Shown here one piece after another: positions 1 to 64,000 of a DNA stretch of 64,000 nt (positions are counted from its first letter, which is position 1; each line of letters opens with the position of its first letter). The position numbers and the translations under genes are program-made. Location of the stretch: NCBI GenBank assembly GCA_964106645.2, contig OZ067048.1; one strand, written 5' to 3'. This DNA comes from Podarcis pityusensis. Its lineage: Eukaryota. A model generated the notes under the pieces. The model was not told the origin of the DNA and ran no database searches. It saw nothing but the letters and a program-made list of their open reading frames with translations.

Positions 1-808
1 TCATATTCCAGGAAATAGTGAAGTTGTCTCAAGGTCTCACACCTACTCTACCTTCATCTCCTGTGCATTTTTTCGCCCAAGTGATAAACAGCTTAAAAGC
101 TCAATATGTATCAGCAATTCTGTAGCAGTCTCTATTGGGTGTCCTTTCCTGATCTCATTTGCCTGCAGCAATTAACACACTCTCTCCAGAGCACAACTTC
201 AAAAACCAGCTGGCCAAAATTTACATGATGCTCAGTCATCAACCTCATACCTAACTTGTTTTGTGGGATAAATGGCCACCGGAGATTGTCTTTCAGAAAA
301 AGAGAGGGTTTCGCCTTTGGGGATGGTGTGGAAACATCTCGAGAAGAAGGTCCTTCATCAATGTGTGTCTGCATCTTAACTTTAAGTTTAATAATAGGAC
401 CAATTTCTCAAGGAACCATCAGATAGATAGGCATGTGTGTATATATGTATGTATCCCACCTTTCCACCAAGGCAGTTAGATGAGAGAAAAGGAATTGTAC
501 CTCTTCCTTTCTGAGTTGTCTGTTATGCTTGATGCCTCGAAACATGTACATTACTGAAGGGGGGAAAGGAGAAGAAGGGTGGTTTAACTGCTCTAAGTCT
601 GGCAGCACAAGAATAATCCTGTGTTCCCAGATGTCTGGAAAGTGACAGATCTGGCTAAGAGTGGGTACCAGGAGACTGGAAAGCCCAGCACACAAAAAAG
701 AAGAGGGTGGATTAGAGACCAGTCTTTAAATATCTTCCCACAGCCATATTCCTAAAGACACCCTCTGCCTTGAAAGAAAGAAACAATGGAATGGAATGGA
801 ATGGAATG

Positions 809-1058
809 GGAGCCAGTGTGGTACAGTGGTTAGAGTGTCAGGGTAGGACCTGGGAGGCCAGGGTTCAAATCCCTGGTCAACCATGAACCTCACTGGGCCA
901 CTTTGGACCAGTCACTGCCTCTCAGCCTAGCCAGCCTCACAGCGTTGCTGTGGATTAAATGAGGGATTAAATGAGGAGGGGGAAGAACCATCTACACCAC
1001 CTTGAGCTCATTCTGGAAAAGATGGGACATAAATGAACCATCCAAATAAACAAATAAA
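809..1058 (+). mobile_element. Older tRNA-derived SINE (MIR/Squam3-like)
   Basis: A/B boxes TGGTACAGTGG...GGTTCAAATCC and a TAAA-type tail. Confidence 0.7.
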
Positions 1059-1818
1059 GCGAAACAGAAAGTTGATGGCAATGTCGTACCTCTTATACAC
1101 AGTCGAAGGATGGGATTCTTTTTTAGATAGAACCTACAAAGACCTATGTAAAAACAGGGCAGCTAAACTTCCTCAGATGGGTGATTTGCAGCACAGCCGT
1201 TAACTGAAGTTTTGCCAAAAAAAGAAAAAAGAAATTTCCCTGGAAAAGTAATCATAAATAGCCATCGTCTTCCTGAGCACATACTCAATTAAATTATTCC
1301 CAGCATTTGGTAGGAAGTATGGAGGCATAACGCTATTGTCTTTCACAAACTAGAGTTGGAAATGTAGTGGGGGGGGGGGGGAGAGAACAGGATACTCTTT
1401 GTGCAGTTCCTTGTATAGTAATAATAATAATAATAATAATAATAGTTATTATTCTCTGCAGACAACATGCAAATCTCTTGGTAGGGGAGCGTATCCGGAA
1501 TCGGTTGAAAGCAGGCTCTTCTGATATAAAGGAATGAGTAGGAAAGTCCCAAAGGGTCCTCCTAGATTGCTGAAGGCGAAATTATAAAAACAAACAAACA
1601 TCATGGGTTCCTCCATTTAAAATAAGGCATGCAAGGAAGTCCCTCACCCCTGGCAAAGTATAGGTGGCAGACAAAAGGACACAAAATATTCTCATGTAAC
1701 AAAAGGATACATGTTTGCCCTTACAGAATTATCTCGTGTCTTGCCAAATAGCAGGACTATACAGGGCACAGTAGTGGTACTGAGACTCTGAAGCCTCAGT
1801 GACCTGTGGCTGTGTGAA

Positions 1819-2117
1819 CAGAGGTGTGGCATGGGGAAGCCAAGGCCCTGGGCACACATTTTTGAGGGGGCAAAATTGAGTGCTCCCACGACAGGCACAG
1901 AGCTCTAGCAGCTGAAGCGCAGTGGCAGACAGGTTGGTCTAGTGGGTGGGTGGGTGGGTGGAGGCAGCGGGCGAGAAGCCTGTTGGAGGCGGGCTCCACT
2001 CTGCACAGACTCCATGCACCACCACCCCAACGTGCACCCCTACCACAGCTGCCCAGTCCACCAATGGGAGCAACACTTGCCCTGCCCCGGGTGCCAGCAA
2101 TCCACACTACACCACTG
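1819..2117. mobile_element. Decayed GC-rich Harbinger-like MITE
   Basis: Imperfect TIRs CAGAGGTGTGGCATGG and CCACACTACACCACTG. Confidence 0.5.
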
Positions 2118-3046
2118 TGTCTGAGATCCCTGGCTCAAGGCAAGCTGTCTCGTTATGGAAAGCTGTGGAGTATTAAGGGATACTACTATACATATATGTT
2201 ATGTTCTTTCCACTGAATTCGGCTAGGAGATCTACATTCAAGGAAGTCTGTCTGCAATGCATTTCATGTCCCTAAAAACATCCATCAAATTCCTCTTATG
2301 TTTCACTGTTACATTTCTATCCTGGAAACTGGAATGACTTTGCAATTAACCTGACACTGAAGTCTAGATGCAGAAAGTAATAATTTTAATGTCACCTTTC
2401 AGCAACTGCTTTCAACTGTTAATGAACACTGCAGTGCACTGATTATCCCAATTATGTTTTCAACAATGTACCCACAATTATGTAACAAAATTTTGCAAAA
2501 ACTATTTAGAAACAATGCACAAATACGTTGCGCAGTTATCTAGAGCACAGCTCTGATGCCAAAAAAAAAAAAAAGGGAATGAACACACAGCATTTATTGC
2601 AGTACAATAGTTACAACAAACTGTGTTTATTTGTCTGCAAAATAGTTTACTGGGCATAAACTATTGATCTTTCTAATCAGGAGAGGTACATAACTTAAAG
2701 TTAAACAAAGAGATTGTTTCAGATAAACATTTACTATTAAAATATATCATGGTGCAGCAACATAAAACAGGTTCTTTTCCATGGTGGCCCCTTGGTTGCA
2801 GAATTCCCTCCTCATTGCAGAAAGGCTAGAGTCAGCCTGACTTGCCTTTTGGTGACAGCTTTTATGGCGGGCACCTGATGTTTAAGCTGTAAATTGGTGT
2901 TTCATTATGTATTTTTTTATTTTAAATGTTATATATCTATACCAATTTCACATGCTTTATCTGATTTGTTATTTGTTTGAACAGATTTTTTTGGTTGTTT
3001 TAATGATACTGTATGCTCCATCATGTGCTAGTATCAAGAATTGATG

Positions 3047-3080
3047 AAATCAAATCAAATCAAATCAAATCAAATCAAAT
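3047..3080. repeat. (AAATC)n microsatellite
   Basis: Direct reading. Confidence 0.9.
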
Positions 3081-4403
3081 AAATTATTTTTCCAATTTAT
3101 TTGTATATCACTTTTCAGCCAAAAAAGGGCTCCAAACTTCAAGCTACAGTAAGTCAACTCAAGGTCACACCAAAGAGCTCTAGATACAGAAGCGGATGCA
3201 AAATAATCTGAATATAAAAGGTTGCTGACATTGAAATTTTCATGCTTTGACTGCATGCCACTAATATCCTGAGCTGTATTTTCTACAAAAAGTAGAACAA
3301 TGGGGCCATATGCTCAGCTGGAAACTTTGACATTACTGTGATTTAATAATAAACAATTCAATTGTGTGTGTTCAGGCAGTTTTTAGAGATAGAACTCATA
3401 ATAAAATGTTATATAAAGACAGGGTGAAAAAAGAATTCTTTTCTTTTCCAGAGTATCTACTAAGCAGTTGTGTTTTTCAGAAGGTAAAACAAGAGTCTGT
3501 TAGACAGGCACAAAGGGACATGTTACTATCGGAGATAAATATTCCTTTACTCCAAAACAGTTTAATGGACTCACTTAGGCTATTAAATATAATACTGTCC
3601 TGTTTATGTGTTCCCTACTCAGATTATATCGATTTGAGTTCAGGTTGCTACTTGAGGAGATGTTCCTAATGATGTGCCTCTGGTAGAGCTTAAAAAGAAA
3701 TATTCCTGCATTATTATTATTTTTAAAAAATATGACACTGGATTCATTTCTATGTATTAAAAAGTGCCATAACAGCCTCTGTGACTTTGCTGACTAACAG
3801 CCTCATCATTAAAATCTAATTAAAAAACAACAACACTCTTTGTAAATGGATGTTCTATGCAAATGTTCCTGTTTTAAATAAAACACAAGGCAGTGCCTGG
3901 CTGCTAATATGGATCAGAATGAAATAAACTGTTTGCAAATGTTAAAAAGGGAAGCTTTCCTTTACCTTCCAGATAAAATATATTATTTTATGAGGGTATG
4001 TCTTACATGTTAGCACAACATTGCTACTAAAGTGGCAATTGTTGTATCATCAGGACGTCATTAGAAATGATATGATTACCCACCTGCTATCTTGGTGGTA
4101 TTGGAGACAAGTTCCTTCAACATTCAAGGACTTTCCTGATCTTTGGGCCATAGGTGATAATACTGCTAGCCTGCCTCTTAGCCTACACTTGGTGATGTGA
4201 TCTACAGCATTTATATACTGCTTAATTTTTTTTTTAATCTAAGTACTGTACGGTCTACTATATATTGTTACACGCCACCCACAATCTCCACTGCAGTGTG
4301 TGATTCCAGAGAGTTCCAGGCGTTTGCTCAGGGGTTCATGTTTCCTTTGGAAATGGCACACAAATGTGGTATCTTTATGATATATGGTTTATTTGCACAT
4401 ATA

Positions 4404-4634
4404 CAGTGGTACCTCAGGATACAGACGCTTCTGGTTACAGACGCTTCAAGTTACAGACTCCACTCACGCAGAAATAGTGCCTTGGGTTAAGAACTTTACC
4501 TCAGGATGAGAACAGAAATTGCGCGGCAGCGGCACAAGGCCCCATTAGCTGAAGTGGTACCCCAGGTTAAGAACAGTTTCAGGTTAAGAACGGACCTCCG
4601 GAACAAATTAAGTTCTTAACCCGAGGTACCACTG
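4404..4634. mobile_element. Tc1/mariner (Tigger-like) MITE, family A
   Basis: TIR CAGTGGTACCTC and TA TSD. Further copies at 38512-38736 and 59814-60055. Confidence 0.88.
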
Positions 4635-6123
4635 TACACAGCCTGAACCTGCTCCCAGCTTTACACTCCAAGAAGGTCTCGCTTTTCCCATAGGCACAAT
4701 CCTCTCTGTTGCCTAGCAGTCTGCCCTGCTCTCCTGCTCACAGGTTAACTTCTAACCTTTCCTCTAGAGCACACCAGGGAAAACTGCAATGCTTTTTTTA
4801 ATGCTATAACTTAAATTTATTGATTGGTAAATACAGAAAGAAAAAACAAAGAAAGAAATAAGCACAAAAAAGGAGGAAAAAAAATACAATTAATTGACTT
4901 CCCATCCATCCTTCCATGGTTTCCTTTGATTATGGCTACATATTCTAGTTTAACCAAATCAATCTTACATGTCTGCTCCCCTTCCCTGAGGGGCAGTGTT
5001 GTGGGAGGACATCCAGGACCACCTAGTGACCCAGCTGGAGTGCGGAGGGATGCCACCTGCATCATTGGGGTGTGGCCACTTGATGTTTAAACTGCAGCAA
5101 TCTTACATCTTTATTTCCCTCCATAAAATTATAAACTTAACATTTTTCCAAGGACAAACTGCAGTCCTGGAACTCTGCCACAGGCCTTTGTTCTTTTACC
5201 CAACTTTTACCCAATGAGGGGCTTCACACATTTTCCGGCTGGCATAGACTCTCCGCTTTGTTAATCACCCATCCTTTTGCTCCCTTTGTTTGCTTTACTA
5301 CTCAGTCATTTGCAGAGCAGCCCTGTGTTCCTTTTCCACTGTGCCACAAACACAGAGATCCAGCAGGCACTGCTACCACTACTGCAACTATTATCTAGCT
5401 CAGGGTTTTCTTAAGCTTGAACAAGCAAGTAACATTACCAGTCATTCACTTGGGAACCCTCTTCCACAAAGCCTGGGGTGGAAGAGGTAGTGGCAGCTGT
5501 GTCCATGCCCAGAGCAGGCATGTATGGACCTGAGGGGATTTGTTTTCCCAAAGCCTAAACTTCATCCCTTCAGCGATCAACGAGGTAAGACTAGAGTGCT
5601 TTTGATTTGTAGGAAGAACAGGCCCAAGGTGTCCCAGCATCACCAACAACGTCTCCCCAATGCTGTCTATAAATATGCAATACTGTCTATGCTAGTACCT
5701 TTGCTATGGGACAGCTCCCATGGTTTATGGACTAAGCACCTCCAATCAGTGTTCGAAACTGCCAGTGTTCTAGGTGCATTTTGCGACAGGAAATTTCATT
5801 AGCGCGAGCAGTTTCTGAGCTCTGGGCGCAGTACTGCGCCTAAGATTTCAGATTATAACTGTAGAGTGGTAGGAAAGGAGGACCTTTTTCTGCCTTCCCA
5901 CTTCCAGCTACTCTCTGAAGACTGGAGAAGAGACCCTCTTAAGAATATTAGGGGAGTGGGCAGGGGAAGGACTAGACCATGTGAAAAATGAACATAATAT
6001 TTTGGCTGCAGTTCATTCATTTTCAGCTTTGTATTATTGTTATTAAAAAAGCATGCCTGGACATTCTGTTGTTGCGCCCATAACTTAGGTTTAAGGTGCC
6101 ATTAGCTCCTAGCTTTCATATCT

Positions 6124-6566
6124 GGCAGGTGTGAGGTATTGGCGGTGAGCGAGTGGCTCGTGTGGCAGTTAGGCATTGGATTAGTGGTGTGGGGGGGAGG
6201 GGAGGTGCAGCCATCACCTGTCCCTCCATGATCAAGGGTATTCCATTAAAGGAATCCGGGGGTCTGGATTTCATCTGAAGCCCGCAGAGGGGTGAGGTCC
6301 ATGCCACGTCCCACCGGGAGCCCCAGGGTAGAGCTCAAGTTGATTGCCATCGACCAAGCTCCCTCTTTGGGTGGTTACCCTTACCAGTCTCCCTGCAAGG
6401 CGGGCAGGAGTCAGTTATAGTTTGGATGCCAATGCCTAAGCCAACACAGCTCACATTCTGTAATCAATAAAGTTGTGGCCAAATTTTGCCCATTAACGTT
6501 TAAACTTAAATCATGTGTCATTGTGTCTTTCACAGGGGGGTGGGCTGGATTGTGGCCTTTATGTGC
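6124..6566. mobile_element. Unclassified 440-bp insertion between 42/44-bp direct repeats
   Basis: Direct repeats at 6082-6123 and 6567-6610, an internal AATAAA and an inverted repeat. Confidence 0.55.
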
Positions 6567-6951
6567 AACCTAGGTTTAAGGTCCCATTTAGCTCCTAGCC
6601 TTTCATATCTCAGTTTCTAACACTGCCTCCAATGGTGAAGTGATGGCTTTGGAAAAGCAACAGTAATTCCTACTACTGGCCATGCTGTCTGGGAATGTTG
6701 TGAGTTGGGAGACAGCAATATTAGCCACTCCTGCTTTAATGGAAGAAGCTGGGGGCTTTCTGAATGCAAAGTGTGCACTCTACCATGGAGCTATGGCTCT
6801 TCTAGTCTTATCTGCACCTCCTTCCTCCCACAGTACGCAGAGCCATCTACTAACTGGGCATGGTGAGGGGTGGTCTAAGAGTATATACATTAGACTAACT
6901 TCCATAAGTTCGTATTTCCCACAAATCAAATTCATCTGTGTTTCAACAGTA

Positions 6952-7115
6952 AAGGTACCCCTGCCCGTACGGGCCAGTCTAGCCAGACTCTAGGGTTGTG
7001 CGCCCATCTCACTTAAGAGGCCGGGGGCCAGCGCTGTCCGAAGACACTTCCGGGTCACGTGGCCAGTGTGACAAGCTGCATCTGGCGAGCCAGTGCAGCA
7101 CACGGAACGCCGTTA
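6952..7115 (-). mobile_element. 5'-truncated Sauria SINE variant or Bov-B-related 3' end
   Basis: Homologous to the 3' half of the other copies but divergent. TSD GTTTCAACAGTA (6940-6951 and 7116-7127). Confidence 0.8.
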
Positions 7116-7997
7116 GTTTCAACAGTAGCACCCACATTATCTCCTCTTGGTGTTGTCGCGCAGCCAGTGATAACTGGTATTATCTAATGGGAACATCATA
7201 AGAAGCTTTTTCACAGCTTCCTCCCTTCTTCAATTAAAAGGCAAGGCCTCAGTGAGTATGTTGCTATTTCCTGACTCTTACACACACACACACCGCCTAG
7301 CAGCAATCTTCAGTTCCCCATTGTACTCTTTTCTTATGCCTCTGCTAAATTTGCATTCCTTAATTTGCCATAATTTGCTTATTAGATAGTAACTTAATGG
7401 CTCATGTTTTCAAGATCTTGCTGTGCTCAATAGCAGCTGAAGCCGACAACAATATCACTCCCTTTTGTCGGAAGAGCAAGATTGCTTTGACGTGCACAGA
7501 TCATATTAAGTGCATACGAGGCTTGATTCATAATAGAATACAACACAACACTGTGCCTGTTCAAGCATTGCATCCCAGAGGAAATTCTCAACCCAGCATG
7601 AAGCGCGCGCGCACACACACCCCCTCTGCTTCTCTCTCTCTCTCACACACACACCTACTTTCTTCCAATGGGGAGAGGAAAGGCTTAACAAATGAATAGG
7701 GATTTGCAACATTTTCTGAAACAGTTTCCCCTAGGCCATACAATTTTTAAGTTCCATTATTTTTGTGGTCAGGGCAATATGTATGTAGTACTTTTCAGTT
7801 TGTTCTTACTGTTCTGCCCACAGAAAGTGTGGTACCCAAGAATCCAAGACTCATATAATATAATTTGATTTAAATATTCTTTAAAGTCAGCATAGCTTAA
7901 TATGTTTTGCACTTCTAAGCTCTTACGGATGAGTGCAGATCAATTATAAAGGTTGCTGTTGTTGTTGTTAAAGGTTTCCATAACAAGAGAAGAGGAT

Positions 7998-8024
<27 letters not shown>
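7998..8024. repeat. (CA)n microsatellite
   Basis: Direct reading. Confidence 0.9.
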
Positions 8025-8029
<5 letters not shown>

Positions 8030-8268
8030 TACAATTTCATTTAAAATATTACATTTTTCTAAATTTTAACAACCACATAATACTCATATATTTTCTTCTA
8101 GGCAACATTATTTCTGAAAAGTCCTGTTGTACACTCTGCTAAATATGACACTAAAAATACTAAATATGTCCAATTAGGAAAAGGGAACTGCCTCAACCAA
8201 AGCCATGTTGACCCAGCATCATTTATACCCAACTGTAGTATCAACTCCATGAATTGTTCCCAATCAGA

Positions 8269-8777
8269 AGCATTTTTGTTAGGAATGGTAGGAAATGAAA
8301 TAAACAGAAAAGACGACAAGCTTTTTCTATACACAGTAACAGCGGCAAGAATACTGCTAGCCCAAAAATGGAAACAGGAAGAATTACCGTCGATGGAAGA
8401 ATGGAGAATGAAGTTAATGGAATACGCAGAACTTGATAAACTAACAGGAAGGATCCGAGGCCTACGAGACCACAGATTCACTGAAGACTGGAGTAAATTT
8501 GTAGACTATTTGAAAAGTATTTGCGATGAACAATTAACGTTTGTAGGTTTGCAAGGGGCTCTGTGAAAATAATATCAGAAATATTGTAAAAAAGGGAACA
8601 AGAGGGAGGAGGTTTTTAATAATAGGCAATATTAGATTAAGAAACGCGGAAGAAGGACTAAAACGGAGGATTTGCAGAAGAGCTGAGGGAACTCCAAAAA
8701 ATGTATTTGTGAAAAATTGTGTTATGTGTTTTTATATTTTTGTATTGTAAAATGAATAAAAAATAATACAAAAAAAA
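8269..8777 (+). mobile_element. 5'-truncated L1 (ORF2 C-terminus, 3' UTR, poly(A))
   Basis: EAFLLG...TAARILLAQKWK...EEW...DWSKFVDYL, AATAAA plus A tail, 18-bp TSD GAATTGTTCCCAATCAGA. Confidence 0.9.
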
Positions 8778-11471
8778 GAATTGTTCCCAATCAGAGCCAG
8801 CAGGTTTCTCAGTTTTTCTAGTCACTGCATTCTTTTCCTATAGCACCATATCAGAAAAGGCCTACTTTTCAGTAGCAGCTGGTGTGATGGGGCAAAGATG
8901 TGGGACTGCACTCCTCACATAGGCATTGCTACAACTTACATGGACAGAACTGGGGCAGGGAGATGGCAACGACAGGGTTTAACAGATACCCAAGCAGGCC
9001 TGCCAGATGAGCTCTGCTGGTGTGCCCCATCACTGCTTTTAAACAAGAAGTTAAAGAGACACTTTCCCTCTGCTTAGCTAGGAAAATATAGGTCTTTGTG
9101 GGTTCATCTGGTGGCATAAACACTTAATTAGTGAACTCAGTACATCAGAGAAGGCTGGGAAAAAGAGGGGCAGGGAGACAAGTCCAAAAATGGGAGAGTA
9201 ACACCAACCTATGCAGGTCCTTCATGAAGGTTTGGCTTCCCTACTCTCTCTCTAATGCCCCTGTACTTCTTGATTCTGGTAATATTTAATGGGATGGAGC
9301 AACCTTGTTCCATCACATTAAACAGTAATGAAGTAAGTGGCTGGTAGAGGTTCTGGCAGCCAAATATTCAGCATGCCAAAACTATTTTCAACTGGATCTT
9401 TTGCTGCCATGATGCCTGGTTGATAAAGCTTTGCTCAGCCAGGAGACAATTCTCTTCTGGCCATGGAAAGCATTCGTCAGCCAGGGAAGCTGGCCCATCT
9501 TTTCTGCCATGGATTTTCATCCAAACAGAATAATGTCAGTAAAGCTCGCCTTGCCTTTGGAGCATGCTTTTTATGAGTTCCTAAAAGACTTCCCTAAACC
9601 TGGCTCACGAAAACTTTGCAAGCATCTCTGAATTAAGACCATCCTCAAATGGCCCCCTATGGTCCCTTCACAACTGAAATTGAAGCAAGTACAGGACCTG
9701 TTCCAATGGAACACCATGACTCTCCCAAGAATTATAGAATCATAGAACTGCAGATTTCCTTTCCTTTCAGAAGGAGGCAAAGATCCTTGCTTTTTAGTTT
9801 TTAATCCTGATTTTTAATTCTGAAAGCCTGTCTGCTTTGTTGTTTGATGTATTCCTCCCCCATAAATGGCTCTGATGGTCTTAAATTCTCCCCTAACAAT
9901 CCAACAGCAAACAAAATAACTGCATGACATACAGAATTTCATGTATAGGTTTCTTCCATCACTACATCTTTGAACCAGACTTTTAAAAACCCAAAAACCC
10001 TGCAACTGTTTCATTTCTGGTTTTTTGTCTCGATTTTTGTGCAGCTCCACAGGAGTCCTACCAGGTATAATGGCGGCAACTCTCTACCTCTGTAACTAAC
10101 AGGTGATATGAGCTTATTTAACAGAGTAATCAACAAAGCTATGGGGAGCAAGGGCCCCAGAAAAGTGCTGCTGAAAAATGTTCAGATGCTAGAGTGAAAA
10201 GATCATTCATGTTGCTGCGTGGAATGTCACAGTTTTTCTTCTTGGGAAGATCTGAAGATGGGGAAAGTTGAATTTAAAAGACTGGCTTAAACATTACAGC
10301 TGAGTAAAAACCCCAGCCTTTTAAAACAGGGCCTGCATTTGAATCCTTTCAACTACTTGTGAGAAAAGTCACACAGAGAACAATTGGAAAAGGCATTCAG
10401 ATGTTTGGCTCTACTCTCTGCTTCTGAGTGCAGTCTTTCCTTGGATGTAAGTATAATGCAAATATTGCCAGCATGTGTTATCAAGAACAGGGATGAGAGA
10501 ATCTGTCAATTGTGGTTTCTCTAAGTTGCTCATTTCTCTAATCTTTTGTTCAGTTCTCCCCATTTCCATGTCAGCTGCCGTGAAAATTAATTAGTGCAAA
10601 TTTCTCCAAATCCACACATTTTTGCAAAGCTACTTCTCCAGATAGAATGCATTCTGGTATGTCATTTTCATGAATATATGCATTTTTTTTGCACACTTTA
10701 CCTTCACATAGGCATTTTTGTAGACACTGTACAGCCATTTCAAAGGATGGCTGTATTTCAGTTCATGCAATGTTTTGGAAATTAAGCATTTTTACCTTTA
10801 AATGAGAACTGAATCAAATCCTTCTCCCACGCTCAATCCCTATCCGAGTGGAAAGAAGTTGAACTTCTATCGATACTCTCACAGGAAAAATATGAAGGGT
10901 TTAGTTTGTTTGCTTGTGGGTAACTATAGACTGGGGAAGATGACGGAAAAGCTGAAAGGAGAGTTCTCTGTGGAAGTTAATGTATGCTTGATTTGTTTCT
11001 AGATTATTTCATTTTTTTAAAAAAACCATTTACTGCATTAGAGCTATTTTTTTTCAAAAAGATTGTTCATTTGATTGTTAGCTGTGCTTGTGTAATATAC
11101 TTAAAATTTTGAAATGACTTGTGAACGTATGCGGATATAAGAAAGAGCCCCATCATAACAATATCAGGTACACTTGCAAAATGGACAAAACCTTCTGGTA
11201 CATATTTAAAATGGTTTTAATGGGGTACATAGAAGAGCCCGTTGGATCAGGCCAATGGCCATTCTAGTCCAGCATCTTCTCTCATAGCGGCCACCCAGAT
11301 TCTTATCGAAAACCTGCAAGCAGGACTCCAGCCCAAGAACACTCTCCTGTCCTGCCGTTTCCAGCAATGGGCATGTGGAAGCTTCTAACTTTGGTGGCAG
11401 AGCCAAGTCAATCTCCAAATTGATACAATGTTTTGAATGAGATTTAAAAGCTGATCTATACAAACGGTGAT

Positions 11472-11827
11472 GGGATGCAGGTGGCGCTGTGGGTTAAACC
11501 ACAGAGCCTAGGACTTGCCGATCAGAAGGTCGGCGGTTCGATTCCCCGTGACGGGGTGAACTCCCGTTGCTTGGTCCCTGCGCCTGCCCACCTAGCAGTT
11601 CAAAAACTCGAAGTGCAAATAGATAAATAGTGCAAATAGATACCTCCAGCGGGAAGGTAAACGGCATTTCGGTGCGCTGCTCTGGTTCGCCAGAAGCGGC
11701 TTAGTCATGCTGGCCACATGACCCGGAAGCTGTACGCTGGCTCCCTCGGCCAATAAAGCGAGATGAGCGCCGCAACTCCAGAGTCGGTCACAACTGGACC
11801 TAATGGTCAGGGGTCCCTTTACCTTTT
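11472..11827 (+). mobile_element. Sauria SINE, full length
   Basis: tRNA-like head with A/B boxes (GGTGGCGCTGTGG...GGTTCGATTCCC), ACCTTT tail, 14-bp TSD TATACAA(A/G)CGGTGA. Confidence 0.92.
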
Positions 11828-13307
11828 TATACAAGCGGTGAACATTTCAGGTGCAACCAATTGACATGCGATCGCCAACACGTGAGTTATTTTGGACATG
11901 GAAGAGGGCAGAATGGGGGTGGAATGGGGCAGGCTTATGAACACACCCGACATGCACAGGGACTGGAAATGGAACCCCCCGCACAATATGGTCACCGCCT
12001 GGATTAGATTAATATTCAAACGTTCTATCAGCGAAGAGAATATTCTGTTGGATCCAGAGAAATGTGTGCTTAATAGGACCTTCTCCACCAGAGGCTCTTG
12101 GAGAAGGCTTCCCAGGGGATCAGGGGACATTGCTGGATGGGATAAAGCAGTGGGCTGAGAGGAAAAAGAGGGGTTATGAAAAAAAATGGCTGAGGGCAAC
12201 CTCTGTTTTCAGATATTCTCTGCTCTCTCAGACCCCTGTGCCACAGCTCATGGGGGAGGTTTTCTGCCAGGGAGGAGGAGTATTAAAGTTTGCTTCTTCC
12301 AGTTTCTTATGCATGCATTTCTCTGCATCCAACCCACTACATACTTGACAGTTAAATTTGCATAGGGCACATATACTGACAGCAAGTTCAGTATGAAAAT
12401 CCTATCATTTCATAAAGCATCTTCAATCCACAGGGTATCTCCCATTTAATAAGCAAGCAATGCTTAATGGACTGAAAAACCTGCTAATTCTAGCCACAAA
12501 TATGCTATGATACCATTTTTTAAAAAAGAAAAGAGGAAAAAGCGAAACAGGAAAACACACAGCACAGCAATGCAGCACAATGAAGAAATAAATCCTAGAA
12601 AGAAGTGTCTCTAAGGAAGACTTAATACATCACAACAGACAAGAATTCGACTTTTGTGACAAAGTGACTAATGCAATTCTTAATGCATAAACAGAGGAAC
12701 TAGGGCAATAGGAGCTAGACATGATTTTTACACAATTAGGTAAGCTGAAATTAGAATAGCAACTTTGTCTATATTTTCTAAATTGACACAGAAACTTTTG
12801 GGGAGGATTTAAAAAGAGGTACAAGAAGGATTGAGAGAAAAACAAATCACGAAGAGGTATTCCATGTCTGGCCTGTTAAGCTTATCCATTTTCTTGATTG
12901 TACAGAAGAATTATAGCTACTAAAGGCCTGTTTCAGAAAAAGAAATTTAACACATACAGCTGGAGGACAGAAACACAACTTTCAAATAAGAGTGTTTAAT
13001 ATTGGGATTAGCTGGTTCTGTTATAAATTAGAAGGTTTCAAATAATTCCTCATAAAGTGGCTCTGTCCCATAAAAAGAGGAAAGGGAGGTCACCAAATCA
13101 AATCATTGCCAATGTTTGCCTCTGCCTGGACTAAATGAGTGGGAAACGTTTTCAGGCAAACAAGCATGACTTTATCGAAAGCATACTCCATTGTGGTAAG
13201 AACAGAATTATCATAAACCTTTCCAGTGCTATTCTTTCACTCTAGTGAAAATTTTAGTTATGAGTTCTATTGTGCCAAGGACAGGCCAGTCTTTTCCAGA
13301 CACTTAC

Positions 13308-13601
13308 CCTCTGACAGCATGAATAAGTCTCAGTGATGGATAGGCAGTTCGCACTTTCAATTTATTCTTAAGGATTAATGCATTAACCCACTCCACATGC
13401 TTCTCTCCGCCTTTGACCATGAAAGCAGGGATCCAAAGGACACTGTCATTCAGCATGGATAGCCTATGCACAAATTTCTCTCTGTCACTCTCATTCCGAA
13501 AGCCTCCAAATGCTCTTTGTACAACTGATGGGTTCATGGTAATAAAATCTGATTTAGTCCCCACATCGGCAGCATACTCCACCACGGGAGCTAGATTGCA
13601 C
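13308..13601 (-). CDS. ST8SIA4: ST8SIA4 coding exon 4 (294 nt): rest of sialylmotif L and start of the polysialyltransferase domain
   Basis: Acceptor CTTCAG|G, donor GG|GTAAGT. Encodes [25 protein letters not shown]...[21 protein letters not shown] with sequons N204 and N219. The final exon (sialylmotifs S and VS) is not in the window. Confidence 0.98.
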
Positions 13602-16600
13602 CTGAAGAGGAAGAGATTAATGGAAAAAAATAAAAAAATAAATATGAAACATTAACTCAGATAAAAAGGTGTGCGTGAAATAAAGGCTGAAAATGAACGT
13701 GCAAGGCTGTGGCGTCCCACATGCTTTCACAAAGCACTGTGTGGCATCTAACCATCTAAAAAATATTGGGTGAAATCCAGAAGCATCTTAAATCCCACTG
13801 AAATCAACAAGGACCTCTTACTTTATGATGCACTTAAGCAAGACGAAGAACAGCGTACCTGCTGAATGAATGGGCCACTGATTTAAAGTATGTTCCCTAG
13901 AAGATAAGCACCATTTTGATGAATGCAACGAACTTCTGAAGAATGTTTTATAGTTAGGCTGTAAGGAACTAACCAGTGCTCTTGAAATTAACACAGTGTT
14001 CATTTACTCTATAAGTACCACAAAGGGTTCTAGAGGAATTTGATTTCTCTGAATTCCAATGTGGACTAACCTGATCAACACCTCCCAGACTAATGTGTAA
14101 ATCATCACACAATTATCCTAGGGGTTTTGCACTTCTCCAAGTTTTGTAACACAGATCTTGGCTTCAAAAAGTGTCAAAATGTGTTTAAAACCCACATTCC
14201 CCCGCAGATTCCATATATTAATTCAGAAATGGACAGAATGGGTTTATGGATGAGCACAGGCAGATCTGACACAGATTGGAATAGAAGGATTCATCCCTAA
14301 CACACACTCACTCACTCACTCACTCACTTACACCCTTTCGACAGTTGCCATCAGGATGCACTGATAAGAATGCTGTCACAAGAACCATCAAATTAATCAT
14401 TCTACGGCTGGTATTTCAAACTGTAAGGCAGCCCTGCTCACATATTTATCTGTAAAAACATGTATATTTTTATAAAATGGTTGCCATGCTACTTAGTTGA
14501 CATAAACTGACTGCTTATTATCTGAACATTGTAAAATGCTGTCAAATATTCCATAAAACCTCAAATGCCATTGTATAAGTGGCAGCTTTCTATTTTAAAA
14601 TCCCAAATGTGTTGCCATTTGTAAGCAAAGGCAGGCATGAGGGCATAGCAAACTTATTATACTGGTCACCTAGTATAACTCTAGGCATCACTACATAGGA
14701 ACAGGGGTCACAGGCTGACATCAATAGCAAAAGGCTACTGAGGGACTGACCTTATTGCTTCCTATAGGAAGTAGGGACAATAGCCTCTCCATATGATTTG
14801 GCTGTCTGTCCTGCAAATCTCCTGCTAAGGATTGGATTCAGGTTTAGAAAAATAATTGCCATTTTAAAAAGCCATAGGTAACTGGGGTACATCTAGTCTT
14901 CTCAAGGCAAAGTGCCCTGTCCATATTCCCCAGGTCAGGCAGGATGGAGTTTGAATAAGAACTATTGCCTCCACAATGAATCATCTCAGACTGGGAGCTT
15001 CTACAGGATCTGGAAGCTCTGCCCCTTCCCAGCTCTCAGCCAGCCCTGATCTGAGCAGGTGCTTCCTCGGTTTCTCAAGTAGCCTTGCATCCAACTAGTC
15101 CATCCATGCTTGATGCAGCTCTGAAGTTCCTACCTGGTTCACCGTATCCTCTGCTCCTCTTCTGAGGAGACCTCAGGTTTATGGGCTGGTAAGGGCTGAA
15201 TCCTGACAGTTCCACAATGATGGTGGGAGCCACTAAAAGGGCTCTATCCCATGCCACCACCAACCACGCTTTCATCCTAGATGGGACACAGATAAGGGCC
15301 TCTCCATCTCATATTAGGGAAGTAGGTAGGTTGGTACAAGAGGAGGCAATCCCCCTGGCATCCTGGACCCACCATGGTTACTTTAGTACAACTAAAGTAC
15401 AACCCGCAAATCTCCACATAGGTTTTTAGTAATTATAATAAAAAATACATGTCCACAAGTCTTAAATGACTACCAGGCCGCAGTTACCTAAATGCCAAGT
15501 ATAAGCTGAAGAATACTAGAAGCATTAGATCACCACACCCAACCACCTACTGCAAATAAGAGAATTCCAGATACACCTTAATCTTTACTTTCCCCATCTA
15601 AATTAATGTCTCTTTTACTCAGAAGGTAGAAGGAAGAAAAGCTTTCCTTTTCGTCTGCGCATAATAATATCTGGGCAGCTTTGTTATTTGAAATCTCAGT
15701 TGTTGTGATAATCTAGCCACCTCTCCTATTTCAAAAAGCACTTCATCTTACAAAACACTTCTGTAAATATTTCAGCCATTTGCAGCATGGTCCATTCCAC
15801 CATGAGCACATATCTGAAATAAGTGCCATTCTTCAGACTGCATATTGACTCAAGGAAGCAGGTGCATGACTATAAATATGAACAGCAAGAGTATCAGTGA
15901 TTCATCACTTCCTGTGAAAGACTGCAATGCTACTGATACCTTTGTTGCACAACCTTCCATTAATATGTTTATGGAAGGATTTAAAATGCAGTCTGTGAAC
16001 AACCAGGAAACAATGGCAGCAAAATAACCTTAGAAAAATTTCACTATTTTAGCTAACATCAGTGTTTCACAATGGGAAAATTAATGATGCTTTTTTAAAA
16101 AAATTGCATTGCAACTAAATGAAAGAGAAACAAAAATTGGGAGTTCCTGTAGCTACTATCAAACATAGTCAGAAAAAGGATAAGGGTTCTATGTTGCCGC
16201 TTCTCTCCAGAGCAGAAAAATTCAGTACATTTTAGATATTGGAGGGTTGGAGGCATATACATATTTTAAGTGCACTTCTGCAAGAACTCCTCGTCAGGCG
16301 AAATAAGCAAAGCAAAGGGATGGAGAAGAAAAGCTGGATGATGTGAAGTCATCTTGAAAGAGTGTTAAGGTGGAATATGAAGAAGGTGGCAGACATTCAA
16401 ACTACATAGATTGTGGGTGCTATGGAGATTCCAGGTTGCACCACAGCCTTTAGGGGGTGGGGGAGAAATACACAATGGCTGATTCCCCATCTCTGTATAC
16501 TTATATACCATTCTCTTGACCTGTCTCCAATGTTAGGCAAAACACACGGGTTACTTTGTAGGTATCAGGTAAGTGGGTATTTATAAGTTACCCACAGTCA

Positions 16601-16751
16601 GAGAAGAAGAATTTCCCATTATGACAGAGCCCTCTCCCCTAAAAAAAGTATGAGTACTTGTTCAATGTTGTAACTTGTGCATAGATCTGTATCAAAGAAC
16701 ATTATACAGGGATGCGCTTTTTGGAAGCATCTGACTGGCCAATGTAACATA

Positions 16752-17009
16752 CTGTATTTATGCTCTGTAAGACTCACTTTTTCCCTCCTAAAAAGTAAGG
16801 GGAAATGTGTGTGTGTCTTATGGAGCGAATGCAGGCTGCGCAGCTATCCCAGAAGCCAGAACAGCAAGAGGGATCGCTGCTTTCGCTGTGCAGCAATCCC
16901 TCTTGTTGTTCTGGCTTCTGAGATTCAGAATATTTTTTTCCTTCTTTTCCTCCTCCAAAAACTAGGTGCGTCTTATGGTCTGGTGTGTCTTGTAGAGCGA
17001 AAAATACGG
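16752..17009. mobile_element. Tc1/mariner MITE, family C
   Basis: TIRs CTGTATTTATGCTCTGTAAGAC and GTCTTGTAGAGCGAAAAATACGG. Confidence 0.75.
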
Positions 17010-17729
17010 GCCTTAAGCCACAGCTCATAGAACCACTCTCTACCTCCCAGCACTTTCCCTGCTTTTCTTTATATATATATCATTGCACAAATTTGCCTCT
17101 ATACCATTCTTCAGAAGCAGAGAGCTCTTTTCAAGGTTTTCCGTGTCCAGCTATTTCATGAGTTACACTTTTCCAGCATACCCTCCCGGGTTTTGTTCTT
17201 CCATACAAAGCCTGTGGTACATATGCACATATTGCTGTGTTAAAAGTGATGAGATTAACTAAAAACAGACTCTAAACCCATTTGCTATTTTACTGGTCTT
17301 AGCCTTACCAACGAATACTTATGGGCCAGACCAATACAGAACTTAAACTTCAAAGTTTCAAGTGTGCAGGCACTGACACTTAGGATACAAACGAACATTT
17401 TATTTAACAGTTCATGCATGCAGCAAATCATAAAATTAGTTATCTCTTAAGTTTTTAAGCAGGCCATAAAAAAACAACAGTTATCATGAGAGATCAAGAA
17501 ATGGCTGCAAAAAAGATATGAATCGGAACACCCTATTCAGCTACCCTACAGATAAGGAACCCAGGACTCTCCATTCATTGTTGGACTACAACTCCCATGA
17601 CTGCTGACTATTAAACTATGCTGTATGAGGCTGATGGGCTCCAACAACATCTGGAGGGCCACAGGTTCTACATCTCTGAGCTAACCTTACTAGGACTGTA
17701 AGTGCAAGCTGTTTGCCTAATATATATAT

Positions 17730-17864
17730 CAGGCTTCCTCAACCTTGGCCCTGCAGATGTTTTGAGACTACAATTCCCATCATCCCTGACCACTGGTCCT
17801 GCTAGTAGGGTTCATGGGAGTTGTAGGCCAAAAACATCTGGAGGGCCAACACTGAGGAAGCCTG
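17730..17864. mobile_element. Palindromic hAT-type MITE
   Basis: TIRs CAGGCTTCCTCA and TGAGGAAGCCTG, near-perfect 8-bp TSD (A/G)TATATAT. Confidence 0.8.
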
Positions 17865-19468
17865 GTATATATCTTCTTGTTATTCTGGATTTTGAAAAAG
17901 AGGAAATATATTTCTTTCCTATTGACACTCAATAGCCAGTCTGTGTGACTCTGAGGCCCTGATACCATGAGCCAACTGCAGTACGTTCTTCTGCAATATA
18001 GAAAGCTACTAAAATCCATCAAAATTTTATTTTGCATTTATATTTTGAGGTTTCATTAATGTCACTTGACAGTCCCCACTTTCGCAAGCGTGCAGTATGT
18101 AAATCTACAGGCATGAGGCCACTCATTCTGTGCAGAAACAAATTTAGGAAAGTGAATTTTATCTTTTTACAGTACCTATTTATGGACAGTGTGTTGCTTT
18201 GCTAAAAACAGTGGCAGTTGTTTCAGCATGCTGCAATTGATTAGTTTGAGGAAGAAAGAACAAAGTGGGGGAAAGAACTCACATTCTCAGTTCTTAGTTG
18301 CATGAAGGATGCTAAACATAGTTCTCAGATTGTTTCATCTGTTGAAGCCAGTAGTTTGTAAGGGCATGAAAAAAATAAGCAAAAGGGATATATTTAAATT
18401 TCAGGGGGAAAGAGAATATAAGGTAGCCAGTTTCACCCGTGTTTCACCCAAGTCTCTTGAGAGTGAAAGCCTCTCCAGTCCTGCCATCTGGTCTTTAGGC
18501 AAGATTAAAAACCTGCCTGGTAAAGCAATAAATTTTCAGACTATATGAAGAACAGGCTGAACCACTGTTTTCTTTTTTTAACAAAAATGAACATTTTTAA
18601 AATAGTTGTCACTCATTTTAGTCTCTCATTGTTGATCTGCAAAATCTCATCTCTTTTGGAGGGCCAACAACACGTTCACTCATTCTTTTTTTTTTTTTTT
18701 ACAGTGACTTTTTCAGTTTTGGATATAAAAGGGTCTTTGGGGACCTGCATGGCCTTTCATGTGACAGCTTCAAAGGCTAGTTTTTCCATGTGAATAACAG
18801 GTAGCAAAAATAACACGGCATAAAATAATGATTGTCATCCTTGATCTATACATCTACCTTCTGAAATTACTCTAATGCTTTCTGTAGGAGAGACTGGAGT
18901 GTTTGCTTTAACAAGCAGATGTGGCCTAGACACTTTATTCCTGGGTTGTTGTTTTTTAAATCTACAATCCAGTTCTTCAAATCTACATACACATTATCTT
19001 TCTATCTGCTTTGCTATGTCAAGATTATACAGATAATACTTATATGTCCATGAGACTACCAGCTGGAGAGCTAAAGATATGCTGCATGGAAAATATACCG
19101 TACATCCACAAAATATAAATGTAAGATGTTGGGGTATAATCTGCAACAGGTATTGTGGAAATTGCAGAGGTACTGGGAATCAGAATAGTGCATGATTTAG
19201 TACAGCAGAGGGGAACTTAAGGCCTGCGGGCCAAATTCTGCCTGCCATGCCACCCCATTCTCCTCCAATAGTACATTCTCCTCCATTGAAGAGCCATGAA
19301 ACTTCAGAACCATGGGCAGCAGCTGCTATGACATTTCTGACCAGCCGCTTACAATCAGTACAGGGGATTGTCGCTTTGTCTCCTTGGTGTTATATTGAAT
19401 TCTAGGTATGTTTAGTGATAATAAAAATGTAAGCATACTTATTAAATATGACCTAGTTCAATAGTGGT

Positions 19469-19831
19469 GGGACACGGGTGGTGCTGTGGTCTAAACCACT
19501 GAGTCTAGGGCTTGCCAATCGGAAGGTTGGCGGTTCGAATCCCCGCGACAGGGTGAGCTCCCGTTGCTCGGTCCCAGCTCCTACCCACCTAGCAGTTCAA
19601 AAGCACATCAAAGTACAAGTAGATAAATAGGTACCGCTCCAGCGGGAAGGTAAACGGCGTTTCCGTGTGCTGCTCTGCTTCACCAGAAGCGGCTTAGTCA
19701 TGCTGGCCACATGACCTGGAAGCTGTCTGAGGACAAACGCCAGCTCCCTCGTCCTATAGAGCGAGATGAGCGCCGCAACCCTAGAGTCGTCCACGACAGG
19801 ACCTAACGGTCAGGGGTACCTTTACCTTTTA
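19469..19831 (+). mobile_element. Sauria SINE, full length (second subfamily)
   Basis: Same head and tail. TSD CTAGTTCAATAGT (19453-19465 and 19832-19844). Confidence 0.92.
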
Positions 19832-21631
19832 CTAGTTCAATAGTATTTTGTGAAGCAGGGATAAACTACTTGCTTGGAATTACATAACCAACAAGTTACC
19901 ATCTTTTTGCATGCATGCTTGTTCTTGAGTGATATTTAGACACGGACATAATGGGCTATATTCAACACTGCGTGAGCACACAACAGAACTTCCCTCCTTC
20001 TCCTCCTCTCCTTGCATCCCCCTTAATCTTCTCCCTAACAGATATTGAGGGTTTGAGGTGTGGTGGTGTCTGCAATCAAGAGGAAAGGGAAGTCCCACTG
20101 TACGAGTGAAAATCTGTTGCGCAGGCAGAGCACCAGTGTTGGTTGCAACCAAATATGCTGAAGACCAATTTCCTTTATTCAGAAGGGATCTGTTACTTCC
20201 TGAATCTTGGCTAAGCATGGCTATTTTATGGGCCTTCCTCCTGAGTCAAGAAAGCTTAAGCCCATCTAGACATTATACTTGGCCATGTGGCAGACACTAA
20301 GACTCTCTCAAATAATACTAGCAAGTTTCTCCCACCATGTAGAAAGCAATGGCATCATTAGCTAGCACAACAATGCCACTCTATAAAAAAAATTAAAAAC
20401 ATTGACCACTCATCACTCTAGAGAATGAAAAATATGGCTTCTTCTGAGGTACACAGGCCACTTAAGGAATCAGGTTTATTAAACTCTGCCTGCATAATAG
20501 TGGGCAGGAAATTTGATGGAGTGGAGAAAGAGAGGGAAAAAGAAAGTATATCTAAACGGAATCTACAGAAGTTCCATCTTTTGACTTCATCTCTGTGTTA
20601 TTTCACAGTCTTATGTTACATTCCTGTCTACATACATACAGGTTTATTTGTCCTCCCTTACGGCTTTTCACATATGCCTGATTCAATTCTTACATTGGAG
20701 CCAGAAGAGCAACAGAAAGTCAGTAGCTGATTTGTGCTCACACTAGCAAGGATGCTCTAATCAACTGAACAAATGTTTGATTGCCGTTTCTGGTGGGGGA
20801 GTGCAACATTCCTATCATTTTATTCATATAATTCATCAATAAAGTCAGTTGTGACCTATCTGATCAATTTAATGGTAGGTATTTCAGCTTAACTATATAG
20901 TTAGTTCTTGACTGAATCTCTTGCAAGAGAGCATGCAGCGAAAGCATGAAGTAGAACCATGCCATTTACAGATGCACAGAGACTTAGCAATAAATTTTCT
21001 TATCTTTTGTATTACAGACTGCTTCCAGAGAATTGCCCTAGGAACAGTACAGCAGTATTTTTGTGCTATCTTACAGAAGAGCAAGATCTATCAAGTCTAG
21101 CCCCTTTAAAAATAGAAATCCAGATTCATTTAATAGAATATAATGAATGCATACATTGCTGATTTCAAATACTTCGCACACGGCATCCTTGAATATCCTA
21201 TACTATGCATTCATCTTGCTTTAGCAGATTCACTGCTGGATAAATTGGAATTACTCTGCAGATATTAAAAGTTTATACATCCCTGGATTCCAACATGCCA
21301 ACTATAGCAGTTAACTTGACTAACACATTGAGAGACTTGTATCCAGTGTATTGAATGTGATATTATTTTCAAAATTGAATCCCAAGACAGCTGCCTGTAT
21401 TATACTTTTCAGACAAGCAATCACTCCTGTGAGTCTGTCCCCTTTCTGAACACATGCAAATAAGAAGAGCATTCCCAGATTCTGGCTAGAAGGAATGGGT
21501 CTGCATTGGTCACAGATGAAAGAAGAGTAAATCACAGGGCATTCCGTGTCCAAATAGAGCAATATGAGAACCTAAGTTAGGAGAACAGGTGGTGGCACTA
21601 ATAAAAGACCCAGGCCTCAAATATGCTATTC

Positions 21632-22182
21632 CATGGATAGGCAGACTAAGGCCCAGGGGCTGGATCTGGCCCAATCGCCTTCTAAATCTGGCCTGCGGAT
21701 GATCCGGGAATCAGTGAGTTTTTACATGAGTAGAATGTGTCCTTTTATTTAAAATGCATCTCTGGGTTATTTGTGGGGCATACAAATTCATTCATTCCCC
21801 CCCCCCCAAAAAAAAAGTCCGGCCCCCATAAGATCTGAGGGACAGTGAATCATAGAATCATAGAATCGTAGAGTTGGAAGAGACCACAAGGGCCATCGAG
21901 TCCAACCCCCTGCCAAGCAGGAAACACCATCAGAGCACTCCTGACATATGGTTGTCAAGCCTCTGCTTAAAGACCTCCAAAGAAGGAGACTCCACCACAC
22001 TCCTTGGCAGCAAATTCCACTGTCGAACAGCTCTTACTGTCAGGAAGTTCTTCCTAATGTTTAGGTGGAATCTTCTTTCTTGTAGTTTGGACCCATTGCT
22101 CCATGTCCGCTTCTCTGGAGCAGCAGAAAACAACCTTTCTCCCAGTGGACCAGCCCCTGCTGAAGAAGTTTGCTGACCCCTG
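21632..22182. mobile_element. Non-autonomous hAT element hosting the CR1 fragment
   Basis: 8-bp TSD TGCTATTC and imperfect TIRs (right end AAGTTTGCTGACCCCTG). Confidence 0.85.
21848..22142 (-). mobile_element. CR1 LINE 3' fragment
   Basis: ORF2 end RTWSNGSKLQERRFHLNIRKNFLTVRAVRQWNLLPRSVVESPSLEVFKQRLD and (ATTCTATG)n tail. CAGTG is duplicated at both ends. Confidence 0.92.
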
Positions 22183-23096
22183 TGCTATTCTAATATAAGC
22201 TCAAAAAATCTACTGTATATGCTTGTGAAAGACCTTAGATGGAGTCGATGGATGAACAGCGCATGTCTTGGAGTTATTTAATGTTTGTTTCACTTACTGT
22301 TTCTTTCACTGTATACATAGAAAAAGCAAGCACCTTTTAACTTCTTTTTATCTTACATGCTTTAAGGTCTAAAACTCTTAATAGGTATCATCCCATCTTA
22401 ACAAATGATTGAGAAAACATCACGTTTAGCATGTAGACTAGGGAGTGTCTTGTAGGGTTCTGGGTGTGCATTCTTGATCTTTTTAAAGTCCCTTGATCGA
22501 GGACAGCATTCCGCAATTAAGAAAAGAAAGGTGCAGTAATATTTTGAGATATCATTCCATCTCTCACTGCACTTAGTCCTGGATGTACTTATCAGTGATG
22601 AGAGGGGGCAGAGGTTCAATCCATCAGCACTTTCCACAGCGAAATCCTATGCATGATTTCAGTAACGCCAAGCTAAAATAGCATGGGGCATATTTCAAGA
22701 AAATGTTTACTTCCCATGAAACATACAGACTTTTGTGAAAGCACGGGTACTGTTCTGGGGGGCAGAGGGGACAGGACATCCAATATGAGGGCATGGGTCA
22801 CCATGACCAAGGCAATCTGGCTGTTCTCCCCTTGCCCCAGCCAAGTCACATGTAGATGACTAACTGGGGCAGAATGCACAGGGTGATGAAGCAGCAGTAT
22901 ATTAGGGCAACAATAGCAGTAAATAGGTGCCATAAATGTGCAAAGAGCAAGTTTTGAATTTTTCACAGACATCTTCATTCTATAGTCTGACACAACAACA
23001 TTCACATCAAAAACCAAACCTCACAAAAATGAGGCACAGCAACAATTCACACTGATTTCAATAGTGTTTACTTACTTACACAGTAAGTACTTAGGT

Positions 23097-23188
23097 CATA
23101 GCCGTCAACTTTTCCCTTTTCTTGTGAGGAATCCTATTCGGAATAAGGGAATTTCCCTTAAAAAAAAGGGAAAACGTTGACAGCTATG
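23097..23188. mobile_element. 92-bp hAT-type MITE
   Basis: TIRs CATAGCCGTCAACTTTTCCC and GGGAAAACGTTGACAGCTATG, 8-bp TSD ACTTAGGT. Partial inverted copy at about 27513-27590. Confidence 0.85.
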
Positions 23189-24106
23189 ACTTAGGTATAC
23201 ATACTCAGAAGTAAGTCCCACTGAACTCGAGCCTTCATAATACTGAACTTGCTTAGGACTGCAGACTTAGGCCCACTGATTTTGATACAAGAGCTGAGAA
23301 AATGCTATTCAGACAAACGGAAGTGGCAGGATCATGTCCGTTCTATTAGGCATGGAAAACTGTGACTTGCTAAAAGCATAGTGGGCATAAACCATATTCC
23401 ACTCAAGCCAACAGCAAGACTCAGATTGATTTTTAATGGTTCTGGATGGCACCCAATGCCTCGTATTTTCAACTAAAAATTGTTTTACATTCGTACGTGA
23501 CAGTTTATTAAACAGTGCCCACAACTCCTTTCAATTTCTCGCTGACCTTTGACAAAGTAGAACACTTTGTTTTGGACAAACTAATTATTTAAACTAAAAT
23601 ATATGAATACATTTGCAGATGCAGTCAGAATATATTTTCGGTGTGGCACACAAGGGTTTAGATGTGTGACTTCCAATTCCCTTAATGGGAGCTATCTGGC
23701 TAATCCTCAATGCATTTCACATAAATTGTACCCCATACAGTGCATATATAATAAGTAAAGGTGGTGATTTTCTGCTATGACTATTGGCAGGAAGGAGAAA
23801 ATGAAAACATTTTCATTTTGCAGAGCCAGCTTGCTATTGGAATAGTGATTTTTGCCTGCATAAAGAGCAAAACCAGAACCTACAAAACAATATTACAAAT
23901 CTCACTGCGGTCTCCAACAGTGCAAATTCTCATTTGCAATATAAAAGACGGACCTATTCTTTTTATTGTGAAATATATTTAACTCTGGGCACCACACAGT
24001 GAAAGTTATCATTTAGCAATTCCAAATCATTGTTCCAAGTTAAAACATTTGTGTTCATTACTGCTGAAGTAAAAGACAACCTGTCAAGTGAGAGATGAAT
24101 GCTCAC

Positions 24107-24364
24107 CTTATAACAAACTCGTGGTTGTCAATCTCTTTTCCACAGCCACTATCAAGGAGAATACCAGAATTTCCTACAACAGCACATGACTTAAATCGGC
24201 GGTTCTTCATTGGTGAAACTTCTGGAAGAAGACTGTGTAAATCCTGAGAAATATTTAGTGTGCGGCGTCTGTCTAGCACGTAATGGATTACATCTCCTGG
24301 CTTGAAGCTGCTTTTGACTACTGAGACATCTCTTTCTGCATCCAAGAAACGAAGAATGTTCTTC
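24107..24364 (-). CDS. ST8SIA4: ST8SIA4 coding exon 3 (258 nt): polybasic region and first half of sialylmotif L
   Basis: Acceptor ATACAG|G, donor AG|GTGAGC. Encodes [23 protein letters not shown]...[31 protein letters not shown]. Confidence 0.98.
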
Positions 24365-24412
24365 CTGTATTGAAAACAAGAATGCAAATTTATGATACCT
24401 CTGCAAGATATA

Positions 24413-24663
24413 CAGTGGTACCTCAGTTTCCGAGCATCTCGGAAGCCAAATGTTTCAGTTTTGAACGCCGAAAACCCGGAACTAATCGGTTCCATTTTTG
24501 AACGCTTTTTGGAAGTTGGACAGCTTCCGCTGAGTTCCTCCCTCCCCCCCCCCAATTTTCTCCACTGAAATTGCAGACCACCCATTGTGCCTTGGTTTTC
24601 GAACGTTTTGGAAGTCAAACAGTCTTCCGGAATGGATTATATTCGAAAACCAAGGTACTACTG
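24413..24663. mobile_element. Tc1/mariner MITE, family B, next to the exon 3 acceptor
   Basis: CAGTGGTACCTCAGTTT and AAACCAAGGTACTACTG with TA TSD. Confidence 0.82.
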
Positions 24664-27600
24664 TATTCCAAAAGAGTAGCCTGTTGCTTGGAGCAAAATT
24701 GCAGCGTAATCTTGCATGGACTTTTAGAAAGGTTTACATGCAACATCAAACCATGGCTTGGTACTGATATCCAAGGCGAGTGCCACAATTGAAGATTTCC
24801 AATTTGAAAGAAATGAAATGTTTTGCTAAAACCAGGAAGGAATCACCATAGGGAAATCAGGAGGTAAGGGCAGCAATGAGAATCCTTGATTGTTCATTCA
24901 TAAGAAATAAAACCAAGCCATGATTTGGCATTCCAACCTCAACCACCCTTTCACAAATACACTTCATCCATCTGATCACACTAATTCTGGCCTCCTCAAA
25001 GTTAGCCTTCAATGTGCAACATCACTTTCCTTTTTCCAGTAACAGCTGAAACATCTCAAAAACAAAACAAAGCATGAAAACTGTTACTTTGTGGGTTTCA
25101 TTAAACCGTGATGAGACTGCATTTGTAAACATATGATTTAAAAGCCACCACTTGATTTTAAAATGTCAAAGCTCAGTTTCCATTGATCCACCTTTACTGA
25201 TTTTTTAAATACAAGAATATTGATTATTATTTTTAAAATCAAAGCAGCAATCAACAGTTCTAGAGCAAGAATCAAGTTCAATAATATTGTTGAGAAAATA
25301 AATGTAACTCGTGGAGCCCAGGCTCAAAACCAGCATGTTTATGGTTTCTAATCAATAAGGCACAATAAAAAAACTCATAGAAGTCAGCAGCAACATGGTC
25401 ATTGATTTTAGCAGGGTTATAATATTCTAAATTATAGGCTCGTATGAAATTCTCATCTTATTAAGTAATTGTGTGAAGAAAGAGATAGGTGAATTTAATT
25501 CTGGTCTGGCCACTTCCACATTTCTACCCATTTCCTATTCAATCTGCAATTTTTAAAAAGTCCTCTCAGAGTACATATGAAAATGTTCATGCATTTTTCT
25601 CTCAAAATGTTTCTGTGAATGCATATTATGATACATTTAAACACCAGAGGACTATATTGCAACATTCCGAGAAACAGAAAATCCCAGGGATAACAAAATT
25701 TCAATATGCACATTAGTTCCAGAGGTGCAGATTAGTGCACTGTTTATGAACACAAGGCATGGATACATGCTGGTCGCATTTAAGCTAATCCTGCACATTA
25801 GCACTGAGGCCTAAACCAGGAGTTCCCAAACTGTGGGCCCTGGACCACCAGAGGTCCTTGAGTACCACTGAGGTGACCCGTGACATTTCTGTGGATTTGG
25901 GGTTGAAGACACGAGATGGCACAGCCATTGTATTAAATATTCAGCCGCTCTGGGAAGATGAGAAAGATTCTTCCCTTCTGCCCTGAGCTAATTGCACAAT
26001 TTCTTCTGCTACAATACACACAAGCTATCCACAGCAGTGGTGCAGCATTGGGAGGGGCACAGGGAAGATTACCCCCGGTGCAAAATTGTCAGGCACACCC
26101 AGTGATGCCTCAGTAAAACAGCTGTGTGCTTCCATTGCTGGGCTCCGTTGAGAAACGGTTTCTCCATGTGAACCAGGAAGTGACCTCTCCAGACAATGGA
26201 ATAGCTCTTCGCATCTCTGCAGCTGAGATCTCCTGGGTGACGCAGACACCATTAGGCAGATCAATGCGCAGGTGTGCTCCATCCGTTTCCCTCCCTCCCC
26301 CATTTGTGTGCGGCCCCGGAAAGTGGCAACCCACAGTATGCCACTGCTCAGAGCAACTAAGGTCTCTGAAAGAGAAATGTCTTTTTGAATACCTTTTGAT
26401 ATTCCAGACATCTATAAATTAAAGACCAGCCTGAGATTTCTGTGAGAACAGGCTTGTGAGTCACTTTTTAGGAAACAGACAGTGTGCCCCAGGAGACTGT
26501 CTCTCACACACATTATCTCTTCAAACACAATACACATCCTGCCCACCTGATAAATGTCCCATCACGTAGAGATACTTAAGGAACATCTATGTCTTAGCAC
26601 AGTTATTCCTTTCTTCTCCCTTGGCACCTTAGTAATTAACATCCTACTTAGAAGACAGCTTCACAGCTAACCAGTGGCTTATCCTCTACCTTTAAAGTTG
26701 TCCCCATAACTCCAGATTGGCCTACAGACCTAACAGAAAATTCCGCACTCTAAATCATCCTTTTGAAAAAGAGGTGCTTATTCCATGAAGGGGGTGAAAA
26801 ACCACTCATTCAGGAAAAAGAATGGGACCCATGAATTCATGACAAGAGACTAAAGATTATCAATTACTACTAATAAATTTTACTTTCAAAAGGGTTATTG
26901 AAATGGAAGCATTTCTATGATATGACATAGCATTTCCCACAGAACGACACTGAAAGTAACATTGAGTTTTTCATAACTCAACTTTCCAAATAAATGAGGC
27001 CAATAAACAGTTAGGTAGACATTGAAAGGCGGTGGCTTCCAATGTACTGCAGAACTAACTATATGTAGCCTGTCTGCCAGCTGGACAGAATATGTGGGTA
27101 TTTCACATCACTGGGACACCCCCCACCATCCTGCATCTCTGTCGCTCACCCCCTTCCCTACTGCTAACCCCTTCCTCACCCACCTGCTCTCCCCCTCCTT
27201 CCTTTCCCCTCTCTTAGGGTTGCCATATTGACAGACTTACCATTCGCGCAGAGGCTTCTGCTTGCTGGTGCCTCACTGAGCAGGCTCCGCCTCTCCCTTT
27301 CAGGCCTTAGGCCTCCCTCCAAATGGCCGTCAGCAAGTTGTATCCAGGAGTAGGCCCACCGGCGGCCCCCAAAGGCTGCTCAAGCCATGTCAGAGGGGTC
27401 ATGGCCAGCAGCTGCATCGGCAGTTGCAATGGTGGCTGCGGCAGCTATGTCAGCACTGTGGCCTCTGCAGTCCTGCCCGGGCCTTCCCCAGCAGCAGCAG
27501 TGGCACCCCTAACAATAGCTGCCAACGTTTCCCATTTTTAAAGGAAAATTCCCTTATTCCAAATAGGATTCCTCGCAAGAAAAGGGAAAACCGCATTGAG

Positions 27601-27916
27601 TAGGACCCGAGAGACCGTAGAGCTCCTGCAGCTGCGTCCCCTTCCACACTTGAGCAGCGATTGGGGGGGCCACTGCTGCTGGGGAAGGCTCAGGCAGGAC
27701 CAGAGAAGCCGCAAAGCAATGAGCCTTCCTCCCTGGGCCAGATCCTGGACATGTCCTTGCCAGTGATCACTAGGAGGCCTGAAAGGAAGAGGCAGCTCCA
27801 CAGCGGAGCCACTCAGCGGCCCAGAGTCACCCCCCGGCACCAGCAAGCTGTAGCCTCGCGCACATAGGGTCTGGCAAACAGCACAGCCAGGAGTGGGCAC
27901 TGGAAAGGAGTGGTGG

Positions 27917-28643
27917 AGGGTCTCAGGAGGTGGCAGAGGGATGCTCCTAGAGTTGTTTGGCAGGGCAGGAAGCCTCGAGTTAAGCTTAAGATATTGATGG
28001 ATGCTAAAGAAGGAGGTGGACCTGCTCTGCCAGACCTTTAATCTTTGTTGTGAACCATCTGCCTTTTGCTGGTTGAGAGAATGGTTGCTTCTTGAAAACA
28101 CCGAAGTGTTGGATAATGGCAGACGAAGTTGATGGACTATAGGGAATTAGCGGAAATGACTGGCAAGATCCGAGACCAGGGTGAAGAGTCGGTGGAAGAA
28201 GATTGGAAAAAGTTTAAAGACTATTTATAGAAATATTGTAAAATTAAGGATTGTTAGAAAAATGTTGGAATGAAATTACATGGCTTTAGTAGAAATGTCA
28301 TAAGGAATTAAGTATAAATAGATTAATAGAAAATTAAAGGAAAAGTATGGCAAGAATGTGTTAAGATAATTATAGAACAGAAAACAGAGTAAGATGGAAA
28401 GGAATTGCTGAAACAAATAATAGAAGTAGAATACAAAAAGGGAGGTGTGAGGAAGTCGCTGGAAATAAGTGAATGAAATATAAGATATTGAAAATGTTTG
28501 AGGTGTTTTTAAATTGTTTTTGTTTGTTTTTGCTTGATTTGTTATTTGTATTGTTTTTTTCTTTCTTTTTTCTTTTTCTCTGTGTTTGTAGTGCTGTATT
28601 GGAAATTTTGAAAAAGTAATAAATATCATATTTTAAAAAAAAA
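27917..28643 (+). mobile_element. 5'-truncated, internally deleted L1
   Basis: WQGRKPRVKLKILMDAKEGGGPALPDL...WLREW joined at about 28115 to WQTKLMDY...EDWKKFKDYL. AATAAA plus A tail. 16-bp TSD TGGAAAGGAGTGGTGG (27901-27916 and 28644-28659). Confidence 0.85.
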
Positions 28644-30399
28644 TGGAAAGGAGTGGTGGTGGTGGTGGTGGAGCTCCAGATCCCGCTGCAGCGCTTCTGC
28701 TTCTGGGGCACAGCCGCAGTGCAGAAAGGCAGTGGAGAGTGGCTGACTCTGAAGAGTGCCTGCCCTCTCCCACCCTTCAGTGGCATGTGTCTGCCCCCAC
28801 TCCCAAAGAGCCCTGACATTTCATTTAAAAAATAAAAATCTGCCCAGGTGGGCATGCTGCCCCCCCAAAACCAGGACATGTCTGGGGGAACCCAGATGTA
28901 TGGCAACCCTAATAAAGAGCGCCTGGTTCTCAGAAAACAAGTTTGTTCCCTTGAAGTCAGGGTAGCTGAATAGGAGAAGCTGAGAGAGGCAGATAGGTTG
29001 GTGAATGATGTCTTTAGAAACATGACAGCAGTGTTCACCTCCCATAGTAACAGTTCCTTTGCTGTCATGAAGAGTCAGGCCACATTCACACCGTGATGCC
29101 ACTTTAAACAGATCCCCCCCAAGAATTGTAGGAGCTGTTGCTTGTTAAGAGTGCTGAGAGTTGTTAGGAGACCCCCATTCTCCTCAGAAAGTTACACTTT
29201 CCACAGTTCCCTGGGAAGAGGGGTTGACTGTTAAACCACTCTGGGAACTATAGATCTGTCAGGGCAATTGGTGTCTCCTAACAACTCTCCTAACTATTCC
29301 AGTGGCTCTACAAACTTCCTAAGTGTGTTTGTTCATTCTGGGAAAGAGGGAAATGGCATCGTAATATCATACAAGCCATAGTCAAAGCTTCAAGTCACAA
29401 AGAGATTTCTGATACTTGGTTTTACAACAATGAGGATGCTACACTTACTTTTTAAGCCTAAGGGAACTGAGCCATGATTTTTGGAACTTACATTTCAGTA
29501 AAATAGAAAAGGAAAAACACATTCCTTAGGATATTGGTGTAGATTTGAAGCCGTGCTGGAGAAGAGAATATCTGACAACTGAGCTTGTGTGACAACATAG
29601 TAATGAAGCAGAATGGGATATATTAAGATGCAAAGTGCCTAGAGCATCAGATAAATGATAAGTCAAGGCAAAGGTTCCCTTTCCCTGATTTTTGCTTTTC
29701 TGAAACCTAAAGACTATTTTTTTAATCATATTTTTAATCTTGTACACAGATGGGTTTAAAAGCTGCTCATGCCTAATATGCCAAGACCATCAAATATTGG
29801 AGAAAACACATTAAGAAGGAAATGAACTGATCTAAATGCACTAGAGACCTGAAATAGGACAATACATGAGATAGCAAGAGAACTGTGTAGGATTGCCAAC
29901 TCCTGACTTATAAACTTCCTTATAAAGCAAGGCTTGGGAACCTATGGCTCTCCAGATACTGTTCAACTCCAACTGCTATCAGCCCCAGTCAGAGCGCATG
30001 AGAGTAGGAGTCCATGCTATAAAGGGTCAGGCATACTAAACTGAGTTGCTCTAAACAGAGTCAGGCCAAGCACAGTATTGCCCTAAGCAATCCTTGTGGG
30101 AATGATGGGCCAACAGTCTGCCTTGTCAGTTGGCAGGGCTGGGCGATATATTGATACACTGTCCCAAAGCGGTTTGAAGTCCATATCGTGACATTGGTTT
30201 CATAATTTTTGATCTGGCAATATATCGTGAATCATGGTGTGTGTGTGCATGCGATGCAAAAAACCACGAAGCCAGTCAATGCTTCTTTCAATTTCTGCAG
30301 CTCCTGTTAACTCTGCCGGGTGAATTCTCCCCTGCTTCATGCAAGGGGCAGCAAATCACAAGAGCAGGCACTGGCAAAAATCACCAATGCCTCTACATA

Positions 30400-30754
30400 A
30401 AGGTAAAAGTAAAGGGACCCCTGACCATTAGGTCCAGTCGTGGACGACTCTGGCGTTGCAGCGCTCATCTCGCTTTATTGGCCAAGGGAGCCAGCGTACA
30501 GCTTCCGGGTGATGTGGCCAGCATGACTAAGCCGCTTCTGGTGAACCAGAGCAGCACACGGAAACGCCGTTTACCTTCCCGCCGGAGCGGTACCTATTTA
30601 TCTACTTGCACTTCGTGCTTTCGAACTGCTAGGTTGGCAGAAGCAGGGACCAAGCAATGGGAGCTCACTCCGTCGCGGGGATTCAAACCGCCGAACCTTC
30701 TGATCGGCAAGTCCTAGGCTCTGTGATTTAACCCACAGCGCTACCCATGTCCCT
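30400..30754 (-). mobile_element. Sauria SINE, full length, inserted in an older hAT-like MITE (about 30134-30866)
   Basis: TSD AATGCCTCTACATA (30386-30399 and 30755-30768). Confidence 0.92.
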
Positions 30755-31721
30755 AATGCCTCTACATAGCTCCATCCTTATTTTAGACATTGTGATATAT
30801 GTATTGGTATATCCCGATGCTTAGCTGGTGATGTATCACGGTGTTGAAAATCAGATATCAGTCCTATCAGTAAGATGGACCATTGATCTCATCTAACAAA
30901 ATAACCCATATTTTCTTAGAGAAGAAGATCATAGGAAGCTGCTTTAAACTAAGTAAAGACCACCAATCTCACAACCCTATCTGGAGATGCCTAGGACTGA
31001 ACCCAGGATCACAACACACAAGTTTTAACACCGATCTGTGGCTTCTCCCCAACTCTAAGGGAGCTCCCGTGCTTCTTCTGACACTGAAACACTGTTGAAC
31101 ACCCCCCTGATTCATAGTTACACAGAAGCCTTACATCTGTGGCTTTTCGAAGGAGGAAATGAGGCCTATTGATATAGCAGAACACCTGCGCAGCATCAAA
31201 GATAAGTTTCAGAGAAAACCTTATCTCTAGATCAAGTTATGAACAGAGCACAGGCCTTTTTGCTTTGCAAGCTGAAGCACACAGCACAGCTTCTCAAAAG
31301 GCTCACAGAAGGCAATGACTTTTTGATCTTTTAATCTTGAGAGCTGCTGCAGCATGGTGGATACGAGCTAGGAAATCCCCACAGTTCACCTCAGATTCAA
31401 GCTTGCTTGTGGTTTTGGGCAAGGCACAGTTCCTTCAGCCTACCGTCTGCAAGATGGTGATGGTGATAAGCATGCTGTCCTGTCTTATGGGGATGCTTTA
31501 AAGAGTTCCAAGGTCATGCATTTGAAATGTGTAAGTCGCTGCAGCTAATCAGCCAGACCCACAGTGCAGCCAGCCTTACACCCTGATTGACTTGCAACCC
31601 AGACCTCTCATGGGATGTAAAGTTTAATTCCCTTGTCTGGTTAGCATTTGGGCCTTGACACCCATATAGAAGTTATACTGGTATGACCAGAAGGTGCTGA
31701 GTATCCCCACACTGCTAAGTA

Positions 31722-31962
31722 CATTTGTACCTTGGTTTTCAAACAGCTTAGTTCTTGAACGTTTTGGTTCCCAAACCCTGAAGTGACTGTTACGGTTTGT
31801 AAACTATTTTTGGAAGCCGAACGTCTGATGGGGCTTCCGCGGCTTCTGATTGGCTGCAGGAGCTTCCTGCAGCCAATCAGAAGCTGCTCTTTGGTTTCCG
31901 AATGTTTTGGAAGTTGAGCGGACTTCCGGAATGGATTCCTTTCGACTTCCAAGGTACGACTG
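31722..31962. mobile_element. Tc1/mariner MITE, family B-related
   Basis: Degenerate TIRs, TA flanks, internal palindrome GCTTCTGATTGGCTGCAGGAGCTTCCTGCAGCCAATCAGAAGC. Confidence 0.75.
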
Positions 31963-34152
31963 TAGTGCCTTCCCCTGGCATTTGCAAATGCAATGCAAAC
32001 AACTGTGGGGGAAGGAGGAATTGCACGTGCATCTGCACTCACTCACGTGTGTCCCAGATCACATGGAAGCCTTTATGGATTCAGCTATGCAGAGACATGC
32101 AAAAGCCCCCTCTCTGCAGATGCCTGCACTGTAAAAGGGAACAACATGCAGCGGGTCTACTGGGGACTATTCACAGAGTAAAATACAGGATAAAAACATG
32201 AAAATAAGTAAAGCAAAACAGCAAAACAATAACCAACCCTTCCTACAGACACGTTTAAAAGGCTGTAGAATATTAATCAGCCAAAGGTCTGGTTGAAGAG
32301 GAATGTTTTCGCCTACCGCCTAAAGAAATCTCAACTGGGCTGACAAAGTTTCCAAATGAACGGTATGCAGATATTTTAGAAGTTGTCTGTCTTGCCTCTA
32401 TCTGGTTTTCTTAAAAGTAGCTTCTGTAGCCAGAAGTCAAAAGAAACTCACTAAGTTTCTGCCTGGGGGGAAAGCTCCAAGCTGGTTCTAAAGCCTCTAA
32501 AAGTATTTCAACAAGAACACCCATGCTGTTGTTCAACTTCAGATGCAACAAACATGCATACACAAGACCTTCATTCTCTACTGAAATGCTGCAGATTAAC
32601 CGGCTTGTGTGCAGCCAGTCTTGGGTAAAACAGCTAAGTACTCCATTAAACGTTAGTTTCTCAAAACTGCAGAGATCTTAGCAATGCAATACGATGTGTA
32701 ACTACTCAGAAGCAAGCCCCATTAAGTTCAAGAAAAAGTGTGCACAAGATTGCAGCCTAAATTACCTTTGTTTCTAATTGCACATTGCTATGCAAACATG
32801 AATGGGGGATAACATTATGTTCTGAAACACAGAGAGATACAGCTCCTGCATACTATAATGAAAAAGGAAGTTGTGCAGAAAGCGACTTTTTGTTGTTGCT
32901 CTTGATCTTACAATTTCAGTTTGACTGTTTATATGAAGAGGCTACATTAAGAAAATAATTAAGGCATTCCAACTGTCCTATCTTCAGCATCCAAATGAAA
33001 GAAATTTGTGACTTTTAACAATTTAAGGTAATGCTTTTCATTAAATGAAAAATGCACCATTTAACTTGATCGGCTTTTTGTTTTAACATATTATTTCCTT
33101 TTTTAAAGGCGTATGCTATGCAGATCAGAAGTTTAGTACGTACCCCTATAACAATGCCAAGAAGACAAACGGCCCAACAACTGCTTTACGGAGGATGCAT
33201 TTAGGAAAGCTCCCGTATTTTGGAGTTGCAGTTAATTTATTGTGAGGATTGAAAATGGAAGATTTATGTTTAGATTCTCCTAGGAGTTATTGATTACCAA
33301 AAGACAAATGGCCACTATTATAACTAACTCCACATTATTTTATTTATCCTATGAGGCACCTTTGTAAACAAAGCCTTCACTACATTGATCATTTTTCTAA
33401 CAATTGAAATCACTTCCTCTGAACAGAATAGGTCCCAAATAATAAATCTGTGAATTGTTTTCTTGTTTTGTTTTTTTACTTGAACCCAACCTTTGCAGCC
33501 TGGGCAGTTATCTGGTCTTAATGCTTTAATTTTTATTTATTTTATTTTTTGTCTGAATGATGTCACTGCACAGAACTGCTTACAATATACATATGGGTTG
33601 TATGAAGACTTTAGTCCCAGTGATAGCTAATGCTTCTGATTCCCTCATCTCCATGAAACCTTTAATGGGGACGGGGGATAAAGATCAACAAAAGTCACCC
33701 ATTCCCAGCCAGTAACATCCCTCCACTGGATGAAAAGCCTTCTATAAATGGAAGGCAAAACTTCACTCTAGCCCAACACATGACAGAGACTCATAGTGGC
33801 TTAATCCTATAACCCCAATCAATGGAAATCAGCACCCATTGTAATAGCACCCATTAGGGGAAAGTGCATCAGGTCATAGTCTCAACCGAGAGACCGTCTG
33901 CACATACACCAAGCCATCACACAGTGCTGCAGAGCTGTGCAGTTCACACATCACAGTAAAGCATACTTAATGGTAGTGAATTTGGACTCTTGCTCCTCCC
34001 CAACATCACACTGAGGAAACAAAGCACAATGCATGGCTTATCATTACTTTCAAACTCAGGGGCATGTTTTCCTCCCAACAAACCATAATGAAAAGCTGGG
34101 AGTTGATTTTGGCTCATCTACCATGTTGATCACAACCTGGGTTGATCACCCA

Positions 34153-35640
34153 GGGACGTGGGTGGCACTGTGAGTTAAACAACAGAGCCTAGGACTTGCC
34201 AATCTGAAGGTTGGCGGTTTGAATCCCCGCAATGGGGTGAGTTCCCATTGCTCGGTCCCTGCTCCTGCCAACCTGCAAGTAGATAAATATGTACTGCTCC
34301 GGCAGGAAGGTAAACGGCATTTCCGTGCGCTGCTCTGGTTTGCCAGAAGCGGCTTAGTCATGCTGGACACATGACCCGGAAGCTGTACGTCAGCTTCCCT
34401 GGCCAATAAAGCGAGATGAGCGCCGCAACCCCAGAGTCGGTCATGACTGGACCTAATGGTCAGGGCGCCTGGGGGGCCACCAGGTGGCGCATTGGAAGAT
34501 GGCCGACAATAACATCTCTCCGACCCACATGAGGTAATTAAGAGGCTGCTATGGGAAGTATGCAGTCTTCCCCCCCCCCAAGGATATGGGGGGGACTGCC
34601 TTGCCAGCGGTGGCCACAATGCACCCCCAGATTCGAGAGAAGGGGGTGCGCCGGTCACTTGGCTAAGCCCTCGGTGCGGTCGGCTCTTCCCGGACGCCGT
34701 CTCCAATTTGCGCGTGCTGGCTTGCTTTAACACGAAAATATAATTGGAAATATATAATTGGAAGATGTTAAAGCACATAAGTCAAGCAAAGGTCGGGAGA
34801 TAAGACTGCTGATTAATGGATCTCTGGGATTGGAGCGGCGGGCGAAGACAAATAAATCAAGAGACGAAGCGCCATTAAGAAATGGGTATGTTTGGAGCTA
34901 AGAAGGTGGGGTGGAGGAAAAAACTTTTCTTTATCTTATATGAGCATAAATAATAACCCTCCGCCCCAAAGAAAAAAGAACCTCTGTATTTTACTACACA
35001 AGCAGGAATCTAAAAACTGTGTGGGATGAATTAATGATGAATGAAGAGAGGATTGGTAAAGATCGGAGAATGGAAAAATTTTATGACGCAGTTTTAAAAT
35101 GGCGTCTCGCAAGACAGGCTTGTTTAAGAAAGACGGGGGGAGGAGAACCAGGACTATTTGAAAGTGAACAATGTTTGGAATTTGATCTTTAACCTGGCAG
35201 AGCCCTCTAGGAGATATTTTACAAGCCTGGGAAAACTAAAGGGCAGACCGAAGATAAATTTTCGAAGGAGGAGTGGAATGGCGGCTGTCCCTATGAAATA
35301 TGACTTGTGGAGTGCGTAAAACCCACGCAGACGATGTTTGTTCTTAACCTGCCTGTGAAGATTATCAGAGATCGCAAAGAAAGGAATATATGACAACAAC
35401 AAGAAGATGAAGAAAGTAAAAAATAGACTATCTGGATAGAACTGGATAGAACTGTTTAATTAAAGCAGTAATAGAAGTGATGTTTGGATTCTCGTCCGGA
35501 GCTTGATGTATGGGTACCCCCAACAAAATTGAAAAATTCGGCTGTATAATTTGGAATTAATGTGATTTGAAATAGTGTGATATGATTGGCCTGTTAATAA
35601 AAATTGTGTTTTTTTAAAAAAATGGTCAGGGGTCCTTTAC
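34153..35640 (+). mobile_element. Sauria SINE split near its 3' end by a 1.15-kb insertion
   Basis: SINE body 34153-34465; tail resumes at 35621-35640. Outer 19-bp TSD TACCATGTTGATCACAACC (34119-34137 and 35638-35656). Confidence 0.9.
34466..35620 (+). mobile_element. Unclassified non-coding poly(A) retroposon, probably L1-mobilised
   Basis: 11-bp TSD AATGGTCAGGG (34455-34465 and 35621-35631). AATAAA at 35596-35601 followed by a T/A tail. CpG-rich 5' end with GGAAGATGGCCGA. No plus-strand ORF of 60 aa or more in the track. Confidence 0.8.
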
Positions 35641-38088
35641 CATGTTGATCACAACCCCTTGTTCAGACAAAACGCTAAACCAGCGCTAGCGGCGAGGAAT
35701 GGAGCGGGCACAATCAGGCCATGCATAGTAAACCATTAAGTTTGGTTTACCATGATGTGCTCACACCATCACTGTTAAGTGTGGCAGGAGTAGTGACTAT
35801 GCTGTAACATCCAGGTGAGCTGTCACTTGTCAGGTCCAAGATGCTGTGATAGGTGCCATGCAACAACGTGAGGCAATGTTTCTTCTGCCACTACTGATCT
35901 GGACTGCCTGGTTACTGATACGCCATCTGTTCACAATGTCTACAAAGGAGAACGCCTGACACGCAGCTTTAGTCAAGATATTTCACACCTATCAATACCC
36001 AGCAATGATCGACTCTCAATTCTACAATTAAGTTTAATTATGCCAAATGAACAGATTGCTATAACGGAGTTTCATTTTCAGCCCAGTCTGGTTTCTTTTC
36101 CAGAACTTTGACTTTTGCAAACTGCTTCTTGTGTGAAGGAGAAAGGAAGAGGCTGAAAGGAGGTAAATGAATCCATAATGGCAGGGATTAAAAAGATGTC
36201 TGCTGACAGCAATCATGGCTTGTGTCCTTTGAATTGCCAGCCCCCTACTGCCTTTAAATGGGCAACTCCTCCTGGGATACAGCCATCCTGTGACTGACTC
36301 AAACTGGCTTTGAAACTAAAAGGATAAGTGGGACCCACAAACAAAAGGTTACTGTGTGCAGTGATCCAGTTTGGGGTTCCATACACACAGCTATGGCCTC
36401 TTGTAGGACACTCCACCCCACTCTGTTTTTCCTCACCCTGCTGCCCCCACATTCCATGACCAATAAGCATGCTCAGTTCTGCTTATTCATCTGTTTGGTG
36501 GGTGCTATAAGGAAATGTAAGGGGAGAGTAAAGTATTTTTGGTCTTTTGCAAACTTTGAGGTTTCTCCAAGTCAGCCAGTACTTCCCTCTTGGGTGGGGA
36601 TGCCCAGTCTTGCCTACACAAAGATCCACATCCAGAAAACTGAACTTTCTTTTTCTTCTTCTTCTTCTTATATTTGTACCCTCTCAACTGACTGTGTTCC
36701 CCAGTCACTCTAGGTGGCTTCCAACAAATACAAAAGCATAATAAAACAACAGTCTTAGTCTTTAGTATTGCATGAACTATCAATCCCAGATGAAGATATG
36801 ACCAAAACACACTTGAAATCCGACCCTGAACCACCTTTAAAAGATACACGCACTAGCCTTCCCAGAGCAAAGGGTTTGAAGGCTCCCAGCACAGCAGAAA
36901 ACAGTCCTTAACTGCCCTTAAAAATAACCAGTAATGGGCAAGATCATAGTAAAACATCAGGCTGCACAATGCCTGGTGGCCTGCGTCCTGTCCAGGGTAA
37001 AATCTGCACCACTAAGAACTGATCGTGTTTACTGTAGGAGTAACCAAGGTCACCTTCACACCATACATTTAATGTATGATACTGCTTTAAGCAAGAAAGA
37101 ACCATATGCTAATATACCACCCCAAATTTTGTCACTTTATTCCTGCAAATAATGGGGTTGCAAGGGAATTGTTTTCTGGAATAAATTAACATGGAAATGA
37201 GAACTAAACTCCCACTATATTTCATTAGATTTCCAGAAATGGTTTCCATGAGAAAGCTCACACATATAGCATGGAAATTAAATTAGGAGAAAGGAATAAA
37301 CCAATGTGTGGATGTATCCAGGGAGAGACTTGCAGCCAGATGTGAGACCCAAGACTTCTCACTTTAAAAGATGTCCCTTTTCCTTCTCACAGAAGAAAAT
37401 GGAACCCCCCCCTCCCCAGCCCCGTTCTGCCATTGTGGTTTTAGACTGATGCAGCGGAAAACGAAAGATATGACTCAGAGACACAAACTCTTCAAAAGCA
37501 AGCAACTACACTTTATTTTAACAGAAGTGATTTGCTGATACTTTTTTCTTAACCAAGTGTGTACAATGATATTAGTAAGATCAGAAAAGAAAAGATCAGT
37601 CAGTCAAGTATACTGAAATACAAGTTGTCAGAATCACTGTTGGCCGTTTGCTTTTACAGTGATGAAACAGTGGGATCATTCACAGGCGAAGCCTTCCAAG
37701 AGCTATCAAACTAGAGGCCTCCTGCAGATTTCTTTTAATGCAACTTTGCACATATTAATTAGCCGTATGCCATTAATATCATTTTTGTGCTTTATTATAC
37801 AGCACATTGAAATGCTGAGACCAATCCTGTCAAACTTACTGGATGCCACTATACAGACCCTATTCTGCATGGAGAATTTAGTTTAATAACGGATTCAGTT
37901 TTGACTGAAGGGATGTTCAAAATTAAAGAGACACCTTTTACACTGGAATCTCCAAACTTTTGTCTTCCACACTGGTAAAGACCAACAGCTGTAAAGAAAG
38001 ACAGATTTGCCAGTCCTCACTTGCATATACCCAGTTACAAGCTACCACAATGTATAAATGAGTTCTGTGCGTTATTTAAGGTACTCAC

Positions 38089-38220
38089 CTTATTTCCAGT
38101 ACCAAGGAAGAATTGATTTTCCATCTTTCTACGGAATGCTGGAACATTGAAGAGCCACTCTTTTGGTTTATTTTATCAGAGCTATTGACCATTGATCTAC
38201 TTAAACTTAGCTCACCGTCT
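38089..38220 (-). CDS. ST8SIA4: ST8SIA4 coding exon 2 (132 nt): stem and start of the polybasic region
   Basis: Acceptor TTTTCAG|A, donor AG|GTGAGT. Encodes [44 protein letters not shown] with sequons N50 and N74 and Arg82. In frame with exon 1. Confidence 0.97.
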
Positions 38221-38511
38221 CTGAAAACACAATACAAAAAGAGAGCGTTAAAAATTAGCTTGGTACTAGCCATCAAGAAACCTTTTTTTTCCTGCCCTAT
38301 CTACATCACAAACAGCAGTGGTGTTTTATTTATATCCATGTAGGATCGTGGCTCTGCACCAAGCACCCACTGGATCACTTCCTACTCCAAGGGTGACTGA
38401 GAGCCACCCTTTCAGTTTCTCACAATGCCCTGGGGCACCTTACCTGGTGTCATTTCAAGGTATTGAGGAGAGAACATGGGAAGAACAAGGCAGGTGTCAA
38501 CATCACCACTA

Positions 38512-38736
38512 CAGTGGTACCTCGGGTTAAGAACTTAATTCGTTCTGGAGGTGCGTTCTTAACCTGAGGTACCACTTTAGCTAATTGGGCCTCCTGCTGC
38601 CGCCGAGCTGCCAGAGCACGATTTCTGTTCTCATCCTAAAGCAAAGTTCTTAACCCGAGGTACTATTTCTGGGTTAGCAGAGTCTGTAACCTGAAGCGTA
38701 TGTAACCTGAAGCGTCTGTAACCCGAGGTACCAGAG
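38512..38736. mobile_element. Tc1/mariner MITE, family A
   Basis: TIR CAGTGGTACCTCGGGTTA and TA TSD. Confidence 0.88.
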
Positions 38737-39042
38737 TACCAGGTCTGGAACGCTAACTGTTGATACCAGACCTATTTATATGTTGAAGGCCAACAGTAAC
38801 CACCTGCCCTGTGATGAGGAAGAAGTATGTCAAGGAGGCAGGCACAGACAACATCAAGCCGTGCTCTGGCCAAACTATCTATTTCTTTCCCTGCCCCCTC
38901 CCAAGTTTGCATGTTATCTTTGGGCTTTAAAAATGTGTAAGCCACCCTTGGGTGCCTTGGCAGAAAGACAGTATATAAACACAATGAATAAATATGTTTG
39001 TGGTGGATATAGTCAATGAATAAATCCTTCTGTACTCATTGT

Positions 39043-39356
39043 TGGGCCTGGGCAACGTATCGATACATTGCCCAGGACTAGTTTGAGGGCCAGAGTGCGA
39101 TGGCACCTTCACTTCACAGTATATCACAGGTGGGGCTTGCCTGCGCCTGACTCCCTCTGCTGCCAGCACCCAGAGAGAAGAAGATGCATTGGCCCCATGA
39201 GGGGAGCTGAGGCAGTTTCACCCCAGCGCCTCGTGGGGCCCAGGACGATGCAGCTTGTTCCTCTGTCCACTTTTCAACATTGTAATGTATCACTATATCA
39301 CGATGTTTGGCTGGTGTTACACTGCGATGCGGAAAAGCTGATATCGCCCAGCCCTA
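39043..39356. mobile_element. hAT-type MITE
   Basis: Right end ATATCGCCCAGCCCTA, 8-bp TSD CTCATTGT. Related to the host element at about 30134-30866. Confidence 0.75.
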
Positions 39357-41504
39357 CTCATTGTGAAATTTACTCAGATGAAGGGCTGTAGGTTAGTGGT
39401 AGAGCTTCTGCCAGACTCAATCCCCAGCATCAGGTAAGGCTGGGAATGTACCCTGTATGAAACTTTGAAAGGCCACCACCAGTCAGTGTGGCCAGTACTG
39501 AACTCGATGGATCAATGGTCTGACTCAGAATAAGGCAGCTTCCTATGCTCCTTGTCCTACAGAGATAGAATTTACCAAAAATCCTATCTCTTCCTTCAAA
39601 GAAACAAACTGTTTTCTATTTGGCTGAAACAACCCTCAGAAACATTTGCCCCCACCTTCCCAAGAGACATAAACTTCCTGCTAGGGTGTTGCCCCTCAAG
39701 CCCTCCAGCATCACTGCATCCTAAAAAATATTAGTTTTTTGCCCACAAAAAGCTATTGCTACAATAAACTGGTTTTTCTTTTCTCTTTTCTTCAAGTGCT
39801 ATAGGAAAGTTGGCTGTTTCCCTGCTGTGGTAGAAGAACAAGGCTGTGTATTTTTTAAACTTTGAACATCCACTAGATTCTGATAGATTTCTGTAGGTAG
39901 CTTCTACATTGTGTGAAAGATTACATAACACACAAAGTGAGGAAATATCAGGAAAAGCAGAATGATGTGAAGTGTGAATGCTGCCAACGTTGCTCTGGGA
40001 TTGCAGAGCAGAAAGGAAGCACACTCTGACTTCGGACATTGGCCAAGGGGACCAAAGACCACTGGACGATTGAACTCCTAGGAAGAATATCATGGAATGG
40101 AACAGGAGAAACCAACATGGTTTCATTCATCAGCCAAAGAAGGAGCAGCTACAAGAGACTTGCTTTCCTTCTCACTGCCAGGAAGAATCCTTGGCTCCGA
40201 CAGTAAATTTTCTTGGGAATGTAGAAGCAAAGGAAAAGGATACTCCAGCCCATTCATCTGCCACAAAAACAAAGAGCCACCAACCACTAGTCTAGCAACA
40301 ATACCATTATTAAGGGATGGGAGAGAAATTCAGTTATGCTTGCATTTTATTGTGAATCTTGCCCAGCAGCATAACTCCATTGTCTGTTTCCTGCCAACAA
40401 AATGTGTTCTGAAGCCAGTATGTTGCTGGCTGACAAACTTTGATTTGTTGTATTTATGGCTTGGTGTTACGTGTAAACCCAGCACTTTTCCCAAACCATA
40501 GTTTGTTTCACCATCACACCACAGGTGCTTGCCAAATTATAATGACATGAGACAACAGCAGCTGGGAAATGATAAAATTCTGAGGGGAAAACAAGCCATG
40601 ATTTGTTTTATCACCCAAGAAACAACTTGTAGCTAGTATTATGTGTGAACCAAGACACTGCATATGTGAAGCTGGTTGAGAAACTGACACAACTTCCACA
40701 GTGAAAACAGATGCAAAGAACTCATACAGCTATTCTGCAATCTTGTTATCTATTTCTAAATCAATGGCCCCAAACTTGAACTTACATTTTGACAACACAA
40801 ACAGCAACTTTCCAGTTCCCACCTTGATGCTAAACTGTTTTTGAAATCTGGCTGACTTCTTCCCTTGGAAATTCACGTCACAATAAGCTAGCTAAGTCTC
40901 CACTCTATATTCATGCCCTCACCAGCCAAACTGGCAATAGTAGAACTTACTCCCAAGCCTGCATAGTATTGCAGCAGAAGCCTATAGCATGCTAACAGGC
41001 TGTCTTTTGCCACAAGAGACTAGCATGGCCTCGCTTTCTGAAATTATTCTGTATGAAATCATTGGGCTGGGCTGTATGAGTAGGAGTCCTGTTTGGCTTG
41101 CTTCCTAACAACGTACAAACTTCTTATTTTCTTATTTTCCTTTATTAACCACAGGAGGCAAGAGTCTCATGCATTAGGCAACACAGCTGTCTCTCTCTCT
41201 CTCTGCATTCTAACCTGAGCAGTTCTTAAATTCAGAATGTTTAAAACTAGTAGAATGAGCAAGAACAGGTAAGACTGGCCTTCCTACCTATGGAAAGCTC
41301 TTCCTACCAAAAAGACCTCCTCTTTCTTATCAAATACCTACATGGAATATTTCTTTGCCAGTTGAGAAAGTCCAGCCACTTCTAGGGAAGCACATGGCAG
41401 GTCTAACTACATGGTCCATCTAGTCTAGTATTGTTCACTGTGACTGCCAGCAGCTCCCAAGAGAGTCTTCCCTGTTACCTGCAACCTGATCCTTCTAACT
41501 AGAG

Positions 41505-41972
41505 CAGGGGTCTGCAACCCGCGGCTCCGGAGCCGCATGTGGCTCTTTTACACCTTTGCCGCGGCTCCGGGGCGGATACTAGTGAGGGGAGGAGGCGCAT
41601 TGTGCTCCCCAACACTCCCCACTGTGGCGGGCGCTGTACTGGCTGTGACGTCACATGGTGGCGGTGCGTGTGTTAGACACGCACCGTCCCGACGTCACCT
41701 TCCCGCCCACCCGCCCGCTACATTGTAAGGGGCATGTACATTGGTCACTGTTTTGAAGGGGAGTGAAGAACACACACACACAAAAAGGTAACTTGTTAAT
41801 TTAACATTTATTTCTATGAGGAGGAGTAATTCTGAGGGGTCAAACAAAGAAATAATAAAAAAGTGACAAAAAAGTTATTTTTATAATGACGAGTTTTGCG
41901 GCTCCCAGTTTTTTTTTTCCTTCGGAAATGGGTCCAAGTGGCTCTTTTTGTCTGAAAGGTTGCAGAACCCTG
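41505..41972. mobile_element. Non-autonomous hAT (Charlie-like) element
   Basis: TIRs CAGGGGTCTGCAACC and GGTTGCAGAACCCTG, perfect 8-bp TSD AACTAGAG, CpG-rich so probably young. Confidence 0.9.
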
Positions 41973-42069
41973 AACTAGAGACACTGGTTATTCAGCCTGG
42001 AACATGAACTGTGGTGCCTTCTCCAAACATTCACTAAATAAATAAATAAATAAATAAATATACTTAGGG

Positions 42070-42325
42070 AGGGAAGAAGAAGAGGAGGAGGAGTTTGGAT
42101 TTGATATCCTGTTTTATCACTACCCTAAGGAGTCTCAAAGCGGCTAACAATCTCCTTTCCCTTCCTCCCCCACAACAAACACTCTGTGAGGTGAGTGAGG
42201 CTGAGAGACTTCAGAGAAGTGTGTCTAGCCCAAGGTCACCCAGCAGCTGCATGTGGAGGAGCGGAGACGCGAACCCGGTTCCCCAGATTACGAGTCCACT
42301 GCTCTGAACCACTACACCACACTGG
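42070..42325 (-). mobile_element. tRNA-derived SINE, same family as 43771-44063
   Basis: High-identity reverse complement of the 43.8-kb copy. Confidence 0.8.
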
Positions 42326-43111
42326 GATTCAAGTTAATGTCCTTTAGCAGTATACCAGCTGTGCTTGTGGAATGACTTCTGCAAAAGAAAGTGCAGGAAG
42401 CCATCACAGTTCATGTGGCTGGTTACTCAACAGATTACTTTAGCCCTAATACTTCCTGTTGCACAACCAGCTTCTGCTAGTTCAGCTGTGGCACTGGAGT
42501 TCATACTGCTCAACCACTTTTATTGCCTTTCCACTAGCCCAGCAGCTCCTGTGTTGGCAAGTGAAGGAGAACACCAAACCTGGGTCTGAACATCCGCAAG
42601 CAGCCTCTCATCAGCAGATCGCAAGTCACTTTAAAAGTCAGTGGAATTCTGTGCGCTACAGGTAGAAATCTTTCCCAATACATTGGTATGCATAGAGGCT
42701 TTAGTTTGCTCAAAAGCATCCAGGAACCTGACTATGTGAAGAAATTATAGGATCAATGATCATACATTAATATATACTGGATTTGCACCTCATCCGATAT
42801 GCAGTATTGATTTACAGCTAAGAGTGCCACCTACTGAAAAACCAAACGCGCTTTACTCCTCACTTCAGACACAATTATTTTTGTGGGATAGGGAAGGTTT
42901 TCAAATTAAAAACCATGGTCTTTAAAGTGTCATGCCGTGAAGAATAATTATATGATCTTCACTGAACACTACGTATATGAATCCAGAGGGAAAGAGCAAC
43001 ATCAAGATTCATTACAAGATGTTTTTCCGTCTTCTAATTCAATACGCAATATATTCCAAAAAGCCCTCACAAAACAACCATCACTGATTTTCCCTCTTTA
43101 TCCTCTGCCGC

Positions 43112-43259
43112 NNNNNNNNNNNNNNNNNNNNNNNNNNNNNNNNNNNNNNNNNNNNNNNNNNNNNNNNNNNNNNNNNNNNNNNNNNNNNNNNNNNNNNNNN
43201 NNNNNNNNNNNNNNNNNNNNNNNNNNNNNNNNNNNNNNNNNNNNNNNNNNNNNNNNNNN
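43112..43259. other. Assembly gap (148 N)
   Basis: Run of N. Confidence 1.
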
Positions 43260-43770
43260 AAAGGATTCTTGCTTGTGCTGGACTAAGTGTAGCCCATTAG
43301 AACTTTCAGGAAGTGAATAGCATGGGGAGCAGAGGTTGGCTTTTCGCAACGTTTTTGTCCCTAAAAGTGCTAATGCTTGAAATACAGCAGACCCAGGAGC
43401 TCACAATTTACTTGGAGTGCCCACCAACAGATTTAAAGTACATTAAAGCAGCCTTAAATCTGTTGTGGGCACTCCAGGTCCCAACTGTTTATCATTCAGA
43501 CATTTCTCCAAATCCCCACTCAAGGAGATGCTCTTGATGCATTTGGTTCATGTTTACTTTCACTTTGTCATTTAAAAGACATCCTTTCAACCAGCAAAAC
43601 TGTGACACTGTCCTTGGGATCTCAGCAATATCTCATTGCTTTTAAATCCCACTGGGACTTCAGTGTGCTTAATGTTAGCTGGATCATGCCTCTCTTACTT
43701 GAGCTACTGGGCATAATTTTTATGACCCCACCAATGTTTTTAAGCAGAATCTCTCTTTATGTATTGCTTA

Positions 43771-44033
43771 GAGAGCCAGTGTGGTGTAGTGGTTAAGAGC
43801 AGTAGACTCGTAATCTGGAGAACCGGGTTCGCGTCTCCGCTCCTCCACATGCAGCTGCTGGGTGACTTTGGGCTAGTCACACTTCTCTGATGTCTTTCAG
43901 CCCCACTCACCTCACAGAGTGTTTGTTGTGGGGGAGGAAGGGAAAGGAGAATGTTAGCCACTTTGAAACTCCTTCGGGTAGTGATAAAGCGAGATATCAA
44001 ATCCAAACTCCTCCTCCTCTTCTTCTTCTTCTT

Positions 44034-44063
<30 letters not shown>
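43771..44063 (+). mobile_element. tRNA-derived SINE with (CTT)n tail (Squam3-like)
   Basis: Head GAGAGCCAGTGTGGTGTAGTGGTTAAGAGC...GGGTTCGCGTCTCC and (CTT)n tail. Second copy at 42070-42325. Family name from memory. Confidence 0.8.
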
Positions 44064-44064
<1 letters not shown>

Positions 44065-47000
44065 TTTTATTCACCACAGCAAAGCCTTACCCTAGTTTAA
44101 AAGCAAGCTTCTCTTATCCTACAAAAGGGCAAGCCAGGCTTAGCTTTAAACCCAAGGCAAATCTAGTAAGACAATTCATCTAGACGCATCATCCATATTA
44201 TCAGCAGTCAGCATAACACAACACTCTTAACACAAGAAAGCATGCTTTGCTGTTTGTGGCAAGTAGGCAGAGCATACACAGAACAAGAATGTCTTTCCAG
44301 ATTTGTTAGGAAGTTGTCCAAAAAGTAACTCAAGTGCTACTTCGATGGTCCATAGGGCTATATATAACAGCTGCATAGAAGAAGGGATTTTAACCCATGT
44401 AGATTCTCACGCAATCTACACTTGCTTGAAATTCCTTCTCCTATACAACTATTAAAGGGGCAGGAGTCATTGCTTCGTCTGCATCGAGCTACCCTATGGT
44501 CCACTCATCCCTGAACTTGACTTTTACAGCCTGATTCTAAGCGAGTTTACTCAGAAATAGGTGTCACTGAGGTCAACAACTAAATGAACAGAACACAACC
44601 CTGGAATGCAAGCTGACAAGCTATGGCTGCAGGATTAGGACCAATGCCCTGACCATTGCTTCTACAACATCATATGTACATTCTACAACATAAAGGATAT
44701 TAACTTTTAAAAGACAAATCATAGAAGCACACCGTTAAAACTAATTGCTATGGATGTTTGTTTCAAAAGGCTCTTGCACATTACTTAACCAGAAGTCTAG
44801 AGTGAGGGATACCATGTAACATTACTTCTCAAATAGCAGGTCCAACAGTTTGACTTGACCTCCAAAGTCACATCATCCATTGTCTCCTGAGATAGGCAGG
44901 TGTCATCATGCCAAAAACAGTACCAGGTTCAACATCTGCACCACATGCAAAAAAACCAACGTAGGTTTTATATCTAGCAGACAGCCTTTACTGAGATTAG
45001 GTATCTTAGTAAAAAGGGAAGTCTTAGTTTCTTACACCAAGTTGCACTACAAAATATATCAAAGGCAAACAGAAGTTTGGAGGCAAGCTATGACCAAAAC
45101 TATGCAAGAGGAAATAGTGGTTATTTCATTCAGAAGATGCTAAAGCTGTCTACAAACGAAATACATTTATTTTACTTCAATGCGTTTTTATTTCATGTTA
45201 TAAAAATAGGCTTATTTTCCATGAATTCCATAAAATCTTTCAAGCAGATACTAAATAAGCATTTAAAGAATTACTGCAGCAGATATAAAATGAGAAAATG
45301 TAAACGAAGGATGAATATATGCCGATGCTCCTATTTGCAATATTATTTAGCTGCAGCTCTCTAATAAGCCAATCATTTAAACAAATATTTAAAGGACTTG
45401 GAAAGAAGTTTCCTGGTGTTCATAGAACTTTCAAGCCAAGGGCTTCAGACTGGAGAGCTAATAACAAGATCCACTATTCTGGTTAGTAAACAAGAGGCAG
45501 GTGGATTGTTGTTTTCCTCTGCCCACAGAAAAATGACATCAGCATACATGATCCAGGAGAAAGCTAGCAGGGGAGCAAAAGGCTTTCCAAAAAAAACAAG
45601 AGTATTGATTGCTCCATTTACAAGCAACAAGGAGACAGGGAATACAGACTCCAGTTTTGCTGTGATTTAGGGCACATGTGTTTCACAATGTGGTTGTGGT
45701 TTTTTTGTCACAGATGGAAACAAGATTAGCTGCAGCTCCACTGAAAGGTCCCATCACCTTATGCAAGTCCTTGCCCTGCCAATTACATCTTGTAAAGTTA
45801 AGTAGCATCACAAGTACCCAGCAAAGAGCAACCAACTCTTGATTCTACATCTCTGCCCGTATTTTCCCTTCTCCTGAAACCTTGCAGTCAAAGGATGGGG
45901 AAAGCACATGGCCTTTACGAGTCTAATAGTAAAAGGGTATTAAAGAGATCTTGTGCACAGAAGGTCGTTTTAAAAGCTTTGGAGGACCTCCCCCCCCCAA
46001 AAAAACCCCCTGATATGCACTCATCCTATGCTTTTAATGCATCAAGGGCTCTTTCAAACTGTCGCTATTATCAGGTGGGATTCAATCATATAGTGGAAAA
46101 TTCAGGTGTTACAACTAAAGCCAATTTGGCACTCCGCAAAGTCAGAAACAACGGGGGCGGGGGGGAATGTACTGCAGTGTGGGATAATGTTTTTGGTTTT
46201 TTGCACAGTCATATAACCTCCCTGCAAACAAAACTGGAATGAATCAATAGATCACATAGGTCATCTAAACCGCCTGCAAATGCTGGACAGAAACACCAGG
46301 TTGAATGCCAAATAAACAGATCACCTGGAAGCAAGCAAAGTTTGGACAGGAAAGCCAACAGGGATGAGAACTTGTGATACTCTAGAACCCCAACTCTCAT
46401 CAGTCCCAGCCAGCATTATCAATGGCCACAAATAATGGGAACTAATTCAAGTAATTGAACCACAAGTTCCTCATTTCTGGGTAGGAATGAGTAAATAGCC
46501 TCCAGAAGTCTTATCTGGGAGTTTTTGATTTTGCAAACGAACTCAAAACAGGAAGGATGGGTGAAAAATGAAAGAAGGGTTCTCTGCACAGTGTGTTACC
46601 CCCTCCAGAGTTGTAATGAGTGGACTAATAGAGGAAGAGGCCTCGTGCTCTATGGGTTGCGCAAACTCTTCGCGGGAGACGAGGAGCAGGAGGTTTCCTA
46701 TCTAGCTGGTAGTGGAACAAAGAGTCTCGTCTTTTGTCTTTCGTACACGGGAAGCCAGCACCGATCTAAAGCCAAGCGGAGAGCCTTTTCCTGTTTGTGC
46801 AAACCTCGCAAAACCGCCGCGCGGATTTTTAGGCAGAGGAAGTGCAAAGGCCCCCTCCCCCGCCTATTTTTCTTCTTTTTGCTCGCGGAAAAGCACTGCC
46901 GAGGGCTGGCTTCTGCTGCTTGCGTGCTCTCCGCTGGGAACCAGTTGTGCGCATCTGGCCTGGCGTAGCCCCGGGATGCAAGCGGCAGGCAGGAGAGATG

Positions 47001-49205
47001 GAGGCAGCGGAGGAACCCCAGCGGTGGCCAGTCAAACGTACGCGCCTCCCCTTTTTGGCACGGCTGCCTAGAAAGCCGTGAAGCCGAGAGAGACAGAGAG
47101 AGAGAGAGAGCGAGCGCGCCAGCACAGACTACACGATCCGTAGCTCGCCGGCAAATTTTGGAACTGGGCTCAGGTGCGCAATGATGCCGCGTGGGAGGGG
47201 CAGCGCCGCGCGCGATCCTAAACGCACTGCGCATAAACTTCAAGGCGTCTATACAGGTGCAAATCCAACTGAATCTCACGGGGCTTACTTACTCCCGGGT
47301 AAGTGAGGGGTGTTGCAGCCTTCTTGGAAGCATGTCCCATTAGACTCGAGGAAAGATGCTGCGGGGATGAGGCTGCCCATACAGAGAAGGCGATGCCCTC
47401 TTGCACACGCTTGCCTCAGGCAGCCTCCACTCCCTCCCTTCTCGGAACGAGGCGCTACTACTTCGCCTAGCCACGCATGGAAAGGCGAGGGAGAGGGAGG
47501 GAGAGACAGGCAGAGTGACCGGCTGCAATGGACAACGCGCAGGAAGGATAAAAAATCGCACATTGGATGGGCAGAGGGTTGCAGTTACTCCTAAAGGCTT
47601 GCTTTTCTTCTCCTGCACAATGATCCATGCTGGATTTCCTAGGCGCCTCATATACCCTCTCCACAGCATCTGTGCAAGGCAAGCACACAAACACACATCC
47701 CAGCTCGCCCCACGCCAAACCAGCCTGCTTGAGCATTAGCTATTATTGCCACGCTTGGAAATGCTTGCAGGCGTCAATGAAATAATGCAGCAACAAATAC
47801 CCTCCGCGGAGCTATCAAAGCTCTCCGGTTTGTTGCTGCCGCCGCCGACATAAATAGAACAACCTCCAGATTCCACCATCCCCACCACTCCCTCTCTCTC
47901 CTTGGTGTAGCTAGTTCGGCAAGCCTGCGAAAATCAAATAATAAATTTTAAAAGTGGGGTTTTTGTTCCAAGACTCAGACAACTCTGCAATGATACGATT
48001 CTATGATTCCAAAGCAACTTTCCACAGCAGGTTTTAAAGCTTTTAAAAACGAAACAAAAAAACCAACAAAACAACTCACCACGCTTGACAGACGAGAAAG
48101 GACAACAAAGCCCTAAGTGGGAACCCGCACGAGACTTTGGGGTTTTTGTTTTGTTTTTTGGCAATAAAAAAGAGCGACAAGAAAGAAACAGATGGGGATC
48201 TTTGTCAGAGATGAGGCGCGAGTTCCTGTAGCGAATCACTGACAAACAGGGAGAGAGACTAGTATTTAGAGTCCCAGGGAACTTATCCTACGTGCCATTG
48301 AACTAGCTAAGAATAAAACTTCAAGGGGATCAAGAGAGGCCGAAATCTCAAACACGCTCGCTAAGAAGCAAGTCCCGTCAGTGGGACCTGGAGATAAATC
48401 GCCTTTCCGGCCTTATTATCCTCCTAGTCGACCCATTCATTTCATTCTGAGGGTAACTAGCGAAGGGTAACTACTTCGAAGTTAGCACGCTTAGGATCGT
48501 GCTGCGCAACAGCTCTTGGAAGGCTCACTCCCCTACTGTGGGCGGGGTACAAGGGGGTCTTATGAGGAACGCTGCTCTGGGACAGCAGAGAGAGATGGCA
48601 AAGCCCACCATCCTGTGCACACTTACTTGGGAGTAACTCCCAGTGCACAGCAGGCAAGGATCCGGCTAGGAGTTCCGGGAAAAAGATCGGTGCCAGCCAA
48701 ACTCCGGAGAAATGCCACTCCCCCTTTATCAACACAGAAACATAACAGAGCCGGCGTGACACCGCTTTCTGCATTGCAAACCTCCCGCTACTTTCGTACC
48801 AAAAGCTAGAAATTTATTTATTTTCTAAAAAGCAAAAAACCGCACCCCATCCCTTCGCTTTGCTCAGCTCATCAATTGCAAATTAACCCAACCGGCATTA
48901 ATCATTTGAGACCACGGTTTTTTTATGCCCCCGCGATTTATTTCTGCCTTTTGCAAGGCATCTCCTCCTGGATCCCATTGGAACGCTTAATTAGGCGGCG
49001 GGGGGGGGGTGTTGTTCTCAGGCTACAGATCAAAGCACGCGAACATCATCAAAAGGAGGCAGGTCTGATGAATGGGAAGCGGCGAGGTCCAGGGGGGCAA
49101 GCCGAACGCGGCGCTTGCATCTTACCCGCTCTTTCCCCCTTGGTCAAGAAAAATAAAATAAAAGGTGTGCACAAACAGACAGACATCCAGACTCTTTGCA
49201 TTTAC

Positions 49206-49318
49206 CCGTTGGCTTGTGTCTCCTGGTGCTCCTCCGTTCTCGCAATCTCTTTTGTCTTGTAAAAAATCAGGAGGATACTTATCGTGCAGATAGTCCACCT
49301 CTTCCGAATCGAACGCAT
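49206..49318 (-). CDS. ST8SIA4: ST8SIA4 coding exon 1 (113 nt): cytoplasmic tail, signal anchor and start of stem
   Basis: Manual translation from ATG at 49318: [38 protein letters not shown], matching the vertebrate ST8SIA4 N-terminus. Donor GG|GTAAAT at 49205. Not in the ORF track because it is short. Confidence 0.97.
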
Positions 49319-49319
49319 G

Positions 49320-49800
49320 TCTCCTTCCTCCGGCAAATAGGCGTGCGCGCGTTTGTGTGTATGTTCCTTCTGTTTCCTTTGTTTGGCAGGATGGGTTTTG
49401 AAAAAGGAGAGGAGAAAAAGAGCAAGGGATCAAATTAAGGACCAGCAGCAAAAAATCAAAAGCCGGCGGGATGCTGGAGGGATCAAAGGCGACGGCGGCG
49501 GCTGTTTCCCCTGGGGAAAGTCCTCTTGCCCACGCGCTCCCGCGAGCTCCTCGCTCCAGCCTCTCCGCGCTCCTCTCACGCTGCCTTCCAGTTTAGGTAA
49601 CAGCAGAGGCGGCAGCCGCCAGTCTCCGGGGCGTCACTTAGCGCCGCCCTCCTCCTGGCGGTGAAATGATGAGCCGAGCCCGGCCAATAGGGGGCCAGAG
49701 GAGGCGGAGACGGCGCCTGCCCGAACTTTAAAACAGCTCCCGGCTCGGAGCTGCCCGGCAAAGCGGAGAGGAAAAAGGATCTCTAGAACGCGAGCAGCAT
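49320..49800 (-). promoter_or_regulatory. ST8SIA4: ST8SIA4 promoter and 5' UTR region
   Basis: CpG-dense sequence upstream of the ATG. Inverted CCAAT at 49684-49688, CRE-like GTGACGC at 49631-49637 (minus) and GC boxes. No upstream ATG between 49640 and 49319. Consistent with the Sp1/NF-Y type promoter described for mammalian PST. The exact start site is not determinable. Confidence 0.75.
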
Positions 49801-49997
49801 CTCTTCCATCTAAGGGGTTGCAATTCAGTCCCGGGGCGCAGTTTTACTCGGAAATAAGTTGTAAATCAGTGCAACGGGGCTTAGGGAGCGTGCGCAGGAT
49901 TGCTGCCTTGCACTCGGGAGGAATGATCCTTGCTTGCAGCTCGCTGCCCGGTTTTGTTCGTAGAGACCCGAAAGATGTGAACGACAACTGATGGTTG

Positions 49998-50113
49998 GAG
50001 AGGACGCATCTGAAGTCCGACCCCTGTAATGCAGGAATCTTTCGCCCCAAGTGGGATTCGAACCCACGACCCTGAGGTTAAGGGTCTCGTGCCGAAAAGC
50101 TTGTGCTGTCAAC
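49998..50113 (-). mobile_element. Short tRNA-Lys-derived SINE remnant just upstream of the promoter
   Basis: Minus strand GCACGAGACCCTTAACCTCAGGGTCGTGGGTTCGAATCCCAC resembles tRNA-Lys(CTT). D-arm degenerate. Followed by a CR1-tail-like segment. Confidence 0.65.
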
Positions 50114-50197
50114 GCAGCCTGGAGCAGACTCACGGCCGGGTCTGTGTTATATTGAGGTGCAGTAAGTTATGGTGCACTGTAAGTACAGCCCAGCCTC

Positions 50198-50200
<3 letters not shown>

Positions 50201-50248
<48 letters not shown>

Positions 50249-50258
50249 CCCCCCCCCC
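50201..50258. repeat. (CT)n followed by poly(C), upstream of the promoter
   Basis: Direct reading. Confidence 0.9.
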
Positions 50259-50565
50259 ATCCCAGTAGGAGAAATCCTTCCTTGGAGTTGTATATAACGG
50301 TGTTCAATAAATGTATCCGTGTGCGTGCACTTTGAATGTCAAGCTTCAACAGACAACCCAGGACGGGTTTCAAGGGCGTTTTAGGTTGGATTAAGCTGCA
50401 TTCCAAACTTCCAGGCTGCTTATAGCTGGGACTCAGTGGTATAGGAAAACATTCAAAGACAAGTGAGCAAATAATTCAGGCTCAAAGGCTGGGCCATTCT
50501 AGAAATGCCTACCCCAATTCTTCTTGCTTGAGATGGCTGGGGATGTTAACTGGACAACCGTGAGG

Positions 50566-50906
50566 CAGGGGTGCCAACTTGAATAAAATATTGTGCTGGT
50601 CCAGGTAAGCCCCACCCTGCATAATTGACAACATGCAGTGCTTTTCTCCCGAAAAAAATGGTTAGGGGTACTCTCATTTTCCTACTCATATTGAAATACT
50701 GCCCCTCAATGAGGCCAAACCTAGTTTCACAAAATGTTTAGGGGTATGCATACCCCCTGTGTACCCCCAGAAGAAAAGCACTGATCACATGACACAGTGC
50801 ACACACACCATTTGAATGGGAATGCCCATCAACTTTGTGGGGGCCCACCCCGCTCAAATATTTTATTTCTAGGGTCCCCCACAGCCCCTGTAAATTGGCT
50901 CCTATG
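50566..50906. mobile_element. Nested hAT-type MITEs (inner element 50636-50783)
   Basis: Inner TIRs CAGTGCTTTTCT and AGAAAAGCACTG. Outer 8-bp TSD C(C/T)GTGAGG. Confidence 0.75.
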
Positions 50907-52450
50907 CTGTGAGGACTATTAGTAGAGTCTGTGATGGGTGCATCTGTGTCTTAGATTCAACATAAAACCCAACCAGAGTTCAGCATTGCACACACTAGCC
51001 TTGGACTGACGCACACTCCTCTCCCTTTCTCTACTGCAGCTGCAAGAGGGAGGAGATGGGAAGCTTTGATTCTATTTTCAACTAACCACAGTTTCTTGTT
51101 CCATCCAAATCTGGACCAACTGAGATAATTAATAGCTATTGATTGAAATAAGCCAACGTTGAACCATGAATGATAATTACGCCTTCTTTCAATAAACTAT
51201 AGGTGGCACCGACCATAGTTCCTAATTTAAACAATAAGAAACCAGTCAACTGAAAACAGAAGCAAAAGTGTTCTGTCTCCTCCTTGTGGCCATGCTCTTG
51301 CAGGTAACACTAAACTATGGTTTAGCACAGGGATGACCAATGTGGTACTCACTGGTCGGGGATGATGTGAGTTGCAGCCCAATACATCTTCAGAACACCA
51401 TGTTGGCTATCCCTGATTTAGCATTACTTCTGAACCATGGCATAGTTGAGTAGTAAACACATGTATTTTGAGTATTTGTTGCCTGCATTTTCAACTTTAA
51501 TTCAAAATAAAATTCCACGTCAAATTATATAGCTAATCTAACCAGTGACATGTTTCTGGAGCAATTTTGTATATGCACTTATAAGAGTCCCATTGCATTC
51601 ATACACAAGATATATGGTTAATTTTCAAAGATAATGTTTATTTCAATTCAAAACGCATCTGCTGAAGGAAAAAATAATCCAGGCAGAATAATCTACTGCA
51701 CAAGCCATCTCCAAACTCAGCCTATAATAAAATCAATAATAGTTCTCCAAAAGCTGTGAAATATGTTTGCTTGCGTGGGTGGGTGGGTGTTACTTGTGAA
51801 GTGGAGTATCCCAACAGATGTGTGACTCTGATTTTTAAGTTGTGTTCCAGTGGTGGGAAGGTACAAAAGTGACAAGAAATGGAAGCCCTGTTTCCAAACA
51901 ACACCAGTTATTTGATAGCAAAGCTGACTATTGAAATATAAATTATGTGGCTTGTGTCAAACGAATCATTTCTATGTATGAATGCTAAATAGTTCAATTA
52001 AAGGAATGAAGACACCAGCTGAGAAAAATCCAGTTTCATGGCCGTTAAAGATGACACAGTTTGCTTCATGAAGTGGTCCTGAAAGAGCAAATGTGAATAA
52101 TAGAAATAATTGTACATTTAAGCTATTCAAATTACAATGTGCTAATTAGCACAGCCAATGTGCGTTTTAGGGTAGGCACTCGTAAAAAAAAAGAAAAAGC
52201 ATTATCATGCAAAAGCCTTAACTGCACTTCTATTACCACATTTTATTGAACACAAATAGAGGCAGTTATTGCATAACAGTTAGTGTTGGACTAAGAGCAG
52301 AGAGAGCCAGGTTCAAATCCTCATTTGGTCATAAATCTCACTGAGTGACCTTTGTTACAGATAGGTAGCCGTGTTGGTCTGCCGTAGTTGAAACAAAATA
52401 AAAAAAAATCCTTCCAGTAGCACCTTAGAGACCAACTAAGTTTGTTATTG

Positions 52451-52488
52451 GTATGAGCTTTCGTGTGCATGCACACTTCTTCAGATAC
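52451..52488 (-). ncRNA. Minimal hammerhead ribozyme motif in the inverted Penelope pseudo-LTR (intact copy)
   Basis: Minus strand reads GUAU-CUGAAGA-A-GUGUGCAUGCACAC-GAAA-GC-UC-AUAC: stem I GUAU/AUAC, CUGANGA and GAAA core boxes, palindromic stem II, AGCU palindrome in place of stem III. Confidence 0.8.
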
Positions 52489-52554
52489 ACTGAAACAGAA
52501 GTTAGCAGATCCTTATATATAGTGAGAAGTTGTGGAGGGGTACATCACTAGTAA

Positions 52555-52913
52555 GGGACGCGGGTGGCGCTGTGGGTTAAACCACAGAGCCTTGGACTTG
52601 CCGATCAGAAGGTCGGTGGTTCGAATCCCCACAATGGGGTGAGCTCCCATTGCTGGGTCCCTGCTCCTGCCAACCTAGCAGTTCGAAAGCACCTCAAAGT
52701 GCAAGTAGATAAATAGGTAGTGCTCCGGCAGGAAGGTAAACGGCGATTCCGTGTGCTGCTCTGGTTCGCCAGAAGCAGCTTAGTCATGCTGGCCACATGA
52801 CCCGGAGGCTGTATGCCGGCTCCCTCGGCCAATAAAGCGAGATGAGCGCCGCAACCCCAGAGTCGGCCACGACTAGACCTAATGGTCAGGGGTCCCTTTA
52901 CCTTTACTTTTTT
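52555..52913 (+). mobile_element. Sauria SINE, full length, inserted into the Penelope element
   Basis: TSD TACATCACTAGTAA (52541-52554 and 52914-52927). Confidence 0.93.
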
Positions 52914-52915
52914 TA

Positions 52916-53550
52916 CATCACTAGTAATCACATACAGCTCCCAAGTTAAAACAGTTCAACACATCATCAGAGATCTACAACCTCTCCTAGACAATGACAG
53001 TTCTCTTTCTCAAGCTCTGGGAGGAAGACCTTTCATTGCCTACAGACAGTCACCCAATCTTAAACAACTCCTCACCCACAATAATACAACAACCAGACTT
53101 AACATGGACACCGGTACCAGAGCCTGCAATAAATCCAGATGCCAACTTTGCTGCCACATACACCCAGACAACACCATTACTGGCCCCAACAACATCAAAC
53201 ATACCATCTCAGGATTATTTAATTGCTCATCTTCTAACATTGTGCATGCTATTAAATGCCAACAGTGCCCTTCAGCTTTCTATATTGGACAAAGAGACCA
53301 AACCCTATGCCAAAGGATAAATGCACATAAATCTGACATCAGGAATCACAAGACAGAGAAACCAGTAGGAGAACACTTCAATCTCCCAGGACATTCTATA
53401 CAAGACCTCAAAGTAGCTGTCATATTACAAAAGAATTTCAGAAATAGACTGGAAAGAGAAGTTGCTGAATTGCAACTTATTACCAAACTTAAAACAATGG
53501 AGAGACCTGGTCTGAATACAGACACTAGATTCTTATCTCATTATACATGA
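52916..53550 (+). pseudogene. Penelope ORF C-terminal fragment: RT C-terminal region, Cys linker and GIY-YIG endonuclease
   Basis: Open frame with AYRQSPNLKQLL, CNKSRCQLC linker, NIVHAIKCQQCPSAFYIGQ (GIY-YIG), RINAHKSDIR, VGEHF and PGLN. No native start codon; the RT core is missing. Confidence 0.92.
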
Positions 53551-53730
53551 TAAAGCTATTTTTGGCCATCTCATCCCTTGCTTTTTCCTGTAAGACCAAT
53601 TGCAGTTGTTAACAGTCGTCAACTGGTTTACCACACCTATCAGCCAATCACCCATTCCCACCACCCTTCTGAGTAATACCCCTCCCCACCCTCTCACTAT
53701 ATATAAGGGTCTGGTGACTTCTGTTTCAGT

Positions 53731-53768
53731 GTATCTGAAGAAGTGTGCATGCACACGAAATCTCATGC
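53731..53768 (+). ncRNA. Second, degenerate hammerhead motif in the 3' pseudo-LTR
   Basis: GTAT-CTGAAGA-AGTGTGCATGCACAC-GAAA-TCTC-ATGC, with two substitutions relative to the other copy. Confidence 0.7.
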
Positions 53769-56102
53769 CAATAACAAACTTAGTTGGTCTCTAAGGTGCT
53801 ACTGGAAGGATTTTTTTTTATTTTGAGTGACCTTTGGACAGTCATTGGACTGGTTTGCACATAACACTAAGCCATGATTTACTAACATTTTACACACATG
53901 GTTTGTTTGATCATCCAAGCCTAGCTCTGCAGCTTAACATAAGCCACGGTTTGTTTAGCTTACAAAGCTTGTTGTGTCTTAACTATAGCTCAACATAATG
54001 TGCAAATGTGACCCCAGTATCTTTATTTTATTTAACAGGATTTAAACACCGCTTAATAATCAAAACCCCTCAGCAGTTTACATAGAATATACATTAAAAA
54101 TACATATAAAAGAAGATTTTAAACACAAGTTGATCTAAAAAAATGACAAAATATTAATGAAATCAGCTGTTTTAAAAACGCATACACTATAAAATAAAAT
54201 TAGCTATTAAAATGTCAGATGTACACATCTGAGTAGGCTTGCCAGAGCAAAAAAGAAGAATTTTAGCCTCCCCTACTTTACTGGATGATTGTGAAGATAA
54301 CATGGCTCATTGCTCTGAGCTTCTTAGAGACAAGCTGGAATAAGAACGTAATAAATCTGGGAACCATGCCCACCTCAGTAGAAGGGGTGATCTTCCAAAA
54401 ACCTGGTGTGGCTCCTTCTGGATTCTCACAGCTTTAAGCCAATTGTCACACGCTCAAGTGGGTTAAAACACCCCCAAGGCTGAGATTGCTTGAACTTTTG
54501 AATAAAGAGAGGGAGCACCTCAATAAACAGGGCATGTTGGAAATGGAACACCTTTCTAGATTTTTTAGCTGTACCTTATTTGCTAAGAATTAGAGAGAGC
54601 TTTCGTCTGGTGAATCATAAGGTGTACGGCTTAGCAAGGTTGTTCTGCGTTTTTAATAAGCATGGATTCTCTCTTGTCATTTTGCTAGCAATCCTCTGTG
54701 GGAAGCCCAACTTGATACTGTGGATTAGGATTCAGAGAAGGAAGCTTTGCATTCGAATTTGTGACAACCATAGTCAATTTTCAATTGTTGTCAGATAAGA
54801 GAGCCCCCAACCTCACCCTCTTTTTTCGGTTTGGAATAGTGGCTTTTTGTTTCGTAAAGAAGCATTATTGTGCTTTTTAAGAAAGGCTGTGTGCTTTCTT
54901 AGGCAGATTCCTCCTTTTAAAGGAAAAAGGGGAAAAAGCGGAGCCACATTCCAAACATCCTCCAAATTAATTTCCCAAAACATCAGCTAACTCTTAAGAC
55001 AGGCAGCTTACAGCACCTGAACTCAACTCCCATGATGCTTTTGTAAACCCTCTCAATTTGCAAATGAAGCCCTCCCGAGTATGCATACAATAACAGTGCT
55101 TTCTCCAGGTGGCTACTGTTCAAGACAGTTTCTCCCCCTCTGTGGCTTACAGTGCAGTTTCTGACTCTTGAATAAATAATTCAGCCACCCTGGAACCATT
55201 CTTTGCTGATGCAACAGACAAATGATTATAGGTTGCACAATAAACACCTCCTCTGTGTTACAGCAGTCCCTGTTTGGACTTTTGTCTGTTATATATACCT
55301 GTATTTTAAAGAGGGCTTTACTGAAGAGCAACTCAGCCATTTATTACTACTACTCCAACTAAACTACTACTACTAAATTATTATTATTACTACTAATAAT
55401 AATAATTAATAGATTAATTTAGGAATCTCCTTTTCCATTAAGCCCAAGGCAATTTATACTGAATTTCAGCATCTGACCAACTTATTGGGGACATCAAGCT
55501 CTAACCCTTTAAAAGCCCCCTGTGTTTTACTATGAAACAGCTCTTCAGATTTCTCCTGGCACCCATTTCACTGCAGAGTTTGTTAAGATGTGTGCCCTCT
55601 GGTTGGTCTGAGCAACCAGCCAGAGTGTTTTCAGACTGATCGAGTAAATTTATATTATCGGCTGCTAGATTATTAGTGTTAAGATTTGTGTGCTAGGGGA
55701 ACCTATACTTATGTGTGTAATAATAAAGCATTGGAAAGGGACTGAGTCTGTCTTTTGTGGGTCAGCCAGGCAGTCTCCTTTGGTCTCTGGGGCAGTGGAA
55801 ACATCCATAATCCTGACAGGATAATACTCTCTCCAGGCTTCAAGAGCTTGCTGGCTGCACACAAGATGCCCAAGTAAGTGCTGCAGTGAGCAAGCTCGGC
55901 TTTCCTTTTGTATGTTTTCTCAGGAGAGTGCAAAAAGGCCCCATACGTCTGACAGAGGACTTACGGTAATTTTTGTAAAGGTATCAGGCATGTCCCATAC
56001 CTTCCAACATTTCTCCGATGAAAATAGGGATGTCCTGTTCCAAAACAAACAAACAAACAAACAAACAAACAATATATTTATAAATAATAACATTATTTAT
56101 AC

Positions 56103-56341
56103 TGTTGAGTTGTGGGCGAACATATCAGACGACACAGCGATTCTTCCAAAGAATTTGTAAGCTGGAACAGAACTGAACTGAGGAGCTCAGTCAGCCTGCT
56201 TATATAGAGCTCCAGAACAATCGTAACTGTTGCAACTTTCTAAAACTATCCAATCACTGAACGTCACTTTCGATCCTTCATTTGCATAACTATCTACAGT
56301 ATTCCCCTGCTGGCCCAGGGTGAGAACTTCAGTACATAACA
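56103..56341 (-). mobile_element. Solo LTR (239 bp)
   Basis: TGTT...AACA termini, 5-bp TSD TATAC (56098-56102 and 56342-56346), minus-strand TATA box. Nested in an older repeat (about 55985-56635). Confidence 0.8.
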
Positions 56342-57161
56342 TATACCCTGCCCATCTGATTGAGTTGCCTCAGCCACTTTGGTGGCTTCCAACACATAGA
56401 AAACATTAAACATAAAAAGCTTCCCTACACAGGGCTGTCTTCAGATTTCTTCTAAAGGTGGTATCTTATCTCCTTGGCTCGGGAGTTGCATAACTCCATA
56501 CCCTCCAACATTTCTCTGATTAAAAATAGGGACGTCCTAAAGAAAAGCGGGACATTCTGGGATCAAATCAGAAACCAGGATGGCTTCTGTAAATCCAGGA
56601 CTGTCCCTGGCAAATAAGGACACTTGGAGGGTCTGAGGTTCCATGATTGGCAACACAACACGATCATCAGCACAACTGTGAGGAGCCTTATTCAATCTGA
56701 GGGACATACTCCCTCATGAACAGCCTTCCAATGGCCCTGTGCCAGTCATGGACATGGCCAGAGGCAAATACTGAGAAGAGCAGCAGATACATAATTTGCC
56801 CATGTACAGTAGGGCACATACCAGCCATAGAAAGGTTAGAAGTTTCTGCATCCTTCTTCCTGCTCCGTACAAAAAATAATAATCCACAATCCATCTAGGC
56901 AAGCAGAAGGTATTACCACAGCTCAAGGACATATTCCAACCAGTATTATAGGAGGACATGGAACAGGAGAAGTAGGGTGGTGATGACCATGGATATCCAC
57001 ATGGGGTAAATTCCCAGATTCCTACCTTTCATTGAAAAGAGACATGTTTCTAGCACTTGTGGAACCTGAGATATAGGGCAATGTTCTTATTTCTCTCTCA
57101 CACTATTGTCTCCTTTCAGTGTTTTGCTGTGGACATGGATGGGTATAGTCTGAGGAGGGTT

Positions 57162-57527
57162 AAAAAGGTAAAGGACCCCTGACAATTAAGTCCAGTCGCG
57201 GACGACTCTGGAGTTGTGGTGCTCATCTCGCTTTACTGGCCAAAGGAGCCAACAATTGTCGGCAGACAGTTTTTCCGGGTCATGTGGATAGCATGACTAA
57301 GCCGCTTCTGGCAAAACCAGAGCAGCGCATGGAAATGCTGTTTACCTTCCCACCGGAGTGGTACCTATTTATCTACTCGCACTTTGATGTGCTTTTGAAC
57401 TGCTAGGTTGGCAGGAGCAGGGACCGAGTAACGGGAGCTCACCCCGTCGCGGGGATTTGAACCGCCGACCTTCCGATCGGCAAGCCCAGAGGCTCAGTGG
57501 TTTACACCACAGTGCCACCCGTGTCCC
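57162..57527 (-). mobile_element. Sauria SINE, full length
   Basis: Reverse-complement copy. TSD TCTGAGGA(G/A)GGTT. Confidence 0.9.
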
Positions 57528-59813
57528 TCTGAGGAAGGTTATTGTCTGAGAAATGTCCCCAGGGCAGATAGAAAGACATGGAGGGTTGCATTTGGAGCCG
57601 GAGCCAGAGTTTCCCCACCCTATGTCAGTACACCCTATGTCAGTGGGAGAAAGGGGTGATAGGAAGATGAAGCAACCGAGGTGCTGTAGGAGGTTATGAA
57701 TTGCCACATTTAAAACACACAATCCCGATTAAAGGAAGAAAAGAAGAAGAAACGATTCAGTGGTTTCTAAAAATGAGAAGGAATGGCAGGAACTGTGTTG
57801 GCTTAACTTTAGCAAAATAATAACAACAAAGAGATACGGCTATATTTTTCTGTTGGTTATACTAGAACTAGGCCTTGAAGATGTGCAGTTAATGAGCCAG
57901 ATCCCTAAAGAGTGAAAAACCCAGTTCTAGGTCTCAAACACATAGGGTTGCATTCAGAGTTTTAATGCACACAACCAGGGTTAGTTGTACTGAATATTAT
58001 CTTTTGGCTGCCAGAAGTTTCCAACAAAAGTGAATTAATCACCAACGTATCCCATGACTGGAAAAGTTTCAATCAGAATCTTAATCCTATTATTTTCAAT
58101 CTCCCCCAGTGAAATGGAGACTGTATTTTAAAATATCCTGTTAACTTAAAGCATGGAAATGTTTAAACTGGCCACAGTGATAAAAGAGGTATCAAAGTCT
58201 TTTAGAAGCTATTCAGTACTGAAATATTTTTTCCCCCGTCAGAGAAAAATAAATACTGTATCGTCTTCAGAGCACTTTTATAACTTTTCAAATACCCTTT
58301 TATTAAGTACAACTAGGGAAGGTTGTACTTTCTTCCTTTATAAAGAACATTTATCTTTTTTAAAAAATAACAAATTCTTTTTGCTTATTTCTTAGCATAA
58401 TTATGCCTGTCACATATAAATACTTCCTTTGATGGAGGAAGGCATAATATTAGAAGCAGTTATAGTTGAACGCAGTAGTCCTTTTTGAAGCTAACACGAC
58501 TTAACAAATTGGCAGCATAATTTGAACTTTGACTTTTGAAATATCAGTCCTTAAAATCCATGTTTGACTCGTTCTTCTTGCAAACACAGTTGATGAAATG
58601 ACCAATGAGGAATATGCTAATATTCTTGTAGCCCAGTAGTGTCCTGAATTTAACTGTTAAGCCAAGCAGGACCTAATACCAGGTCCTGAGATATCCCACC
58701 AAATCCTATGTGTGCTTAGCTGGGGTAGAAGGTTGGGGAGGAACACAAGCAGAATAATATGAACATAGCAAAAAGATAAGACCAGCATCTACAGAGACAC
58801 TGTGACAGTCCACAAATTAGGGACTGCTGAGAACATTGGTCACATGCCACCAGAATCAGATCTTTGGGTGGGACATTGTCACTATGCTAATTTCCTAGCA
58901 AGTGAGTCCTACCAGGAGGAATGATGCAGTTTACCTGCCTACTAGAGATGGATGAATCTGTCATTTTGGGGGTTTTCCTCGGTTTCTCATTTTTCCAATC
59001 TCAAGGTTGGTTCCCCCCATTTCCTCTTCAGTTTGAAAAGTCCTGATGAAAGTTCATAAGCAGAATATACACATTTCTGCATGCAATTTTGCACAATCCC
59101 GTATACACATTTTGTATTCCTAAGACATTTGGTATTATTTTTTTCACTAATATGTGCATTTTACACACACTTTACTCAAGTAGATGCCCTTCTTTTGCAC
59201 ACATTACTTGGCTAAAGAACTATATGGAAAAATTCATAGTAGTGGCCATTTGTTTCGGTTCTGCATTCATTCCTTTAAAACACCACCGGGAAGTGAAAGT
59301 GGTGGTACTATGGTGTCCTGTGCAAAGCCAAAATTTGGTTGTCCCCTCCCCCCTGGTCCTCGCACTGCCTTCCCAAAGGTGGGTAAGGAGGTGTCCGGCT
59401 TTGGGAAGAAGCTACGAGGGCTCCGGCAGGGTCCTAGAAACCTCCCACCTCCTTCCCAAAGCTGGGAAAAGCAATATATAGGGCTTTAGGAAAGTGGGGG
59501 ACTGTGTAAGAGCCTCATGCCTCCTTCTCAAAGCTCAGTGCCTCACTCACTGGGTTTTGAGACGGCGTCCCCTCAGCTCAGCACCTAGTGCATGCAAACT
59601 GCTCACACAGCCATAAATCTGCCCCTAGAATATATTCATATAAGCAGTATATAATTTTTGCTAAATAATCAGACGACTTATAAACCCACCGAGCACCCAA
59701 TGAGGAAGGCCAGCTATAACTAGGCCAGGGTGGAAGGTGTTGCTACAACAGGAAATGATAATAAACTAAGTCATGAGCAGTATTAACAGACTTTTCAGGG
59801 CTTATTGTGCATA

Positions 59814-60055
59814 CAGTGGTACCTCGGGTTAAGAACTTAATTCGTTCTGGAGGTCTGTTCTTAACCTGAAACTGTTCTTAACCTGAAGCACCACTTTAGC
59901 TAATGGGGCCTCCCGCTGTCGCCGTGCCACCGGAGCACAATTTCTGTTCTCAACCTGAAGCAAAGTTCTTAACCTGAGGTACTATTTCTGGGTTAGCGGA
60001 GTCTTTAACCTAAAGTGTCTGTAACTTGAAGCGTATGTAACCCGAGGTACCACTG
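59814..60055. mobile_element. Tc1/mariner MITE, family A
   Basis: Perfect TIRs CAGTGGTACCTCGGGTTA and TA TSD. Confidence 0.9.
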
Positions 60056-61116
60056 TACAAGGTATCCAACCTTTCCAATCTTTACCCAGCTTTGCACAAA
60101 CTGATACGAATCATAAGGAGAAACACTGCTTGCCAGACAGATGGGGCCTTTCAGGGATCTTTGTTGAGTGTGGAACCATGCTAATCAATACTGGAAGGGT
60201 GTGCAATGAAGGGGGGGGGGTGTTATTACCAATTCCTGCCTAGTGCCTAGAAAGAAAAATGAGCCACATGATATGTTATTTTAGTGGAAGGTTATAAGGT
60301 TATCAAAATCCCATTTAAGCTAGGGAATTGCTCACCCTGCCACTGTGACCTCCAACATTACCCTCTACTCCACCTAGAAGAAATAAAATGGTGGCAGTTC
60401 TCCCAGCCTTGAAGCATCTTGCTTTGCAGTTAGTAGCTGTGTTCAGTTACTAATCAAAAGAGATTAAACTGTTGCTATTTTACTCAGTAGATACAAGTCA
60501 GATTTGGACGAACCTTAAGAATGCTAAGTGAAGGATAGTGGCCCAGGGCCTCAGATGTCTGAATAAAAATACCATAATCTACCTCCACATTTTTTAAATG
60601 GAATTTTTTATTGGGGGGGGGGGGAATCTCCATTACATATAACTTTTAATTATTTAAGCCTGAACCGTTTCCCTTAGATTTGCTACCATTAATTCTCTAG
60701 TCCAACTTTGCTGGAGGAAGAATCTCACATCTAGGGTAATGTTTCTATGCTATTCCTTCCAAGGGTTGCCAGGTCTTCAGGTTCAGTCTGAAGTTTCAGA
60801 GGTTTAGCCTCCTACTCATGGTCTCCAGCAGAAGTGCTAAGATGTAACAGATTAGAAAAGGAGCTTGCATTTCCCCCTCAGGGCCTTGCCCCATTCAAAA
60901 GTTTAAAATGCTGCTGTGTCCTTAGGAATGTAAGAGCCCTTTTGGATCAGACCAAAGGTTCATCTAGTCCAGTATCCTTTTCCTCCTTGACCAGCTAGTT
61001 TCTTATGGAAAGTCCATGGGCAGGAAATGATGTTAATGCCCCTCTCCTCTTGTTCCCCAGTAGTGCTATTTTTCTAGAAAAAGAGGTGCTCGAACTCACT
61101 ATGAAGCCTCCCTTGC

Positions 61117-61860
61117 AGGGCTGTCTTACCCATAGACGCTAGTGGTGTGGGGTGCCAGGGCGCCATGTTCTGGAGGGCGCCAGGCGAGAGTCCAGGGAAC
61201 ACTGAACGAGCGCGCTGAGTGAGCGAGAGTGCATGCGCTGCTCCCGCTGAGCATCGGCTCGGTTTTTTTCCCTTTAGCCTGCAGGCACCGAATTCTGCGG
61301 GGCGCCAGAAGGCTAAAAGGGGGGGGGGGAATGAGCTGACACTTGGTGGGAGCGGCGCATGCACCCTCACTCAGCACAGGCCCACTTGCTTGGTGTGCTC
61401 ACTTGCCCAATGGTTTGAGGCGCAGGCGCACGTGGTGCCCCGCCTGCTAGCTGTCTTCATCTTTGAGCCGGGCATCAGGTACCACAGATCTCCACAGGGC
61501 CGGCTCCCCTGGCCCACTTGCCACCCTCACCTGCCTCCGCCATACTGTGCCAAAGCAGCGCTGCGCCCAGAGCCTCCACCTGCCGTGGCCACCATGCCAT
61601 AAAGTGGCCAACTGAGCTGGGAGGCGCCACGTCTAGCCTCTGCCTCTTCCCCTCCGGAGGAGCCGCCCTCCAGCCGCTGCCCGCCTCCTCCAGCCCCGCA
61701 AAGCTGGGCGTGTCGCCGGCAGCACTGGCCCCTCCCAAGAGGCTTCCTCCGCTGCTGCTGGTGTTCCCTCCCTAAAAAAAGGTCTGGGAAACGGGGGGGG
61801 GGGCACGGGGCGCTGGAGGGATCTTTGCACCATGGCGCCTGATATGCTTAAGATGGCCCT
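61117..61860. mobile_element. GC-rich Harbinger-like non-autonomous element nested in a short MITE (about 61061-61949)
   Basis: TIRs AGGGCTGTCTTA and TAAGATGGCCCT. The flanks join into one shorter repeat with duplicated GGTGC..GAACT motifs. Confidence 0.65.
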
Positions 61861-62174
61861 GCTGCCTTGTTCTCTTAGAATGGCAATGGCGTCCACCTGA
61901 AAGGTGCTGGAACTGAGTTCAGGCAAGTTTTGACTGAAATAAAGGCCTGCTTTTCCACATAAAACTGCCTTTGAATTTGGAGGTAGTTCATAGCCACCAT
62001 GAATATCCCTAAGAATGCTGTTGCATTTGCCACCTGATTCAATCTCTATCCAATGCACCAGGTGCCACTCTGTGCCCAGAGTGCATAGAGCTCTCCAGGT
62101 GCAGGGCTGAGGTAGTAGTCCTCAGACATGAGCTCTGACCTACTTCTCCCTCACCAACTTACAGCACAGGAAAT

Positions 62175-62176
62175 AT

Positions 62177-62211
<35 letters not shown>

Positions 62212-62213
62212 TT
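62175..62213. repeat. (ATTT)n microsatellite
   Basis: Direct reading. Confidence 0.9.
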
Positions 62214-64000
62214 CACCAATCAGTTTTATAGACTGTCCTTCATCACTTCAGTAATCCCAGGGCAGTTTCCAACATGAAAAAGCAGCTAAATTTAAAGTAC
62301 ATTTCAATAAAACAACCAATAGGAATCAGTGTGGTATGGCAGCAGTCTAGAAATCAAGAACAAGAGTGACTCTCATGGACTCACTCCTATTGTCTAGGAG
62401 AACAGAAATGTGTTTATATTAAAGTCTCTGCCTTCAATGCCTCCAGGGAAAGTGAATTCTAAAGCCAGGAAACCACAACAGAGAAGTCCCTATCCTATGT
62501 TGCAACGTAATGGGCTAACTCAGTTATATAATCATAATGTAACCTTGCCATTAGGAATTGGATTTGAACCAAGAAATTACAACTATACCATTTATAGACC
62601 AACCATTTCAATGGACACTCATATTTAAGCTAAATCAAGTTAATGTCATCAAACTCTAGGGGACGAAATCAACCTAAATCTAGATAGTCAAGCTTAAATA
62701 CTTAGCATATCAGGACTGATAATTGGGCAGTTAAGTTACACTACATGTAAGATTGCAAACATGACAAACCTTGATTCATCTTTATCCTTCGCCCCCCCCC
62801 CCCCCCAAGAAAATGTTTGGAAACTTGACTGTTCTTTTTCTTGAAGTTAGTCATATTGGAAAGATATTTGAAGGGTATATTTTCTGCAGCATTATGCGTG
62901 CGAGGACCAGAAATTCTAGAGATATGTAATACATTAATTTGAGAGTGTGAAAGAAATTATAAATGGATCAAGGCACTTTGAATTTCAAAAAATACTATGA
63001 TCTGTGACAGACATGGCAAAGCTAAGTCATATGAGCAGTCCATCAAACTAATTACAGACCTGATGATGTGCAGCTTAGGAGTTGAAAGCAAGATTATTGT
63101 GAAAAATGAACTTGACTTTTCAAAGAACAGTGAATATTTTTAGCCTAATGAAAACTACTTTCCAAGTAAAAGTGTGAGTAACAAAATGGAGACTGATGCT
63201 CACCTAATTAAAAAAAAAATGAAGACGATCCTGCAGAGATGATAATGTACAGGGCAAATCTTCAACTGAACATGATACTAGAAGAAGTTGGGGGAAAGAC
63301 GTAAGATCTTCCTCTTGAGACATTTTCAATGACAGAACTGTTGGTCATTCATATGGCTTGGCCTTGCCTTCGGCTACCATATTTCAAGTCTTCTCATCTT
63401 CCTAATCTTTTCTATATCTGAATCTGGCCCATATGAAATTTGTTCACTGCTCTGAACTTTAACTTCAACCTCACCTGGACCACATACCGTACTTGCCCCT
63501 GTTCTTTCCTAGCTCTCTCCTTCCAAACATGCACTCCCTCTATGCCGTCATCTCCACAAAGTTTTTAATGAGGATCCTAAATGCCTTAACTAGGCTATTT
63601 TCCTATCCAGGAACAAATTAAGACACACTATAAATAAAACAATAAGAAGAGGGGAAAAGCCCACAGCGTCCTCCTCCGTGTTTCGAGCCTGCTGTGAGAC
63701 CTATTGTGAAGTTGAAGCTCCATTTGTCAGGCGTTATGCTAGAGCTCTTATGGTGGCGGTGAGATGCATGTCTACTGAATGTTCTAATTATTCAAGAACT
63801 GGCTGATAGATAGTTTTTGACTCATCTGTATCTGTGTATCTGTATCTCCGAGGCTAAAAAAGAGTAGTTGTACTGTATAAAAAGATATTATAAAATACAG
63901 GAACAAACTGTGGGAAAGTGAGCATGATGGCTGTTAAGAGGGTCAAAGCTACAGAATGTTTGTGGGTTCTTCCAAACCACAATAACAGAAGTTCAGTGAG

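What the first reader, a model, noticed from the sequence alone, without database searches (positions are those of the whole stretch)
34466..35620. Unclassified 1.15-kb non-coding retroposon headed by CTCF- and YY1-like motifs, inserted in a SINE tail
Seen: clean 11-bp TSD, AATAAA plus tail, a CpG-rich first 260 bp, an A-rich purine-biased body and no sense ORF. It begins with CCACCAGGTGGCGC (34477-34490), a match to the CTCF core consensus, followed by AAGATGGCCG (34496-34505), the YY1-type motif found at L1 5' ends. I see no tRNA head and no recognisable ORF1/ORF2 or mRNA similarity. Inference: a non-autonomous Pol II retroposon with an L1-like internal promoter that hijacks L1 proteins, possibly an undescribed family that spreads CTCF sites. 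Here it points antisense to ST8SIA4 in intron 2.
Basis: partly seen in the sequence, partly recalled or inferred. Interest (0 to 1): 0.7.

Follow-up and report, generated by a model that had tools for sequence, protein, structure and literature searches.

The report
Gene-less lizard jumping DNA family
This is one of at least a thousand copies of a 1.1-kb lizard jumping sequence that encodes no protein; it likely switches itself on with an L1-style start signal and borrows L1 enzymes to spread, and about half of its copies carry a predicted binding site for the genome-folding protein CTCF.

Summary
Real and multi-copy. The insert has an 11-bp TSD in a SINE tail, AATAAA plus tail, and no ORF; the family's true start is the G-run at 34471. 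A relaxed head pattern finds 1001 genomic sites (control 0). 149 full-length copies form 16 clusters, 58-94% identical between the 12 larger ones, all 1.10-1.18 kb. 129 of 133 tested copies have their own TSD, some copies are 5'-truncated, and targets are purine-rich: the marks of L1-type insertion. There is no B box (0 of 133), every copy has internal T runs, and the YY1-type core is invariant, so Pol II is likely. No homology to 58 L1 loci beyond a ~20-nt head motif and the last ~25 nt; no autonomous partner behind 141 heads. The CTCF consensus is exact here, but 48 of 100 listed heads are one G short, including expanded subfamilies, so CTCF is probably not required. Promoter activity and CTCF binding are untested. 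Closest analogue: Arabidopsis Sadhu. Dfam and Repbase could not be checked.

The parts
34138..34465 (+). Host SINE (Sauria/Squam1 type; name recalled), interrupted near its 3' end
   Evidence: 6 other matches in the window at 73-84%; very deep family RNA coverage
34119..34137 (.). Left TSD of the host SINE (right copy 35638-35656)
   Evidence: 19-bp exact repeat
34455..34465 (.). Left TSD of the element, AATGGTCAGGG
34466..34470 (+). Five extra bases peculiar to this copy
   Evidence: absent from the other copies' starts
34471..35620 (+). Full-length copy of the non-coding retroposon (lineage A)
   Evidence: colinear copies genome-wide
34471..34476 (+). 5' G-run, the family's start
   Evidence: GGGGGCC invariant in 12 of 12 subfamily majorities
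34477..34490 (+). CTCF-consensus motif (predicted site)
   Evidence: 14 of 14 to CCASYAGRKGGCRS; one G shorter in 48 of 100 listed heads
34494..34505 (+). YY1-type initiator core (AAGATGGC), predicted
   Evidence: present in 127 of 133 copies; invariant across subfamilies; like the mammalian L1 start in PMC5381506
34528..34540 (+). Conserved block resembling a splice donor; no splicing seen
   Evidence: identical in the A, O and B majorities; no joint at 34533 in 4 RNA runs of another species
34731..35500 (+). A- and purine-rich non-coding body, fast-evolving
   Evidence: 8-26% invariant columns over 34781-35479 against 64% in the first 100; frameshifting indels dominate
35510..35521 (+). Conserved 3' block ATGGGTACCCCC, role unknown
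35596..35620 (+). AATAAA, T-rich linker and short A tail, built like local L1 ends
35621..35631 (.). Right TSD of the element

Best explanation
[quoted passage not shown] Shown: copy number, subfamilies, fixed start and length, individual TSDs, no ORF, conserved head and tail. Inferred: (1) the YY1-type core fixes the start at the G-run, as in mammalian L1; (2) the element's own AATAAA ends the RNA; (3) L1 ORF2p nicks purine-rich targets and reverse-transcribes it; (4) head and tail are the parts needed in cis, and the middle is largely filler. The CTCF-consensus motif probably binds CTCF or BORIS where intact and unmethylated, but is probably not needed for mobility.
For: 1001 head sites against 0 control; 76 exact 5' and 307 exact 3' motifs against 0. 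TSD of at least 9 bp in 129 of 133 copies, mode 17-19, against 3 of 130 shifted controls; 10 local L1s have 13-21-bp TSDs and the same AATAAA-linker-A-tail end. Target: A in 69-81 of 128 at positions +2 to +5, only 7 of 128 at -1. 5'-truncated copies whose 5' flank recurs after the tail: L074, L080, L089, L090 (read; extent). No B box in 0 of 133 copies; at least 3 internal T4 runs in every copy; no Rfam hit at E<=1. YY1 core in 127 of 133. PMC5381506 section 9 gives the mammalian L1 start as a G-run plus CAAGATGGC. A ~490-bp head-plus-tail variant carries its own 21-bp TSD.
Against: No transcription start was shown. RNA comes from another species at low depth, and reads run into varied upstream flanks, which fits read-through. 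No L1 partner shares the head or the body. TSD style and A tail do not exclude another LINE. The Rfam and ARAGORN blanks are weak, since both also miss the host SINE. TSD lengths allow one mismatch and may be inflated by tail As.
Confidence: 0.8

Rival explanations
1. It is an old deletion derivative (5' end plus 3' end) of an extinct or unsampled L1 or Tx1-like family. The mechanism would be the same; the origin differs.
For: The head shares GGCGC-N5/6-ATGGC with local L1 starts, and the last ~25 nt match L1 ends. The body is A-rich like L1. A true ~1.9-kb L1-derived bipartite element exists in this genome.
Against: A profile of 149 copies finds only nested element copies and low-complexity noise in 58 L1 loci; tblastx is empty. 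The 1.9-kb element is easily linked to L1 UTRs at ~70%, so the test can detect such ancestry. None of 141 heads leads into its own ORF.
Confidence: 0.25
2. It is mobilised by a non-L1 LINE (CR1, L2, RTE/Bov-B).
For: Such LINEs are abundant in the fetched flanks.
Against: AATAAA with an A tail and long variable TSDs match the local L1s; there is no microsatellite tail of the kind recalled for those clades.
Confidence: 0.06
3. The copies are retrocopies of one cellular mRNA or lncRNA.
For: Poly(A) signal, tail, and a CpG-containing 5' end.
Against: 16 clusters, each lineage with close copies (nearest neighbours mostly 93-98%), imply many source elements. The shared G-run start is inside the TSDs. 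No coding signal.
Confidence: 0.04
4. It is a Pol III SINE with an unusual head.
For: An A-box-like 11-mer overlaps the CTCF motif in 67 of 79 lineage-A copies.
Against: That 11-mer is in 0 of 28 O and 0 of 26 B copies; no B box; several T4 runs in all copies; 1.1-kb length.
Confidence: 0.04
5. It is a decayed HAL1 (ORF1-only L1).
For: Purine-rich body and L1-type ends.
Against: No ORF1 similarity (best E 4.2). Only 415 of 3511 indels between subfamily majorities are multiples of three.
Confidence: 0.04

Closest known systems
Sadhu retroposons of Arabidopsis (PMC2848041; abstract, background and first results read)
   Same: ~0.9-1.1 kb, non-coding, A tail, variable TSD, no RNA-gene head or A/B boxes, a short conserved 5' motif, divergent subfamilies, presumed LINE mobilisation.
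   Different: Plant family of 39 sequences with a CAATCGTTSC motif and a polypyrimidine patch. Here a G-run/CTCF/YY1 head and at least 1001 heads. No homology is implied.
L1 5' ends (PMC5381506; section 9 and passages)
   Same: G-run followed by a YY1 core, as in mammalian L1; GGCGC..ATGGC shared with lizard clade-1 starts; same 3' end style.
   Different: No ORFs; lacks the GACTTCCGG start of lizard clade-1 L1; no alignable UTR.
Bipartite ORF-less LINEs and HAL1 (PMC5786205; introduction and section 23)
   Same: Non-autonomous and presumed Pol II.
   Different: That paper lists ORF-less bipartite forms only for RTE, Ingi, Vingi and R2, and HAL1 keeps ORF1. No parent LINE was found here.
CTCF-carrying SINEs (B2, dog Lys, opossum MAR; PMC3368268 passages)
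   Same: A retroposon dispersing a CTCF motif to hundreds of loci.
   Different: Those are SINEs with ChIP-proven binding. Here motif only, and only about half of the heads are intact.

Membership tests
L1-mobilised non-LTR retroposon | Variable long TSDs | tested here: met
   129 of 133; control 3 of 130
L1-mobilised non-LTR retroposon | Poly(A) signal and A tail | tested here: met
L1-mobilised non-LTR retroposon | 5'-truncated copies and purine-rich target | tested here: met
L1-mobilised non-LTR retroposon | Mobilised by L1 ORF2p in trans | not testable with these tools
   needs a cell assay
Pol III SINE | tRNA, 7SL or 5S head | tested here: inconclusive
   no hit, but the host SINE is also missed
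Pol III SINE | A and B boxes | tested here: not met
   B box 0 of 133; A-box-like only in lineage A (box patterns recalled)
Pol III SINE | No internal T4 terminators | tested here: not met
   at least 3 runs in all 133
L1 / HAL1 | ORF1 and/or ORF2 | tested here: not met
Bipartite L1 derivative | 5' and 3' parts homologous to an L1 | tested here: not met
   58 L1 loci; only a ~20-nt motif and the last ~25 nt; the L1 census is incomplete
Processed pseudogene | One cellular source transcript | tested here: not met
   16 clusters with several expanding lineages
Solo LTR | TG..CA ends and a fixed 4-6-bp TSD (recalled) | tested here: not met
   G-run start, A tail, long variable TSD
Sadhu | Non-coding, A-tailed, no RNA-gene head, conserved 5' motif | tested here: met
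Sadhu | CAATCGTTSC motif with polypyrimidine patch | tested here: not met
   the heads read directly show a different motif
Sadhu | Sense transcription from the element's start | tested here: inconclusive
   low depth, other species, read-through
CTCF-spreading retroposon | Consensus motif in many copies | tested here: met
   52 of 100 listed heads have the CTCF spacing (hand count)
CTCF-spreading retroposon | CTCF binding in vivo | not testable with these tools
   needs ChIP
Named Dfam/Repbase family | Match to a deposited consensus | not testable with these tools
   no such library is on hand

The most novel reading that the evidence does not exclude
A vertebrate counterpart of Sadhu: a long-lived lineage of promoter-only Pol II parasites of L1, not derived from any LINE body. 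Its CTCF/BORIS-plus-YY1 head has seeded some 500 real CTCF anchors across lacertid genomes, and a one-base slip in a G-run has switched that site on or off in three separate branches.
Probability: 0.27. Interest if true: 0.8.

Novelty: new variant of a known kind. Interest (0 to 1): 0.57.

Why it matters
Non-coding Pol II parasites of L1 are rare in the literature I saw; Kojima 2018 lists none among ORF-less bipartite LINEs. A family with about a thousand copies, a minimal conserved head and natural CTCF-intact and CTCF-broken subfamilies is a ready-made comparison. It could test what a minimal L1-type promoter needs, and whether retroposons remodel CTCF binding in reptiles as shown for mammals. 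The copies are also candidate insertion markers across related lizard species.

Tried and rejected
Pfam L1 ORF1 searches of the genome found nothing, though L1 ORF1s are present: uninformative. Apparent head-plus-L1 fusions were nested insertions: L128/L211 is an intact L1 with its own TSD inside the element; the six C2 loci share flanks at 98-100% and are one nested insertion copied by segmental duplication. Splicing at the conserved donor-like block: no joint in 4 RNA runs. Conserved RNA fold: z-scores mostly within +/-2 in 7 copies; the only recurring dip is at +100 to +220 (-1.3 to -2.7), not pursued. No RNA holder is on record among indexed runs; this is not evidence either way. The sense bias in run X23 (68 vs 12 at the head) is also seen for the host SINE and is weak or absent in the other runs. 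Weak profile hits in L276 are low-complexity sequence. The scan's earlier notes held no look-alike. Nine literature searches on lizard non-autonomous, L1-dependent, CTCF and Sadhu terms (listings only, except papers named as read) showed no description of this family; subscription papers and repeat databases were not searched. The HAL1 paper was not held; HAL1 is taken from PMC5786205.

Full report
Observation. The insert is as described. An exact 11-bp TSD flanks it at 34455-34465 and 35621-35631, inside the tail of a SINE that has its own 19-bp duplication. AATAAA and a short tail close it. The longest sense stop-free frame is 80 aa, and 0 of 8 frames reach a Pfam cut-off. The 14-mer at 34477 fits the consensus CCASYAGRKGGCRS quoted in PMC6746451 (passage) at all positions; it is the only exact site in 64 kb, against 0.012 expected. 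Host exons place it antisense in intron 2 of an alpha-2,8-sialyltransferase gene (ST8SIA4 recalled). Two corrections: the family begins at the G-run at 34471, and CpG enrichment covers the whole element, not just the head.

It is a family. The genome search scored 40 of 2168 candidates; 34 span nearly the whole length at 84-100%. Exact motifs give 76 heads and 307 tails, controls 0. Searching with a divergent copy and with an exclusion pattern exposed further lineages, one only 61% identical to the window's lineage. A relaxed head pattern finds 1001 sites, control 0, a lower bound on copies. Of 40 further heads fetched, 30 were uninterrupted full-length copies and 10 were interrupted, deleted or partial. 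149 full-length copies fall into 16 clusters at 10% distance. The 12 with three or more members are 57.6-94% identical to each other, and all cluster majorities are 1097-1177 nt. Nearest neighbours are mostly 93-98% identical; the few at 99% or more that I could trace lie in shared flanks. So the family is fairly young but not obviously active today. Fourteen indexed runs of 8 coded organisms in 7 studies hold 0.44-0.54 of the sampled words; one may be the source sample.

How it moves (inferred). 129 of 133 copies have a TSD of 9 bp or more, mode 17-19, against 3 of 130 shifted controls; targets are A-rich just right of the nick. Ten local L1s have 13-21-bp TSDs and the same AATAAA-linker-tail end. 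Truncated copies with their own flanking repeats exist. This is the signature of L1-type target-primed reverse transcription. No assay was possible.

How it is transcribed (inferred). No copy has a B box (0 of 133), all have at least three internal T4 runs, and the A-box-like 11-mer occurs only in lineage A. Pol III is therefore unlikely. The head is the most conserved part: 64% invariant columns in the first 100, against 8-16% at 34980-35280, with GGAAGATGGC invariant. PMC5381506 (section 9) gives the mammalian L1 start as a G-run plus a YY1 site critical for initiation, and the lizard clade-1 start as GACTTCCGGTG-N8-ATGGCG. The element has the first layout and shares GGCGC..ATGGC with the second. 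PMC11602158 (passages) shows that the GCCAT core is what YY1 needs. RNA did not settle it: 136-277 reads per run from another species, no start peak at the G-run, reads extending into varied upstream flanks, and no splice at the conserved donor-like block.

No coding past or parent found. Only 37 of 453 deletions in copies and 415 of 3511 indels between subfamilies are multiples of three. Copies show no similarity to L1 ORF1 or ORF2. A profile of 149 copies run on 58 L1 loci, chosen across many identity classes, hit only nested element copies and low-complexity noise. As a positive control, a 1.9-kb L1-derived bipartite element was linked to L1 UTRs at ~70%. All 76 exact heads, 25 more and 40 were examined (141). 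None runs into its own ORF; where an L1 5' end followed a head, it was a nested insertion with its own start. The L1 census is incomplete, so an extinct or rare parent remains possible.

CTCF. Subfamily heads read CCACCAGGTGGCGC, CCACCAGGGGGCGC, CCACTAGGGGGCGC or CCGCTAGGGGGCGC; the last equals the chicken HS4 site of PMC6746451 in its first 12 of 14 bases. These substitutions stay within known CTCF words, which favours real binding. Against a required role: a form one G shorter, with four or more mismatches, marks expanded subfamilies, and long and short forms sit side by side in three branches. Exact matches are 70 of 79 in A (a sample biased by the fetching pattern), 1 of 28 in O, 0 of 26 in B and 8 of 16 in C. 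In the less biased list, 52 of the first 100 heads keep the spacing (hand count; 6 of the 48 short ones are one duplicated locus). That extrapolates to roughly 500 motif-level sites. BORIS, with similar DNA binding, is widely expressed in a lizard (PMC2515639 abstract) and is an alternative reader. Binding is untested.

Comparison and verdict. It works like Arabidopsis Sadhu (PMC2848041) but is not a member. It fails the tests for SINE, HAL1, bipartite L1 derivative, solo LTR and processed pseudogene. PMC5786205 (section 23) reports ORF-less bipartite LINEs only from RTE, Ingi, Vingi and R2. My searches found no description of this family, but Dfam, Repbase, subscription papers and supplements were not seen, and it may be deposited under an uninformative name. 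Verdict: a real, probably little-studied variant of non-autonomous retroposon; interest 0.57.

Noticed in passing
L375:1273-3200 and L192:1-1850: A ~1.9-kb element with an L1 5' UTR (~70% to local L1s), one 136-aa frame and an L1-type 3' end, with its own TSD; a second copy is 77.5% identical. Candidate bipartite non-autonomous L1 family.
   Followed up: partly
L211 (G000:C6, near 95.71-95.72 Mb): Full-length L1 with an uninterrupted 1248-aa ORF2 match inserted into the element's head, TSD 19 bp.
   Followed up: yes
L369-L374 (G000:C2, 0.3-1.4 Mb): Six segmental duplicates of a ~490-bp head-plus-tail variant with its own 21-bp TSD and a nested L1.
   Followed up: yes
G000:C19: Full-length L1 hits are strongly concentrated on this 38-Mb contig, with duplicated blocks; this pattern might fit a repeat-rich sex chromosome.
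   Followed up: no
L159:1334-5005: A LINE of another clade (434-aa ORF, endonuclease, partial RT, ~25% to L1 ORF2) nested in an element copy and cut short at its 3' end.
   Followed up: no
L008 and L037, element position ~68: Two independent copies carry short insertions at the same point next to a TA, probably a DNA-transposon MITE.
   Followed up: no
window 8258-8524 and 27913-28254: L1 ORF2 3' fragments of two different families in the host gene's introns.
   Followed up: no
window 42837 and 55605 (minus strand): Two one-mismatch CTCF-consensus sites on either side of the host gene's first exon.
   Followed up: no
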